Positions 1 through 64,000 of a stretch of 64,000 nt of DNA are shown here, piece after piece. The DNA is taken from NCBI GenBank assembly GCA_963707505.1, contig CAVPQB010000006.1:448001-512000 (forward strand), given 5' to 3'. Under the pieces are notes generated by a model. The model had not been told where the DNA came from, did not search any database, and saw only the letters and a program-made list of their open reading frames with translations. Numbering within the stretch: position 1 is the stretch's first letter; each line of letters starts with the position of its first letter. Position numbers and translations under genes: made by a program. The stretch is from an uncultured Gemmatimonadales bacterium (GTDB taxonomy: Bacteria > Gemmatimonadota > Gemmatimonadetes > Gemmatimonadales > Gemmatimonadaceae).

Positions 1-200
1 TTGCGATCAGGCGCACTCATCCGTGGACAACGGGGCGATCACGGTTGGCTACGGCCACGGCGCCGAGCGCGCGCGCAGGAGTTCGCGTCGTGGATCGAGG
101 CGGAAGCCGATTGGGAGATCATGCGCGAGGCGCGTACTCGATAGGCGCTTGGACACGCGCCACGGTTCATCATTCCGGACGCTGGCGAAGGCCTTCCGAA
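1..200 (+). pseudogene. Probable remnant of a group II PLP-dependent (aromatic amino acid) decarboxylase
   Basis: One frame reads CDQAHSSVDNGAITVG (cf. the AADC motif SDQAHSSVEK). Another frame then reads ARAQEFASWIEAEADWEIM, resembling a much more C-terminal AADC segment, which implies a large deletion. Cut by the window edge. Confidence 0.4.
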
Positions 201-201
201 A

Positions 202-792
202 ATGCTACGATCACGCGTGGAGACTGACCTCGACAGGCTGATCCAGCGGGCGGAATCGGAGCAGGGCTCGGCGGATGAGCTATTCGCGTTGCTCTACCAG
301 GAGCTGCATCGGCTCGCCGAGCACAACCTCAGACGCAGCAACGCCACCATCACGCTCGACGCCACGACGCTGCTGCACGAGGCATATCTCAACATCTCGG
401 GACGCAAGGACGTCGCGTTCGCGGATCAGCCGTCCTTCCTCGCCTACGCGTCCCGCGCGATGCGCGGACTGGTCATCGATTACGCGCGGCGCCGGCGTGC
501 GCTCAAGCGCGGCCGTCAGCTCGAGATCACCCTCGCCGAAGATGAACAACCGTCGGACGATTCTGTGCGACGAGCGCAGGAGCTCGAACAACTTGGCGAC
601 GCGATCGACGAGCTCGCGGTTCTCGATCCAGCGCTCGCCGAGCTGGTAGATCTGCACTTCTTCTGCGGCTTCACGTTCACGGAGATCGCCACGTTTCGCG
701 GATCGTCGGAGCGGACGGTGCAACGTGATTGGCGAAAGGCGCGACTGCTGCTGCAACATTCGCTGATGGACGACGAGGGCGAGCAGGTGTAA
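202..792 (+). CDS. ECF sigma factor, kinase-associated (ECF43 / TIGR02999-like)
   Basis: Region 2 LYQELHRLA...TLDATTLLHEAY, AMRGLVIDYARRRRALKRG, region 4 FTEIA...SERTVQRDWRKAR; adjacent Ser/Thr kinase. The start may be GTG at 217. Confidence 0.9.
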   Translation: MLRSRVETDLDRLIQRAESEQGSADELFALLYQELHRLAEHNLRRSNATITLDATTLLHEAYLNISGRKDVAFADQPSFLAYASRAMRGLVIDYARRRRALKRGRQLEITLAEDEQPSDDSVRRAQELEQLGDAIDELAVLDPALAELVDLHFFCGFTFTEIATFRGSSERTVQRDWRKARLLLQHSLMDDEGEQV

Positions 793-847
793 TCGGATCG
801 GGATTGACGCCAGCATGTTGGACTTGCGGCGAACCCGGCGCTTTCTC

Positions 848-3481
848 CTATCGCTGCAACGCGGCAATCAACATCTCCGCTTCACGCGTCCGCGGATGTT
901 CAGCACCAGCACCGTTGCGCAACTCCACCACCGAACGCGCAAGCGTCGCACGTGCACCCGATGTGTCGCCGCTCGCCAGCATCGCGCGCGCCTCTACAAG
1001 CCGCGCTTCGCCGACATGCGCACTCCGCGTCTCCGTGAGCGAATCCAGTGTGGCCTTTGCGCGCGCGTCGCGTGCGTAACCGAGAGCCTCGGTCGGATGG
1101 CCCAGCGCGAGCGCAGTCTCCGCCGCGAGGATGAGCGTCGAGTGAAAGGTCTTTCTGCGCGTGCCCTTGAAGTAGCCGTTCGATCGCAGGACCTGCACTA
1201 TCAACGCATGCGCCGATGCCGTATCGCCTGCCTGTAACTGGAGCAGTGCGTCCAGCATTCTGCGATCCATCACCTGATCGTCGCTGCTCCACGTCGCCTG
1301 GTGTGCGGCGAGCTGATCGAACCGCGCCGTCGTGCGTCGCGCGCCAGCGACATCGCCGAGTAACAGTTGCGCCTGCGCAAGACCGAACAGACCGCGTCCC
1401 TCCCAGTATGTGTTTTTCTGCGGTACGGCCTGACTCGCGAGCAACGCGAAATATTTCTTGGCGGAATCGGCGTGCCATTCAAACAGAGCTGTGTGCGCAT
1501 AATGGATGAGCGGCTGCGTTGGAATGTCGCCGGTTGGGTCGCTCCGCCTCATGCGTCCCAGCAAGTCATGCAGTGAACGCTCCGCCGCGGCAATCTCACC
1601 GAGACCAATCAGCGTCACGGCGCGGTCGTGCTGAAGGATCGCCCGCGTCATGGTTTCGCCCCTGCCGCTCCGGTCGAGAATGGCCATCGCGCTGTCGTAG
1701 GTCGTGAGCGATTGGCGATGCCGGCCCTGCTCGTCCAGTGCGTCTGCGAGAGTTGAAAACAGCCCGACGTACGCCATGTCCTTCGTCTCGCCGAGGCTGT
1801 CTCGGATGAAGATGGCGCGGCGGATCGCAGGCGCCGCGCGCTCATGATCAGGGCCCGCCTCATTCTCCAGATCCGCCAGCGTCTGGAGACATGTCACTTC
1901 CGCGCGCGGGTTCGGCGTGGCGCGCAGCATCGACTCGGCGCTATCCATCAACCGGTTTGCGTCGTCGTAGCGCCCCTGCGTGCGCAGATTGTCCACGATG
2001 TCGCAACGTGCCTCGATCAGCTGACCACGATCTCCCGTTGCCTTCGCCAGTGAGTCGGCGCGTGCGAGCAGCGTTCCGCGAATCTTGCTATCGCCCAACT
2101 CTGCGTAACGCGCGGACAGCTGGAGCAGGATCGGTGTGAGCAGACGCGGATCACCGCTGTACTCTCGCTCGAGTGCATTACGCGAGCGATCCAGGATCTC
2201 GCGCATGGTGATCGGCCTGTCGCCGATCTGCGACATGAGCTGCGACTGGAACTCGACCTGCGCATCCGCGCGCCGGCTTTCGTACAACGCAGCGTCCCGC
2301 TGCCGTCGCGCTTCACGCATCTGCACAAGCGAGAAAACCGTGGCAGCGAGCACGGCCATCGACGCGATCGTCGCGCCAGCCACTCCAGCGCGATGTCTGC
2401 GAACGAACTTCCGTGTGCGGTACGCGAGTGAATCACCCCGTGCGCGCACCGGCTCGTGACGCAGATAGCGACGGAGATCGTCTGCGAATACATCCACGGT
2501 CTGATACCGCAGACGCGGTTCCTTGTGCAGTGCCTTGGCGAGAATGCTGTCGAGATCGCCGAGCCCGAGCCGCGCCACACGCACTTCGCGTAGCGCGCGA
2601 ACCGTATCCGCGGGTGTACGGCATCCCATCGCGGTTGGGTGGTGACCGGAGATCAGCATGTACAGGAGCACGCCCGCGGCGTACACATCCGTCGCAGTCG
2701 TGACCGGCTCGCCGGATACCTGTTCCGGCGCTGCGAATTCCGGCGTCAACACGCGCGTCGTCTCAATCGTGAGTGCACCGGACTCGTCGTCGATGTCGCT
2801 ACTCAGCAACTTGGCGATGCCGAAGTCGAGCAGCTTCACTGTACCGTCGTGAGTCACCAGAATGTTTGACGGCTTGATGTCGCGGTGCACGATGAGATTC
2901 GCGTGCGCGTGACCGACTGCGGCGAGCATGTCGAGCACGAGCTCGATTCGCGCTTCGGGCGAGAGCTCGTGCTCCTCGGCGTAGCTGTCGATGCGCACGC
3001 CATCCACGTATTCGAGCACGAGATATGGCTGACCGCCGGGCGTCACACCCGCATCCATCAGTCTTGCGATTCCCGGGTGCGTGAGCCGCGCGAGCACCGA
3101 CCCCTCGCGCCGGAAGCGTGCCTCGCCGGACGGACTCAGCAGTCCAAGGTTGAGCAGCTTGACCGCCGCATACCCATCGAACTGTCCATCGGTGCGGCGC
3201 GCGAGCCACACGGTGCCCATGCCGCCGGCGCCTATCTGCCGTTCGAGGGTGTAGGCGCCGAGCCGGAGCCCGTCCAGCTTCGCGCCGACCATCTCGGTGA
3301 GGAATCCGCGCCGGTCGGCGGTGCTCTCGCCAGATAGCAGCAGGGCGAGATCCGCCGCGAGTGCCGGTGATTGCGCGCGCAGCTCGTCCATCCACGACTC
3401 GCGCTCTTCGACAGTCAAATCCAGAGCGCGGTCGAGAAGCGGTTCGAGAACTTGCCAGCGGTCGCGATCGATGGTGCCCAT
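848..3481 (-). CDS. Membrane Ser/Thr protein kinase with C-terminal TPR-like region
   Basis: GAGGMGTV, AVK, HRDIKPSN, DFG and APE motifs; TM segment after RRHR; ATG at 3481 preceded by the RBS AAGGGAG. Confidence 0.92.
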   Translation of the reverse strand: MGTIDRDRWQVLEPLLDRALDLTVEERESWMDELRAQSPALAADLALLLSGESTADRRGFLTEMVGAKLDGLRLGAYTLERQIGAGGMGTVWLARRTDGQFDGYAAVKLLNLGLLSPSGEARFRREGSVLARLTHPGIARLMDAGVTPGGQPYLVLEYVDGVRIDSYAEEHELSPEARIELVLDMLAAVGHAHANLIVHRDIKPSNILVTHDGTVKLLDFGIAKLLSSDIDDESGALTIETTRVLTPEFAAPEQVSGEPVTTATDVYAAGVLLYMLISGHHPTAMGCRTPADTVRALREVRVARLGLGDLDSILAKALHKEPRLRYQTVDVFADDLRRYLRHEPVRARGDSLAYRTRKFVRRHRAGVAGATIASMAVLAATVFSLVQMREARRQRDAALYESRRADAQVEFQSQLMSQIGDRPITMREILDRSRNALEREYSGDPRLLTPILLQLSARYAELGDSKIRGTLLARADSLAKATGDRGQLIEARCDIVDNLRTQGRYDDANRLMDSAESMLRATPNPRAEVTCLQTLADLENEAGPDHERAAPAIRRAIFIRDSLGETKDMAYVGLFSTLADALDEQGRHRQSLTTYDSAMAILDRSGRGETMTRAILQHDRAVTLIGLGEIAAAERSLHDLLGRMRRSDPTGDIPTQPLIHYAHTALFEWHADSAKKYFALLASQAVPQKNTYWEGRGLFGLAQAQLLLGDVAGARRTTARFDQLAAHQATWSSDDQVMDRRMLDALLQLQAGDTASAHALIVQVLRSNGYFKGTRRKTFHSTLILAAETALALGHPTEALGYARDARAKATLDSLTETRSAHVGEARLVEARAMLASGDTSGARATLARSVVELRNGAGAEHPRTREAEMLIAALQR

Positions 3482-3665
3482 CGTCGGTCTCCCTTGCGTG
3501 GGCTCTCGGCAAAGTATGCTCTTCGCCGGGCTTCCGGACAAGTCCCGGAAACGCCTCGGCCAGTTCGCGGCGGGTTTGGGGGCCGAATTCCGATTATATG
3601 ATTGCGCGGCTCATGATGTGTGCTGGGTTGGTCGCACCATCTCATACCTAATTGGTGATTCAGAC

Positions 3666-4148
3666 ATGAAGTCCCAAACGGTGCCAACGTTCATTTCCGG
3701 ATTTCTTTTGATTGCAGGCGCAGCCGCCGCCTCTGCACAGGCGCCCGCTAACGCACCCGTGCATTCGGCAACAGAGGTCAAGTGGGGGCCGGCACCGCCC
3801 GTTCTGCCGCCAGCGGCGAAGATCGCCGTGCTCGAAGGCAATCCGTTTGGCAGCGGCGTGTACACGCTGCGGCTGCGGATGCCGGACGGTTACATCGTGC
3901 CGCCACACTTTCATCCGACGGATGAGATGGTGACGGTGATCAGCGGCAACCTTCTCTTCGCCGATGGCGACGACATCGATCGTAGCAAGACAGCGAAGCT
4001 CACGCAGGGTGGATTCGTCACCGCAGCGGCCAACATGCACCACTATGTGATCGCGCGCGGGCCGACGGTCGTGCAGGTGCACGGTGTGGGGCCGTTCGCG
4101 ATTACCTACGTGCACGCCGCGGACGATCCGCGCAACAAGAGCAAGTGA
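3666..4148 (+). CDS. Secreted cupin-domain protein (DUF4437-like)
   Basis: Signal peptide ending ASA-Q; cupin motifs PPHFHPTDE and MHHY; stop overlaps the next start (GTGA). Confidence 0.85.
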   Translation: MKSQTVPTFISGFLLIAGAAAASAQAPANAPVHSATEVKWGPAPPVLPPAAKIAVLEGNPFGSGVYTLRLRMPDGYIVPPHFHPTDEMVTVISGNLLFADGDDIDRSKTAKLTQGGFVTAAANMHHYVIARGPTVVQVHGVGPFAITYVHAADDPRNKSK

Positions 4149-5536
4149 TGCGCCGCGGATTGCGTACCACACCAGCCGCGATCGCGGGAGCCATTCTCAT
4201 ACTCTTTGGTTGCACCGACCAGCAACCGACCGACCCCGCGAGTGTCGCCCCCACCGCTCAGCGCAATGGCGGTAGTTCGTCTGATACTGCCCTGTCACCG
4301 CGGCTCGTGCGCCAGCTCGCCGCTGGTCGCGGGATTGGGCGGCTCGACGATCCGCCCCACGTGCGACCGGCGCTCGCAGAACTCGGGCAGGCACTGATGT
4401 TCGATCCGATTTTGAGTGGCAATCACGACGTCAGCTGCGCAACGTGCCACATGGCGGCGTTCAGTACGGGCGATGGACGAAGCCTCTCGGTCGGTGCCGG
4501 TGGAACCGGTGCTGGACCCAACCGTACGCACCCCGATGGCGTGTTCATTCCACGCAACGCGCCGCCGGTGTTCGATCTGGCGCAGCTGCGGCACATGTTC
4601 TGGGATGGACGTGTGGAGACCGATGGCCACGGTCACTTCGTTACACCGGCCCAATCGCAGCTGACACCGTCGATGCAGCGCGTGCTCGAGTTTGGCGCGA
4701 TATCGGCGCAGCCGATGTTTCCCGTCACTGCACGCACCGAGATGCGTGGCCAGTCTGGCAACGAGCTGACGGAGATCGCCGACAACGACTACACCGATAT
4801 CTGGTCGGGCCTGATGCGACGGCTCGGCACAATTCCGAAGTATCGCAGGTTGTTCGAGCGGGCGTATCCAGGAAAACGATTCGACGACATGAACTTCGCG
4901 TACGCATCGAATGCGATCGCGGGCTTCCTCGTGTCGAATTTCACGATGAACAATTCGCCGTGGGATCGGTTTCTTGCTGGGCACGACAACGCACTCACGC
5001 CGCAGCAGCTCGAGGGTGCGCGTTCGTTCCTCACACTCAAGTGCTCGATCTGCCACAACGGCCCGACGTTCAGCGACGACAAGTTCCACGACGTGGCAGT
5101 CGCGCAGATCGGACCAGGGCAGGGTGAGGGTCTGCAGGGGCGCGACGATTTCGGACGCATGAACGTGACCGGCAATCCCGCGGACAAGTATCTCTTCCGC
5201 ACCACTCCGCTGCGCAACGTAGAGCTCACCGGCCCTTACGGCCACGACGGCTCGATAATGACCTTGGAGGGATTCGTCGCGCACTACAGCGAGTCCGACG
5301 TGAAGCTCAGGACGTACGATCCGTCGCAGCTCGAGCCGGATCTCCGGAGTACCGTGCTCGACAATACGGCGGGCGTACTCGCGCAGCGCGACACTCTATT
5401 GAACGGCGTCGTGCTGACACCGCAGCTGGTGGACAATCTCGTCGCCTACATGCGCGCGCTCACCGATCCCGCAGCGCGGAATCTGAACAGGTTCGTACCG
5501 AAGAAAGTGCCGAGCGGGCTGCCGGTAGGGCAGTAG
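4145..5536 (+). CDS. Di-heme cytochrome c peroxidase / MauG-family lipoprotein
   Basis: Two CxxCH motifs (CATCH, CSICH), RNAP, FWDGR, FRTTPLRNV..TGPYGHDG; lipobox LFGC. Confidence 0.9.
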   Translation: MMRRGLRTTPAAIAGAILILFGCTDQQPTDPASVAPTAQRNGGSSSDTALSPRLVRQLAAGRGIGRLDDPPHVRPALAELGQALMFDPILSGNHDVSCATCHMAAFSTGDGRSLSVGAGGTGAGPNRTHPDGVFIPRNAPPVFDLAQLRHMFWDGRVETDGHGHFVTPAQSQLTPSMQRVLEFGAISAQPMFPVTARTEMRGQSGNELTEIADNDYTDIWSGLMRRLGTIPKYRRLFERAYPGKRFDDMNFAYASNAIAGFLVSNFTMNNSPWDRFLAGHDNALTPQQLEGARSFLTLKCSICHNGPTFSDDKFHDVAVAQIGPGQGEGLQGRDDFGRMNVTGNPADKYLFRTTPLRNVELTGPYGHDGSIMTLEGFVAHYSESDVKLRTYDPSQLEPDLRSTVLDNTAGVLAQRDTLLNGVVLTPQLVDNLVAYMRALTDPAARNLNRFVPKKVPSGLPVGQ

Positions 5537-5550
5537 ATGGCTTGTTGTTG

Positions 5551-5588
5551 AATGCGGCCCCCGAATAATATCGGGGGCCGCATTTTAT
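5551..5588. terminator. Intrinsic terminator between convergent genes
   Basis: 14-bp stem aatgcggcccccga / tcgggggccgcatt with a 6-nt loop and T-rich 3' flank. Confidence 0.8.
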
Positions 5589-5615
5589 TCACTCCTCAAT
5601 CACGCCAGCCTCGCC

Positions 5616-6092
5616 TTAATACCTGCGACGATGGGCGCCGTTCTGCTGGTACTGCTGGTTCTGAGGGTACTGCTGATTCGTGCCAGGCAGAACCTTTCCC
5701 GTGCGACCATTCGGCGTAACGGGGTTTGGGAAGCCCGGAATCACTGGCGATGACGGGTACCGTGCCGCGCTGCGCGACGGGTATCCGTTGCCAGTGCGAT
5801 ATCGTCCGTCATTGTCGTGGCCGTTTCTGTAATACCCGTTCTTGTAATTCTTGTTTTTTTCCTTGTCCTTGTGATGCGCTTTCTTGTGGTGCCCGTTGTC
5901 GTAGCGCTCGTTATCGTAGCGCTCGTTGTTGTAGCGCCCATTGTCGTAGCGTCCGTTGTTGTACTGCCACTCGGAGTGGTCGCGGTGGCCTGGACGCTGC
6001 GCACCTGCTGGCGTTGATGCTGCCAGCATCGCGAGTGGAACGGCCACCACGCTTGCAGCCTTGAGCACGGTACTGATGAACTTTGCGGTCAT
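5616..6092 (-). CDS. Secreted low-complexity Asn/Tyr/Gln-rich protein with Y(D/N)N(G/E)R repeats
   Basis: ATG 6092 with GGAGG RBS; signal peptide ending PAGA-QR; related to 20975..21760. Confidence 0.75.
   Translation of the reverse strand: MTAKFISTVLKAASVVAVPLAMLAASTPAGAQRPGHRDHSEWQYNNGRYDNGRYNNERYDNERYDNGHHKKAHHKDKEKNKNYKNGYYRNGHDNDGRYRTGNGYPSRSAARYPSSPVIPGFPNPVTPNGRTGKVLPGTNQQYPQNQQYQQNGAHRRRY
5895..5963 (-). repeat. Coding 15-bp tandem repeat, about 5 copies
   Basis: Units like gttgtcgtagcgctc encode YNNGR/YDNGR/YNNER/YDNER/YDNGH. Confidence 0.85.
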
Positions 6093-6220
6093 AACATTTC
6101 CTCCAGTTGGCACGGTTCTACACCAGATCGGTTGGTTCCTTCCACCGTTCTGTAACATATACATGCGCAAGCTCCGTGCTAAGCCGCCATGCACGAACAT
6201 TCGCGTGAATCAGCTCTGAA

Positions 6221-6291
6221 GCTGTCATGAAACTGACAACCGGCGTGTAACAATCGTATGCACGCCTTCCTACATGTCAGGAAGCTGTCAC
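6221..6291. promoter_or_regulatory. TGTCA-based operator sites
   Basis: GCTGTCATGAAACTGACAAC (6221-6240) and TGTCA-N6-TGTCA (6275-6290); the first matches 21888-21907 at 17/20 positions. Confidence 0.6.
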
Positions 6292-6395
6292 GAGCTCGGG
6301 ATCGTGCGCTAACTTTCTGGTACGGCGGCGTGGTGTGGATGCGCACGCAACACACGTGATCGAGCCGCGTACTCTTCAATCTGTGAGCGAACACA

Positions 6396-6863
6396 ATGGA
6401 TTCGACGAGCAAGTTTCAGAAGCCGAGTGACGAGGAGCTGAGAAGGAAGCTCTCGCCGGAGCAGTATCGCGTCACGCAGCATGAAGGCACCGAGCGGCCG
6501 TTCACGAACGAGTACAACGACAATCACGAAGCAGGCATCTACGTGGACGTCGTATCCGGCGAGCCGCTCTTCAGCTCGCTCGACAAGTTCGACGCGCATT
6601 GTGGATGGCCGAGTTTTACGAAGCCGCTCGATGAAGCAGGCGTCACGACCAGAACCGACAACAAGCTCGGCATGGCGCGCACCGAAGTGCGATCTGCGCA
6701 GGCTGATTCACATCTGGGGCATGTGTTCGATGACGGCCCCGGCCCGACGGGCCTGCGTTACTGCATGAACTCCGCGTCGATGCGCTTTGTGCCGGTGGCA
6801 AAGTTGGAGGAGGAAGGGTACGGCGAGTGGTTGAAGTTGTTTGGGGGAGAAGGGAAGAAGTAG
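6396..6863 (+). CDS. msrB: Peptide-methionine (R)-S-oxide reductase
   Basis: [30 protein letters not shown]. Confidence 0.97.
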
Positions 6864-6885
6864 TCGGCTGGCGTTCCCGCACTCC

Positions 6886-6915
6886 TCGTCATCCGCGCGT
6901 TCGCGGGGATGACGA
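6886..6915. terminator. Hairpin (terminator or REP-like) between convergent genes
   Basis: tcgtcatcc...ggatgacga inverted repeat. Confidence 0.45.
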
Positions 6916-6920
6916 CTTTG

Positions 6921-9092
6921 TCACATCGCCTGCGCGATCGCCTGAAAGCGTGGGGTCGTGCGTATCGAGTCGAGATCGCTGTCGTGCTCGATCCACTCCT
7001 TGTGACCGAACCCTCTGTCGACTGCCGTCTCGAGACTCGCTAGCGCTTCGTCCGGCATACCGATCAGGGAGTAAGCACAGGCAATGTTGTAAAGCATCCC
7101 TGAATCGTCAGGATCGATGGCCAGGGAGCGGCGGATGTATTCTACTGTCTGCTCCCGGTCACCCATCCGTGCCAGCGTGGTTGCACCCAGATTCGTCGCT
7201 CTGGCATCGTCGGGGTTGAGCTCCAGTCTTTCGTCAATGAGCTTGAGCGACAGCCGGCGCGCTGCCTCCGCCTCCGCCGCGAGGCCCATATCATCAAGAA
7301 CATTGGCGAGGAAGTTCGGCGCCTGGAAATCTTCCGGTCTCAGCAGCGAAGCCCGCTCGAACATCTTCGCCGCCTCTGCATTACGGCCCTGCGACTTGAG
7401 TCCGCGGCCGTAGAAATATGCTGCCTCGAACAGCTTCGGATTCAGCCGCAATGCAGTCTCGAATTCCTGATCGGCTTCCGCGAACTGCTTGGTGAGCGAG
7501 ACAGCTATGCCGCGCGCCACGTGCGCCTCTGCGAGATCGGGCTCCAGTTCCAGCGCACGCCTGCTGGCAATATCCGCCTGACGCAGATTGAACTCGCGCG
7601 CGTCCCAGTACGTGTAAAGCGACGAGCATGCATCGGCAATTCCAGCGTGCGCCAGGGCATACTCGGGATCGATCTCGACAGCACGATTGTACATCTGCCG
7701 GGCGTACTCCACGCTCTTGCGTCGCCACTGATGGAAATATTGCTGGCCACGAAGGAAGAAATCGTACGCCTGTACGTTGACGACGCGCGCCTTCTCGATC
7801 GCCTTCTTTTCGCCCTCGGTGAGAATCACGCGAAGCGCTTTCACGATCGCCTGCGAGATGTCGTCCTGAATCGCGAATACATCCTCCAGCTCGCGGTCGT
7901 ACCGCTCCGACCAGAGATGATATCCGTCGGCGACGTTCACCAGCTGCGCGGTGATGCGGAGCTTGTTCCCCATCTTGCGCACGCTGCCCTCGAGCACGGT
8001 CGACACCTTGAGCTTGCGGCCGATGTCGCCGATGTCCTCGTTCTTTCCCTTGAATGCGAATGACGACGTGCGCGAGGCAACGCGCAGCGACTGGATCTTC
8101 GTCAGCGCATTGATGATCTCTTCCGCCATTCCGTCGGTGAAGTACTCGTTGTCCGCGTCGGCGCTCATGTTCGCGAACGGCAGCACCGCGACCGACTTTG
8201 CCGCGGACACAGCCTGTTGCGGCATCGTCAGCGTGTCCGACGGAGTGACGAGATTGCTGGAGGTCAGCGCCTGTGCGAACAGCGCAGCGGTCTTGTAACG
8301 ATCACCTGCGTCGGTCGACATCGCCTTCACCAGCGCATGCTCGACGTTCTCCGGTACACTCGATCGGATTTCGCGAATCCGCTTTGGAACTTCCGTGAAT
8401 CGCTTTGCGAGAATCGCCTGCGCAGTCGTACCGGTGAACGGCCGCTGGCCAGACAGCATCTCGTACAGCATGCACGCAAGACTGTACTGATCGCTGCGTC
8501 CGTCGAGTTGCGCTTCACCTGCGGCCTGTTCCGGACTCACGTACGCAGGAGTGCCGACCATCATCCCGGTCTGCGTCAGCATCGCCGTCTGATTGCCCGC
8601 AGCGCTAACAGCCTTGGCGATTCCGAAGTCCATCACCATCGGCTCGCCCTCGTACAGCATCACGTTCTCGGGCTTGATGTCGCGGTGCACGACGTTCTGC
8701 CGGTGCGCATAGTCGAGCGCCGACGCAACCGCGAGCGCATGGTGAATCGCCTCGTCGATCGGCAGCTGTTGTTGACGGTCGAGCCGTTCTCGCAGCGACT
8801 CGCCCTCGACGTACGGCATCACGTAATAGAGCAGGCCCTCGATCTCACCCGAGTCGAACAGCGGCAGGATATGCGGGTGGTTGAGCCGAGCGGCGACGCG
8901 GATCTCGCGGAGGAATCGATCGGGACCGAGCGAGGCAGCGAGCTCCGGATGCAGCACCTTGAGCGCGACGACGCGCTCGTGCTTGGAGTCCTGCGCGAGA
9001 TAAACCGTCGCCATCCCGCCGCGACCGAGCTCCCGATCCACCGTGTAGGTCGGGGCGAGGATGTCGCGGATACGCTCGATTGGCGGCGTCAT
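6921..9092 (-). CDS. Cytoplasmic Ser/Thr kinase with TolB-N-like domain and TPRs
   Basis: GRGGMATV, HRDIKPEN, DFG; SVAVLPFANMS..DNEYF domain; C-terminal TPRs ending YNIACAYS. Confidence 0.93.
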   Translation of the reverse strand: MTPPIERIRDILAPTYTVDRELGRGGMATVYLAQDSKHERVVALKVLHPELAASLGPDRFLREIRVAARLNHPHILPLFDSGEIEGLLYYVMPYVEGESLRERLDRQQQLPIDEAIHHALAVASALDYAHRQNVVHRDIKPENVMLYEGEPMVMDFGIAKAVSAAGNQTAMLTQTGMMVGTPAYVSPEQAAGEAQLDGRSDQYSLACMLYEMLSGQRPFTGTTAQAILAKRFTEVPKRIREIRSSVPENVEHALVKAMSTDAGDRYKTAALFAQALTSSNLVTPSDTLTMPQQAVSAAKSVAVLPFANMSADADNEYFTDGMAEEIINALTKIQSLRVASRTSSFAFKGKNEDIGDIGRKLKVSTVLEGSVRKMGNKLRITAQLVNVADGYHLWSERYDRELEDVFAIQDDISQAIVKALRVILTEGEKKAIEKARVVNVQAYDFFLRGQQYFHQWRRKSVEYARQMYNRAVEIDPEYALAHAGIADACSSLYTYWDAREFNLRQADIASRRALELEPDLAEAHVARGIAVSLTKQFAEADQEFETALRLNPKLFEAAYFYGRGLKSQGRNAEAAKMFERASLLRPEDFQAPNFLANVLDDMGLAAEAEAARRLSLKLIDERLELNPDDARATNLGATTLARMGDREQTVEYIRRSLAIDPDDSGMLYNIACAYSLIGMPDEALASLETAVDRGFGHKEWIEHDSDLDSIRTTPRFQAIAQAM

Positions 9093-9160
9093 GCGGTTTT
9101 GATCCGGGAGTCAGAGACCTTCACCAACCCATCAACATCGACTACCCGTAAACAATTGTA

Positions 9161-9188
9161 TTGACAACGTCACGGAATTTCGTACTTT
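9161..9188 (+). promoter_or_regulatory. Sigma70-type promoter for the S8 peptidase
   Basis: TTGACA-N16-TACTTT about 50 bp upstream of the start. Confidence 0.55.
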
Positions 9189-9240
9189 CGCTGGCCGACC
9201 TGAAATCTTACCGATTCCCCGCCCACCCCGGAAGGTCAAA

Positions 9241-10719
9241 TTGAATCACCGTTACCGTGTCATCGCCGCCATCACCGGAGCAGTCGCGTTCGTGGCGTGC
9301 TCCCCGGACAGCCCCAATCCGGTCGCCCCCACCGTAAGCGCGTCGCGTGACATACTCAGCGCGCCAGCACCCACCAATGGTCGCTACATCCTGTCCAGCG
9401 CCGCGGGTTTCGGAAGTGATCTCGCGGGTCAGATCGCGAAGCTCGGCGGCAAGCTCGAGCGCGTGCATACCGGCGCCGGATTCGCGGTGGTGAGCAACAT
9501 CAGCGACGCCAACGCCGCGCAGCTGACCAGCCTCAAGGGCGTGGACGATGTCGAGCCGGACATCCAGATCGCCCTCAATCTTCCGGTACCGCGCGTGAGC
9601 GGCACCGTCGGATCTGTCGTCAACGATGCCGCGACGAGTCAGAGCAATCCAGCCGCGGCAGGCCGCTTCTCGTGGCAGTGGAACATGCGCCTCATCGGCG
9701 CAGACAAGGCATGGGCCGCGGGCAAGCTCGGCTCGTCGAGTGTCACTGTCGCGATCATGGATACCGGAATCGACTACGATGCGCCCGATCTGAACGGGCT
9801 CGTCGACCTGTCGCGCTCCACGTCCTTCGTACCGTCCGATGATTCGATCACCGCGCATTTCTTTCCTTCGCGCAATCCGATCTCCGATTACAACGGTCAC
9901 GGCACCAACGTCGCCACGCAGGTGAGCAGCAAGGCAGTCGCGCTTGCCGGCGTTACGTCCAGGACCACGCTCATCGGCGTGAAGGTGCTCAACGGACTGG
10001 GAGTCGGACCACTCAGCGGAGTTCTCACCGGCGTTCTCTATTCCGCCGATCACGGTGCCAACGTCGGCAATATGAGCCTCGGCGGAAGCTTCGCCAAGCC
10101 GGGCAACCGTCGCTACGTCAACCTGATCCAGCGCGTCTTCAACTACGCCAACAGAAAGGGGATGCTCGTGGTCGTCGCTGCGGGGAATGACGCCGAGGAT
10201 CTGGATCAGAACGGCAACGTGTATGAAGCGTATTGTGATGCACCACATGTGATCTGCGTATCTGCAGTTGGACCCAGAGTCGCCGGCGACGATCCGAACA
10301 CACCTGCGTTCTACACCAACTTCGGTCGCAAGTCGATCGACGTCGCCGCACCCGGCGGTAACGCTGATGCTGCGGATGGTTTCCCGCTATCGAACTGGCC
10401 GTGGGGATCAGACATCGCGTCGTGGGTCTGGTCGTACTGCAGCAAGACGACTCTCGTGTTCGACGCGACGGGTACCCCTCTCGGTTTCGCCGGCTGCCAG
10501 GGCGGGAACCTGCTGACCGGCTTCATCGGAACGAGCCAGGCAACGCCGCACGTCAGCGGACTCGCGGCGCTTCTCTTCGCGCAGAACGCGCACGCTTCTC
10601 CGTCGCGGATAAAGACTCTCATCGAGCAGTCGGCGGTTCAGCTCGGCCAGCACAACAGGGATCAGTACTATGGAAAGGGCCGCATCAGCGTGAGCAACGC
10701 GGTGGGATTGGGAAACTGA
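9241..10719 (+). CDS. Subtilisin-family (S8) serine peptidase, lipoprotein
   Basis: Triad motifs MDTGID, GHGTNVA, GTSQATPHV; oxyanion AAGN; lipobox FVAC. Confidence 0.93.
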   Translation: MNHRYRVIAAITGAVAFVACSPDSPNPVAPTVSASRDILSAPAPTNGRYILSSAAGFGSDLAGQIAKLGGKLERVHTGAGFAVVSNISDANAAQLTSLKGVDDVEPDIQIALNLPVPRVSGTVGSVVNDAATSQSNPAAAGRFSWQWNMRLIGADKAWAAGKLGSSSVTVAIMDTGIDYDAPDLNGLVDLSRSTSFVPSDDSITAHFFPSRNPISDYNGHGTNVATQVSSKAVALAGVTSRTTLIGVKVLNGLGVGPLSGVLTGVLYSADHGANVGNMSLGGSFAKPGNRRYVNLIQRVFNYANRKGMLVVVAAGNDAEDLDQNGNVYEAYCDAPHVICVSAVGPRVAGDDPNTPAFYTNFGRKSIDVAAPGGNADAADGFPLSNWPWGSDIASWVWSYCSKTTLVFDATGTPLGFAGCQGGNLLTGFIGTSQATPHVSGLAALLFAQNAHASPSRIKTLIEQSAVQLGQHNRDQYYGKGRISVSNAVGLGN

Positions 10720-10736
10720 GCATGGGTGGATGAGGA

Positions 10737-10770
10737 GAGCGGGGCGCCGGGTTGGCGCCCCGCTCTTTTT
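10737..10770 (+). terminator. Intrinsic terminator
   Basis: gagcggggcgcc / ggcgccccgctc stem followed by TTTTT. Confidence 0.85.
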
Positions 10771-10829
10771 GTATTCTGGCGAACGGTATTCGTTATTGCA
10801 CCGCGCGCGTTGTGCGCTCAGTGCATCCG

Positions 10830-11246
10830 CTATTCCTGATTTTTCCGACCGAACGGATCGCCGGCAACTGATTCAGTGTGCAGCGCGCAGCGCCACTCGC
10901 CATCGCGACGAAGCCACACTGACGCGTCGTTCGCCTTGAGCGGAAACGTCTTTCCGTCGAGGATCACAGTTTCGTTCACCGTGTACGCGATGATCGCGAT
11001 GTCATCGGTGACGAAACGCACCTGCATCGTTTTCGGATCGAACTCGAAGTGCGTGAGTTCCCACGCGCCTTCGGTAGTCATCTTCGCCATTGCTTGGGCG
11101 TCGATCGCGGAGACGCCCTGAGCGCCGACGATCATGCAGTTGTCGTCCGTCATGCGGCCGGCGCTGGTTGCGTCCTTGGTTTGCATCGCGGTCCAGAAGG
11201 CAGTCTCAAGCTTCTGAATTTCCTGCTCTCTTGCGTTGGCCGTCAT
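10830..11246 (-). CDS. NTF2-like (DUF4440) protein
   Basis: 138 aa SnoaL/NTF2 pattern ending VWLRRDGEWRCALHTES. Confidence 0.8.
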   Translation of the reverse strand: MTANAREQEIQKLETAFWTAMQTKDATSAGRMTDDNCMIVGAQGVSAIDAQAMAKMTTEGAWELTHFEFDPKTMQVRFVTDDIAIIAYTVNETVILDGKTFPLKANDASVWLRRDGEWRCALHTESVAGDPFGRKNQE

Positions 11247-11326
11247 GTCGCAGGCTCCGTTGGATGATCCGATGAAGGTTCGGGAAGACTCATGAAAGAA
11301 TCACGCCACCGCCGGTCTTCGAATTA

Positions 11327-11467
11327 TTACAGAGGACTCAATGCGCGGGCGAGTCGGCGCGGGGAGCAGGCCGCGAGTCCGAGAAAGACACCGACGACGA
11401 TCATGGCAACTTCCAGGATCAGCGACGGGATGGATTTGCCGTGGTGCGAATGATGGGTGTCGAGCAT
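11327..11467 (-). pseudogene. 46-aa ORF, possibly the truncated N-terminus of a membrane-anchored protein
   Basis: Manual translation MLDTHHSHHGKSIPSLILEVAMIVVGVFLGLAAC... has a typical N-terminal TM anchor and then ends abruptly. Confidence 0.3.
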
Positions 11468-11509
11468 GAGCGATGGCTCGGTGGGAGGGTGCGCGATACC
11501 GGCGGGATA

Positions 11510-12028
11510 TTATAGCATCTGCGATGAGGACGCGTCGATGGCTCGGTCCAGTTCCGCGCAGACATCGTCATCGAAGCAGACGAAGATCACGTGGTCGGGA
11601 AGTGCATGGCTCGCCAGATATGCTCGTACTGTTTTCACGGCGATGTCTGCAGCTTGCGCGATGGGATAACCGTAGACACCGCAGCTGATCGCCGGAAAGG
11701 CGATCGAGTGCAGTCCGTGCTCTCCGGCGAGCAGCAGCGACGACCTGTACGCGGACGCGAGCAGCTCCGGCTCACCATGCGTACCGCCGCGCCAGATCGG
11801 TCCGACGGTGTGGATCACGTGACGTGCCGGGAGATCGTAGCCGCCAGTGATCTTAGCGTCACCGACAGCGCAGCCCCCGAGCGTTCGGCATTCGGCGAGC
11901 AGCTGCGGGCCTGCGGCGCGATGGATCGCGCCGTCCACGCCACCGCCGCCGAGCAGGGAAGTGTTGGCAGCGTTGACGATCGCATCGACGGAGAGGCGGG
12001 TGATGTCACCGCGAATGAGCTCGATCAT
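11510..12028 (-). CDS. ymdB: Macrodomain O-acetyl-ADP-ribose deacetylase / ADP-ribosyl hydrolase
   Basis: [47 protein letters not shown]. Confidence 0.93.
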
Positions 12029-12102
12029 GGGTTGGTCAACGGTGTGACTGGGCGACTGCGTCGACCGGACCGATGCAGCTTCGTTCTGTCATCTGCCGAA
12101 CG

Positions 12103-12648
12103 TTACCCGATATTTTTTGCAAGGACAACGAATACCAGCTCGGAAGTCCTCGGCAACCCGAAGCGCTCGTCGGTGAGCGGAAAGGGCCGTTCCTCACCGG
12201 TCTCCGAATAGCCGCGGCGATTGTAGTAAGCGATGAGCTCGGCGCGCTGCTTGATGACGGTCATCTCGATCATGTGCGCGCCAAAGTACGTCGCCGCAGC
12301 ATGCTCGGCGGCTGTAATGAGTTGTTTGCCGAGACCGGTCGCCTGTCGTCGCGGATCCACGGAAAGGAGACCGAGATAGGATGTGCCGTTTTCCTTTCTG
12401 GCGATCTGTACGCAGCCGATGATGTCGGATCCGTCGAGAGCGATGAGGATTCGCTGGTCGGGGTCGTCGATGATTTCGGTGAGAGATTCGGGATCGGTGC
12501 GTTGGCCGTCGAGGAGATCGGCTTCGTGCGTCCAGCCGACGCGGGCGGAGTCGCCGCGGTAGGCACTCTCGATCAATGCGTGGAGGGCGGGAATGTCTGC
12601 GCGCGAGGCAGGACGTATTGTGGGCGGGGTTTTCGTGGTGAGCATCAA
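12103..12648 (-). CDS. GNAT N-acetyltransferase
   Basis: AYRGD...GWTHEA; acetyl-CoA motif LSVDPRRQATGLGKQL. Confidence 0.88.
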   Translation of the reverse strand: MMLTTKTPPTIRPASRADIPALHALIESAYRGDSARVGWTHEADLLDGQRTDPESLTEIIDDPDQRILIALDGSDIIGCVQIARKENGTSYLGLLSVDPRRQATGLGKQLITAAEHAAATYFGAHMIEMTVIKQRAELIAYYNRRGYSETGEERPFPLTDERFGLPRTSELVFVVLAKNIG

Positions 12649-12731
12649 GACATTTTATCGTGGAGAAGCTGTGTGGAGAAGCTGACGGTTCCAGAGTGGT
12701 CCCGCGCTTGACCAATCGATACCCAACGCGT

Positions 12732-13267
12732 TTATGGCAGGAGTACGGATCGTGACAGATCCGGAATCACCTCTGTGATGGGAATACGTCGCTGCAGCAT
12801 GCTCAGCATGTCACGCGTGAGGGCGAGCTCTTTGGCGATCCGAACATGCGAGCCTGCTCTCAGCTGATTGACGTAGAGTGCCGGGCTCGCGCCCGCGCCA
12901 GTCGCTGAACGCCAGCGCACAGCTTCATAGCCACGCCGAGCCGCTACCGAAGCCATCCGCTGGCACCCCCGTGTCATCCGCCGCAACATCGTTAATCATC
13001 AGTCCCCACGCAGCCAGATTTCCTGCGGTGCGGATGTCGACGACCGCGCTTAAAGTGGATGTCGAGCACGAATACGGAGCGTGGGTGCACCTGTTCGAGT
13101 TCCCCGCCAACTCATTGGAGGCGCCGGCGCAACTCCTCACACGCGGTTTCGGCCGCGCGCGCGACGTAAACGGCACCGTCCTCCGCGGTATTGAACCGGC
13201 CCAGCGCAAACGCCTCCTGCGTGATTTGAGCAGTGCGGCGCAAATCCCGGTCGCTCGGCGTCGTCAC
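12732..13267 (-). pseudogene. RES-domain protein, disrupted (not in the ORF track)
   Basis: GTG 13267 overlaps the udgX stop. It reads ...LGRFNTAEDGAVYVARAAETACEELRRRLQ* (TGA 13112-13114), then VLDIH / LSAVVDIRT...DDTG / CQRMASVAARRGYEAVRWRSATG across two frameshifts at homopolymers (about 13051 and 12966). Confidence 0.7.
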
Positions 13268-14058
13268 CCTTTACGCAAATAGCTCCCAGCCGCCGCGATA
13301 TCCTTGAAGAACGCCTTCCGCTCCCGCTCACGATCGGCGGCGGTCGGCATGCGCAGCACCGACGACGGATGCACAGTCGCCATTACAGTGAGCTCCTCCA
13401 CGCCCTCCAGCTCCGCGAAAAAATCCTCACTCGGCACTATCGCCTTTCCGCGATCCTTCGTCACACGAAACTTCGGTCCCATCACCGCATGCGCAGCCGT
13501 CGCGCCGAGGCAAACCAGAAGTCGCGGACGCACCACGCGCACTTCAGCCGCAAGCCACGGACGGCATGCGCGCTGCTCGGCGCGATTGGGTGTAGCGTGC
13601 AGCTTGCGCTCCGGCGCGGTCGACTTGGAAGGTGCACCGCGCGCAATCCGCCTGGCCGCGCCTTCCCACTTGAAATGCTTTACCGCGTTGGTGACGTAAA
13701 CCGAGGAGCGGTCGATGCTCGCAGCGTCGAGAGCAGCGTCCAGCAGTCTGCCGGATGGACCAACGAATGGCCGGCCCTCGAGATCTTCTTCGTTGCCCGG
13801 CTGCTCGCCCACGAACATCAGCTCGGCGCTGCGCCTTCCTTCGCCGAAGACTGTCTGCTTGCCTGTTCGCCACAGGTCGCATGCTTTACAACCCGCAGCG
13901 GCCTTGCGTAGTGCGGGTAGTGACAACCGCGGCGGAAAGTACTCCGCGGCGGATGTGAACTCTGATGGAGGCTGCAGCTCGATCGCCGTCTCCGCCGGTA
14001 CGAGCTTTGATTTCACCATACGATCGTTCCATTCAACATCTGCGCCTGAATCCAGCAT
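13264..14058 (-). CDS. udgX: Family-4 uracil-DNA glycosylase, UdgX-like
   Basis: CKAC Fe-S ligands, VGEQPG, PFVGPSG, VTNAVKHFK...RKLH, ACRPWL, TVHPS. The start may be ATG at 14019. Confidence 0.88.
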   Translation of the reverse strand: MLDSGADVEWNDRMVKSKLVPAETAIELQPPSEFTSAAEYFPPRLSLPALRKAAAGCKACDLWRTGKQTVFGEGRRSAELMFVGEQPGNEEDLEGRPFVGPSGRLLDAALDAASIDRSSVYVTNAVKHFKWEGAARRIARGAPSKSTAPERKLHATPNRAEQRACRPWLAAEVRVVRPRLLVCLGATAAHAVMGPKFRVTKDRGKAIVPSEDFFAELEGVEELTVMATVHPSSVLRMPTAADRERERKAFFKDIAAAGSYLRKG

Positions 14059-14104
14059 CGGTGCGTGGTACTGTCCATCAAACGCTCAGGAGGAATGCCC
14101 TCTC

Positions 14105-16064
14105 TCACCCCAGCTCCGCCAATAACTCCCTCAACTCCCCCGCACTCCCCGGCCGCCCGCCCGGCTCCTTATCCAGCAACCGCATCACCAACCCCGACAA
14201 CGGCAACGGCACACTCGCATCCCGCTCCGCCGGCGCCACCGGCACTGTATGCAACACCTTCGCAATCAACGCGATCGGTGACGCGCCCTCGAATGGCAAT
14301 CCACCAGTCAGACATTCATAAAGCACCACACCCACAGCGTACAGATCGCTCCGCGCATCCACTTCCTCGGCGAGCAACTGCTCCGGCGCCATGTACGCCG
14401 GCGTCCCGATCACCATCCCAGCCTGGGTCAGCGTGCTCGTATGCTCCGCCAGACGCGCGATTCCAAAATCCATCACCTTGAGCACGCCGTCCGGATCCAG
14501 CAGCATGTTCTGCGGCTTGATGTCGCGATGGATCACTCCCTGGTCGTGCGCAACCTCCAGCGATGCCGCAAGCTGTTGCGCGATGCCGAGTGTCGACGGC
14601 ACGCTCAGATGCCCGCGCATGTCGATCAGCTCGCGCACCGTGATTCCCTCGACGTACTCCATCGTTACGTAGTACGCGCCGTCGTGCTCGCCGAGATCGT
14701 GCGTGCGCACCACGTTGCGATGCGAGATTCGGCGCGCAAGCCTGATCTCCGTCTTGAATCGCTCGACGACGGTCGGATCGTCACTCATCGCGTTACTGCG
14801 CAACGTCTTGATCGCAACATCCTCGGCGAGCTCGCGATCGCGCGCCTTGTATACCATCCCCATTCCGCCGCGGCCCACCACGCGCGTGATCTGATACCGG
14901 TTCGCGAACAGCTCGCCGGGAATCAGCGCGCCGTCGTCCGGCTCGGACGTGTCGCCGGTCGCGGCTGCTGATCTTTTCGCCTCGTCCATCTCGCGGCGAA
15001 GATTCGTTACGTGGTTCTGCAACCGCTGCTCGCGCGCCTTCACACCAACTGCCATCGAGTCGAACACGCGCGCGAGTCGCCCAAGCGCATCGCCACGCTC
15101 CGCAATCTGCGCCAGCGATCCAGCGGCATATATCCCGCGCTCGACCGCGGTCGCAGCCTCGGCGACTCGCTCCACCTGGCGCAGGTAATCCACTTCCAGA
15201 TTGCGCAGTCTCTTCTTCTCTATGGATGCACCAACGCGCGCGCGCAGAATCACCTGATCGAATGGCTTGGGAAGAAAGTCGTCCGCACCTGCCTCGATGC
15301 AAGCCGCGATCGTGGACAGATCATCCGCAGCGGATATCATCACGACCGGAATGTCACGCGTCGCTGGATCCTGCTTGATGCGGCGCAGCACTTCGCGACC
15401 ATCCATTCCCGGCATCCGAACGTCGAGCAGCACCACGTCGCACGCGGCTCGTTGCACGATCTCCAGCGCCAGTCGCGCCATCTCCCGCAGACACAACGGT
15501 ATAACCCTGACGCTCCAGATGCCGCCCGAGCACAGCACGGTTGTTCGGCTCGTCATCCACTATCAGGATCGTTCCGCGTCCGCCCGATGGAACAGCCTCT
15601 GCCGCGGGAGTGTCACGCTGCGGCGCTGCAACGGGCTCGATCGACGCGACACGCTTCGCCGCGACGAGCTGCTCGGTCGCGTTACGGATCCTCCGCACGT
15701 CCGCCGAAAATTCCTCGTCGATCGTCGCACGATCCTGCGGAGCAAGCAGCGCGGCCATCGATTCCATAATTCGGGCGTGCGGCGCGCGCAGCCTGTCGTA
15801 CAACGCATCCACGTCCCGCTGTGTAACATCGTGCCCGCCCGGTGTGAGCGACGCGTTGATCATCTCCAGTGCGTCCCGCACTGCACGCAATGACTCCTCC
15901 AGTCTTTCCCTCCGCGCAGTGTTGCCGGGACCTTCTGCGTCCTCGAGCAGGAGCTCACAGTAACCGACTATGTGATTCACCGGCGTGCGCATGTCGTGAC
16001 GCAGTGTCGCCACTTCATCCGCTGACAGCGTGCGCGTAATCTCCTGCTCGCCCACTTCGGTCAC
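14105..16064 (-). CDS. DHp(HisKA)-receiver-linker-Ser/Thr kinase fusion, one frameshift near 15475
   Basis: LRHDMRTPVNHIVGY; the receiver IVDDE..AGDG continues in another frame as ALEIV..LLDVRMP..ISA..PKP; then GRGGMG, AIK, HRDIKPQN, DFG, APE. Confidence 0.85.
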
Positions 16065-16429
16065 GCGCTACCCAGCAGTGTGTTCATCTTGAGGAGCAGC
16101 CGGTCGATCTCGACGGGCTTCGTGTCGTAATCGCTGCACCCGGCATCCATTGCCTTGTCCCGATCTCCGGACATCGCATGCGCGGTGAGCGCAATTATGG
16201 GAATGGTCTGCGTCTCAGGCGCTGCGCGCAGCTGTCGTGTCGCTTCCCAGCCGTCGATCACGGGGAGACTCATGTCCATCAACACGATGTCGTACGAGCC
16301 GTTGCGCGCCATCTCAACGCCCTGCGCTCCGTCCAGTGCCATGTCGACCTCGAACCCCTTCTTCCGAAGACGACGCGACAACATGTCGCGATTCATCTCG
16401 TTGTCTTCCACGAGCAGCACCCTGGCCAT
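16061..16429 (-). CDS. Single-domain response regulator (DivK/CheY-like)
   Basis: [10 protein letters not shown]...LMDMSLP...LTAHA...KP; overlaps both neighbours. Confidence 0.92.
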   Translation of the reverse strand: MARVLLVEDNEMNRDMLSRRLRKKGFEVDMALDGAQGVEMARNGSYDIVLMDMSLPVIDGWEATRQLRAAPETQTIPIIALTAHAMSGDRDKAMDAGCSDYDTKPVEIDRLLLKMNTLLGSA

Positions 16430-19368
16430 CAGTGAGTCTCCTCGCCCTGCGTGGTCCGCCTGATGCGATTGCCGAGCTTGGAGGCGATCTCCGACAGCAG
16501 CTCGTCGCGCGAATAATCCCCCTTCTGCAACACTGTCGTCACCTGTCCGTTGAGCTTGCTGCGCTCGACGGCTGTCAGCTCCTTCGCGGTCACCACTATC
16601 ACGGGAACCGTACTCGCGCGCGGCAGTGACCGGATCTCCGACAGGAACTCGAACCCGTCCATCTCCGGCATCATGAGATCGAGCAGAATTATCGCGGGAT
16701 CCTCGACGTCCATCTGGGCCAGCGCCTCGCGGCCGTTTCTCGCAACCTTCACCGTCCATCCCTCGCCCTCGAGCGTGCGTCGCAACAGATCACTCGCGGA
16801 CGGATCGTCCTCGACCACAAGCACCGATCCGCTCCCACCACTCGGCCGGTACTTCGCGAGCACTCGCCGCAACTGCTCGCGGTCGATGGGCTTGGTCAGA
16901 TACTCCGAAGCACCGAGCGCGAAGCCGGCTCGCTTGTCATCCACGATCGTGAGCATTATGACAGGCACGTCGCACAGATCAGGATCCGCCTTGAGCGCTG
17001 CCAGCACCGACCAGCCATCCATCCCGGGCATCATCACGTCGAGCGTGATGGCGTCGGGCCGAGTTTCCCGCGCTGCACGCAGTCCCGCCTCTCCAGTCGC
17101 TGCCTCATCGACGGTCAATCCCTCACGCAGCAGGAACCTGCGCATTATCGAGCGCACCGATGCCTCGTCGTCGATCACGAGTACCCTGCCCGCACTCGGC
17201 GTGACGCCGCTCGCTGCCACCGGCGTCTCCGCCGGCGTGTTCTCGCCGACGCTAGCTGGCAGACGAACTGTGAACGTCGACCCTCGCCCGTGCTCGCTCT
17301 CCACGGTGATCGTGCCGCCCATCATCTCGCAGAAGCGCCGCGATATCGCGAGCCCGAGTCCCGTCCCGCCAAACCGCCGCGTGGTGGATGCCTCAGCCTG
17401 CGAGAATGCCTCGAACAGCTTGGCCTGCTGCGCATCCGTCATTCCGATTCCGGTGTCGGAAACACGAAATGTGTACTCGTCCCGGTCGCCTTCCGCAGCG
17501 CGCGCACGCGTTACATCGAGACGCACAGTGCCGTGATCCGTGAACTTCGACGCGTTGGACAGAAGATTGAGAAGTGTCTGCCGCACCTTGATCATGTCAG
17601 CGCGCATCGCGCCGAGCGAAGGCGCACAGCTCACTTCGAGACGATTTCCGTTCTGCGCGATAAGCGGCTCGACGGTCGTTACAACGTCGTCAATCGTGGA
17701 GCGTACGTCGAAGGTCTCGATGTACAGCTCCATCTTGCCTGCCTCGATCTTCGATAGATCGAGCACGTCGTTTATCAGTGCGAGCAGATGCTTGCCGGAG
17801 GACCTGATCTTCTCGAGGTCGGCGATGTACGCGGTGTCGCCATTCTCCGCGGCGTCTTCCTTCAGCATCTCGCTGTAACCGATGATGGCGTTGAGCGGAG
17901 TGCGCAGCTCGTGACTCATGTTCGCAAGAAACCGGCTCTTCGCCTGATTCGCAGACTCGGCTTCGCGCTTCGCGCTCAGCAGATCGGTGACGTCGTGATA
18001 CAATGCCATGATTCCGACGTTCTTTCCCTCGACCGCTACTGGTACGCCTGCCAGCTCCACGTCGAGCAGCGAGCCATCCTTGCGACGGCGCTTGCCGATT
18101 CCTCTCGCCGTACGATGCGTCGCCTGGCTGGTATAAGCCTTCGCCTCTGCCTGCGTTTCCTGCGTGTTGATCAGGTCATCCAGATCGTGGCCGACACCTT
18201 CTTCCTGCGAGTATCCGAACAGCTTCTCGAAAGCCGGATTGAATGACGTGATGCGTCCGTTGGTCTCGAGCGTCACGATTGCAACCGGACTGTTGACGAC
18301 CACCGTCTCGAAATACTCCTTCTGTCGCTGTGCCTCGGTGTACAGCCGCGCGTTCTCGATGGCGATCGCGGCCTGTGGCGCGAACAGATTCAACAGTCGC
18401 AGATCGTCCGCACCAAACTGTCGCGCCGGATCCGAGTGCACGCTCGCGATCGCGCCAACGAGTCGCTTTCCGATCAACAACGGTGCAGCCATCACCGCAC
18501 GCACGGTGCTGCGTACGTCGGAATAGCTTCGTGAACGCCCTGACCATTCGTCATACTCCGGAATGATCAACGGCTCGTGTGTCACCGCGACCGTACCCAT
18601 CGCGCCCTCACCGAGCCCGAGGCGAACACCGGTCGAATCCTTGCCGATGTGATGGCTCGCGACGATCACGAGCTCGCGCGTCTGCTCGTCGTAGATGGCG
18701 AGCTCGCCACCCGTGACGCCGAGCAGCGTGACGGCGCGCTCGAGCACAGCCTGGAGCAGCTTGGAGAGCTCGCGCTCCGACGACAGATCCGCCATCGTAT
18801 CGAGGAGTGCCTTCTGTTCATCCGCGCGCCTGCGTTCCGAAACCAGCAGCCTCGCGCGTCCGATGGCGAGACTCGCGAAGTCCGCCACCGCGCTGAGCAC
18901 CTTGAAGTCGGACGGGGTGAACGCATTTGGCTCCGCGCTTTCCACCACCAGCACACCGATCACCTGGCCATCGATGTGCAGCGGAACGTCGACTTCGGAT
19001 CCGCTGTTGAGGCTGGGCAGATAGCTGCGCTCGCCTGCGACGGCAGCCGTATAGTGGAGCTTCGCGTCCTTCATAGCGCGATCGCTCAACCCCTCGCCGG
19101 GATGTACTCGCCAGGCTTTCGGGGCATCGGGCCAGCCGATGCTCGCACGGAGCACACGGTCACCGGTTTCATCCAGGAGAAAGGCGCCGAGGAAGTCGTA
19201 ACCCAGCGCCTCATCATGGAGGCCATCGACCAGGCGCTGGCAGACCTGCGCTTCGTCGGTAGCCGCGACCAGATCGACGGCGAGCCGCAGCAGTGCGGCC
19301 TGTCGATGTGCGAGAGTCCCACGTCGCGGCGTCTTGCGAGCCGCGGGTTTAGAAGACACCTGGCGCAT
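16429..19368 (-). CDS. Cytoplasmic hybrid histidine kinase GAF-GAF-PAS-HisKA-HATPase-REC-REC
   Basis: [32 protein letters not shown]; two receivers; no TM segment seen. Confidence 0.95.
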
Positions 19369-19534
19369 GGCGCTCTGTCCTCTTGCTTGTGAAACCGCTG
19401 GTCCGAACCCGTCAAAGTATGTGGGTCGGGCGCCGCCAGCGCTACGGCGAAGTGGATGCGCACCCGCGACCTGCTAGTTGTGGCCTCGGCAGGCAGCTCC
19501 GCCATACGTTCGCCTGACACGTTAGACTTCCACC

Positions 19535-20140
19535 ATGGCCATCATTTCGCGTGGCTTTCGCAGCCGGCGGCCTCCTGTGGATCCTGCCCGCGTACCACCG
19601 GGCCAGTACGTGACGAACGACTTTCCCGTTCTGTCCGCAGGCCCTACGCCGCGCACCCCGCTCGACAGGTGGACATTCACGATCCGCGGCACCGTGGACG
19701 CGCCGAGATCATGGACATGGGACGAGTTCGCGAAGCTCCCGCACGAGGATGCAAAGGTCGACATCCACTGCGTCACCAAGTGGAGCAAGCTCGACACGAT
19801 GTGGTCGGGCGTCGCGATCGATACACTGCTGGACGGAATCGACGTCGGTAGATCGACGCACGTAACTGCATTCTGCGACGGAGGCTACACCACCAACGTT
19901 CCGCTCGCGGATCTCGTCAACGGACAGGCATGGATTGCAGTCGGCTACGACGGAGCGCCGCTGCATCCGGAGCACGGCGGACCAGCACGACTGCTGGTGC
20001 CACATCTGTATTTCTGGAAGAGCGCCAAGTGGGTGCGTGGGCTCGAGCTGCGCGATCACGACGTTCCCGGATTCTGGGAAGTAAACGGCTACCACGATTA
20101 CGGAGATCCATGGAAGGAGCAGCGCTACCAGGGCGATTGA
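19535..20140 (+). CDS. Sulfite-oxidase-like molybdopterin oxidoreductase
   Basis: PPGQY, DIHCVTKWSK, HGGPARL..YFWKSAKW, GFWE.NGYH. Confidence 0.9.
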   Translation: MAIISRGFRSRRPPVDPARVPPGQYVTNDFPVLSAGPTPRTPLDRWTFTIRGTVDAPRSWTWDEFAKLPHEDAKVDIHCVTKWSKLDTMWSGVAIDTLLDGIDVGRSTHVTAFCDGGYTTNVPLADLVNGQAWIAVGYDGAPLHPEHGGPARLLVPHLYFWKSAKWVRGLELRDHDVPGFWEVNGYHDYGDPWKEQRYQGD

Positions 20141-20904
20141 TCTGGCGCTCGGCGCGCGTCGCTGAGATAATCGACGAGACGCCGCGCGTGCGCACGCTCC
20201 TGCTGGACTGCCCGGACTGGCCCGGTCATCTCGCAGGCCAACACGTGGACGTGCGGCTCACTGCAGAAGATGGCTATCAGGCGGAGCGGAGTTATTCCAT
20301 CGCGTCAGCGCCCGGCGATGAGGTACTCGCGCTTACTGTAGAGCGCATAGACGACGGTGAAGTTTCTCCATATCTCGTGGGCGAACTGCGCGTGGGCGAT
20401 GAGATGGAGCTGCGCGGGCCGATCGGCGGTTATTTCGTCTGGAGCAGGATGCGCGGCGGTCCACTGCTTTTGCTGGCCGGTGGATCTGGCATAGTGCCGC
20501 TGCGCTGCATCATGCGCCAGCATGCAGCGGTGATGAGCGACGCTCCGGTCAAGTTGTTGTATTCAGTGCGCTCGCAACGCGAGATCATATATCGCGATGA
20601 GCTGGATCAGCTCGCTCGCAACGGAGTCGAAGTGATCTACACGCTCACGCGCGAGTGGCCCGACAAATGGACAGGATACCACCGCCGCATCGACGCCGAT
20701 CTGCTGCGCGAGATCGCGTGGCCCGCCAGCGAACGTCCGCTCGCATACGTGTGCGGACCGACGGCGTTCGTCGAGCGTGCAGCGAGCGAACTGGTGTCAT
20801 TGGATTACGAGCCAGACAGAATCAAGACCGAGCGGTTCGGTCCGACCAACGACAGCTCGACCGTCGATCGAGCGGCGCGCGCGAACACCTCACCGATCAC
20901 GTGA
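20110..20904 (+). CDS. FAD/NAD(P)-binding ferredoxin reductase-like oxidoreductase
   Basis: RSYSIAS, GEVS, GPIG, AGGSGIVP, YVCGP. Start is ATG 20110 or TTG 20137. Confidence 0.88.
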   Translation: MEGAALPGRLIWRSARVAEIIDETPRVRTLLLDCPDWPGHLAGQHVDVRLTAEDGYQAERSYSIASAPGDEVLALTVERIDDGEVSPYLVGELRVGDEMELRGPIGGYFVWSRMRGGPLLLLAGGSGIVPLRCIMRQHAAVMSDAPVKLLYSVRSQREIIYRDELDQLARNGVEVIYTLTREWPDKWTGYHRRIDADLLREIAWPASERPLAYVCGPTAFVERAASELVSLDYEPDRIKTERFGPTNDSSTVDRAARANTSPIT

Positions 20905-20920
20905 GTCGCTGATACAACAA

Positions 20921-20957
20921 AATGCAGCCTCCGGGTTTCCGGAGGCTGCATTCATTT
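20921..20957. terminator. Bidirectional terminator
   Basis: 14-bp stem aatgcagcctccgg / ccggaggctgcatt between convergent genes. Confidence 0.82.
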
Positions 20958-20974
20958 CGCTTCACTGAGCAGCG

Positions 20975-21760
20975 TCAATGTCCGCGCGGCCACCCGTGAT
21001 TCTGCTGGCTCGATTGGTCGGCGCCAGGGAGAGTCTTGCCCGCGTGCCTCGACTGACTCGATTCGCTCGACGCAGTTGGAAGTGTCTTCCCTGACTGCAC
21101 GTGACCGCTCTGGTATCCACCGTTCGGCGTTACACGATCGGGGTAACGTTGCTGAGTCGGGTAAGTGTTGGAGCGCTGTGGAGCGGGTAGCGCCTTGCCA
21201 CCCTGCACGCCACGGTCACCATATACTGGCTGCCGGTACACGGGTTGATACACCGGCTGCTGTACGATCACCGTCTGCGGATACGTGTTGTATCGACCGT
21301 AATTTCCGTACTGTCCATTCTGACCGTAGTTGCCGTACTGGCCGTAGTTGCCGTTTGGCTGCCAGAACGCTGCTACGTCATACGCTCCAGCGCCGCCCTG
21401 GTTGTCGCGAATGCGAACCACGGTCGTGTATCCGTTCTGAGCAGTCGGCTGCTCGATGACGTCGGCGCTGCCACGCCCCTCACGCATCTGCACGGTCACG
21501 TATCCGTTGGCCGATGGAAGTGCGCTCATCGCTCGGGCGTTGTTGTACCCGGTCATCTCACGCGGCCCCATCGCCATCACGGAAGCGCGGCCGCCCTGCA
21601 TCTGAACGCGGATCTCCTGATCCACGTTGCCACGCCACTCGAACAACTCACGTTGAGTCGATCGCTGCGCGTTCGCGGGAGCGGATATTGTCAGCGCGGC
21701 GAGTGGGATGGCCGCAACGCTTGCTACTCTGAGAATAGAACCAACGAATCCTGCCTTCAT
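20975..21760 (-). CDS. Secreted protein with a beta-rich domain and Gly/Tyr/Gln-rich tail
   Basis: ATG 21760 with GGAGG RBS; signal peptide ending PANA-QR; GNYGQY repeats; three GK(A/T)LP motifs. Confidence 0.78.
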   Translation of the reverse strand: MKAGFVGSILRVASVAAIPLAALTISAPANAQRSTQRELFEWRGNVDQEIRVQMQGGRASVMAMGPREMTGYNNARAMSALPSANGYVTVQMREGRGSADVIEQPTAQNGYTTVVRIRDNQGGAGAYDVAAFWQPNGNYGQYGNYGQNGQYGNYGRYNTYPQTVIVQQPVYQPVYRQPVYGDRGVQGGKALPAPQRSNTYPTQQRYPDRVTPNGGYQSGHVQSGKTLPTASSESSQSRHAGKTLPGADQSSQQNHGWPRGH

Positions 21761-21887
21761 GACAACCTCCTGTTGTCGTGCACGCTCTTGTGCAGAGCCG
21801 TGCTCCTGCATCCACACGATTAGACGTGGAGACAAGCGCCAGCGTTAAGGCTTTTTCAGTCATTTTGAGAGTGAAAATCGACTCCTG

Positions 21888-21907
21888 GCTGTCATGAAGA
21901 TGACAGC
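21888..21907. promoter_or_regulatory. Palindromic operator GCTGTCAT-N4-ATGACAGC
   Basis: Perfect 8-bp inverted repeat in a divergent intergenic region; near-copy at 6221. Confidence 0.65.
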
Positions 21908-21974
21908 TTTCTCGAGGCAGGATTGCCTGCTGCCACGAGCTCACCGCCCGTGTGTTTCGACTCGTCGTACCGCT

Positions 21975-21992
21975 GTGGCATGCAAGGCGCAT
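21975..21992 (+). promoter_or_regulatory. Possible sigma54 -24/-12 promoter
   Basis: TGGCATGCAAGGCGCA has GG-N10-GC spacing, about 70 bp upstream of 22062. Confidence 0.35.
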
Positions 21993-22061
21993 AGGATGCG
22001 CCTGAGGCGCCTTCACATTCAACCGCGTGCCGCGTCCAATTCACAGGCATAACTCAAGAGG

Positions 22062-22517
22062 ATGACTTCCATGCGCTTTCGTACATTCAGTTTCGTGACA
22101 GCGGTTGCGATGCTCGCGGCTTCCGTAGCGTGCACCGACAACACCTCGCCGTCCAGCCGGTCGGCGGGTGGGACGTATGACCTTCAAACGGTGAACGGCA
22201 CCTCGCTGCCGTATTCGTACAACACCAGTTCAGGCACGCTCACGATCCAGAGCGACATCTACACGCTCAACAACGATGGTACGTACAACGAGACGATCAG
22301 TGAGACGATCTCCAACGGTGTCAGCAATGCACCCACGAGCGACGCAGAGTCTGGAACGTGGTATCAGAATGGGAACGCTGTCGTGTTCTCGCCAAACTAC
22401 AGCACGCAGAACAACTACACGCAGTACACCGGCGCGCTGTCAGGCGGCGGAACGTTCAGCCACAGCTCGATAACGTTCTCGTACAACGGAGTGGTGTGGG
22501 TGTACAACCACACATGA
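22062..22517 (+). CDS. Lipoprotein, lipocalin-like beta-barrel
   Basis: Lipobox SVAC; GTYDLQTVNG..LP, ESGTW pattern. Confidence 0.75.
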   Translation: MTSMRFRTFSFVTAVAMLAASVACTDNTSPSSRSAGGTYDLQTVNGTSLPYSYNTSSGTLTIQSDIYTLNNDGTYNETISETISNGVSNAPTSDAESGTWYQNGNAVVFSPNYSTQNNYTQYTGALSGGGTFSHSSITFSYNGVVWVYNHT

Positions 22518-22531
22518 TGACGCGCAGATCG

Positions 22532-22838
22532 TTACGCCTGGATTAGCGGAACGCCGTAGATCGCCAGTGTTCGGTCGGCAGTGACGAGCGTGCATCCCTC
22601 CACGCTCGCCTGCGCGACCAGCATGCGAGCGAAGGGATCGCGCTGATGATGCGGCAACGCGACGGTAGCAGCTGCGTGCGCGAGCGTTACCGGGAGCTCC
22701 TTGAAGTTGTTGAACACAAGGATGTCGCCGAAGCTCTGTGGAAACGTGAGCCTGCCAGGAGGCGGCCTCCTTCACGAGCTGCGAGAGATGCGTCCTGGCC
22801 TCGTACAGATTCACCTGCTTGGGCCTGGTGTCAGGCAT
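22532..22838 (-). pseudogene. Collapsed Phd/YefM antitoxin-VapC (PIN) toxin module
   Basis: MPDTRPKQVNLYEARTHLSQLVKEAA (Phd N-terminus) is joined out of frame to GRLTFP...LPHHQRDPFARMLVAQA..LVTAD (PIN C-terminal half). Confidence 0.8.
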
Positions 22839-22942
22839 CGGTCCCCCGACTAAAAACCAGGCCTGAATGACCGGGTGGTCTAGTCGGTTGGTCTGGTTGG
22901 TCAAAATACCCTGCACAATCACAATCGCTAGCGACCGGCCGG

Positions 22943-23608
22943 TCATCTGGGCTCGGTAACTCCGATCTGCCGACAGTACTCCAGCACGGGACAGGTCGAG
23001 CATCTGGGTCGCGTCCCGGTACAGACGTTCTTGCCGAACGGAACCAGCAGCCGGTTGATCTCGATCCAGTACTTGTTCGGAAGCTTCTCTTCCAGCTGCC
23101 GCTGCACCGACTCCGCACTGCCCGCTTTCACATACCCCCAGCGCGTGGTGACCCGTGCTACGTGAACATCGACACTGATGCGGCTCTGTCCAGCCGCAAC
23201 GCCAAGCGCGAGGTTGGCGCACTTGGGACCCACACCGCGAAAGGACTTGAGAACTTCGGCGTCAGCCGGAAGCTCGCCACCGAACTCCTCGATGGTGCGA
23301 ACCGCAATGTCATGGATCTGCTTCGCCTTCCCCGTGTGGAACGTCGCCGGATGAATCAGCTCATCTATCTCCGACGCATCCAGACGCGATATCGCTTCAG
23401 GACCTGGTGCGGCCTCGAACAGCCGCACCGCTGCAGGCAGGCTCACCTCGTCACGCGTGCGAATCGAGATCACGCACGCGACCAGCTGCTGAAACAGCGT
23501 GTCGAACTTTCGGTCGCGCAGCTCGAACATCGCGGCGTCGGCATACTGCTCGACTTCATGCCGGATGCGACGGAGCACCACCGAAATATCAAACGGAAGC
23601 TTTGCCAT
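22943..23608 (-). CDS. nth: Endonuclease III
   Basis: HhH GVGPKCANL, VDVHV, Fe-S cluster CTGTRPRCSTCPVLEYC. Confidence 0.92.
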   Translation of the reverse strand: MAKLPFDISVVLRRIRHEVEQYADAAMFELRDRKFDTLFQQLVACVISIRTRDEVSLPAAVRLFEAAPGPEAISRLDASEIDELIHPATFHTGKAKQIHDIAVRTIEEFGGELPADAEVLKSFRGVGPKCANLALGVAAGQSRISVDVHVARVTTRWGYVKAGSAESVQRQLEEKLPNKYWIEINRLLVPFGKNVCTGTRPRCSTCPVLEYCRQIGVTEPR

Positions 23609-23655
23609 CGCCGAGGTGGAATTGCATGACGTGGGCCGCCACACACTCCGCGCTG

Positions 23656-24912
23656 CTACCCCTCGCCGAGCTCGGCCAGCCGTCGATCCAGAAAGCGCTG
23701 CTCCTGCAACTGAGTCGCAAGGCTTCTCGCGGTTGTGTAAGATATGATTGCCTCGTCCTTGCGACCTGCGCGCAACAACAGCGCGCCCCGCGCCGAATGC
23801 GCGAGATAGTATCCCGCAAGCTCTCCGTGCTGCATCAGACTGTCGATCAGCTCCAGTCCGCGCGTCTCGCCATCCCGCATCGCGATCGCCACCGCCCGGT
23901 TCAACTCGACCACCGGCGATTCGTGAATCCGCAGGAGCACGTCATACAGTCCTACGATCTCGCCCCAGTCAGTCTCCGCCGCCGTTCTCGATTCGGCGTG
24001 CACCGCTGCGATCGCTGCCTGCAACGCGTATGGCCCGACTCTGCGCGATGCGAGTGCGCGCGTGGTGAGCGCAATCCCTTCGCGAATCTTCGCCTGGTCC
24101 CAGAGTGTGCGGTCCTGATCGTCCAGCAGAATCGGCTCACCGTCACCAGCGATGCGTGCGGCCCGTCGCGAGTCGTGCAACAACATGAGCGCGAGCAACC
24201 CATCCACCTCCGAATCTTCATGAAGCTCGGCGAGCATCCGCGCAAGACGAATCGACTCGGCGCACATGTCCGCGCGCGTTACCTCGTCGCCGAACGTCGC
24301 TGAATAGCCTTCGTTGAAGATGAGATAGATGACCGCGAGCACGGCGTCGATTCGCTCCGGCAACTCGGCCTGCCCCGGAATCTCATACGGAATTCGCGCA
24401 TCCCTGATCTTGTTCTTCGCGCGCACTATGCGCTGCGCCAGCGTCGGAGCCGGTACGAGAAAGGCACGCGCGATCTCTTCCGTCGTGAGTCCGCCTACGG
24501 TCCTGAGCGTGAGCGCAACCTGTGCCTCGATTGCGAGCGCCGGGTGACAGCACGTGAAGATGAGTCGCAGTCTGTCGTCGGGGATCTCATCGTCATCACC
24601 ACCGTGAACGCTGGTCGGGACGTGCGATTCCATCTCCGCTGCAATCTCCGCGTGCCTGGCGTCGAACCTCGCACGACGCCTGATGTGATCTATCGCGCGA
24701 AAGCGTCCGGCACTTACCAGCCAGGTGCGAGGATTCGCCGGCACACCGTCAACTGGCCATCGCTCCATCGCCGCGACGAAAGCGTCGTGCAACGCTTCTT
24801 CCGCAACGTCGAAGTCGCCTAGCAACCGGACGAGTGTTGCCAGGACGCGGCGCGAGTCGGATCGGTAAGTGCTCTCCACAATCTCCCGCGCACGCGTCGA
24901 AGCATCCGTCAT
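23656..24912 (-). CDS. ECF42-type sigma factor with C-terminal TPR extension
   Basis: AEEALHDAF, RLRLIFTCCHPAL, YLIFNEGY, LNRAVA; adjacent DGPF protein. Confidence 0.9.
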   Translation of the reverse strand: MTDASTRAREIVESTYRSDSRRVLATLVRLLGDFDVAEEALHDAFVAAMERWPVDGVPANPRTWLVSAGRFRAIDHIRRRARFDARHAEIAAEMESHVPTSVHGGDDDEIPDDRLRLIFTCCHPALAIEAQVALTLRTVGGLTTEEIARAFLVPAPTLAQRIVRAKNKIRDARIPYEIPGQAELPERIDAVLAVIYLIFNEGYSATFGDEVTRADMCAESIRLARMLAELHEDSEVDGLLALMLLHDSRRAARIAGDGEPILLDDQDRTLWDQAKIREGIALTTRALASRRVGPYALQAAIAAVHAESRTAAETDWGEIVGLYDVLLRIHESPVVELNRAVAIAMRDGETRGLELIDSLMQHGELAGYYLAHSARGALLLRAGRKDEAIISYTTARSLATQLQEQRFLDRRLAELGEG

Positions 24913-24928
24913 TGCATTCGAGCCGCTG

Positions 24929-25282
24929 TCAGCTGTTGAATACCATGATGGGCCGTACTTCTACCGAGCCAAGTTTGGCGCCTGGAATTCTGCCTGCGAC
25001 CTGCAGTGCGTCGTTCAGATCCTTGGCTTCGATCAGATAATATCCGCCGAGCTGCTCCTTCGTTTCGGCGAACGGACCGTCGGATGTGATAGCCTTCCCG
25101 TTGCGAACGCGGACCGTCGTGGCCGACGACGTTGGCTGGAGCGCGTCCCCGCCGATGAAATGCCCGCTGGCCTTGATGTCTTCGCCGAACGCGTTGTATT
25201 CTGCCATCATCTTGCCCATCTCGTCCGGCGACATTTTTTGCCAGAGCGATTCCTCGTCGTAGATCAAGCAGAGGTACTTCAT
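24929..25282 (-). CDS. YciI/DGPF-family protein
   Basis: SDGPFAETKEQLGGYY...VEVRP. Confidence 0.92.
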   Translation of the reverse strand: MKYLCLIYDEESLWQKMSPDEMGKMMAEYNAFGEDIKASGHFIGGDALQPTSSATTVRVRNGKAITSDGPFAETKEQLGGYYLIEAKDLNDALQVAGRIPGAKLGSVEVRPIMVFNS

Positions 25283-25327
25283 AATTGGCCTCACTGAAAG
25301 GGTGATTTCCCGCGTCTTCGTCCAATA

Positions 25328-25354
25328 GTCGAACGGCTCGGCACAAAATCGACA
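25328..25354 (-). promoter_or_regulatory. ECF42 autoregulatory promoter
   Basis: Minus strand TGTCGA-N17-CGAC matches the described ECF42 motif (TGTCGA at -35, CGA/TC at -10). Confidence 0.75.
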
Positions 25355-25447
25355 CCTGGTAAAAACAGCTGTTACGCCCAGCTCGCACCAGTCAACGGTA
25401 GATAGATTTCACGAAACCTGCTTCCTTGCACCCATTTCGCCGAGAGA

Positions 25448-26008
25448 ATGATGAGAGCAATCATCCGTACAGCTGCCACCACCGCCTTGCTCTTCACCGC
25501 TGCTGTGGTGGCCGGCGCACAGACCACGACGCAGCTTGGCACGGGTGGCGGAGGCAGTCCGCACGTGAAGACGGACTGGACCATCGGCACCGCACACATC
25601 TCGATCTCATACGGCCGCCCGTCGTTGAAAGGTCGCGCCGAAGCGACGCTGATGCCCACCGGCAAGCCATGGCGCACTGGCGCGGATGAAGCGACGGTGC
25701 TCACAACCGACAAGAGGCTCACTTTCGGATCTGTCGCCCTCGCGCCGGGAAGCTACACCATCAATACGGTGCCGGGCACGACGTCGTGGCAGCTGATCCT
25801 GGGCAAGCTGGGCAGCCCCAAGCAGTGGGGCATCCCATATAAGAAGGAGCTGGAGATCGGTCGCGCCCCGATGATACTTGGCAAGACGACCGCACCGGTC
25901 GAGCAGGTCACCATTTCCATCGATCCCGACAGATCCGGAACTGGCGGAGTCCTCCGCATCGAGTGGGGAAGTACGAGCGCGGCGACTCCGTTCACCGCCG
26001 GTTCCTGA
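25448..26008 (+). CDS. Secreted DUF2911-family protein
   Basis: Signal peptide; SPH, YGRPSLKGR, WRTGADEAT, IEWG. Confidence 0.85.
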   Translation: MMRAIIRTAATTALLFTAAVVAGAQTTTQLGTGGGGSPHVKTDWTIGTAHISISYGRPSLKGRAEATLMPTGKPWRTGADEATVLTTDKRLTFGSVALAPGSYTINTVPGTTSWQLILGKLGSPKQWGIPYKKELEIGRAPMILGKTTAPVEQVTISIDPDRSGTGGVLRIEWGSTSAATPFTAGS

Positions 26009-26121
26009 TAAGTGACACGGAGATGACGATACGTCGTAGCCACGGATGGATCGCCGGCGCCGCGCTCCTTTCGGTCGCGCTGGTGTCTTCCGCCCGCACA
26101 AGTAACTGCGTCGTTACACCA

Positions 26122-26502
26122 TCACGGCGCCACTACTGACGCTCCCTTGATCCGCCTTGCAAGATTGTCGCCGATTCCCATTGCAATGAGACCCACGAGA
26201 AGGTGCAGAACGCGGATCACCCAGTGCGCGGATCCCGGCATCAGGCTGCGCTGCGTCATGCCGAGTGCGAGGACCACGATTCCCCAGATGAAGCCAAGCG
26301 CAATGAGGCCTCCTGATTGACGTGCCGCTATAGCGACGCCGGAGAGTACCCAGAGCGCAATCACGAACAGCACACCGATCAGCATGTGTGCGTTCACGAG
26401 CTGCAGCGCATGCCCGCTCCAGAAGAACAGGCCCAGTATGATCAGTATCAAACCGAACAGGCGCACGACGATCTGCGCCACTGCGGTAGTCGTCCTCATC
26501 AA
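26122..26502 (-). CDS. Small 4-TM membrane protein
   Basis: Four hydrophobic helices with His residues (AHMLIG, HW..VLHLLVG). Confidence 0.75.
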   Translation of the reverse strand: MMRTTTAVAQIVVRLFGLILIILGLFFWSGHALQLVNAHMLIGVLFVIALWVLSGVAIAARQSGGLIALGFIWGIVVLALGMTQRSLMPGSAHWVIRVLHLLVGLIAMGIGDNLARRIKGASVVAP

Positions 26503-26680
26503 TTGATTCTCCTCTTGGTCGATGCGGGAATGCGAACTCTCGGGGAACGATGGGCCAGATACTTTGGCTACGTCAAGTATAGGGCCGGGTCAATTATCGA
26601 GAATCTTCATGAAGTTACCCGGGATGTGGTGTCAAATGGTCCTCGGGCGTATAACTACAGATAACCAACCAGACACCCAC

Positions 26681-27175
26681 ATGCCGCTCCATTCCGAGTT
26701 TTTCTTCTGTGTCTCGGCGTTCGTACTGGGAGTCGTAGCCGGAATGCGTAGCATGATGGCGCCGGCGGTTCTCGCGCTGACGCTGTCACGTCGTCCGGAA
26801 TACGTTCCCGCGAGTGCGCCGGCGCAGTGGTTTGCGCTCATTCCTGTCGCTGTAGTCCTTTGCATCGTGGCGCTGGGCGAGCTTGTAGGCGACAAGCTGC
26901 CGATGGCGCCAAATCGAACCGCGCTTGGACCATTTGTATTCAGACTCGTGACCGGCGCGATCACAGGGGCGGCGCTGGTGCAGTTGGGGGGAATCAATGC
27001 CTGGGCCGGAGCGGCGTGCGGCGCAGTCGGCGCGATTGCGGGGACGTTCGGAATGTTTCACGCACGCAAGCTTGCCGGACGCGTTACCGGAATCAGCGAT
27101 CCGTACATCGGCGCGATCGAGGATGTAGTTGCGATCGCGATTGCGGCGACGGTCGTTGCGCGGCTTGTGGGGTGA
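26681..27175 (+). CDS. Membrane protein, DUF4126-like
   Basis: AGMRSM.AP, GELVGDKLP..PNR, AIEDVVA. Confidence 0.75.
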   Translation: MPLHSEFFFCVSAFVLGVVAGMRSMMAPAVLALTLSRRPEYVPASAPAQWFALIPVAVVLCIVALGELVGDKLPMAPNRTALGPFVFRLVTGAITGAALVQLGGINAWAGAACGAVGAIAGTFGMFHARKLAGRVTGISDPYIGAIEDVVAIAIAATVVARLVG

Positions 27176-27178
27176 TGG

Positions 27179-28036
27179 CTACAGACGTGCGACGATGGCC
27201 TCTGCGAAGCGCGCGGCGCCCGACGAGGTGTGCGAGAAGAACAGCGACGGCTCCAGCATCTCGAGCTCGAGTAGCACGAAGCCAGCATCGGTTTCTATTC
27301 CATCCACGCGCGCGTACAGCCACGGCGATGGCGCGACGTCCAGCACGCGTTGCGCGGCGCGTACTACGTCACCGTTCGGCCGGTCGGTGATCGAACGGCC
27401 ACCAAATCCGGTCTGGACACGGAAATCTCCTTCGGTTGGCATCTTCCGCACCGCGTGACTGAAGTCACCATCGATGAACATCAGCGACCACTCGCCACGC
27501 GTCTGGATCTCCGGCATGAACGGCTGCACCATGACATCACCCGCATCGAGTGATTCGGCGAATTGCGCGCCGACGTCGAGCACCGCGGCGTGCGACACGC
27601 GCCAGGTGCGGGTAGCGGCCGCCGAAATGACCGGCTTCACCACCGCATCCAGCCAGCCACGCTCCACGAGCAGGCCGCCGAGGTCGGGCTTCGTGCCCTT
27701 CTCGAGCCATTCGGTGGGAACGGTGGGAACGCCCGCCCTCTCCAGATCACGGAGATAGGTCTTCTTCATGTTCCATCGGAGCACCGCTGGGGGATTCCAC
27801 ACTGGAGCACCCGCGGCGTCGAGCGCATCGATCCAGGACCGAAACTCCGCGGCGCGGTGATGGTAATCCCACGTCGAGCGAATGATAATCGCGTCAAAAC
27901 CGGCCCAATCGACCGCTGGGTCGTTCCAGATCGCGCCTGTTACCCGCGCACCACGTTTTTCAAGCTGGGCGACCGCAAGCTGGTCGTCCGGAGTCAGGTC
28001 CGGGTGCGCGGCCGAAGTTACGAATGCAATGTTCAC
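27179..28036 (-). CDS. ATP-grasp protein (RimK / glutathione synthetase-like)
   Basis: IRSTWDY, VVKP, VQPF, GDFRVQ, YARVD, ELEMLEPSLF. Confidence 0.88.
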   Translation of the reverse strand: MNIAFVTSAAHPDLTPDDQLAVAQLEKRGARVTGAIWNDPAVDWAGFDAIIIRSTWDYHHRAAEFRSWIDALDAAGAPVWNPPAVLRWNMKKTYLRDLERAGVPTVPTEWLEKGTKPDLGGLLVERGWLDAVVKPVISAAATRTWRVSHAAVLDVGAQFAESLDAGDVMVQPFMPEIQTRGEWSLMFIDGDFSHAVRKMPTEGDFRVQTGFGGRSITDRPNGDVVRAAQRVLDVAPSPWLYARVDGIETDAGFVLLELEMLEPSLFFSHTSSGAARFAEAIVARL

Positions 28037-28234
28037 GAGACAATGATTTCATGATGCCGCTCCGGGAGCAAGTGCCAAGAGCAAGTGCCTGGCGCAAGTC
28101 TCGGAGGCAAGTGCGAAGTGCGCGCGGATTGTCCATATTTTACGCGGACGAATTCACGGTAGCTCTCGTTGCCGTTTCAGTGCCCGAATATCGACGGGAA
28201 ACTGGCAATAATCATCGCTGGATCCGAGGCAGGA

Positions 28235-30409
28235 ATGAAAAGAATCGCTCTTGTAGTCGCTGTGGCACTTGGATCGGTCGCCCCACAACTCACCAACGCT
28301 CAGAGCACCCAGGACGTTGCACGCTGGCAGAAGGAGGCGCAGAGTGTCACGATCACAAGGGACGATTGGGGAATCGCGCACGTCCGAGGGAAGACGGACG
28401 CCGATGCTGTCTTTGGAATGATCTACGCACAGGCGGAGGACGATTTCAATCGCGTCGAGACCAACTATCTGAACTCGATGGGACGTCTCGCCGAAGCGGA
28501 AGGCGAGTCGGCGATCTATCAGGATCTTCGCATGAAGCTTTTCATCGATCCCGATTCGATGAAGACACTGTATGCGTCGAGCCCCGAATGGCTCAAGAAG
28601 CTGATGAACTCCTGGGCTGATGGCCTCAACTATTACATGTACAAGCATCCCGACGTCAAGCCGCGCGCGATCAGGCACTACGAGCCGTGGATGGCGCTCT
28701 CGTTCAGCGAAGGGAGCATTGGCGGTGACATCGAGCGCGTGAACCTCAAGCAGTTGCAGGCATTCTACGGTGGTGGTCCGGTGACCGCCGAGCCGGCGTC
28801 GGGTGTTCTGCCGCCGCCCGAGCCGGGCGGATCGAATGGAATGGCGGTTGCTCCGTCGAATACGAAAGATCATCATGCGCTGTTGTTGATCAACCCGCAC
28901 ACGTCGTTCTTCTTTCGGTCTGAATTGCAGATGACGAGCGATGAGGGACTCAACGCGTACGGCGCGGTGACGTGGGGCCAGTTTTTCGTGTATCAGGGCT
29001 TCAACACACGCGTCGGCTGGATGCACACCTCCAGCGCGGTGAACGCGGTGTCGGAGTTTCTCGAAACCGTCGAGAAGAAGGGCGATCGCTTCTACTACAA
29101 GTATGGAAGCGAAGAGCGGCCGATGGTCACGAAGACGATCACCGTACCATACAGGACCGCCAGCGGAATGGCCGACAAGACTTTCACCGCCTACTACACG
29201 CTCCACGGTCCCGTCATACGAAAGGCCGACGGCAGATGGGTAACGATCGAGCTGATGCAGCGTCCACAGATCGCGCTCATCCAGTCGTATACGCGCACCA
29301 AGGCGATGAATTACAAGGAGTACGAGAAGACGATGGAGTTGCACGGCAATTCGTCCAACAACACCATCTACGCAGACGCTGACGGCAACATCGCGTACTG
29401 GCATGCGAACTACATTCCACGTCGCGATACGTCGTTCGACTGGACTCATCCCGTTGACGGCAGCAATCCCAGGACCACGTGGGGTCCCGTGTTGTCGGTT
29501 GCAGAAACGCCGCATCTGTTGAATCCAAAGAACGGCTGGCTGTACAACAGCAACAACTGGCCGTGGTCAGCAGCGGGCGCGTACAGCCCAAAGCAGAAGG
29601 ACTTCCCGAGCTATGTGGATGTCGGAGTCGAATCCGCGCGCGGCCTGCATGCGATCCGCGTGCTTTCCGACAAGAAGGATTTCACGATCGAGTCGTTGCG
29701 CGCAGCTGCGTACGACAGCTATCTGCCGGCGTTCGCGATCATGGTTCCACCGCTGCTCAAGGCATGGGACGATGCTCCATCTTCCAACCCACTCAAAGCC
29801 AAACTCGCCGAGCAGATCGCTGTCCTGCGCAAGTGGGATTACCGTTGGAGCGTCAACTCCATTCCAACGTCGCTGGCGGTGTTCTGGGGCACCCAACTCG
29901 GACACACAAACCGCCGCGCGACTGCGGGAATGTCACCGGAGAAGTACGCAACCAACGAGGCGACTCCACAAGAGCAGTTGGAAGCGCTCTCGGCCGCTTC
30001 TGACAAGCTCGCAGCGGATTTCGGAACGTGGAAGACGCCGTGGGGCGACATCAATCGCTACCAGCGCAACAACGGTGACATCGAGCAGAAGTTCGATGAC
30101 TCCAAGCCAAGCATTCCGGTCGGCTTCACGTCGTCGCTGTGGGGATCACTGGCTTCGTTCGGTGCCCGCCCATATCCCGGAACCAGGAAGTGGTACGGCA
30201 CCAGCGGCAACAGCTTTGTCTCTGTAGTCGAGTTTGGCGACAGCGTGCGCGCGGTGGCGATCACGGCGGGTGGCGAGAGCGGCCATCCGAGCTCTCCGCA
30301 TTTCAACGACGAGGCGCAACGGTATGCGACCGGTAATCTGAGACCGGTCTACTACTATCCATCGCAACTGAAGGGACATACGGAGCGGGTGTATCATCCC
30401 GGGAACTAG
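28235..30409 (+). CDS. Penicillin acylase-family Ntn hydrolase (AHL/cephalosporin acylase-like)
   Basis: Signal peptide; RDDWGIAHV, YAQAED, autoprocessing G-SNG, NPH. Confidence 0.92.
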   Translation: MKRIALVVAVALGSVAPQLTNAQSTQDVARWQKEAQSVTITRDDWGIAHVRGKTDADAVFGMIYAQAEDDFNRVETNYLNSMGRLAEAEGESAIYQDLRMKLFIDPDSMKTLYASSPEWLKKLMNSWADGLNYYMYKHPDVKPRAIRHYEPWMALSFSEGSIGGDIERVNLKQLQAFYGGGPVTAEPASGVLPPPEPGGSNGMAVAPSNTKDHHALLLINPHTSFFFRSELQMTSDEGLNAYGAVTWGQFFVYQGFNTRVGWMHTSSAVNAVSEFLETVEKKGDRFYYKYGSEERPMVTKTITVPYRTASGMADKTFTAYYTLHGPVIRKADGRWVTIELMQRPQIALIQSYTRTKAMNYKEYEKTMELHGNSSNNTIYADADGNIAYWHANYIPRRDTSFDWTHPVDGSNPRTTWGPVLSVAETPHLLNPKNGWLYNSNNWPWSAAGAYSPKQKDFPSYVDVGVESARGLHAIRVLSDKKDFTIESLRAAAYDSYLPAFAIMVPPLLKAWDDAPSSNPLKAKLAEQIAVLRKWDYRWSVNSIPTSLAVFWGTQLGHTNRRATAGMSPEKYATNEATPQEQLEALSAASDKLAADFGTWKTPWGDINRYQRNNGDIEQKFDDSKPSIPVGFTSSLWGSLASFGARPYPGTRKWYGTSGNSFVSVVEFGDSVRAVAITAGGESGHPSSPHFNDEAQRYATGNLRPVYYYPSQLKGHTERVYHPGN

Positions 30410-30433
30410 CGGAGTGAGTTTCACTTATTGAAA

Positions 30434-30480
30434 CATGCGCCGGTCGCTGCCATGTAGATGGATGGCGCGACCGGCGCATG
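30434..30480. terminator. Intergenic hairpin
   Basis: catgcgccggtcgc...gcgaccggcgcatg 14-bp outer stem; no clear U tract. Confidence 0.45.
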
Positions 30481-30497
30481 ACACGTAAGATTCCCGT

Positions 30498-32942
30498 ATG
30501 GCCACGTCGTATCGATCGATAGTCGCGCTGTTTCTCGCACTCGGCTTCGCGCCAGTGCTCTCCGCCCAATCCCGGCCCGCTCCGACTGTCACGTCGGACG
30601 GCATCCTGCAGAGCAAGCGTCCCATTCCGGGCTCCGTTTACGAATCGCCCGCATTTACCCGGGCTGTCCTGAAGGGAACGCGCACGCGCACCGGCGAGCC
30701 GGGCCCGAACAGCTGGGTGCAGCACGCGCGCTACAGGATCGATGCGACGCTGGATCCCGCGACCAATACTGTCAGCGGGTCCGAGCACGTCGTGTATCTC
30801 AACAACTCGCCGGATACGCTCCCGTATCTGATGGTACATCTGTACCAGAACGTGTTCCGACCCGAGAGCCAGCGCAGGGACGCAGCGCCGATTACTGATG
30901 GGATCAAGCTCGCGCGCGTTGCAGTGGAGGGAGCGCAGCTTGCGCAGCAGAACCAGAGCCAGAGCAGACGCTCGCGCGCATCTGCGAATGCAGCGGGGTA
31001 CAGCGTGGACGGTACCGTCATGCGGATAGCGCTCGCCAGGCCGCTCATGCCGCACGACAGCGTGTCGCTCGATTTCGCGTGGTCCTACAATCCCGCGATG
31101 ACTCCATCCGATGGAAGGGAAGGGCGCGACGACCATCTCTACTTCATGGGATACTGGTATCCGCAGATCGCAGTGTACGACGACGTCGATGGCTGGGTCG
31201 CGGATCAGTACGTGCTGCAGGCGGAGTTCTACATGGAGCCCGCCGACTACGACGTTCACGTTACCGCTCCGCGCGGCTGGGTTGTCGGGGCTACGGGCTC
31301 ACTCCAGAACGCGGACGCGATCCTCAGCTCCAGTGCGCGCGCGAAGCTCGCCGACGCGCGGCGCAGCGGCAAGGTTGTAACGATCAGCAAGCCGAGCGAT
31401 GGCGCTGCAGCTTTCGCGAGCAAAGCACCGACCGTGACGTGGCACTTCACAGCGCCGGATTTGCGCGATTTCGCATGGGGCGCCAGCGATCGCTATGTGT
31501 GGGATGCCACTCGCGCACTCGTGGCCGACTCCGGCCAGAAGGCTGATACGGTCGACATCTTCAGCTTCTATCGCATAAGCCCGGCGGCTGCGGCGTGGGC
31601 AGTCGGTGGCGCGCGGTACACTCGCGACGCGATCGAGCAGCTTTCGGCGTATCTGTGGAAGTACCCATGGCCGACGATGACGTCTATGGAAGGCGTTCTG
31701 ACGGGCGGAGGCATGGAGTATCCGCGCATGACGCTGATGCAGCCGTGGGCTGACACGCTGTCGCTCGCTGGCGATCTCATGCACGAAACCGGGCACATGT
31801 GGTTTCCGATGATGGTGGGGTCCAACGAGACGCGCTATACCTGGATGGATGAAGGCTTCACGCAGTTCGACGAAGCGCAGGGATTGCGTGTGCTGTATGG
31901 AGAGCCTCGCAAGGGCGGGCGCATCGCGGACACCGAGCAGGGTCAACGACTGCTGTACACACGCACAGCTGCCGCGGGTGACGATCAGATATTGATGACG
32001 CGCGGCGATCTGTTTCCGCCGGCGACGTACAACATCATGTTCTACGACAAGACGGCGCAGGTTCTCGCCGCCTTGCGTGGCATGTTGGGTGAGCCGACTT
32101 TCCATCACGCATTTCGCGAATACGGCAAACACTGGGTCGGCAGGCATCCGTATCCAAACGACTTCTTCAATGCGATGGATGCAGGCGCCAAACAGGACCT
32201 CAGCTGGTTCTGGAATACGTGGTTCTACAATGCATGGCCGCTGGATCAGGCAATCACGAGTGTCACCCCCGATGCAAACGGCGTCGCGATAACGATCGAG
32301 GATCACGGTCTCGCGCCGATGCCCGTGAAGCTGGCCGTAACACGTGCCGACAAGACAGTCCAGCGAATTGACATCCCGGTGGATGTCTGGCTAAAGGGCG
32401 CACGGAGTTACGTTGCGCACGTCGCAGCGGCACCAGAAGTCGTACGCGTCGAGATAGATCCGGATGGATTATTTCCGGATATCAACCGCAAGAACCAGCT
32501 GTGGGTCAAACCCGCTGTACGACGACGATCGGCGATTCATCGGTGTCGCGCACGTGATCCCCGCATCAGGGTGGGGGGCCGGCCGCCCTACGGCTCGTTC
32601 GGCACCAACGGCTTCACTCTCTTGCCCCACATGGCCGGCGGCGGCTCGTGCGTGGCACGCTCCACCGGATGCGCAGCCAGCTTCCTGCATCGCGCTCGGC
32701 GACGGCGCGCTCGAGTTGCGCGTCGTGTCCCGCCGCGATGTCCTTCGGCCAATCTTCGACTTCGATGTTCGGCGAGATGCCTTCGTTCTCCACGGCCCAC
32801 GATTGTTCCGTCCATCGCGAAGAATCCGCCGCGCGGCGCGTACATGATGCCACCGTCGACAAAGAGCGGCGTGTCCCAGATGCCCACCAATCCGCCCCAC
32901 GTGCGCTTGCCTACGAGCTGGTCCGACGCTTGCGCAGCTTGA
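30498..32942 (+). CDS. Secreted M1-family metallopeptidase; true end probably near 32520
   Basis: GGMEYP, HETGHMWF..WMDEG, FYDK; family-like sequence ends at DINRKNQLWVKP and the rest is read-through. Confidence 0.88.
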   Translation: MATSYRSIVALFLALGFAPVLSAQSRPAPTVTSDGILQSKRPIPGSVYESPAFTRAVLKGTRTRTGEPGPNSWVQHARYRIDATLDPATNTVSGSEHVVYLNNSPDTLPYLMVHLYQNVFRPESQRRDAAPITDGIKLARVAVEGAQLAQQNQSQSRRSRASANAAGYSVDGTVMRIALARPLMPHDSVSLDFAWSYNPAMTPSDGREGRDDHLYFMGYWYPQIAVYDDVDGWVADQYVLQAEFYMEPADYDVHVTAPRGWVVGATGSLQNADAILSSSARAKLADARRSGKVVTISKPSDGAAAFASKAPTVTWHFTAPDLRDFAWGASDRYVWDATRALVADSGQKADTVDIFSFYRISPAAAAWAVGGARYTRDAIEQLSAYLWKYPWPTMTSMEGVLTGGGMEYPRMTLMQPWADTLSLAGDLMHETGHMWFPMMVGSNETRYTWMDEGFTQFDEAQGLRVLYGEPRKGGRIADTEQGQRLLYTRTAAAGDDQILMTRGDLFPPATYNIMFYDKTAQVLAALRGMLGEPTFHHAFREYGKHWVGRHPYPNDFFNAMDAGAKQDLSWFWNTWFYNAWPLDQAITSVTPDANGVAITIEDHGLAPMPVKLAVTRADKTVQRIDIPVDVWLKGARSYVAHVAAAPEVVRVEIDPDGLFPDINRKNQLWVKPAVRRRSAIHRCRARDPRIRVGGRPPYGSFGTNGFTLLPHMAGGGSCVARSTGCAASFLHRARRRRARVARRVPPRCPSANLRLRCSARCLRSPRPTIVPSIAKNPPRGAYMMPPSTKSGVSQMPTNPPHVRLPTSWSDACAA

Positions 32943-35900
32943 ACATGTACGGCATGAGGTCGCCGCCCGATCCCGACATCTCGTTGATGATCATCACCTT
33001 CGGTCCCCAGATGCCGGCGGCCGGACTGGTGAACGGATATCCGCTCGCCGACGGGATTGTTGAAGTACCCGTCGAACGTGCGCTGCAACACATCGATGAT
33101 GTAGTCCGCCGCCGAGCCGCCGCCGTTGTATCGCTCGTCGATGATCGCGCCCTTCCGATCCTGCTGCGCGAAGTAGTAGCGGTTGAAGCTCGTGTACCCG
33201 CCCTCGCCTGTGTTAGGCAAGTGCACGTACGCCAGCTGTCCGTGCGACAACGAATCGACGATGTGGCGGTTGCGCTCGACCCACGCACGAGCGCGCAGGC
33301 CGGCATCGTTCGGCTATCGGAATCACCGTCACCCGACGCGCGCCCTCCATCGTCGGACGCGCGTTGACCGTGATCACCGTCTGATGGTTCGCCGTGCCGT
33401 CGAACAACCGATAGATGCTTGTCCGGCGCGCGAGCGTCGCTGTCCGTTTACGGCGAGTAGATAGTCGCCCGCGTGCACCTGCACGCCGGGCGCCGTGAGC
33501 GGCGCGTGCAGATCCGGATTCCAGCTGTCGGTGCCGTAGATCTTCGTGATCTTGTACTGGCCGTTGTCGACCTCGAAGTCAGCGCCTAACAGACCGACTG
33601 GCGACGCGGTACGCGCCGGCATGTCGCCGCCACGCACGAACGAGTGGCCGATCGCGATCTCCGAGCCCATCATGTCGAGCAGATAGTTCAGGTCGGCGCG
33701 ATGCATGACGTACGGCAGCAGCTGTCCGTACATCTCCTTCGTCCCGCACCCAGTCGGTGCCCTGCAGATTCTTCACGTAGATGTAGTCGCGCTGGTTGCG
33801 CCATCCCTCGTCGAAGATCTGCTTGAACTCGGCTGTCGGATCGACCAGCATGCGCAGTTGCGCATTGAGCTTGCCGTGGCCCGCCGTCGGCGGGTCCTTC
33901 GTCGTGGCGTCGACGAGATAGAGCGCGCCCTCCGGTCCCGGCGATTGGTACAACAGCTTCTTGCCGTCGGCACTCACAAGATACCGGCACGTTCTGCACG
34001 AACTCGATCGCCTTGCGCTCCTTGAGATCGTACCGATGCAGCCGGCCGCCGCGAAGCGGGACTCAGTGGTACCGGTTTCGGGAATGTTCTCCATGAAGAA
34101 CACCGTGCCCGGAACGCCGCTCTGCAACCGCCATAGTCGCGCTCTGCAATCTCCGACACCGGCACGATACGCTGTTGACAATCCGTCGAAATCGATCTCG
34201 ACGTGCCGACGCGGCGCCAGCATCGCCTTGAGCGAATCGGCGGGAATGCGATGCGCTGTGCTCGTGTCGCGGTACTGTCGCTGCGCGCCGTACGCTGTTG
34301 CCGTTGACGCGGCGTCGGTGGCACACCCGGCGTCTGCTCCTGCGGGCACTCCCGCGTCCTCATCGCTCTCCGGCAACAATGGCGATGGATCGTTCTTGGA
34401 CAACACGGCCAAGTAGAGCGCCTTGGTCTCCGTGTGTCCGTAGCTCGACATGTCCAACCAGCCGGAGCCGAGTGCGAGGTCGGTGGACGCGAAGAACCAG
34501 AGATACTTGCCGCTCGCGTCCCACGCCGGCGCACGTCGCGTCGGCCAGGCCATCGGTGATCTGGTGAGTCTGCCCCGTGGTCATGTCGTACACGAAGATC
34601 GCGCGATAGAGCGACTTGAGACGCCTAACGTACGCGATCCATCGCGAATCCGGACTCCACGTCGGATTGAGCGAGCGCTCGGGCACCATGAATTCGTCGC
34701 CACCGATGTCCGTGGCCTTTCCGGTTGCGACGTCCACCACCCACAGGCGGAGATTCGTGTCCTGGAACACGATGTGCTTTCCGTCGGGCGACCAGCACGG
34801 CGTGTAGTAATGCGTCGGATGCTCGAGCGCGATCGTGCGCGCCGGCGCGCTGCCGTCGGCGGACGCGATGACTAACTGATACTCGCCGGATTTGTCGCTG
34901 AAGTACGATATCCACTTTGCCGTCCGGCGACCACGCCGGATCGCGCTCGGCAGAGCCGCTCGATTGCGTCAGATTGCGCACGTCGCCCTTTTCCGCCGGC
35001 ACCGTGAAGATTTCGCCGCGTGCTTCGATCGCCGCACGCTTGCCCGTAGGCGACAGCGCGATGTTCGCGATGTTGCGCGATGACTTCCTTCCATTGCGGC
35101 ATCATCCACGGAAAGTCGCCGACCGACGCTGATCTTCACGATGTGCTCGTGATCGGTCGCCGGGATCCAGCTCGTGAACGTAGCCGCCCTGCTCGAATAC
35201 GAGCGCATCAGCGTCCGACGTCGAGCGTCTTTACGTCGAAGTCGGAAAAGTTCGTGACCTGTTTGACCTGCTTCGACTCCATGTCGTACGACCAGACGTT
35301 CGACACACCATCGCGGTCGGACAGGAAGTACACCGTTGGTTGCCGTACCACACCGGATACATCTCCTTTGAGTTCGGCCGGGGTATGGTGTCGACGTCCA
35401 GCGTCTTGCTATCGAGATCCAGATCGGACGATTCTGGCCACCACGATAGTTGCGTCGCTCTTCGTCCCACGAGTTGTTCATCCGGTAGGCGATGTGCGCG
35501 CCGTCGGGCGAGATCTTTCCCTGATACGCGCGATACATCGGCATCGCCGACCGACGGGCCGCCCTCGACCGGCACGGTGAACCATCTGGGCTCGGGCGAC
35601 GGAAGATTGGACGATCGCGTCGACGAGAACACGATCGACTTGCCGTCCGGCGTCCATCCCTGGACCAGGTCCGGCGCCGGGTGCCAGGTCAGCCGTCGCG
35701 GCTCGCCGCCCGCGGCGGGCATGACGTACACGTCGGTATTGCCTGCGTACTCCGCGCTGAACGCGATGAACCGCCCGTCTGGCGAGAAGTGCGGCGACGA
35801 CGTCTGTCCCTGAAAGCTCGTCAGCCGCTGCGCAGAGCCGCCCGCGCGCGATACGACCCAGATGTCGTTCGCATATGCGAAGGCTATCTGCGTTGCACTG

Positions 35901-35989
35901 ACAGTTGGCGAACGGAGCATACGCGTCTGAGCCGGTGCGATTGCCGGAATGAACCAGACGATGGACGCGAGACAGATGGCGCGACGCAT
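32588..35989 (-). CDS. Tricorn-like S41 protease (propellers, PDZ, S41), many frameshifts
   Basis: Fragments in alternating frames: IAFAYANDIW, WSPD repeats, EFKQIFDEGWR, DERYNGGG, SGSGGD, GKRTWGGLVG, ENEGISPNIEV. Confidence 0.88.
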
Positions 35990-36135
35990 GGTGGCGGGAG
36001 TGGGAGTTGGCGTGTCGGCGATCACGAACAGCTGCAGGGATCAGCTGCGAAAATGCACACGCCTTACGCCTGCCGCTAGAGCAGGAATGCCGAGCGGCTG
36101 TGGGAGCGCCGTCAGCGGCTCGGCATTCCGGGCGG

Positions 36136-36951
36136 CTACATGGAGATGTTCGTGTTTGTCGTGTATCGATATCCCGATGGTATCTCGAACAACGCCGCCG
36201 GCTGCGCGCCGAGCTTGACACTTGTTATCGCCATCGAGCGGGTGTTGGTGTGTTGGATTCCTTTCTCATTGACCGTGCTTTCCTTCATCTCGGTCCGCAA
36301 TGGCGTCCCTGCGAGTGCCTGGGAGCGCACGCTGGTCTCCTTGTCGACAAAGTCAGCGTCGGTTTGCGCCTCCGCTGTAGCGGCGTGCTCGAGTAGCGCC
36401 ATGATCGGGTTGTTTCCAAGATCGAGTCCGGGGCTGACCCAGTAGTCGGTGATGACTGTATGGCGTTCGGTTCCCCCATCGAAGCCCATCGCCACGATGT
36501 GCACATCGAACTGTTCCGTAATCCGGATCTGCTCCGTTCCGTAGCCGAGTAGTTTCTGTCCCGTTGCGACACGCCCGAACGAGATCTTCGCGTTCTGAAC
36601 CTTGAACTTGACGATGGGCGACACCGCCTTCAGCGACGTCCCGATGATGCGCTCGAAACTCGGTGAGCTGATCTGACTCACTTCCTTGCGATCGGGATGC
36701 ACTGACAGCATTCGCTTCCCGCCGTCGGTGAGAATTATGTAGTCGCGCGAGTCGTTCTTATCCATGTCGATGCGGGTGCGATCGCCGTGCACACGGACGG
36801 TTCCATTACTCTCGGAGCCGGACTCCTCCCTTGTGGTGAACGTGTACATGTAGTCGCCCGCTGGCGGCGGTGTTGCCACGTCGCGGCATGAACGCGTCGC
36901 GCTGTTACCCGCCAGAGTCGCACCGATTAGCATCGCAATTGTACCGATCAT
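36136..36951 (-). CDS. Secreted protein, DUF4412-like
   Basis: N-terminal hydrophobic leader; TRIDM, TGQKLLGY, LFEIPSGY; GGGGAG RBS. Confidence 0.7.
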   Translation of the reverse strand: MIGTIAMLIGATLAGNSATRSCRDVATPPPAGDYMYTFTTREESGSESNGTVRVHGDRTRIDMDKNDSRDYIILTDGGKRMLSVHPDRKEVSQISSPSFERIIGTSLKAVSPIVKFKVQNAKISFGRVATGQKLLGYGTEQIRITEQFDVHIVAMGFDGGTERHTVITDYWVSPGLDLGNNPIMALLEHAATAEAQTDADFVDKETSVRSQALAGTPLRTEMKESTVNEKGIQHTNTRSMAITSVKLGAQPAALFEIPSGYRYTTNTNISM

Positions 36952-37083
36952 CTCTCCCCCATTGTTCTACACGAACCGCTCTACCAGATGGGTCACAGCA
37001 AATGGAGATACGGTTCGCGGAGCGGCTGGCGAGGGCATGGTCCATGCACCCTCCGTACGTGCCCATTCTGTCCCGGAGGAGAT

Positions 37084-37263
37084 ATGGACAAGCGCGAAAA
37101 AACAGATTCGAACGATCGTTCTAAGGCCGATTCGACAGCCAGGACGCAGAAGCCGGCGCGTCCCGATCCGCCCCGCACTACGAAGGGAAAGTGGACTGCA
37201 CCGAAATTCGGTTCCGCTGGCAGTGGCGGGGCAGAGCTGGAGCCCGGTCCGGAAAAAGATTGA
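37084..37263 (+). CDS. Small hypothetical protein, 59 aa
   Basis: Strong GGAGGAG RBS; C-terminal APKFGSAGSGGAELEPGP. Confidence 0.6.
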   Translation: MDKREKTDSNDRSKADSTARTQKPARPDPPRTTKGKWTAPKFGSAGSGGAELEPGPEKD

Positions 37264-37371
37264 TCGTGTCGCTGAATGTGTAGTTGCATATTCTTCACGT
37301 AGCGGCGAAGTAAGTACTTCGCCGCTCAGGTCTCCCTGCAACACGATCCATCCGCGAAGGAGCGATCAGGA

Positions 37372-39167
37372 ATGGCCAGCGTGACAGCTACCAAGGCGAC
37401 ACACAATGCACCGCACCTGGCGGCGCCGGACATCAACCCGTCGTTCACCAAGGGCGTCTTCCTGGGCGAGATCCGCGAGGACCTGGTCTTTCCGTTCCCC
37501 GCGCTGTCGGCGGAGGAGAGCGAGTCGCTTCGCATGATCCTCGACTCCTTCCGCGCCTTTGCCGCGAGTAACATCGACTCGGCGAAGATCGACCACGACG
37601 GAAAGTTTCCCGACGACGTCCGACACGGATTGCACGAGCTCGGCCTGATGGGGCTCAACATTCCGGAGGCGTACGGCGGATTCGGCGCGTCGGCCAAGGT
37701 GTTCAACCGCGTCTTCGGCGAGATCGGCGGAACCGACCCGGCGCTTGCTGTCTACTTCGGTGCGCACCAGTCGATCGGGTGCAAGGGGATCACGCTCTTC
37801 GGCACCGAGGAGCAGAAGCAGCGCTGGCTGCCGCGCTGCGCGAGGGGCGAGATGGTCGCCGCGTTCTGTCTCACCGAGCCCGGCTCCGGCTCCGACGCGC
37901 AGGCGATGACGACGACCGCGATCCTCAGCGACGACGGCACGCACTACGTACTCGACGGCACGAAGATCTGGATCTCGAACGCCGGCTACGCCGGCCTGTT
38001 CACGGTCTTCGCCAAGGTGCCGGTGACGATCGACGGCAAGATGAAGCAGCGCGTCACGGCGTTCATCGTCGACGCGCACGCGCCTGGCATCACGCTCGGC
38101 CAGCCCGAGCAGAAGATGGGCATCAAGGCGTCCGACACGCGCACGGTGACGTTCGACAAGGTGCGCGTCCCCGTCGCAAACGTGCTCGGCGAGGTCGGAC
38201 AGGGATTCCAGATCGCGCTCGAGATCCTCAACTCCGGCCGGCTCGGCCTCGCTGCCGGGTCGTCGCGCGGCGCGCGCAGAATCATGACCGAAGCTGCGAG
38301 TACGCCAAGCAGCGCGAGCAGTTCGGCCGATCGATCGGCTCGTTCGAGATGATCCAGCACAAGATCGCGCTGAACGCGGCGGAGACCTACGCGGCCGACT
38401 CGGCGGGGATGCTCACGGCGGGGATGGTCGACCGCGGCGGCGATCGACTTCTCGCTCGAGACGGCGGCGTGCAAGATCTTCGCGAGCGAGCTCGCCTTCC
38501 GCGCGGCGAACGACGCGCTGCAGATCGCCGGCGGCATCGGCTACTCGAAGGAGTATCCGTACGAGCAGGCGGTGCGCGACTCGCGCATCAACCTGATCTT
38601 CGAGGGGACGAACGAGATCCTGCGCGCGCTCATCGCGCTGATGGGCTGCAGCAGCCGGGCGAGCGCCTCAAGGAGCTCGGCAAGGCGTTCAAGGATCCGC
38701 TCCACTCGATCGGCGCGATCGGCTCGTACGTCGCCGGCCGCGCGAAGCGCGAGGTGACGAAGCCGGCGTTCACGCGCGTGCATCCGGCGTTGTCCAAGGA
38801 GGCGGATCGCGTCGCGACGCTGATTCACACTCTCGCGCTCGCCGTCGAGAGCGCCGTGCTGAAGCACGGCAAGGAGATCGTCGACCGGCAGTTCCTTCAG
38901 CAGCGCATCGCCAACGCGGCGATCGACATCTACATGAGCGCCGCGGTGCTGTCGCGCACGACGTGGGAGATCGAGCGCGCCGGAGGCGTCGATGCTGTAA
39001 AACCGGAGATGGATTGTGCACGTCTTTTTCTGGCGGACCGTTATCGCCAGGTGCGCCGCTCGATCCGACGCATAGCGCGCAACCAGGACGATCGAATGAA
39101 AGCCGTCGCCGAGCGCGTGCTGGAGACCTCCGAGGCAGCGCCGCTATCGCCGTCGGATCGTGTGTAG
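37372..39167 (+). CDS. Acyl-CoA dehydrogenase (ACAD9/VLCAD-like), at least three frameshifts
   Basis: [48 protein letters not shown] spread over different frames. Confidence 0.9.
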
Positions 39168-39213
39168 GGTGGGACGAGTATGCGAGCGCGACCCAGTGCC
39201 TACAATTCCGGAG

Positions 39214-39504
39214 CTACCCGACCTTTCTCACCCCGAATCTGATTTCCATCTGCGGTCTGGGCTCTGCTCGTTCAGGTTCGTCGAGCTCGGTGGACTCATC
39301 CACCAGGTGGCTCAGCTTGTAGAAGAGGTGGAGTGCCTGGATCGGGGCGATGTGGCTGGTTGGGCCGGCCTTGGCGATTACGGTCGCTTCTTCGCGGACG
39401 ACGCGTGGAAGCTGGCGAGCCTGCGGAAGAGCAAGCAGGCGATAGATCTCTATCGAGTGGCGGGCCAACAAAGCTGCGCAGAGGGCGTCAAGGAAGGCTA
39501 GCAC
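39214..39504 (-). CDS. Hypothetical protein, 96 aa
   Basis: GTG with GGAG RBS; helical protein with C-terminal QMEIRF. Confidence 0.6.
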   Translation of the reverse strand: MLAFLDALCAALLARHSIEIYRLLALPQARQLPRVVREEATVIAKAGPTSHIAPIQALHLFYKLSHLVDESTELDEPERAEPRPQMEIRFGVRKVG

Positions 39505-39573
39505 AAGTTCTCCGTCTGTCAGGTCTTAATGTACATATTGCAACTATTATCGGCAAAATGGAAGGGGAATTAA

Positions 39574-40539
39574 TCACAAAGTGGTAACAATTCGAGCAGG
39601 ATTTGGCTTCTTCATTGCCTGTCCCCAGAGGTCGCCGACCTCCTCGAGGCGGGCGGCCATGGTGCGAACGGTGAAGTCTCTTGGGTCCAGGGCGGGTGTC
39701 AGCTCGTCCCAGTCGATGGGCGCGGATACCGTTGCCTCTGGACGGGCCCGTACGCCATAGGCGGCCGCGACGGTCTTGCCTCGGGCGTTCTGGCCGAAGT
39801 CCACGTAGATCTTCGAACGGCCCCGCTCACTTATCGATCGCACGACTGTCGCGGACTGCGGATGGGCGCCGGCAACCGCTTCGGCAATCAGGCGGGGGAC
39901 TCGCTCCGCGACGGCGTCCGTGGAGTTGGCCGGAAGCGGGATGACGATGTGGAGTCCGGTCGCACCGGATGTCTTGATGCCCGCATGAAGGCCGAGATGA
40001 TCGAGCGCTTCCTTCACCCATAGCGCGACTTCGATGACACGCGCGAACGGAGATTTGGGACCGGGATCGAGATCTATGACGGTGAAGTCGGGGTTACCCA
40101 GCGATCCCACTCGCACGTTCCACGGATTGCACTCGAAGGCGCCGATCTGGGTGCAGTAGAGAGTGGTGCCAAGCGTGCCGCCGATGATGCGTTGCTGGAC
40201 TTCTCCAGCGGCCGACTTTATCGACTCCACGTGGACGACGTCGGGTGGATTGGGCGGAGCCTTTTGCTGGAAGAAGAATTTGCCAGTGACGCCGTCGGGA
40301 AAACGCTTGAGGGACAGAGGGCGATCAACCAGCACCGTGCGGAGATACGGCCACACGCTCGTGTAATAGCGCATGACTTCGCCCTTGGTGACCCTGGGCT
40401 TCGGAAAGAAGATCTTCGCAAGGCTCGACACCTTCAACGAACTGTCGCGCCCGAGTTGAATCACTCCGTCGCCGCTGCCGCTCTCGATGGCCTGAAGTTG
40501 CTCGGTGATTTTCCGGAGCGCTGCAGCGGACGGCGTCAT
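39574..40539 (-). CDS. ligD: Stand-alone LigD primase-polymerase domain (NHEJ)
   Basis: TKGEVMRYY, KRFPDG, FFQQK, IDLDP, KTSGATGLH, YVDFGQN, VSAP. Confidence 0.92.
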   Translation of the reverse strand: MTPSAAALRKITEQLQAIESGSGDGVIQLGRDSSLKVSSLAKIFFPKPRVTKGEVMRYYTSVWPYLRTVLVDRPLSLKRFPDGVTGKFFFQQKAPPNPPDVVHVESIKSAAGEVQQRIIGGTLGTTLYCTQIGAFECNPWNVRVGSLGNPDFTVIDLDPGPKSPFARVIEVALWVKEALDHLGLHAGIKTSGATGLHIVIPLPANSTDAVAERVPRLIAEAVAGAHPQSATVVRSISERGRSKIYVDFGQNARGKTVAAAYGVRARPEATVSAPIDWDELTPALDPRDFTVRTMAARLEEVGDLWGQAMKKPNPARIVTTL

Positions 40540-40549
40540 GCAGCTGCGA

Positions 40550-41397
40550 TCAGCGTGATGAATGCCAGACGCGCGTGCCGTCGGCTATCTCGTCCATGGT
40601 GCGGTTTGTCGTCACCGACTTCACGTACTTCGTGGTGAGTGCCGATTCGCTTTCGGGATGCGCGTCCTCGTCGCGATGCTTGATGAGGAGCCATGATGGC
40701 TTCGATGCGCTTCTGCCAAAACCGCGCGTACGAACGAGTGCGTAGGATCCCTTGATGCGTTTTCCGTGGAAGTTGATCTTGAGCTCGCCGTGCTCGTACT
40801 GATCGTGTGCAGCCGAGTTCATGTCATCTTCAAGTGGATTCTCGATCTCGTATGTGCCGTTGTCCCACAGCATCACCGTACCGCCGCCGTACTCACCAGA
40901 CGGGATCGTTCCCTCGAAGGTGTTGTACTCGACGGGGTGATCCTCGACCTGCATCGCGAGGCGCTTCACGCTGGGATCGGCGGATGGGCCTTTTGGTACG
41001 GCCCAACTCTTCATCACTCCATCGATCTCGAGTCGGAGGTCGTAATGGAGTTGAGTAGCGGCGTGCTTCTGAATCACGAACTGGAGTCTGTTCGCCGCTG
41101 CGGAGCGTGAGGACTTTCGCGCGCGCGAAGATGCGCGCGAAGATGCGCCCGAAGGCTCCGCCGTTTTCTCGAAGTCACGTTTGCGCTGGTATTCCGTCAG
41201 CTGCTCGGCGGCGCTCAGCGCTTTCTTCGGCGCAGTTTTGCTTGCGCGCTCTTGCTTGCGCTCTTGCTTGCGGTTTTGCTGGAACTTTTGCGCGCCGTCT
41301 TCGCCGCCGTTTTGCTTGCTGCGGTCGTGGTGCGCGTTACCGACTTTCTCGCCGGTCTTGACGTCGTCTTCTTCGCGGTCTTTTTGCGAGCAGCCAT
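40550..41397 (-). CDS. ligD: LigD 3'-phosphoesterase domain with an N-terminal histone-H1-like tail; 2-nt frameshift near 41246
   Basis: MAARKKTAKK... joins SKTAPKKALSAAEQLTEYQRKRDFEKTAEP...FVIQKHAATQLHYDLRLE..SWAVPKGP..EDHP..YGGG if an extra GC in a repeat is removed. Confidence 0.85.
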
Positions 41398-41461
41398 GAT
41401 CAGCGTTGCAAGGTTTGCCAGCGGTGCATGAAACAGAAAAGATCGGACGACGCGATTCGCA

Positions 41462-41671
41462 TCATCCGATCTTCACGACGTCGGCAGCTTGCGGGCCTTT
41501 CTGACCCTGAACGATTTCGAACTCGACCTTGTCGCCTTCAGCGAGCGACTTGAAGCCGTCCGATTTTACCGCGCTGTAATGAACGAACACATCCGGGCCG
41601 CCTTCGCGTGATATGAAGCCGAAGCCCTTGGCGTCGTTGAACCACTTGACAGTTCCCTTGATCCGTTCCAT
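41462..41671 (-). CDS. Cold-shock protein (CspA family)
   Basis: [27 protein letters not shown]. Confidence 0.96.
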
Positions 41672-41718
41672 GCCCGGGGTTTCCTCCGGAGTTTATCCGG
41701 GGCAAGTTTTGTGCACCA

Positions 41719-41931
41719 TCATGCTGCGCCAGCTATGTAACGCGCGATGCGCCCACATTTGACACAGCGCAGCGTCACGTGCGACTGCGGTGGTGGCGGC
41801 GTAATGTGTGGCTCGCGCTCGATGTTCGCAGCGCCGCAAGCGGGGCAGCTCAATGGATCGCCAGTGCGATCTCTGCTTACGAGTGCCAGGACCTGGGCGG
41901 GGTTGTAAGTATTCGGTCGGGGTTTGCGCAT
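41719..41931 (-). CDS. Small zinc-ribbon protein
   Basis: CPACG and CVKCG pairs. Confidence 0.65.
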   Translation of the reverse strand: MRKPRPNTYNPAQVLALVSRDRTGDPLSCPACGAANIEREPHITPPPPQSHVTLRCVKCGRIARYIAGAA

Positions 41932-41948
41932 ACTATCCTACGATATGC

Positions 41949-41962
41949 CGAACGATTGTTCG
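41949..41962. promoter_or_regulatory. Cheo-type SOS-box-like palindrome
   Basis: CGAAC-GATT-GTTCG, 17 bp upstream of the zinc-ribbon gene. Confidence 0.4.
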
Positions 41963-41979
41963 ACCTGGTTGGCTGTAGT

Positions 41980-42117
41980 GCTGGGGACGTGCCACGAGGC
42001 ACGTCTACGTACCGCCAGCTCAGAATGGACGCACCGACGGATAACCTGAATAGTAGTAGCTCAAGTCCGCGGATGGTCCTCCGCCCGTCTTATACCTGAG
42101 GTGGAACTGAAGGTTCC
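41980..42117 (-). ncRNA. Candidate structured RNA or leader, family unassigned
   Basis: Seven nested or adjacent stems found by eye in a non-coding gap. Confidence 0.3.
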
Positions 42118-42156
42118 CATCACTCGATTCGAGTTCGATTGCATCTAAATGGGCCA

Positions 42157-42180
42157 GGCGCGGATATATCCGCGCCCTAC
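42157..42180 (-). repeat. GTAG-type REP element
   Basis: Minus strand GTAG followed by the perfect palindrome GGCGCGGATATATCCGCGCC. Confidence 0.6.
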
Positions 42181-42200
42181 GGGGGAATGACGGCGCCCGG

Positions 42201-43226
42201 CTAATCCCAGTCGTGTCCTCTTCTATAGACGTGGCGTTTCACGCGCCACGGCTTGGTGTCGCTGGTCTCTCGGCCCGATGCAAAGTTGGTAGGGTCGTCG
42301 ATCGAATCGCTCATGTCGCACGCCTTCGCCGACGCCTCGTCGGCCCAGTGTACTATCTCGGCCTCCACGGTCATTGGCTGCACGGGGCTTCCGAATTCGA
42401 GGCTGCCATGATGAGACAGGATCATGTGCTGGAGCTCGAGTATCTGCCCTTCGCTGCAGATCGGAGCGCCGAGCTGGGCAAGTGCGCGCTCGAGCATGAG
42501 CGCGCCCAGGACTACGTGGCCGAGTAGAAGGCCGCAGGGAGTGGTGGAGAAGCCTGTGGGGGCGACGTCGTACGCTTCGACCTTGCCGATGTCGTGCAGC
42601 AGCGCGCCGGCGAAGACCAGATCCTGGTTCGCGCGAGTGGTGCGTGCAGTGGCTCGTGCGATCGAGGCGACCTCGAAGGTGTGGAGTAGGAGGCCGCCGA
42701 GTTTGGCGTGGTGTCCTGCTGGTGATCCCGGAGTGCGCTCGAAGCGGACGCGGAATTCGTCGTTGGCGAAGAAGAGATCGACGACGCTTTTGAGGGTGCG
42801 CGATTGCATTGCTGCACGCTGTTTGTCCATCCAGTCCCAGAGCGCAGTGCAATCGCCGATTGATTCGAGGAACGACAGGACGTCGATCTGATTTTGCGGG
42901 ATGACTCTGAGCGGGGCGCTGAGTGCGAGCTGGCGTTTCGCAGATCCGTTGCGGCCGTAGAGCGCGATGTCGCCAATCGCCTGGACCACCTTGCCGCGGT
43001 CAGCGCCGTCGGCCCAGTCGAGCTTGTCGGACCAGATGGGCGATGTGTCGATTCGGCCGGAGGAATTGCCGAGTGTGAGGATTGCGAACGGGTCGCCGTT
43101 GGCGGTTTTCTTGTCCGCGCGCTCGATCACGAGGAAATCACTCTGGACCCGCTCGCGCTCCTGGAGCGCAGGGATGTTGACGGCTGGCATCGTGATGAAG
43201 GTGATGGTGCGGGGTCGATCCGGCAA
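42201..43226 (-). CDS. yhaM: YhaM/Cbf1-family OB-fold + HD nuclease
   Basis: N-terminal OB fold; HHAKLGGLLLHT, LHDIGK, GHVVLG, SHHGSLEFGSP, HWAD. Confidence 0.88.
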   Translation of the reverse strand: MPDRPRTITFITMPAVNIPALQERERVQSDFLVIERADKKTANGDPFAILTLGNSSGRIDTSPIWSDKLDWADGADRGKVVQAIGDIALYGRNGSAKRQLALSAPLRVIPQNQIDVLSFLESIGDCTALWDWMDKQRAAMQSRTLKSVVDLFFANDEFRVRFERTPGSPAGHHAKLGGLLLHTFEVASIARATARTTRANQDLVFAGALLHDIGKVEAYDVAPTGFSTTPCGLLLGHVVLGALMLERALAQLGAPICSEGQILELQHMILSHHGSLEFGSPVQPMTVEAEIVHWADEASAKACDMSDSIDDPTNFASGRETSDTKPWRVKRHVYRRGHDWD

Positions 43227-43244
43227 TAGCGGGGAGCAGCTTCC

Positions 43245-43273
43245 TTGCTTTCGGTATTTGTTCGGTATAAGCT
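43245..43273 (+). promoter_or_regulatory. Sigma70-type promoter with a direct-repeat operator in the spacer
   Basis: TTGCTT-N17-TAAGCT; TTCGGTAT at 43250 and 43261 (11-bp period, equivalent to TTTC-N7-GTTC). Confidence 0.6.
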
Positions 43274-43300
43274 TTCCTCATCTACCACGCCGGGTGCGCC

Positions 43301-43918
43301 ATGCCGAAAACAGATGTCTGGTTCGATCCAAGCCGGTACGCGACAGTCGCGGAGCGGATAGCGCTGTTCTACAAGAGTCATCCAAACGGGCGGATACTGA
43401 CCGAGCTGGTGAACCGTGATACGGAGTCGGTGACGTTCAAGGCGCTGGTATTTCGGGGCGAGGGGGATACGGTGCCGGCGGCTACGGGGTGGGCGACGGA
43501 GCGTGAGGGGGACGGCGACATCAATACGGTGGCGTGTCTGGAGAACACGGAGACGTCGGCGATCGGGCGGGCGCTGGCGAATCTTGGGTTCACGGCAGCG
43601 AGAGAGCGGCCCAGTATCGAGGAGATGACGAAGGCCGGCCGAACTCGGCGAAACCGCGAAATGGCGGCTAGAAGAGCCGATACTGTCGCCATACTGGCTG
43701 AGCAATCGCCGGAGTACCGGAGCGCCTCGTCCGACTTGCTGGGTCTTCTTCAAGAAGCGCAACGTGCCGGACTGCCGAGTGACCGGGCTCAGCGGCTGCG
43801 CGACCGGCTGGAGCGAGGGCCGGCGATTCTTCCGTCGCGAATGGCTGAGCTGGAGCGGTCGCTGAGGAACTGGCTTTACCGGAAGGAGAATGTCACCGGG
43901 TCTCGTCTATCCCCATGA
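43301..43918 (+). CDS. Rad52/Sak-like single-strand annealing protein (putative)
   Basis: YATVAERI..F..HPNGRI.TE, ATGWA.E, LENTETSAIGRALANLGF resembles phage Rad52-superfamily annealing proteins; helical C-terminus. Confidence 0.65.
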   Translation: MPKTDVWFDPSRYATVAERIALFYKSHPNGRILTELVNRDTESVTFKALVFRGEGDTVPAATGWATEREGDGDINTVACLENTETSAIGRALANLGFTAARERPSIEEMTKAGRTRRNREMAARRADTVAILAEQSPEYRSASSDLLGLLQEAQRAGLPSDRAQRLRDRLERGPAILPSRMAELERSLRNWLYRKENVTGSRLSP

Positions 43919-43955
43919 ACGGCGGAACCTGAGCAGAACATGAAAGGGGGCGGAC

Positions 43956-44672
43956 GTGGAGGGTTGGCGGTTTGGGGAGCGGAGCGACGGGGAGACAGAT
44001 ATCGAGCTGCTGGCTGGGATTCGGCGGAATGAGCTGAATGCGCTACGCACCTTCGTTCTCCGGTTCGAGCCGGTGCTTCTGGACCAGGCTCGGCGACTCT
44101 CCGTAAGCCCGAGCGATCGGGGGACGATCGTAACCGGATTCCTGGACGACATCCTGGTCAAGCTCGCCGATACGAATGCCGAGTCACCGCGGTCGCTGAC
44201 TGCATTCGTGATCACGTCGTTCCGCAACTGCGTGATCGATCTGCATCGCGAGGCGACGGTGCGTGAGCGGCATGCGCGATCGGAGGAGGAGGCGATCGGC
44301 ACGGAGTACGTGGTGCGTGCCACGTGTTCCGAGTTCATGCTGCGCGCGGCGCGGGGGAACGGTGATGGCGAAGAGTCGTCATCGACTGCGGCAGCCAGAC
44401 TGGTTCATGTGCTGTTGGATGGCTGCTCATCGGACGAGCGACAGTTGCTCGTATGGAGCGCGCACCGCGTTCCGTTGCGTGAGTGCGCCGCGTGGCTCGG
44501 AATCGGTTACGACGCCGCAAAGCAGAAATTGTCGCGGCTGCGCGCGCGGCTCGTACGCGACAGCATCACGCACCTGTCCTCCCTTGCCGACCCGGATCGC
44601 AGAGAGCTCTCGCGTCTGCTGAGTCGCGCCGGCATACGAATCAATACTGAAGGCATGAGGTCCACAGCATGA
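43956..44672 (+). CDS. Divergent ECF-like sigma70 factor with C-terminal extension
   Basis: DIELL..IR..E.NAL..F..RF.P.L, SLTAFVITSFRNCVIDLHR (region 2.3-2.4), DERQLL...LRECAAWLGIGYDAAKQKLSRLRARL (region 4). Confidence 0.75.
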   Translation: MEGWRFGERSDGETDIELLAGIRRNELNALRTFVLRFEPVLLDQARRLSVSPSDRGTIVTGFLDDILVKLADTNAESPRSLTAFVITSFRNCVIDLHREATVRERHARSEEEAIGTEYVVRATCSEFMLRAARGNGDGEESSSTAAARLVHVLLDGCSSDERQLLVWSAHRVPLRECAAWLGIGYDAAKQKLSRLRARLVRDSITHLSSLADPDRRELSRLLSRAGIRINTEGMRSTA

Positions 44673-45406
44673 AGGGAGAGAATCAGAAGCATTCATATCG
44701 TCAAGAGGTCGATGGTGGCGACGATACCAATTCATTGATCCGGCTCGTGGGCGATGCGTTGGATGCGAGCGGTGATTGCAGCGCGTACGAGAACGATCGG
44801 TTTCTCGCATGGCTCGAGCGTGAAGTGCATGGACGGAGTTCTGTTGCGGATCGGCAGTCGAGCGAGCGTGCGGCGCAACAGATCGCGAAACGCGCTCAGG
44901 CGCGCATTCGTGCGGCTCGCGTAGCTGCAGCGCTGCCGGCGCGTTCGTTCAGGGTTCGTCCGGCCGCACTGGTGGGGGACTTCGATCACGTCGCGAGAGC
45001 AGCTTCGGAGTCCGGTTGCGCGCCGTGGGTGGAATCGCTCGCGGTCGCGGCAGGTACCGGGCGTGAGATCTGGGACGAGCCGTGTGAGCAGTGGGTGGAG
45101 CTGCCAACCGGATTTGCGGGCGCGGGCAATCTCGCGCTCACCGTTACGGGCGACAGCATGACGCCGTGTCTCGAGAGCGGTGACGTGATCCTCGTCAACA
45201 CACGCAAGGCTGTGACGCGCGATTGCATGGTCGTCGCGCGGCGCGCGGAGAATGGCTACGTGGTGAAGCACGTCACGAAGTGTGGGCGGGCTGCGTTGGA
45301 GCTGTCATCGTTCAACAGCGCGTACGAGCCGTTCGTGATCGATCGAGTGCCGGGTGCTGTGGTGGGCGTGGTGGTAGCGAAGCTCGTGCGTTGTGAAGAA
45401 GCGTGA
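44669..45406 (+). CDS. S24 (LexA/UmuD-type) self-cleaving peptidase protein with an unrecognised N-terminal domain
   Basis: Cleavage site VAAG, catalytic Ser in VTGDSM, catalytic Lys in VVKH; ATGA overlap with the sigma gene. Confidence 0.88.
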   Translation: MKGENQKHSYRQEVDGGDDTNSLIRLVGDALDASGDCSAYENDRFLAWLEREVHGRSSVADRQSSERAAQQIAKRAQARIRAARVAAALPARSFRVRPAALVGDFDHVARAASESGCAPWVESLAVAAGTGREIWDEPCEQWVELPTGFAGAGNLALTVTGDSMTPCLESGDVILVNTRKAVTRDCMVVARRAENGYVVKHVTKCGRAALELSSFNSAYEPFVIDRVPGAVVGVVVAKLVRCEEA

Positions 45407-45566
45407 GAGAGCTGGCAGAGTAGTGGTGCACGGAGAGTGGTGCAGGTATTCCGGCTGTATGTGGCGGCAGTTGCAACGCGTGGGTTCGGTAGGCGAAGTG
45501 ATTGGGTATGTGGACTGGATATGTAGTGCCTGGCGTGATGAAGAAGAATATTTGAACGGAGGGAAG

Positions 45567-45827
45567 ATGCAGCAGGACGTATCGACACAGAACAAGATCA
45601 CGAACGCAGTAGCGACTGCAATAGCCATAGCGGGGGCTATAGTTGCGTCACCGGCTGCGATGGAAAAGCTGCCGGGAACGGTCGTGACGATTCTCAAGAC
45701 TGCTACGACGCTCGGCAATACGACACAGCCGTTGATCGTAACAGTGATTGGAATAATGGTGGCTGCAATAACGCATCCACCGAGTTGGTTGAGCGGATTG
45801 GCGAGCGGAGTGCGAAGACGGTTGTGA
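45567..45827 (+). CDS. Small 2-TM membrane protein
   Basis: GGAGGG RBS; two hydrophobic segments and a basic C-terminus (VRRRL). Confidence 0.6.
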   Translation: MQQDVSTQNKITNAVATAIAIAGAIVASPAAMEKLPGTVVTILKTATTLGNTTQPLIVTVIGIMVAAITHPPSWLSGLASGVRRRL

Positions 45828-45857
45828 GCGGTACGTTCGACGGGAGAACCATGTATT

Positions 45858-45900
45858 AACGCCAGGCCGTTCATGAACGGCCTGGCGTTTCTGGTTTCTG
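45858..45900 (+). terminator. Intrinsic terminator
   Basis: Perfect palindrome aacgccaggccgttcatgaacggcctggcgtt with a T-rich tail. Confidence 0.8.
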
Positions 45901-46107
45901 ATGCTTGTCAACTCCGGGATCTGGCCGTGGTGCGGATGTCGGTACGGGCGCCGTTTACGACCCCGAACCCGCCTCGACGCAACACTTATCAATAGATTTG
46001 ATTCACGCGCTGGCTGATCGCTCCATTCCTGCGCGCCGTGGGTCGGAGCGCGCTCCGGCGATTCGTGCTCGAGCCGATGCGTTCGGCCACACATGGAAGA
46101 TTCTCGA

Positions 46108-47154
46108 ATGACTGATACAGCTCCGCCAGCCGGCAAACAGCCACAACGCGGTCCATTTGCATGGGTGCACGCCTTCACGGGTTTCTATCCGGCGATGGCC
46201 GAAGAATTTTCTCACCTGGATCCGGTGACGCGGTTCCTGTACGCGTCGCGCAGCGTCATCCTGGTGATCTCCGCACAGGCTGCTTTGATCGCCGGACTGC
46301 TTGCCGTGATCGCCGGCGGCTTCGAGCCCATTCCGTTCGTGCTGGTGCTCGTTGGCTACGTGGTGCTCCACGCGATCAGCAACCTGTCCAACGATTATTT
46401 CGGATATCGCAGAGGACATGACACGGCTGACTCGCCGCGCCGGCGCTACACGCTGCACCCGATCGCAAGCGGAGCAGTCACACCGCGGCTGCTGATCACC
46501 GGTCTCGTCATTCTCTCCGTCATCGCAGCGGCGATTGCGGTTTACTTCGTCACGTTGCGCGGACGGAATGCACTTGGACTGGTAATCGCAGGCGCACTCC
46601 TGCTCTATGCATACGACGCCGCCCCGAAAGCATTGAAGGAGCTCGGGCTCGGTGAGGCAGCTGCCTTCGTCGTATGGGGACCGCTGATGATCGGTGGCGG
46701 CTACTACGTCATCACCGGACAGTGGTCGGCGGCCGCGTTTCTCGCATCCGTACCCTACGGGCTCGGCGTCGCGTCGATTCTCATTGGAAAGCACATAGAT
46801 CAGCGCGGCTTCGACTCGTCGCAGGAGCAGCGGACGCTGCCGGTCCTGCTTGGCGAGCGTCGCGCGCGATTGTTGAATCAATCGGTGCTGGTTGCCATGT
46901 ACGTTGTGATCGTAATCGCGGTCATCACGCGCGCGCTGACGCCATTCGCACTGCTGGTGGTGTTCGCGGCCCCGCGCGCGATGCGTGCGCTCCGCGTGAT
47001 GTCGCGACCCGCACCGGCCGAACCGCCGGCTGGATATGTCGGATGGCCGCTATGGTATCATCGGATGTGCTTGGTGCACAATCGCGCGTTCGGCTGGCTG
47101 TACATCGCAGGCCTCGGCGCAGGCGCGCTGTTCGCCACGTTTCTCGCGCGCTAA
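46108..47154 (+). CDS. UbiA/MenA-family prenyltransferase
   Basis: SNLSNDYFGYRRGHD, LKELGLGE, KHIDQ..FD....RTLPV; multiple TM segments. Confidence 0.85.
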   Translation: MTDTAPPAGKQPQRGPFAWVHAFTGFYPAMAEEFSHLDPVTRFLYASRSVILVISAQAALIAGLLAVIAGGFEPIPFVLVLVGYVVLHAISNLSNDYFGYRRGHDTADSPRRRYTLHPIASGAVTPRLLITGLVILSVIAAAIAVYFVTLRGRNALGLVIAGALLLYAYDAAPKALKELGLGEAAAFVVWGPLMIGGGYYVITGQWSAAAFLASVPYGLGVASILIGKHIDQRGFDSSQEQRTLPVLLGERRARLLNQSVLVAMYVVIVIAVITRALTPFALLVVFAAPRAMRALRVMSRPAPAEPPAGYVGWPLWYHRMCLVHNRAFGWLYIAGLGAGALFATFLAR

Positions 47155-48422
47155 CTCCTGACCAGCCGCACCAGCCTCCGTATACTCCATATACCGGCCA
47201 CAGGCCCCAGCGCAAGCACGGCAAAGGCCCAGCGCCAACTCACCAACTGCGCCATGTGCGGAATTCCCTGAATCGTCACCATCGTCAGGAGAAAACCGAG
47301 TGACGTCTGCACGGTAAGTGCAGTCCCCACGGCGTGCGGCGGAACGCTTTCCGTAACGAGCACCGAAAACTGCGCACTGTCCGCGATCACGAAGAATCCC
47401 CACACGAGCGCAACTGGCACGACTATCCACAACGTCATGCCGAAGGTGAGTCCGATGAGCAGCGCACACAAGCCGCTCATCGTCATCGCAACCGTTACAA
47501 GCCACTCGCGCCCGCGGCGGTCCGCGACCAGACCACCCCAGATGCATCCCGCTCCACCGATCGCGAGCGCGGCGAACGATACCGCGGACGCAATGGAAGT
47601 CGCACCGCCTGCGTGACCCTGGTGCGCGATGATGCTCGCCGAGATGAACAATGGCAGCCACGTCCACGCTGCGTACAGCTCCCACATGTGACCCAGATAT
47701 CCACCGGTCGCGAGCCGGAAACGCGGCTCGCGCATGATGTCGGCAACGAGTCTCCATGAGAACGGACGCGGTGGAAACGGATACGGGCCGTCGCGATATC
47801 CGAACGTCACGAGCGCCGCTGCAAGGAGTGCGGCAACGGATGCGGTGAGAACCACGGGGCGGATTCCAGCGCCGGGAATTGCGTGCACGAGATAGGGCGT
47901 CGCCTTTCCAACTGTCAGCGCGCCTACTATCCCTCCGACAGCGAGCCCGCGGCGCGCGCGAAACCAGGTCGATATCATCTTCATCGCTGGCGGATAGACA
48001 GCGGCGAGCGCGATACCGGTGAGCATGCGACACGCGAGTGCGGTACGAAATCCCGGTGCGAGAAGCAGCGCGGCGTTCGACGCCGATCCAACCAATGCAC
48101 CAGCCGCGAACAGGCGCCCGGCTGGTACGATGTCGACCACGTTGAGCGTCGCGAGCACCGCGGTGCCGACCACGAACCCGAGCTGGACGATCGTAGTGAG
48201 CCAGCCTGATTGAGCTGCGCTGAGATCCCACAACGTGCGATACTGCGCCGAAACGGCGCTCGCAGCAAACCAGAGCGACATCCCAAGCAGCTCAGCGCAC
48301 GCAAGCAGCACGAGCATGCGCCAGCGCGACGGATGCGTGTCAGCTGGAAATGTCACGGACGGGGCGCGCACTGCGCCATCACCAGCAGTTACAGATCGCG
48401 CGAACGAATTCGGTGAGACCAT
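47151..48422 (-). CDS. MFS transporter
   Basis: About 12 TM segments; VQLGFVVG, YPPAMK, GHMWELY, DSAQFS. Confidence 0.9.
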   Translation of the reverse strand: MVSPNSFARSVTAGDGAVRAPSVTFPADTHPSRWRMLVLLACAELLGMSLWFAASAVSAQYRTLWDLSAAQSGWLTTIVQLGFVVGTAVLATLNVVDIVPAGRLFAAGALVGSASNAALLLAPGFRTALACRMLTGIALAAVYPPAMKMISTWFRARRGLAVGGIVGALTVGKATPYLVHAIPGAGIRPVVLTASVAALLAAALVTFGYRDGPYPFPPRPFSWRLVADIMREPRFRLATGGYLGHMWELYAAWTWLPLFISASIIAHQGHAGGATSIASAVSFAALAIGGAGCIWGGLVADRRGREWLVTVAMTMSGLCALLIGLTFGMTLWIVVPVALVWGFFVIADSAQFSVLVTESVPPHAVGTALTVQTSLGFLLTMVTIQGIPHMAQLVSWRWAFAVLALGPVAGIWSIRRLVRLVRS

Positions 48423-48501
48423 GTTGGAGGAAACTGGCTGACCAGCGGCTCCGCCGCAATCCGACAGGCGGCCAATTGCTCGCCTGCCAAGGCCATCCGT
48501 G

Positions 48502-49107
48502 CTACAACCAGCCCTTTTCCCGCGCGATCCGCGCCGCTTCCACCCTTGTCGACGCGCCCAGTTTGGACATCGCCTCGGACAGATAATTGCGCACGGTCCC
48601 CTCCGACAGACACAGCATCGACGCTATCTCGGCGCTGGTCTTTCCTTCTCCGGCAAACCGTAACGCCTGCCTTTCCCGATCGGTGAGCGGATCAGGTGCG
48701 CTCCACGCCTCGGCGGCAAGCTCGGGGTCCACCGCGCGAAGTCCGGCGTGAACGCGGCGCACGGCACTCGCCAGCATCTCCGGTGGGCTGTCCTTCAACA
48801 GGTATCCACTGGCGCCAGCCTCCAACGCGCGGCGCAGATAGCCCGCGCGCGCGAATGTCGTCAGAATCACGACTCGCGTGGTCAACTTGAGTCGCTTGAG
48901 CTCTGCCGACACCTCGAGGCCCGTGAGATGCGGCATCTCGATATCCGTCAGCAGCACGTCGGGTACATGCTCGAGCACGAGCGACACCGCTTCGCGGCCA
49001 TCGTGCGCACGCGCGACGACGCGAATATCAGGCTCGATTTCCAGCAGCGCAGTCAGTGCGCCGAGCACCATTCCCTGATCCTCGGCGACAATCACACGAA
49101 TCGTCAC
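48502..49107 (-). CDS. NarL/LuxR-family response regulator (DesR-like)
   Basis: AEDQ, DIEMP, LTTF, LLKD; HTH LTDRE..SEGTVRNYLS. Confidence 0.95.
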   Translation of the reverse strand: MTIRVIVAEDQGMVLGALTALLEIEPDIRVVARAHDGREAVSLVLEHVPDVLLTDIEMPHLTGLEVSAELKRLKLTTRVVILTTFARAGYLRRALEAGASGYLLKDSPPEMLASAVRRVHAGLRAVDPELAAEAWSAPDPLTDRERQALRFAGEGKTSAEIASMLCLSEGTVRNYLSEAMSKLGASTRVEAARIAREKGWL

Positions 49108-50249
49108 GCCAGTATCGCGAGCCGCGCGGGCGTTGAAGTGTCGGATTGTGCGGAAGTAATTGACGCGAGCGTCACACGAATACGCGTTCCGTCGATCGAC
49201 TCGACCGAGATATAGCCGCCGAGTGACGCCACACGCTCGCGCATTCCGGTAACTCCATTGCCATCAGGTGAGTTCTTGCCGCCGCCGTCGTCCTGAATGG
49301 AGAACGTCCGCACTCCGTTCAGGTTGGTGAGTGCAATGTCGCAGGACTTTGCGTTGGCGTGTCGAACGACGTTGGTCACCGCTTCGCGGAGGATGAGCGA
49401 CAGGACCGCCTCTTCAGCTGGCGATAGCTGCACCGGCTCGATGTTCGCGCGCATCGCGATGCCGGCTGCGTGAAGCATCGACTCAGCGCTGGCTACCTCG
49501 CTCGCCAATCCAGTGTCACGATAACCAGCGACCGCCGCTCTAACTTCCGAAAGCGCGTCGCGCGAGATGCGCTCGACGTCTCTTATCTCCACGGCGGCGC
49601 GCGCCGGATCGCGATCGGCGAGACGCGACGCAAGCGAGGCCTTGAGTGTAATGAGAGAGAGCGTGTGGCCGAGCAGATCGTGCAGGTCGCGCGCAATACG
49701 CTCACGCTCGGCGACTTTCGCGAGATGTGCGATTTCCTCATTGGCGCGACGCAGCCGTCGATTTGTTTCGCGAACCGTTGCAAAATGACTATTCGTGAAT
49801 CCCACGACCGCACTGATCAATACCTGCCAGATCCACGTAGTGGCGGGCAGACGGAACACAACGGTCTCGAGCAACGCAGTGGCAATGACGAGAAGGATTG
49901 CCTCCGTGGCACGTCGAGCAGGGCGCAGATTGCCAGCGAAAGATGCTGCGTATACCGTGAGCACCGGAGCGCCCGGATTGATTGGCGTGAGCAGCAGCCC
50001 AATCGCTGCGATGCTGGCGATTATCCAGTACGTCTCAGGATTGCCCCGGCACCAGAAGCCGCGGAAATACAGCGGAAGGAATAGAGCCCCTCCAACGATC
50101 GTGGCGATCCATACTCCAGCGCCCGTGTGGCCGAGCACTGGCCACATGAACAGCGCTGGAAAGTAGATCAGCCAGGCGAACGGTGTCCAACCGATTTCGG
50201 GGTCGGGTGGGAGAATCCTGAAATGTGACAATCGCATCGTGCTCATCAC
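49104..50249 (-). CDS. HisKA_3 sensor kinase (DesK-like)
   Basis: TM segments; ERERIARDLHDLLGH, REAVTNVVRH, DDG, GMRER. Confidence 0.95.
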   Translation of the reverse strand: MMSTMRLSHFRILPPDPEIGWTPFAWLIYFPALFMWPVLGHTGAGVWIATIVGGALFLPLYFRGFWCRGNPETYWIIASIAAIGLLLTPINPGAPVLTVYAASFAGNLRPARRATEAILLVIATALLETVVFRLPATTWIWQVLISAVVGFTNSHFATVRETNRRLRRANEEIAHLAKVAERERIARDLHDLLGHTLSLITLKASLASRLADRDPARAAVEIRDVERISRDALSEVRAAVAGYRDTGLASEVASAESMLHAAGIAMRANIEPVQLSPAEEAVLSLILREAVTNVVRHANAKSCDIALTNLNGVRTFSIQDDGGGKNSPDGNGVTGMRERVASLGGYISVESIDGTRIRVTLASITSAQSDTSTPARLAILA

Positions 50250-50252
50250 GGG

Positions 50253-51077
50253 TCAGCCGTAGGTCTTGCCTTCGTCGCGGCGGTAGCCGATGGCGGCGAT
50301 GACAGTGAATAGTGCGCCGAATCCAATGAGTGCTGCAATGTGTCCCAGTGCATGTGACGCTGACTCGATGCCCACCGCCTCCAGCGCCAGCCGGGCGAGG
50401 TGGTAGGGCGGAAGGGCTACGGCGAATCCCTGTAGCAATTTGGGCAGCATTTCTGCCGGAATGAAGAGGCCCGACAGGAATGCCATTGGAAGATAGAGAA
50501 TATTGACCACCGGCGCTGCCGAGTTGGGGCCGGCGAGATACCCGATCGCGAGCCCCATGGCACAGAACGGAATTGCGCCGAGCGTCTCGGACACGATCAG
50601 CATCGTCCATTGCGTCGCAGACATTCTCACATGTCCGAACACCGCGCCCACTGCGCACATGAGCAGCATCAGGGCCGCTCCGATCGCGAGCGTCGTCAGA
50701 TATTTGGCGGTGAAGTACGCAGGCAGCGGCATCGGACTGGCCTTCTTGACCGCCAACCATCCCTGTCCCCGCTCGACTGCGACGCCAACGCCGAGCGCAA
50801 AGAGGGCGATGCTTATCACACCGAACGCACCGTACGTCGCGAGCGTGTATGTCGCGATCATCTCGGAGTTCTTGCTCCCGTGCTGCATCACGAGCCCGAA
50901 CAGGACGTAGAACATGATCGGAAATCCAATAGTCGGGATCATGAACGCCGGAATTCTGGTTTGCTTTCGAAGCTCGTACTTTGCCTCCGCGAGGTAGATC
51001 CGGATGGACCGGAAACGTGATGGCGCGATGGCAGTGTCGTCGAGAGATGGCCGTGTGGTAATTGCCGCGCTGGTCAT
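50253..51077 (-). CDS. ABC-2 type permease
   Basis: About 6 TM segments; ERGQGW, FLSGLFIP..LP; ATGA overlap with the ATPase gene. Confidence 0.9.
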   Translation of the reverse strand: MTSAAITTRPSLDDTAIAPSRFRSIRIYLAEAKYELRKQTRIPAFMIPTIGFPIMFYVLFGLVMQHGSKNSEMIATYTLATYGAFGVISIALFALGVGVAVERGQGWLAVKKASPMPLPAYFTAKYLTTLAIGAALMLLMCAVGAVFGHVRMSATQWTMLIVSETLGAIPFCAMGLAIGYLAGPNSAAPVVNILYLPMAFLSGLFIPAEMLPKLLQGFAVALPPYHLARLALEAVGIESASHALGHIAALIGFGALFTVIAAIGYRRDEGKTYG

Positions 51078-51985
51078 GCCGCCTCCCGTGGTTGCGCGAT
51101 CGATTGTGTGAGCGCGAGGAACGCTTCCTCGAGCTGGATGCCGGATATTTCGAGATCGGACAGCGACTCGTCGCTCCACAACAGCTCTCGCGCAACGGAC
51201 TCGGCGTTCGTCACGACGAGATCCGCGTTGCCATGATCGTAGCGCAGCTGCGTAACGCCAGGAATGGCGCGGAGCTCTTCCTCGCTCAATCGTGTCGTGC
51301 AATGGATCTTGCGCCCGGAGACTCGTTGCTTGATCGCAGCCGGTGTTCCATCGGCGATGATCGATCCGTGATCTATCACGACGATGCGATCCGCGAGGGC
51401 GTCGGCCTCTTCCATGTAGTGCGTCGTGAGGAGAATTGTACGACCGCGCGACACGAATGCGCGGATCTGCTCCCAGAAACTTCTGCGAGTCTCCACGTCG
51501 AAGCCCAGCGTTGGCTCGTCGAGAAACAGCATGTCGGGATCGCCGCAGATTGCGAGCGCGAACAGCACACGCTGACGCTGACCGCCGGACAGATCGCCGA
51601 ACTTGCGATCGCCAAGTCCATCGAGACCCGCGGCCGCGAATATTTCGGCTGTCGGCATCGGGTTCGGGTAGTAGGTGCGAAAGAGATCGATGTGCTCGGA
51701 TACTCGCAGTGTTTCGGGAACCTTGCCAACCTGCAGCATCGCGCCGATGCGCTGGCGTGAGGACGAGCGTCGTGGATCGCCGCCGAATAGTGTTACCGAG
51801 CCTGCGGTCGGTGCTGCAAGGCCGAGCAGCAGCTTGACAGTCGTTGTCTTGCCAGCGCCGTTGGGGCCAAGTAGAGCGACTACGCCACCCGGTTCGATGT
51901 CGAGCGAGACGTTGCGCAGCGCGACTTTATCATTGTATGTCTTGGATACCGATGACATGCGTGCGGCGGGAGTTGTTTGTGTCAT
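51074..51985 (-). CDS. ABC transporter ATP-binding protein
   Basis: [23 protein letters not shown]. Confidence 0.96.
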   Translation of the reverse strand: MTQTTPAARMSSVSKTYNDKVALRNVSLDIEPGGVVALLGPNGAGKTTTVKLLLGLAAPTAGSVTLFGGDPRRSSSRQRIGAMLQVGKVPETLRVSEHIDLFRTYYPNPMPTAEIFAAAGLDGLGDRKFGDLSGGQRQRVLFALAICGDPDMLFLDEPTLGFDVETRRSFWEQIRAFVSRGRTILLTTHYMEEADALADRIVVIDHGSIIADGTPAAIKQRVSGRKIHCTTRLSEEELRAIPGVTQLRYDHGNADLVVTNAESVARELLWSDESLSDLEISGIQLEEAFLALTQSIAQPREAA

Positions 51986-53826
51986 TTGAAGCTCACCTCA
52001 TCGATTCGCAGGCTGAACGGGCCTGGAGTCGGTCCGGCGGTGAAGGCGATACCCATCACGTCGTGACCGTCGATTCCCTCGAACGCAGTGAATGGAAATG
52101 TGTATTCCTTCCATTCCGGGCCGGCGACGAAGTCAACAGAGAGCGGCATGAACCCCTTGCTCTTGGCGAACAACATTACGTGGTACGTGTGGCCGTCGCC
52201 TTTTGCCCAGAAGTGCAATGATTTGGCGGATGACAGATCTGCCGGCGCCATTGCCTGGATGCCGGGCATGAACATCGGGCCGGCCCATGCGTATTGCAGA
52301 CCTGGTGCGACTGTGCCAGTGGTCTCGAGCGATTTCGCCGTTCCGTTGGCACCGCCGTCGACGACCTTCATGGCGGCTGTCGATTTGCCACCGGCGAGCT
52401 GATCGGTGCTGACGATCCATCCCAGTCCGAACGACGCCTTTGTTGTACCGTCGTCGAAGTTGCTCACCATGCCGACGACGGATCCATTCGGTGCTGCACT
52501 CGGTGCTGCACTTGGAGTTGCACTGGTGGATGCCGGTGGCGGAGGTGGTGCGGGGACGCGATCGTACTTCACGCCGCCTTTCCATATTCCCTTGATGTCA
52601 CGAGTTGCAGTGATGTCGGATGTCGGGTCGCCGGCGACCAATAGAAGATCCGCACGCTTGCCGACCGCAATCGTGCCGCGATCCGCGAGGGAGAAAGTGC
52701 GTGCAGGAACGCTCGTCGCGGCGGCGAGTGCCTGCGGTGGAGTGAGACCTGCGCGCACGAGCAGCTCGAGCTCGCGGTGCAGCGCGATCCCGTGCGCGGT
52801 ACCGGGATTGGGGGCGTCGGTACCGGCGAGAATCGGCACATTCGCTGCAAGCAGCTGCCTTACCGTAGCTTCTGCGAATGCGAAATTCATCGCTGCGCGC
52901 GCACTCTTCGGGAACGGGAACGATGCGTCGATCGTAGCTCGGCTACTCGCCGAGAGGTATGGCGACAGGCGCGGGTCGATCGCGAGCGCCGCGACACCGG
53001 AGCTATCGGCGATGCTCTTGAGAACGGTGAGCGTTGGTGTGACGAATGCGTGATGCGATGCGACGACTCGTCCGAACTCCGGATCCGGCGCGTGATCGAT
53101 GAACAGGTGCTCGAGCCCGTCGACGCCAGCATCGATTGCCATTCGTGCGTCGGCGAGCGAGCCGATGTGTGCGACCGCAAGCTTGCCGCGTGCGTGTGCA
53201 GCCCTGGCGAGCGCAGCGACGATTGGAGCGGACAGAGTCGGGATGTGTCTGCCATACGTTGATCCGTCGTCGATTATGATCTTGATGTAGTCCGATCCTT
53301 CAGCGATGCGCGCATCGACCCAGGCCTGTGCGGAATCCGGTGACGTGATCGTGGGAACCTGCACGCCATACTCGGTGCCGTGTCCAGCGGGGGCGGTGGC
53401 GAGGATGCCTGCGGAGTAGAGGTCAGCGCGGTCTGCTACGTTTCCCTTCTTCTGCTCTGTGCGCATGCTGGCGGCGAGACCCGGATCTGTGAACATGTCG
53501 AGCTCGGTCGTCACACCGAAGGCGAGTGCCTGTTGCAGCGCATCGCCGAATGCGTGGGTGTGCGAATCTATGAGACCCGGCAGTAGTGTTGCTCCGGTGC
53601 CGTCGACAACAGTTGCGCCTGACGGTGTTGGAATGTGTGAAGCGATGGCGGATATTTTTCCATCGCTGATCAGTACATCACGCTCGCCGAGTGTTTTCGA
53701 TCCGTCGAATACGCGGACGTGGTGAAAGAGAGTCGCGCCGAGCTCGGATTGCGCGGTGGCGGAATGTGCTGAAGCGAGACTGATGAGACTCGCGATGACG
53801 ATCTGATATGAAAACGGTGCACGCAT
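51982..53826 (-). CDS. Secreted amidohydrolase with a C-terminal CIA30/CBM11-like domain
   Basis: Signal peptide; PGLIDSHTH, AH, EH, AGTD, GKRADL; Pro/Ser/Ala linker; FWAKGDG..EWKEY. Confidence 0.88.
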   Translation of the reverse strand: MRAPFSYQIVIASLISLASAHSATAQSELGATLFHHVRVFDGSKTLGERDVLISDGKISAIASHIPTPSGATVVDGTGATLLPGLIDSHTHAFGDALQQALAFGVTTELDMFTDPGLAASMRTEQKKGNVADRADLYSAGILATAPAGHGTEYGVQVPTITSPDSAQAWVDARIAEGSDYIKIIIDDGSTYGRHIPTLSAPIVAALARAAHARGKLAVAHIGSLADARMAIDAGVDGLEHLFIDHAPDPEFGRVVASHHAFVTPTLTVLKSIADSSGVAALAIDPRLSPYLSASSRATIDASFPFPKSARAAMNFAFAEATVRQLLAANVPILAGTDAPNPGTAHGIALHRELELLVRAGLTPPQALAAATSVPARTFSLADRGTIAVGKRADLLLVAGDPTSDITATRDIKGIWKGGVKYDRVPAPPPPPASTSATPSAAPSAAPNGSVVGMVSNFDDGTTKASFGLGWIVSTDQLAGGKSTAAMKVVDGGANGTAKSLETTGTVAPGLQYAWAGPMFMPGIQAMAPADLSSAKSLHFWAKGDGHTYHVMLFAKSKGFMPLSVDFVAGPEWKEYTFPFTAFEGIDGHDVMGIAFTAGPTPGPFSLRIDEVSFK

Positions 53827-53920
53827 TGTCGTACGCTCCGATCGATACTGATGTGGTGACCGCCCAGGACCTGGCGGTACATGGAGTATCCCGGATCGCT
53901 GAATGTGCGGGTAGTGGAAC

Positions 53921-53951
53921 GTGTCACCTGGATGACGTGACAAGTGTCATG
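53921..53951. promoter_or_regulatory. Tandem inverted-repeat operator, probably bound by the DesR-like regulator
   Basis: GTCA-N6-TGAC next to TGACA-N2-TGTCA, upstream of the five-gene operon. Confidence 0.55.
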
Positions 53952-53975
53952 TGGAGCGGGTAAGTTTTAGCAGCT

Positions 53976-54317
53976 ATGACGACACCGACGATTACTCCCG
54001 ACGAGTTTTTTGCGGCCGATCTGCGTGTGGGGCGTGTTCTGTCAGCGGAGCCGTTTCCGGAAGCGCGTAAGCCGGCCATCAAGCTGCGTATCGATTTTGG
54101 GGAGTTGGGCGTGCGGAGGTCGAGCGCGCAGTTGACGGCGCATTACACGCCCGACGAGCTGGTGGGACGGTTGGTGATAGCGGTGGTGAACTTCCCGCCG
54201 CGTCAGATCGGGCCTTTCATCTCCGAAGTACTGGTGCTTGGCGCGTGCACGACGCCGAGTGATGTGGTGCTGCTGGCGCCGGATGTGGACGTGCCGGTGG
54301 GGACGCGTATTCTATAA
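53976..54317 (+). CDS. csaA: tRNA-binding protein / secretion chaperone CsaA
   Basis: DLRVG, FPEARKPA, SSAQLT, VVNFPPRQIG..SEVLVLG. Confidence 0.93.
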   Translation: MTTPTITPDEFFAADLRVGRVLSAEPFPEARKPAIKLRIDFGELGVRRSSAQLTAHYTPDELVGRLVIAVVNFPPRQIGPFISEVLVLGACTTPSDVVLLAPDVDVPVGTRIL

Positions 54318-54343
54318 GAAGGGCGGAGTGGTCTTCACGACGA

Positions 54344-54544
54344 TCACGCCGTTCGTCCCTGCGGGATTAGAAAGCCGGCCGTGAGATCGGAGCGTTTGTC
54401 GGATTCGTCAGGCTCGTGGGTTCCCTCTCCGGATGCGAACGGATCCGGGCCCTGTTCGAGGTAGACTTTGAGTAGATCGGACGTCTGTTCGATAGCCGAT
54501 TGGCGCCTTACTCGGGAGATTCTGGGGTGGAGCTCGAGTGCCAT
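54344..54544 (-). CDS. Hypothetical protein, 66 aa
   Basis: ATG-initiated ORF filling an intergenic gap; no motif recognised. Confidence 0.35.
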   Translation of the reverse strand: MALELHPRISRVRRQSAIEQTSDLLKVYLEQGPDPFASGEGTHEPDESDKRSDLTAGFLIPQGRTA

Positions 54545-54649
54545 TTGGGGTGCCTATCTTGTTTGACGGTCGGCACGGCACCGTGCAGGATACGCACCAG
54601 GGAGGCCGGTAGGCAGCGTTCGAATCTGTAAGGATATCGAGGAGCGGGG

Positions 54650-55192
54650 TCAGGCCAGAGGTATCGTCGGGGGATAGGCGTAGATCGCGGTTGGGAGGCC
54701 TTCGGGCTTCATCTGACGCAGCTCGATGAAGGAGAAGCCGATCTTCTCGAGCAGCTTTATGGAGCGCGCGTTGTCCGGAGAGACGAGGGCGAGGGTGCGC
54801 GACGCCTTGAGTGTGGTGCGGGCGAATTGCAGCATTGCGGTCGCCGACTCGGTGGCGAACCCCTGGTACCAGAAGTCGGGGAGGAACGCGTAGCCCAGAT
54901 CTGCGTCGTCGAACTGGATCCGCTTGAGGAGTCCGCAGATCCCGATCGGGACGAGGGTGGTCTTGAGGGCAACCAGATAGAGGCCGTGGCCGTGCCGCTC
55001 GTAGCTCGCGATCGGACCGTTGAGCAGGTAGGTGGCTGCATCGTCGCGGGTTCGGATGCCGCGGTCGCCGATATTCGCGATGAACGAGGGATCGTTGACG
55101 AGCTCGAGGATGAAACCGGCGTCGTCGGTAGTGAAGTGGCGGAGGACGAGCCGATCGGTTTCCAGGACGGTCATGGGTGGCGGCGGCGTCAC
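54650..55192 (-). CDS. RimJ/RimL-type GNAT acetyltransferase
   Basis: LETDRL.LR, DLGYAFLP.FW.QGFATE, N.RSIKLLEKIGF. Confidence 0.92.
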   Translation of the reverse strand: MTPPPPMTVLETDRLVLRHFTTDDAGFILELVNDPSFIANIGDRGIRTRDDAATYLLNGPIASYERHGHGLYLVALKTTLVPIGICGLLKRIQFDDADLGYAFLPDFWYQGFATESATAMLQFARTTLKASRTLALVSPDNARSIKLLEKIGFSFIELRQMKPEGLPTAIYAYPPTIPLA

Positions 55193-55256
55193 GAACGACG
55201 AGCTAGCGCTGAGGTAGCGTGGCTTGGTTCTGACATGTAATGGCAGGCTACATTTG

Positions 55257-55304
55257 TGGGGTCAGGTCTTGCGCCGTGCGCGCACGGCGCAAGACCTGAC
55301 CCCA
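55257..55304. repeat. Perfect 48-bp palindrome (REP-like)
   Basis: TGGGGTCAGGTCTTGCGCCGTGCG followed directly by its exact reverse complement. Confidence 0.85.
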
Positions 55305-55327
55305 TTCACAGTTTTTCGAGGCGTTCA

Positions 55328-57004
55328 GTGGCACCACAGTTCATATATGTAATGAAGGATCTCCGGAAGGTAGTTCCACCTTCGCGCGAGATACTGAAAG
55401 GAATCTGGCTCTCGTTCTATCCAGGCGCAAAGATCGGTGTCCTGGGCGCGAACGGAGCGGGTAAATCATCGTTGCTGCGCATCATGGCCGGCGTGGATCA
55501 GGATTTTCAGGGCGAGGCGTGGGCGCACGCGGGAACGCGAATTGGATATCTGCCGCAGGAGCCTCAGCTCGATCCTACAAAGAACGTGCGTGAGAACGTC
55601 GAGGAAGGGGTGAAGTCGACGCGGGATCTTCTCAAGAAGTTCGAGGAGATCTCGATGAAGTTCGCCGAGCCGATGGGCGACGACGAGATGAACAAGCTGC
55701 TGGAGCAACAGGGGCGGGTGCAGGAGCAGATAGATGCAGCGAACGCGTGGGAGCTGGATCGCACGATAGAGATCGCGATGGACGCGTTGAGATTGCCGCC
55801 GGGTGATGCGGCGGTGACGAATCTGTCGGGCGGTGAGAAGCGTCGTGTCGCGTTGTGTCGTGTGTTGCTGGAGCAGCCTGACATGTTGTTGCTGGACGAG
55901 CCGACGAATCACCTGGATGCTGAATCGGTTGCGTGGCTGGAGCGGCATCTCGCGGACTTCAAGGGAACGGTCGTCGCCATCACGCACGATCGTTATTTCC
56001 TTGACAATGTTGCGCAGTGGATACTGGAGCTGGATCGCGGCGCTGGTATTCCGTACGAGGGCAACTACACGGCGTGGCTGGAGCAGAAGCGCGATCGTCT
56101 CAAGTTGGAAGAGAAGACGGAATCAGCGCGGCAGCGAACACTGGAGCGCGAGCTCGATTGGGTGCGCATGGCGCCGCGCGCGAGGCAGGCGAAGAATCAG
56201 GCACGCGTGAAGCGATACGAGGAGCTGGCTGAAGCGGACACCGCGGAGAAGACGATGTCGCACGAGATCGTGATCCCGCCACCGCCTCGACTTGGCAACG
56301 ATGTTGTCATCGCAAAGGGATTGAAGAAGGGATACGGCGACAAGTTGCTGTATGACGATCTCACGTTCTCGCTTCCGCGCGGTGGAATCGTCGGCGTCAT
56401 CGGACCGAACGGTGCGGGAAAGACGACGATGTTCCGGATGATCGAAGGAACGGAGAAGCCGGACGCGGGATCGTTGACGATCGGTGATACGGTGGTGCTT
56501 GCGTACGCCGATCAGGAGCGCGCGCTGGACGGAGCCAAATCGGTGTATGACGAGGTGAGTCAGGGACACGATCTGATTCAGGTCGGGAAGCGCGAGATGA
56601 ATGCGCGGGCGTACTTGTCGACGTTCAATTTCAAGGGGACGGATCAGCAGAAGAAAGTTGGTGATCTTTCTGGTGGCGAACGGAATCGTCTGCAGCTAGC
56701 GAAGGTGTTGAAGGCCGGCGGGAATCTGTTGTTGCTGGATGAGCCGACTAATGATCTAGATGTCGATACGCTGCGCGCGCTGGAAGATGCGTTAATTGAT
56801 TTTGCAGGATGTGCGGTGGTGATTTCGCACGATCGGTGGTTTCTGGATCGTATTGCGACGCACATGCTGGCGTTTGAAGGGGATAGCGAGGTGGTGTGGT
56901 TCGAGGGGAATTACAAGGAGTACGAGGCGGATCTGCATAGACGGAAGGGGATAGATGCGGATCAGCCGAAGAGGATCAAGTACAAGGCGTTGGTGCGGGG
57001 GTAG
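55328..57004 (+). CDS. ettA: Energy-dependent translational throttle protein (ABC-F)
   Basis: [23 protein letters not shown], two ABC domains, ELDWVR linker, FEGNY..YE; GTG start at 55328. Confidence 0.95.
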
Positions 57005-57080
57005 ATTGGTGCGTGACGAACGGTATAGGAACTGCCCAACTTGACCAGAGCGCGGCACTGGTGACCAAACCCGGAGAACG

Positions 57081-57845
57081 ATGAGACGGACTGTGTGTAT
57101 CGCCTTCCTGTGCTCCGCTTTCGCGTCAGTCGCTACCGCGCAAACACAGCGACTGACATCTTCGTCAACCGAAGAGGCCAGTCTCGCGCGAGAACTGAGC
57201 AGGATTGCTCGCGAGAGAATACTCGCGTTCGACAAGGGGGACACCGCGTCATGGTCGCCTTACGTTGCTGACGACTATGTCGTCGCGACACCGTCGGGTG
57301 TCCTCCAGACCAAGCAGCAAGTCATGCAGGGGTTCCGGCCTCCGCTTGCTGGATACAGGGATGTATTCTCATTCGAAGATGCTCATGTCAGGCGCGACGG
57401 CGACGTCGCGGTGATGAGCTACGTCATCGACGAGTACGAGTTCTGGGATGCGCAGCGGTACGATGTCCCGAAGCTTCGGAAGACCGACACATACATCCTG
57501 CGAAACGGACGTTGGCTGATCGTCGCTTCACAGGAGGGCTTTATTCCAGCGGTCCCCAAGGCCGTCAAGCTCGACCCGACGATCTACGATGCATACGTCG
57601 GTCGGTATCAACTGATGCGCTCGCTCACCTATGCCGTGACGAGAAACGGGGACAGGCTGATGATGCAGGAGATCGGTCAACCTGGGAAGCGAACGCTCAT
57701 CCCTGCGTCGGGGACTACGTTCTTTTCGACCGGAGAGAGCGGACGGATCATCTTCGTGAAGGGCGCGAGGGGGAAGGTCACGCACCTGATAATTCGCGAC
57801 AACAATTACGATATACGCGTCAGGAAATTGCAGGCAGCTCGGTAG
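57081..57845 (+). CDS. Secreted NTF2-like (DUF4440) + DUF3471-like protein
   Basis: Signal peptide; NTF2 pattern ending GRWLIVASQ; YDAYVGRY...IFVK..GKVT. Confidence 0.75.
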   Translation: MRRTVCIAFLCSAFASVATAQTQRLTSSSTEEASLARELSRIARERILAFDKGDTASWSPYVADDYVVATPSGVLQTKQQVMQGFRPPLAGYRDVFSFEDAHVRRDGDVAVMSYVIDEYEFWDAQRYDVPKLRKTDTYILRNGRWLIVASQEGFIPAVPKAVKLDPTIYDAYVGRYQLMRSLTYAVTRNGDRLMMQEIGQPGKRTLIPASGTTFFSTGESGRIIFVKGARGKVTHLIIRDNNYDIRVRKLQAAR

Positions 57846-58718
57846 AGCGCCGCCCTCGCCCTCTCTGAGAATCGATGGCCGCCTCCGCGATCGTCTCGAT
57901 GCGGCGCTCCTCGCTCTGGGACGACTGGACAGCGTGTCCACTTTGCTACCGGACACGCGCCTCTTTCTGTACATGTATGTGCGAAAGGAGGCGGTCCTGT
58001 CGTCGCAGATCGAGGGTACTCAGTCTTCACTTTCCGACCTGCTGCTCTACGAGGCGGATGCGTCCCCCGGCGTGCCCCTCGACGACGTCGTCGAGGTTTC
58101 GAGCTACGTGGCGGCCATGGAGCATGGCCTGGCGCGGATTCGTGATGGCTTCCCACTCTCCAACCGCCTGATCCGCGAGATCCACGGTATCCTGCTCCGG
58201 GAGGGCCGGGGTGCCGACAAGAGCTCCGGGGAGTTCCGACGCTCCCAGAACTGGCTCGGCGGAACTCGGCCGGGCAATGCACGCTTCGTCCCGCCACCGC
58301 CGGAGGAAGTGCCCGCGTGCATGGGAGCGCTGGAGCGCTGGCTGCGCGACGAGCCCGAGCGCACACCAACGCTGCTGAAGGCGGCGCTGTCGCACGTTCA
58401 GTTCGAGACCATCCACCCGTTCCTGGACGGTAATGGCCGCGTAGGTCGGCTACTCGTCACTCTTCTCTTCTGCGTCGAGGGTGTGCTCCAGGAGCCGCTA
58501 CTGTACCTGAGTCTGTATCTCAAACAACACCGGGACGAATACTACGATCGTCGCAGCTCGTCGAGCGCACGATGCTCTCGATGCCGGCGGTGAACAACGG
58601 GCTCACCGCGCTCGCGGCGAGCGGAATCATTCACGAGCTGACCGGTCGGCGTCGAAACCGGCTGTACAGCTATGCATCCTACCTGCAGATCCTGGGCGAG
58701 GGAACGCAGCCGATCTGA
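57844..58718 (+). pseudogene. Fic-family protein, 5'-truncated and internally deleted
   Basis: No start before the family-like PPSPSL..LALGRLD; SSQIEG; HPFLDGNGR; after YYD the frame jumps to the C-terminal HTH (..GIIHELTGRRRNRLYSY..) ending at 58718. Confidence 0.82.
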
Positions 58719-58939
58719 CGCCTGGTAGCTGGTGGCGACCCGAAGGCCATCGATAGCCGATCTCGGCGATCCATCGCTGATGGTCTAAGACTGAGGATTC
58801 GTGGGGGTGATATATGCGACCCCCAGAGGGAATCCAACGATCCTGCTTCACCGACATCACGCAAGTCATCGACCGGGAACGCTAGTTGCCGGTGGCCGGG
58901 TGGGTGCGTGAGTAACGGTCACGTCATGGGGGAGGAGCT

Positions 58940-59665
58940 ATGCTGATGCAGACGACGGGTGGGCTCGCGATCGACTGGACTCAGATGCCGACGTACAACA
59001 CCATCATGGCTGTTGCGGCGGGGAGCGGACTGATATCACTCGTGTACTTCGCCCGCGATCTCAAACGTGAGACCGATGTGCATCTGGAATCGTGGGCGCT
59101 CGCGCTCGCGGTACCGGGATCCATTCTCACGATCACGGGCGTCCACATGACGTTGACGTGGCCATTCGCGAAATACTTTCCGTACGACAACGTCATCTTC
59201 GGGGAGACGAGTTTTGCGTTTGGCGTGCTGCTGCTTGCCGCCACTTTCTTCCTGTGGCGTCGTGGGCCAGGTGTGATTGCGAGCGGTGATCCGGCCCGGT
59301 ATCTGGCGCGGGTCGCGAGACCTCTATCACTGTTCATTTTCGGAATGGGGCTGGCGCTGTGTGCGATCGCCATGGCTGGTCTGGTATTCAAACTGTTCGC
59401 CGCGCCTCCCGAGGAACCGATTTCTGGCATGTTTGCCGGCTATCCGTGGATCGAGGCGATATTCATGTCGGGCCTGTTCGGCCTCGTCGGAATCGGCGCG
59501 CTGCTATTTCCATTTGCGCTGCGTGGGTTCGCGCATGGTTCGGCTGATACCGTCGCACAGCGAATCATCGGGTGGTTCTGGCTGATTGGTGGTGCGGCAT
59601 TCTTTCTGTTTGGCGCTCTCAACTTCTTCACGCACATCGGGTTGATCGTTCACACGATGGGGTGA
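58940..59665 (+). CDS. Multi-pass membrane protein (DUF981-like)
   Basis: GGAGGAG RBS; YNTIM, TLTWP..YDNVIFGE, APPEEPISG; about 6 TM segments. Confidence 0.75.
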   Translation: MLMQTTGGLAIDWTQMPTYNTIMAVAAGSGLISLVYFARDLKRETDVHLESWALALAVPGSILTITGVHMTLTWPFAKYFPYDNVIFGETSFAFGVLLLAATFFLWRRGPGVIASGDPARYLARVARPLSLFIFGMGLALCAIAMAGLVFKLFAAPPEEPISGMFAGYPWIEAIFMSGLFGLVGIGALLFPFALRGFAHGSADTVAQRIIGWFWLIGGAAFFLFGALNFFTHIGLIVHTMG

Positions 59666-59765
59666 AGAGTGACGCTACGAGATCGTTCTCTCGAATACCA
59701 GCGAGTAATACGAACTGCGAGCGTTAAATGGGTGATTGATCGGAGACGTGTTGCTGATCGTCACC

Positions 59766-60680
59766 TTACTGTCTTCCGGTCAGCTCGAAGCTGAAAGGTT
59801 CCTGGACAAACTGCTGCACGCTGCATCCTCCAATGCGCGCGGGTTCGAACTCAGCGTTCGGCAACCAGCGCATGACGGAATTCAGGAAGTCATTGTAGGC
59901 GGCGAGCAATTGTCCGGTCGGCCGCTTTTGCCTTGATGCCCAAACTTCCCTGATCGATCCGGGGATCACGTGACCGGTCGTGTCGATCTGGAACGCTGCT
60001 ATCACGACGGCAGTGATTCCGGCACGCCGTTCTGTGGGTGGGTAATCGGGTCCGGAGCCAGCCTTCATCCTTGCTGGTACTTCCGGTGGAAAGAGGACGG
60101 AGAATATGGGAGATGCAAAGCGGCCGGAATGTGACAGTTGAATCTTGCCGGGATCTGTCAACTCGACGCTGAGACCGAATGTCAAGGAGTCGCCGGACGT
60201 GCCCTCAGGCCAGAATGGTCCTTCGTCTTCGTCCAGGGTCTTGTGTACAGCAGTGAGCAATATTGCTGCTGCAGCGGAGTCGGTATGCGGTGATATTAGC
60301 TGGAAGACGGGAGCGGCGTTGCGATAGATAGTGACGGCGAGGGCAATGTGGGACTCGATCCTGTGCCAGGTGATGAGGGGCTCACCGGGCGGAAGCGTGT
60401 CGCCTTTGGCGTTGAGAAGACCGCGCACGTGCAGCGATACCGACTGCGCAAACAGGTCCGCCATTTGTCCAACGCCGGAATCGACTGGCTCCTTGATGGT
60501 GGCTCTCAAGTAAACAATGCTCGGAATCGACGGTACTATGGAGACCGTGTCCAGACACGATGTCGCGTGCGTGATTGGACTCTTGTCGGGAGACTGCGCG
60601 AAAAGTTCGGGCGTCGACAGAGCGATGCACGCGGTGACTGCAAGCCAGACGATGTCATTCGGACTTCGTGTGTGTTGCAT
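59766..60680 (-). CDS. Secreted protein with a TonB C-terminal domain
   Basis: PDYP..ERRAGI.A.V..AFQIDTTG, FEPARIGG..V.Q.V.EPF.F. Confidence 0.78.
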   Translation of the reverse strand: MQHTRSPNDIVWLAVTACIALSTPELFAQSPDKSPITHATSCLDTVSIVPSIPSIVYLRATIKEPVDSGVGQMADLFAQSVSLHVRGLLNAKGDTLPPGEPLITWHRIESHIALAVTIYRNAAPVFQLISPHTDSAAAAILLTAVHKTLDEDEGPFWPEGTSGDSLTFGLSVELTDPGKIQLSHSGRFASPIFSVLFPPEVPARMKAGSGPDYPPTERRAGITAVVIAAFQIDTTGHVIPGSIREVWASRQKRPTGQLLAAYNDFLNSVMRWLPNAEFEPARIGGCSVQQFVQEPFSFELTGRQ

Positions 60681-60936
60681 GATGAGTGAAAGTGTCGGAC
60701 CAAATAAGCGAACGTGATTCCGAAGCTACCAACACCAGCAATATCCAGTGGAAAATCCCCGCTCGCCAATGTAGCACTTTCAGTTGATACAAGCTTGAGG
60801 TTCCTGGATCGCGCATCGGCCTCAGGCTCCGGGGCCAGCCTCCATCCAGATGCGCCGTCACTCTGTCACTTCTTCGCTCTGGCGCGACGCGTCAGTTACG
60901 CGCAGCTTTTATCCCTCTCCTCAACCCCACGTCTCC

Positions 60937-61843
60937 ATGACGACACGCCGGCAGGTAGCGCTCGGACTGGTCTCAGTTTGCTGCTGTCTCATCGCTGGCA
61001 AAGTTGGTAGTCAGGCACCATCATCCGGTTCGTCCACGGGTGACACTGCTGCGAGTCACGTACGCGCCGCGGAGCGGTTCCTCGTCGCGACCGACGCAGA
61101 GAAGATGATGAATGAAGAGACAGATCAGGTGCTTCAGGTTCAGCTCAGGCGCAGTCCCTCAATGGCGCAACTGCTCGCGCCGCAGCAGGCGATCATACGC
61201 AAGTACATGAACTACGCTGCCGTCAAGCCTGACCTGATCAAGGCTTATACTGCGACTTACAGCGAGAGTGAGCTGAATCAGCTCATCGCATTCTATCAGA
61301 CGGATCTTGGCAGGATGATGCTGGAACGCACACCGAAGGTCGTTGAGCTGACTCGCGCTGCGACGGAAGCGCGGATGAAGGCTGCGGAACCGGAGTTGAG
61401 GGAGGCGATTCGTCGTTCGATCACTTCGCAATTTTCCAATCCGGCAAGTGACAGCCTGCAGAGATCCAACAACACTTACTTCGAGTTTCAGGTGGAGAAG
61501 CCAGCGGTTCCGCTCGATACATCCACTACGCTCGCGTATCCGGCGTCACTCAAGGGCAGCGATATAGGAGGTCAGGTTTCGGTGCAGTTCATCGTCGACA
61601 CAACCGGAGCGATCGAGACGGGGACCACGAAGGTTGCTGCGAGCGACGTACGATTTCATGGTTCCGATAGCTCGTCGGCACCTGGCGGAGCTGCGTTTCA
61701 GTCCGGCGGAAAGGAACGGTCAGAAGGTAAGGCAGCTGGTGCAGATGACGTTCAGATTCGAGCCGGCACGGTCAAGTGCCAAGGGTAGTTCCAGCCCGGG
61801 CTCCATCGCAGCCACATTGCCTTTCAGTGCGTACACTATCTAG
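60937..61843 (+). CDS. DUF2059-like + TonB C-terminal domain protein, frameshift near 61630
   Basis: YSESELNQLIAFYQTDLG; YFEFQVEKP..YP..VQFIVDTTG continues in another frame as RFSPAERNGQKVRQLVQMTFRF. Confidence 0.75.
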
Positions 61844-61908
61844 CGAGTATTTTCGCAGCTAGAATTTCCAGTCTCAGTCCAGTTTCCTTTTCAGAAGGCC
61901 CATTTCGA

Positions 61909-64000
61909 ATGTCGATCTCTCGCTTGATCACCATCGTCGCCATTGGTCTGGCGGCGCTCACTTCTATTGCCGGCTCCGTCGCTAGCGCTCAGTCCACCGA
62001 TGCCCTCTACGCCGAGATGCACTGGCGGGAGATCGGGCCGACGCGCGCGGGGCGCGCCCGGGCGCTCTCGGGGGTGGCCAATCAGCCGAATGTCTTCTAT
62101 GTCGGATACGACAATGGCGGCGTCTGGCGGTCCACTGACTACGGCTCGAACTGGGTCCCTCTGTTCGATAACGAACCAACGGGATCGATCGGCGCGATAG
62201 CTGTCGCGCCTTCGGATCCGAACATCATATACGTGGGAACAGGCGCGGGAATCATCCGGCCTGATCTCTCGGTCGGCGACGGTGTGTACAAATCGACCGA
62301 TGCGGGAAAGACATGGACGCATCTAGGTCTCCGTGATACGCAGATGATCGCGAACATCGAAGTCGATCCTACCAATCCGAATCGGCTCTTCGTCGCCGCG
62401 CTTGGCCATCCGTACGGACCGAATGCAGAGCGCGGAATTTTTCGCTCGACGGACGGCGGCAGGACTTTCGAAAAGGTGCTGTACAAGGACGAGTACGTGA
62501 GCGGCAACGACGTTCGCATCGATCCAAAGAATCCGAACATCGTTTACGCCGCACTCTGGCAACAGCAGCAGAGCTATATAGAAGGCGCTGAGTTCGGCGG
62601 CACCGAAGGCGGCATCTTCAAGTCGACAGACGGCGGCACTACATGGAAGCAGTTGACGAACGGACTTCCAGCAGGGGTGATCGAGGCGAACCTCAGCATG
62701 TCGATGAGTGCGCCGAGTACCATCTATGCGATGGTGGCAGGCACGTCCGGGTCGGCGACGCCGGCTCGCGGCGGAACTACGGGATCGATCGGTTTCTATA
62801 AGTCGACCGATGCCGGTGAGCACTGGACACTCGCAGCGCGAGATGCCAACAATCCAGCGGCATCCCCAAGTGCAGTGCTGGATCCGCGTCCGCTCGCGCG
62901 TATCGGCGGCGGTGACCTCCCGACAATCGCTGTAGATCCAAAAAATCCGAACGTCGTCTACAGTGCATCGACGGTGTTCTGGCGCACTGAAGATGGTGGT
63001 GTCACATGGAGCGCGGTGCGCGGTGCACCGGGCGGTGATGATTATCAGAAGGCATGGGTAAACCCGAACGATACGAACATTCTGCTCGTAGTCGCGGATC
63101 AGGGCGCTATCGTTTCAGGCAATCGCGGCGTGTCGTGGAGCAACTGGTACAATCAGCCGACGGCCGCGATGTATCACGTGTCCACTGACGACGCATTCCC
63201 ATATCGCGTTTGCGGCGGACAACAGGATTCCGGCTCCGCCTGCGTGGACAGCAGATCGATGGACGGTGAGATCACGTTCCACGACTGGCATCCGGTGAAC
63301 ATTCAGGAGTACGGTGTCGCGGCGAGCGATCCGAAGGATCCGGAGCTGGTATTCGGAAGCCAGCGCACGAACATCTCGCTGTATAACCGCACGACTGGTC
63401 AAACTACACTTGTCGGTCCGGATGCAGAGGCCCGTGGAACCGAATTCGGTCGCAACGTTCGCACGATGCCGATCATGTGGTCGCCCGTAAATCACAACAC
63501 CCTCTTCTACGCGTCGAACGTCGTGTGGAAGTCGACCGATCAGGCGCACAGCTGGACGCGGATCAGCCCAGATCTGGCGCGCCAGACGTGGGCGGTGCCG
63601 GCCACTGTCGGCAAGTACTCGAGCAGCGTGAAGCCGGCGCCGCAGGGAAGCATCACTGCACTATCCGCGTCGCCGCGCGATCTGAACGTCATATGGGCGG
63701 GCACCGACGATGGCAACATTCAGGTGACGACGAACGGCGGCGCCAAGTGGACCAACGTCACGCCAGCCGCAATCAAGCCGTGGACGCGCATCTTCAACAT
63801 CGACGCGGGCCACTTCGATACGCAGACAGCGTATGCAGCGGCGAACACGATGCGCATCGACGATCTCAACCCCCACCTCTGGCGCACGCATGACGGTGGC
63901 AAGACGTGGACCGAGATCGACAACGGAATCGCCCCCGGCGCCGCTACGAATTCCATTCGTGAAGATCCGCACAAGAAGGGGTTGCTGTATGCATCGACGG
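61909..64000 (+). CDS. Secreted BNR/Asp-box beta-propeller (VPS10/GH74-like), runs off the window
   Basis: Manual translation from ATG 61909: signal peptide, WREIGP..AGR, repeated S/TxDxGxxW Asp boxes. Confidence 0.9.
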   Translation, partial: MSISRLITIVAIGLAALTSIAGSVASAQSTDALYAEMHWREIGPTRAGRARALSGVANQPNVFYVGYDNGGVWRSTDYGSNWVPLFDNEPTGSIGAIAVAPSDPNIIYVGTGAGIIRPDLSVGDGVYKSTDAGKTWTHLGLRDTQMIANIEVDPTNPNRLFVAALGHPYGPNAERGIFRSTDGGRTFEKVLYKDEYVSGNDVRIDPKNPNIVYAALWQQQQSYIEGAEFGGTEGGIFKSTDGGTTWKQLTNGLPAGVIEANLSMSMSAPSTIYAMVAGTSGSATPARGGTTGSIGFYKSTDAGEHWTLAARDANNPAASPSAVLDPRPLARIGGGDLPTIAVDPKNPNVVYSASTVFWRTEDGGVTWSAVRGAPGGDDYQKAWVNPNDTNILLVVADQGAIVSGNRGVSWSNWYNQPTAAMYHVSTDDAFPYRVCGGQQDSGSACVDSRSMDGEITFHDWHPVNIQEYGVAASDPKDPELVFGSQRTNISLYNRTTGQTTLVGPDAEARGTEFGRNVRTMPIMWSPVNHNTLFYASNVVWKSTDQAHSWTRISPDLARQTWAVPATVGKYSSSVKPAPQGSITALSASPRDLNVIWAGTDDGNIQVTTNGGAKWTNVTPAAIKPWTRIFNIDAGHFDTQTAYAAANTMRIDDLNPHLWRTHDGGKTWTEIDNGIAPGAATNSIREDPHKKGLLYAST

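Follow-up and report, generated by a model that had tools for sequence, protein, structure and literature searches.

A sigma factor gene paired with a predicted LexA-type, self-cleaving anti-sigma factor in Gemmatimonadota

This locus raises the question of whether a LexA-type autopeptidase could hold, and on DNA damage release, the sigma factor encoded directly upstream of it. The window, the whole stretch of DNA that was analyzed, comprises 64,000 nucleotides from an uncultured Gemmatimonadales bacterium. It contains three ORFs in the same orientation at 43301-43918, 43956-44672, and 44669-45406, which encode proteins of 205, 238, and 245 aa. The sigma ORF (238 aa) starts with GTG, and its junction with the S24 ORF is an ATGA overlap. 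By its relatives, the genome falls in Gemmatimonadota. The re-derived coordinates reproduced the arrangement described in a previous sequence-only reading. That reading had proposed an anti-sigma factor cleaved on RecA-ssDNA filaments, a sigma factor that activates repair genes, and an inversion of LexA repressor logic.

The operon and its upstream repeat

A sigma70-type promoter (TTGCTT-17-TAAGCT; 43245-43273, plus strand) lies upstream of gene 1. A conserved direct repeat, TTCGG-N6-TTCGG (43250-43265), is inside its spacer. The repeat was found upstream of the cassette in 34 of the 35 metagenome loci with room for it. The source genome (G000) contains 22 exact copies. Two of them lie before a lexA; others lie before recA, uvrB, ruvB, gyrB, a uvrD-like gene, and an imuA-like operon, and divergently before gyrA. 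Several copies are in no obvious promoter, and the repeat was not enriched genome wide at N6 relative to other spacings (22 versus 8 to 39). In all five genomes examined that have no S24-protein match, a search that tolerated one mismatch placed the repeat before recA and, in tandem, before one lexA. The source genome encodes two canonical lexA genes besides the S24 protein. The repeat thus appears to be an operator common to lexA and recA that overlaps the promoter, as in a LexA regulon.

Because the repeat precedes recA, lexA, uvrB, and ruvB, also in genomes that do not carry the cassette, a LexA operator is the most likely identity for it. TTCGG-N6-TTCGG is probably the LexA box of Gemmatimonadota, and it gives this phylum a probable SOS regulon; no prior report of a LexA box for Gemmatimonadota was found in the literature. 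Two parts of the earlier proposal are not supported here. The sigma factor was to activate repair genes; recA, uvrB, ruvB, and the uvrD-like helicase gene carry the probable LexA box instead, and repair genes most likely stay under LexA. Nor is the inversion of LexA logic supported. The operon itself carries the probable box in its promoter, which would place the cassette under SOS rather than in place of SOS.

Gene 1 (43301-43918, plus strand) is phage related and is a candidate for a dsRBD-like fold. It matches phrog_11717 (E 8e-27), a family of unknown function, and had no Pfam match and no PDB sequence match. In the ESM Atlas it was associated with PF27148 dsRBD-like clusters at 0.96, and one cluster was 20% SSAP_Sak. 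One of 17 phage homologue records is labelled "mgM101-like protein." Its first description as an annealing protein retains these Atlas and phage-label leads and finds nothing in Pfam; gene 1 is possibly a Rad52/Sak/Mgm101-like single-strand annealing protein. It is a usual but dispensable member of the cassette, found in 42 of the 45 metagenome loci that had room for it. In loci without it, the TTCGG-N6-TTCGG box directly precedes the sigma gene.

The other neighbors are as follows. A divergent gene (42201-43226, minus strand) encodes a YhaM-like HD exoribonuclease that matches NF010007 (E 2e-31, below cut-off). It shares the intergenic region with the cassette, is syntenic in close relatives (L024, L026, and L029), and is context only. 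A probable remnant of a decayed CHAP-domain gene lies at 45424-45486 (plus strand). It has 48% identity over 21 aa (E 0.004) to a CHAP protein of a related locus (L027), which itself matches PF05257 at the cut-off of that family. The intact copy in relatives overlaps the S24 stop codon. A gene at 45567-45827 (plus strand) encodes an 86-aa hydrophobic protein with a hydropathy peak of 1.92, which is kept downstream in loci across the genus. Its holin match is sub-threshold (E 0.12), and a holin-like role is a guess. As first noted, no umuC is nearby; none of the ORFs at 36 to 52 kb is umuC-like, as judged by eye. An imuA-imuB-dnaE2-like operon, also named by eye, is on contig C3. No sigma or S24 relative was found on viral contigs, which gives no support for a current prophage location.

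The S24 protein, the sigma factor, and their predicted complex

The third gene (44669-45406, plus strand) encodes the predicted anti-sigma factor. By profile, conservation, and model, it has a four-helix N-terminal domain (about residues 18-88, 44720-44932) and a LexA/CI-type S24 autopeptidase. PF00717 spans residues 125-236 (54.6 bits; cut-off, 23.3) and was found in 120/120 homologues. The codons of the cleavage site (A128/G129) are at 45050-45055, and those of the dyad are at 45155 (S163) and 45266 (K200) on the plus strand. A127, A128, G129, S163, and K200 are invariant in all 120 homologues, and W48 is present in 117 of them. The AlphaFold model contains helices at 18-34, 38-41, 43-55, and 59-88, the last of 30 residues, followed by strands, a helix at 105-114, and the S24 core. 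The core aligned with LexA from T. maritima with a Z score of 13.4 and an rmsd of 2.9 A over 125 aligned residues. The best structural matches were LexA, CI, and UmuD, including some RecA-bound forms, in whole-model searches that covered residues 115-243 only. Residues 91-114 add strands and a helix that are missing in the LexA and CI matches.

The N-terminal domain appears to differ from those of LexA, CI, and UmuD. No homologue (0/120) matched an HTH family at E ≤ 0.1, so the domain is not recognizably of the LexA/CI type. About 120 residues precede the Ala-Gly site, and the short N-terminal arm and adjacent umuC of UmuD are not found. The most hydrophobic 19-residue stretch (1.79, from residue 222) belongs to the modeled beta core of the S24 domain, and no transmembrane segment is therefore indicated. 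An intact Ala-Gly site and Ser/Lys dyad, an N terminus without a recognizable HTH, and the lack of a transmembrane segment had all been described from this one copy, and all three held up. An Atlas search with the N-terminal domain gave no usable match. Its profile matched neither RseA nor any solved chain, and no PDB sequence match fell below E 0.2. In hhalign, the domain against RseA alone scored 0.07%, a weak single-sequence test. No Pfam anti-sigma family matched among the S24-protein homologues.

The second gene (43956-44672, plus strand) encodes a divergent ECF-type sigma factor. By profile and model, it has sigma2 and sigma4, with a conserved motif in the linker, and a helical extension at the C terminus. 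The single sequence scored 27 bits against TIGR02937, below the curated cut-off of 43. The family profile aligned with both sigma2 and sigma4 of CnrH (E 5.6e-8) and SigH. Pfam searches over 83 homologues (E ≤ 0.1) returned Sigma70_r4_2 in 51 and Sigma70_r2 in 12. The family has the ECF (group 4) layout of sigma2 and sigma4 without sigma3, and it comprises 359 clusters at 50% identity with E < 1e-30. The model is all helical with an additional C-terminal helix, and its Foldseek list consisted of sigma70-family chains (best E, 1.5e-3). The claim that the sigma lacks the DAED motif is right for this copy, which has DRGT at that position, and does not extend to the family, which is partly acidic (E/D54 in 78/83, D65 in 75/83, and an acidic residue 57 in 19/83). 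Core-binding region 2.2 is degenerate, with the acidic motif partly kept.

Among the checks proposed with the sequence-only reading were a survey of sigma-S24 pairs and a prediction of their complex. Both came out in its favor. Among 401 Gemmatimonadota genomes, 23 had a match to the S24 query and 24 to the sigma profile, with 22 in common. One of the 23 (G011) is a weak match from outside the family. The sigma-profile genomes without a shared S24 match are one whose contig ends just past the sigma gene (G194) and one with a distant lone copy (G238). A metagenome set of 80 loci was found with the S24 alignment, and the sigma gene was directly upstream of the S24 gene in all 73 loci with at least 250 bp of room. 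The sigma-family genes without an adjacent S24 gene (on C104 of G123 and C12 of G238) both adjoin RHS genes. A 453-aa sigma-S24 "fusion" (P0063) has an out-of-frame central part and was set aside as a frameshift artefact. In single-protein or motif searches, named matches were from Gemmatimonadota, except for one unidentified bacterium. The cultured Gemmatirosa kalamazoonensis KBS708 carries the sigma-S24 pair and the box.

The predicted sigma-S24 complex scored 0.82, 0.82, and 0.81, and the best control scored 0.00. Of solved complexes, 116 of 157 reached the mark for this score, as did 2 of 215 mismatched pairs; these counts apply only roughly here, where our own alignments were used. Contact agreement between runs was at least 87%, and partner pLDDT was at least 78. 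The predicted interface on the S24 side is confined to residues 20-84, whose helices wrap sigma2 and sigma4. Helix 1 is predicted to contact sigma4 residues 165-169, and helix 4 is predicted to contact sigma2 residues 25-34 and 67-68. Class I anti-sigma factors are described, in the available part of PMC7406223, as having a dual interface with helix 1 on sigma4 and helix 4 on sigma2. The model has the four helices and both contacts of such a class I anti-sigma domain (ASDI). The high score may reflect likeness to solved ECF/anti-sigma structures. Very probably, as modeled, the S24 protein binds the sigma as an anti-sigma factor.

The compact motif, its probable reader, and its putative targets

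Neither this motif nor the TTCGG repeat was mentioned in the first reading. A bipartite motif, YGTMAC-N7-YGTST, is found upstream of the sigma gene, of genes for small exported proteins, and of several RHS genes. It does not precede repair genes, the targets first suggested for the sigma. The copy at 43891-43908 (plus strand; TGTCAC-N7-CGTCT) lies within the 3' end of gene 1. It is the best-scoring site of the genome and, with the covariation below, is the putative promoter of the sigma gene. The weight matrix was built from 41 genome loci, 28 of which have YGTCAC-N7-YGYCT before the sigma gene. Lineage variants such as the one in G421 escape the matrix. A two-variant exact pattern, the second variant of which was defined on the same metagenome set, precedes the sigma gene in 45 of 55 metagenome loci. 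The shuffled mean was 0.035, and no locus had the pattern at gaps of 16 to 18. No target motif was detectable before the sigma gene of the Gemmatirosa plasmid copy. The genome-wide scan gave no excess at gap 7 (38 sites versus 21 to 49), and a large regulon was rejected on this basis.

Covariation points to the sigma itself as the reader. Of 91 sigma loci, 12 were without a picked site, and one mis-picked (L039) and one doubtful (L226) locus were excluded; 60 of the remaining 77, at <80% identity, were compared over 230 sigma columns with a quick tree. Residue 190 ranked first of the 230 columns for hexamer base 4 (V with A in 32, Q/K/H with C in 28; 60/60). Residue 95 ranked first for base 14 (D with C in 21/21; N never with C, 28/28). 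The two residue-base pairs assort independently in at least four lineages, and all four combinations occur on the tree. Base 17 had no single best residue, as expected for a clade-level signal. By hhalign, residues 190 and 95 are the equivalents of RpoE S172 and N84, which set the -34 and -13/-12 bases (PMC7776599, in part). An autoregulatory bipartite motif that appears to be read by these two residues is as expected of an ECF sigma. Direct reading of the compact motif by this sigma is, from these alignments, highly likely.

The spacing differs from that of known ECF promoters. No -35/-10 spacer of about 16 to 18 bp was found between these elements, and spacers in the accessible text of PMC7776599, in promoters and motif searches alike, are 15 to 18 bp. 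Searches confined to 15 to 18 bp gaps would miss the compact motif. The ECF41 promoter is TGTCACA-n16-CGTC (PMC3426412, in part), and the two elements here are exactly 10 bp closer. Nothing usable on short-spacer ECF promoters was found in the literature. We lean slightly toward the motif being read by the holoenzyme as a promoter with a 7-bp spacer. If so, it would challenge the fixed promoter geometry of the sigma70 family.

Two other readings of the motif leave the sigma as a DNA reader. The better of them, which we hold to be possible but improbable, is an ordinary ECF promoter in which the hexamer is the -35 element, a weak -10 element lies at 24-28, and the middle element is read by the linker or the C-terminal extension; the switch would be unchanged. 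Some conservation at 25-30 (xRTGAG in clade A and TGGA in clade B) lies at the ECF41 distance, as far as PMC3426412 describes it. Positions 25-30 carry less information than 12-22, with differences between clades, and the N84-equivalent residue follows position 14. In two loci (L059 and L032), a start site at about 35 would also lose a Shine-Dalgarno-like run at 27-34 with the start codon at 39-41.

The second reading, which is unlikely, makes the sigma-like protein a site-specific activator or co-repressor that acts on the compact motif beside the housekeeping holoenzyme, either by itself or together with the S24 protein, which would be its cleavable dimerizing partner. UmuDAb reportedly has a co-repressor, and PafBC is said to adapt sigmaA. 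A 7-bp spacer far from the 15 to 18 bp of ECF promoters, the degenerate region 2.2, and the usual dimerization of S24 domains would fit such a factor. The sigma2.4 residue covaries with base 14 in the fashion of a -10 element, and no TAnnnT element is conserved beside the motif. In the model, the partner also buries parts of sigma2 and of the sigma4 helix-turn-helix region. These points argue against such a factor.

Further copies of the motif suggest what the sigma controls. In 39 of 70 loci, the 1.2 kb that follow the S24 gene contain a further copy in a clade B form, GTAAC-N5-GGTGTGCRTCT. This copy is almost always at the S24 stop, before a small gene with a signal-like N terminus. Overlap of the hexamer with TAA stop codons is seen in one large clade. 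Other downstream copies precede small membrane proteins, a 180- to 230-aa exported protein followed by RHS, or RHS directly. In the genus of the source genome, the CHAP gene and the 86-aa hydrophobic gene lie between the S24 gene and the downstream copy. Automated upstream/downstream self-matching was noisy in GC-rich loci. In the source genome, a site at C6:420976 precedes a gene at C6:421065, about 71 kb off, for a 2,284-aa RHS and Ig-domain protein.

In genomes with the sigma, strong sites precede 8 of the 24 long RHS ORFs; in genomes without it, they precede none of 8 (0.014 expected per searched window). Three of the eight sites look orthologous in close relatives, and one is probably inside a coding region. 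Upstream DNA was missing for two of the 24 ORFs and for one of the 8 in the other genomes, and no long ORF was present in 4 of the 12 negative regions. RHS genes themselves do not track the cassette. They occur in 16 of 32 genomes with it and 14 of 30 without it (one unpublished genome left out), and co-occurrence was rejected. We give about even chances to antagonism or lysis as the output of the regulon.

Proposed mechanism and known systems

The evidence fits a two-lock SOS sub-circuit, which we consider reasonably likely. Relief from LexA, RecA*-triggered self-cleavage, and Clp removal of the anti-sigma factor would together free a sigma factor with a small regulon. From the placement of the motifs, LexA would repress the operon until damage lifts it, and the sigma and its partner would then be co-translated. 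From the complex model, the N-terminal helices of the partner would hold the sigma through sigma2 and sigma4. RecA-ssDNA filaments would then trigger the cut at A128/G129 by S163 and K200; self-cleavage of this kind is suggested by family membership, the invariance of these residues, and the SOS context. The pairing, the N terminus without an HTH, and the predicted wrapping of sigma2 and sigma4 support the anti-sigma switch first proposed, and its activation of repair genes and inversion of LexA are dropped.

The cut leaves the sigma-binding part whole, so a second step is needed for release. The fragment would end after A128 in VAA (98/120), AAA (12/120), or IAA (10/120). VAA is reportedly the ClpX tag on LexA and RseA fragments; literature searches on this degron yielded nothing usable. 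A clpX gene is present in the genome, and ClpXP may remove the fragment and free the sigma. RecA*-dependent release of the sigma is likely on this reasoning. A pair in which the S24 domain instead cleaves on another signal than RecA-ssDNA, or constitutively as a timer, would fit the extra strands and helix at 91-114, absent from the LexA and CI matches; we find it quite unlikely, given that the best structural matches include RecA-bound forms of S24 proteins and that the operon carries the probable SOS box.

Once free, the sigma would transcribe from YGTMAC-N7-YGTS sites. Its own gene and that of its partner would be among the targets, which would give feedback. Others would be RHS-repeat genes, genes for small exported proteins, and, in certain lineages, the CHAP and small membrane genes. 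That these sites instead belong to gene ends, as an RNA or recombination element, is very improbable; clade B copies do overlap stops, some then followed by short inverted repeats (by eye), but clade A copies lie about 40 to 110 bp before RHS starts and far from stops, and the bases covary with the DNA-reading residues of the sigma.

Soil Gemmatimonadota appear to have joined a LexA self-cutting domain to a sigma inhibitor. In its fullest form, the proposal is a soluble anti-sigma factor with a built-in RecA*-triggered LexA-type protease and an ECF sigma whose sigma4 site is shifted by one helical turn toward the -10 element relative to ECF41-type promoters, through which damage leads to RHS-toxin export and lysis in soil Gemmatimonadota. 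We offer this whole only tentatively. If true, it would be a direct path from the RecA-ssDNA signal to sigma-factor release, and its parts could serve as an orthogonal DNA damage switch. No such link was found in print in the open literature. S24, LexA, and SOS are absent from the available text of the ECF re-classification paper PMC7826278, RecA is absent from that of the sigma/anti-sigma review PMC4598750, and that of PMC3919608 describes no case.

The closest systems each share part of this arrangement. Like sigmaE-RseA of Escherichia coli and sigmaW-RsiW of Bacillus subtilis, the pair is co-translated and has, by prediction, the contacts of helix 1 with sigma4 and helix 4 with sigma2. For RseA and RsiW, a cut exposes a new C terminus, after which ClpXP clears the fragment (PMC4598750, in part). 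Here there is no membrane segment and no site-1 or site-2 protease; a LexA-like protease is part of the protein itself. ECF41 has the TGTCAC and CGTC elements, a small local regulon, and a C-terminal extension, as far as described in PMC3426412. The elements here are 7 bp apart rather than 17, the partner is separate and cleavable, and the extension is much shorter. LexA, lambda CI, and UmuD (peptidase S24) have the same S24 fold, Ala-Gly site, and Ser/Lys dyad, whereas the N-terminal domain here has no recognizable HTH and is predicted to bind protein, and no UmuC partner was seen nearby. UmuDAb of Acinetobacter, an S24 protein with an atypical N terminus, reportedly acts as a repressor; the N terminus here is predicted to be occupied by the sigma. 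In PrtR/PrtN pyocin control and LexA-controlled colicin-lysis operons, a RecA*-cleaved regulator is said to stand upstream of a positive activator of toxin and lysis genes. The cleaved protein in those systems is a DNA-binding repressor of the activator gene, whereas the S24 protein is predicted to sequester the activator protein, the sigma factor itself.

lexA copies and genes behind the probable LexA box

The subject genome, G000, contains canonical lexA at two loci, C5:17764-17807 (L022) and C3:213064-213768 (L021). Tandem copies of the probable LexA box, TTCGG-N6-TTCGG, lie 5' of the C5 lexA only and not of the C3 lexA. The C5 lexA carries a frameshift in the present assembly, which looks error-prone around this gene. 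A second lexA without a box is also present in genome G003.

The box also occurs in G000 5' of gyrB (C3:426245) and, oppositely oriented, 5' of gyrA (C4:396692). These two sites suggest that gyrase is a member of the SOS regulon in this lineage. Further boxes lie 5' of a radical SAM gene resembling Rv2578c/PA0069 (C2:43713, L068) and of a 219-aa ORF (C5:117283, L070).

Cassette surroundings and unusual arrangements

In the window, the minus-strand stretch 39574-41931, upstream of the YhaM-like gene, carries the polymerase and phosphoesterase modules of LigD together with genes for a cold-shock protein and a small zinc-ribbon protein. Close relatives keep these genes in that position.

In G024 (C138; L126/L013), gene 1 of the cassette is replaced by an additional S24-domain gene directly 5' of the sigma gene. 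It belongs to the same family as the cassette S24 gene. G123 C104 (L130) encodes the sigma alone, without an adjacent S24 partner. Two full cassettes are found elsewhere in G123 and could supply the partner in trans.

Small proteins and RHS genes

A conserved small-protein family, marked by signal-like N-termini and a TLR(V/I)E motif, is encoded immediately 3' of the S24 stop in metagenome loci L189-L248. It is the commonest putative target there of the second motif, YGTMAC-N7-YGTST, the putative promoter of the cassette sigma. Short inverted repeats follow some of these sites. At L130, the variant CGACT lies 5' of the lone sigma gene and 5' of an exported-protein/RHS gene pair.

G000 encodes a 2,284-aa RHS protein with Ig-like domains (C6:421065-428916; L132:3066-10917). 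Its C-terminus contains an HExxH-like motif, spotted by eye. The RHS gene is followed by a possible immunity gene, an ORF of 169 aa whose product has a signal-like start, and is preceded by a LigD-polymerase paralogue. In G069, about 20 RHS core matches form an array around the cassette (C2:1243000-1364000).
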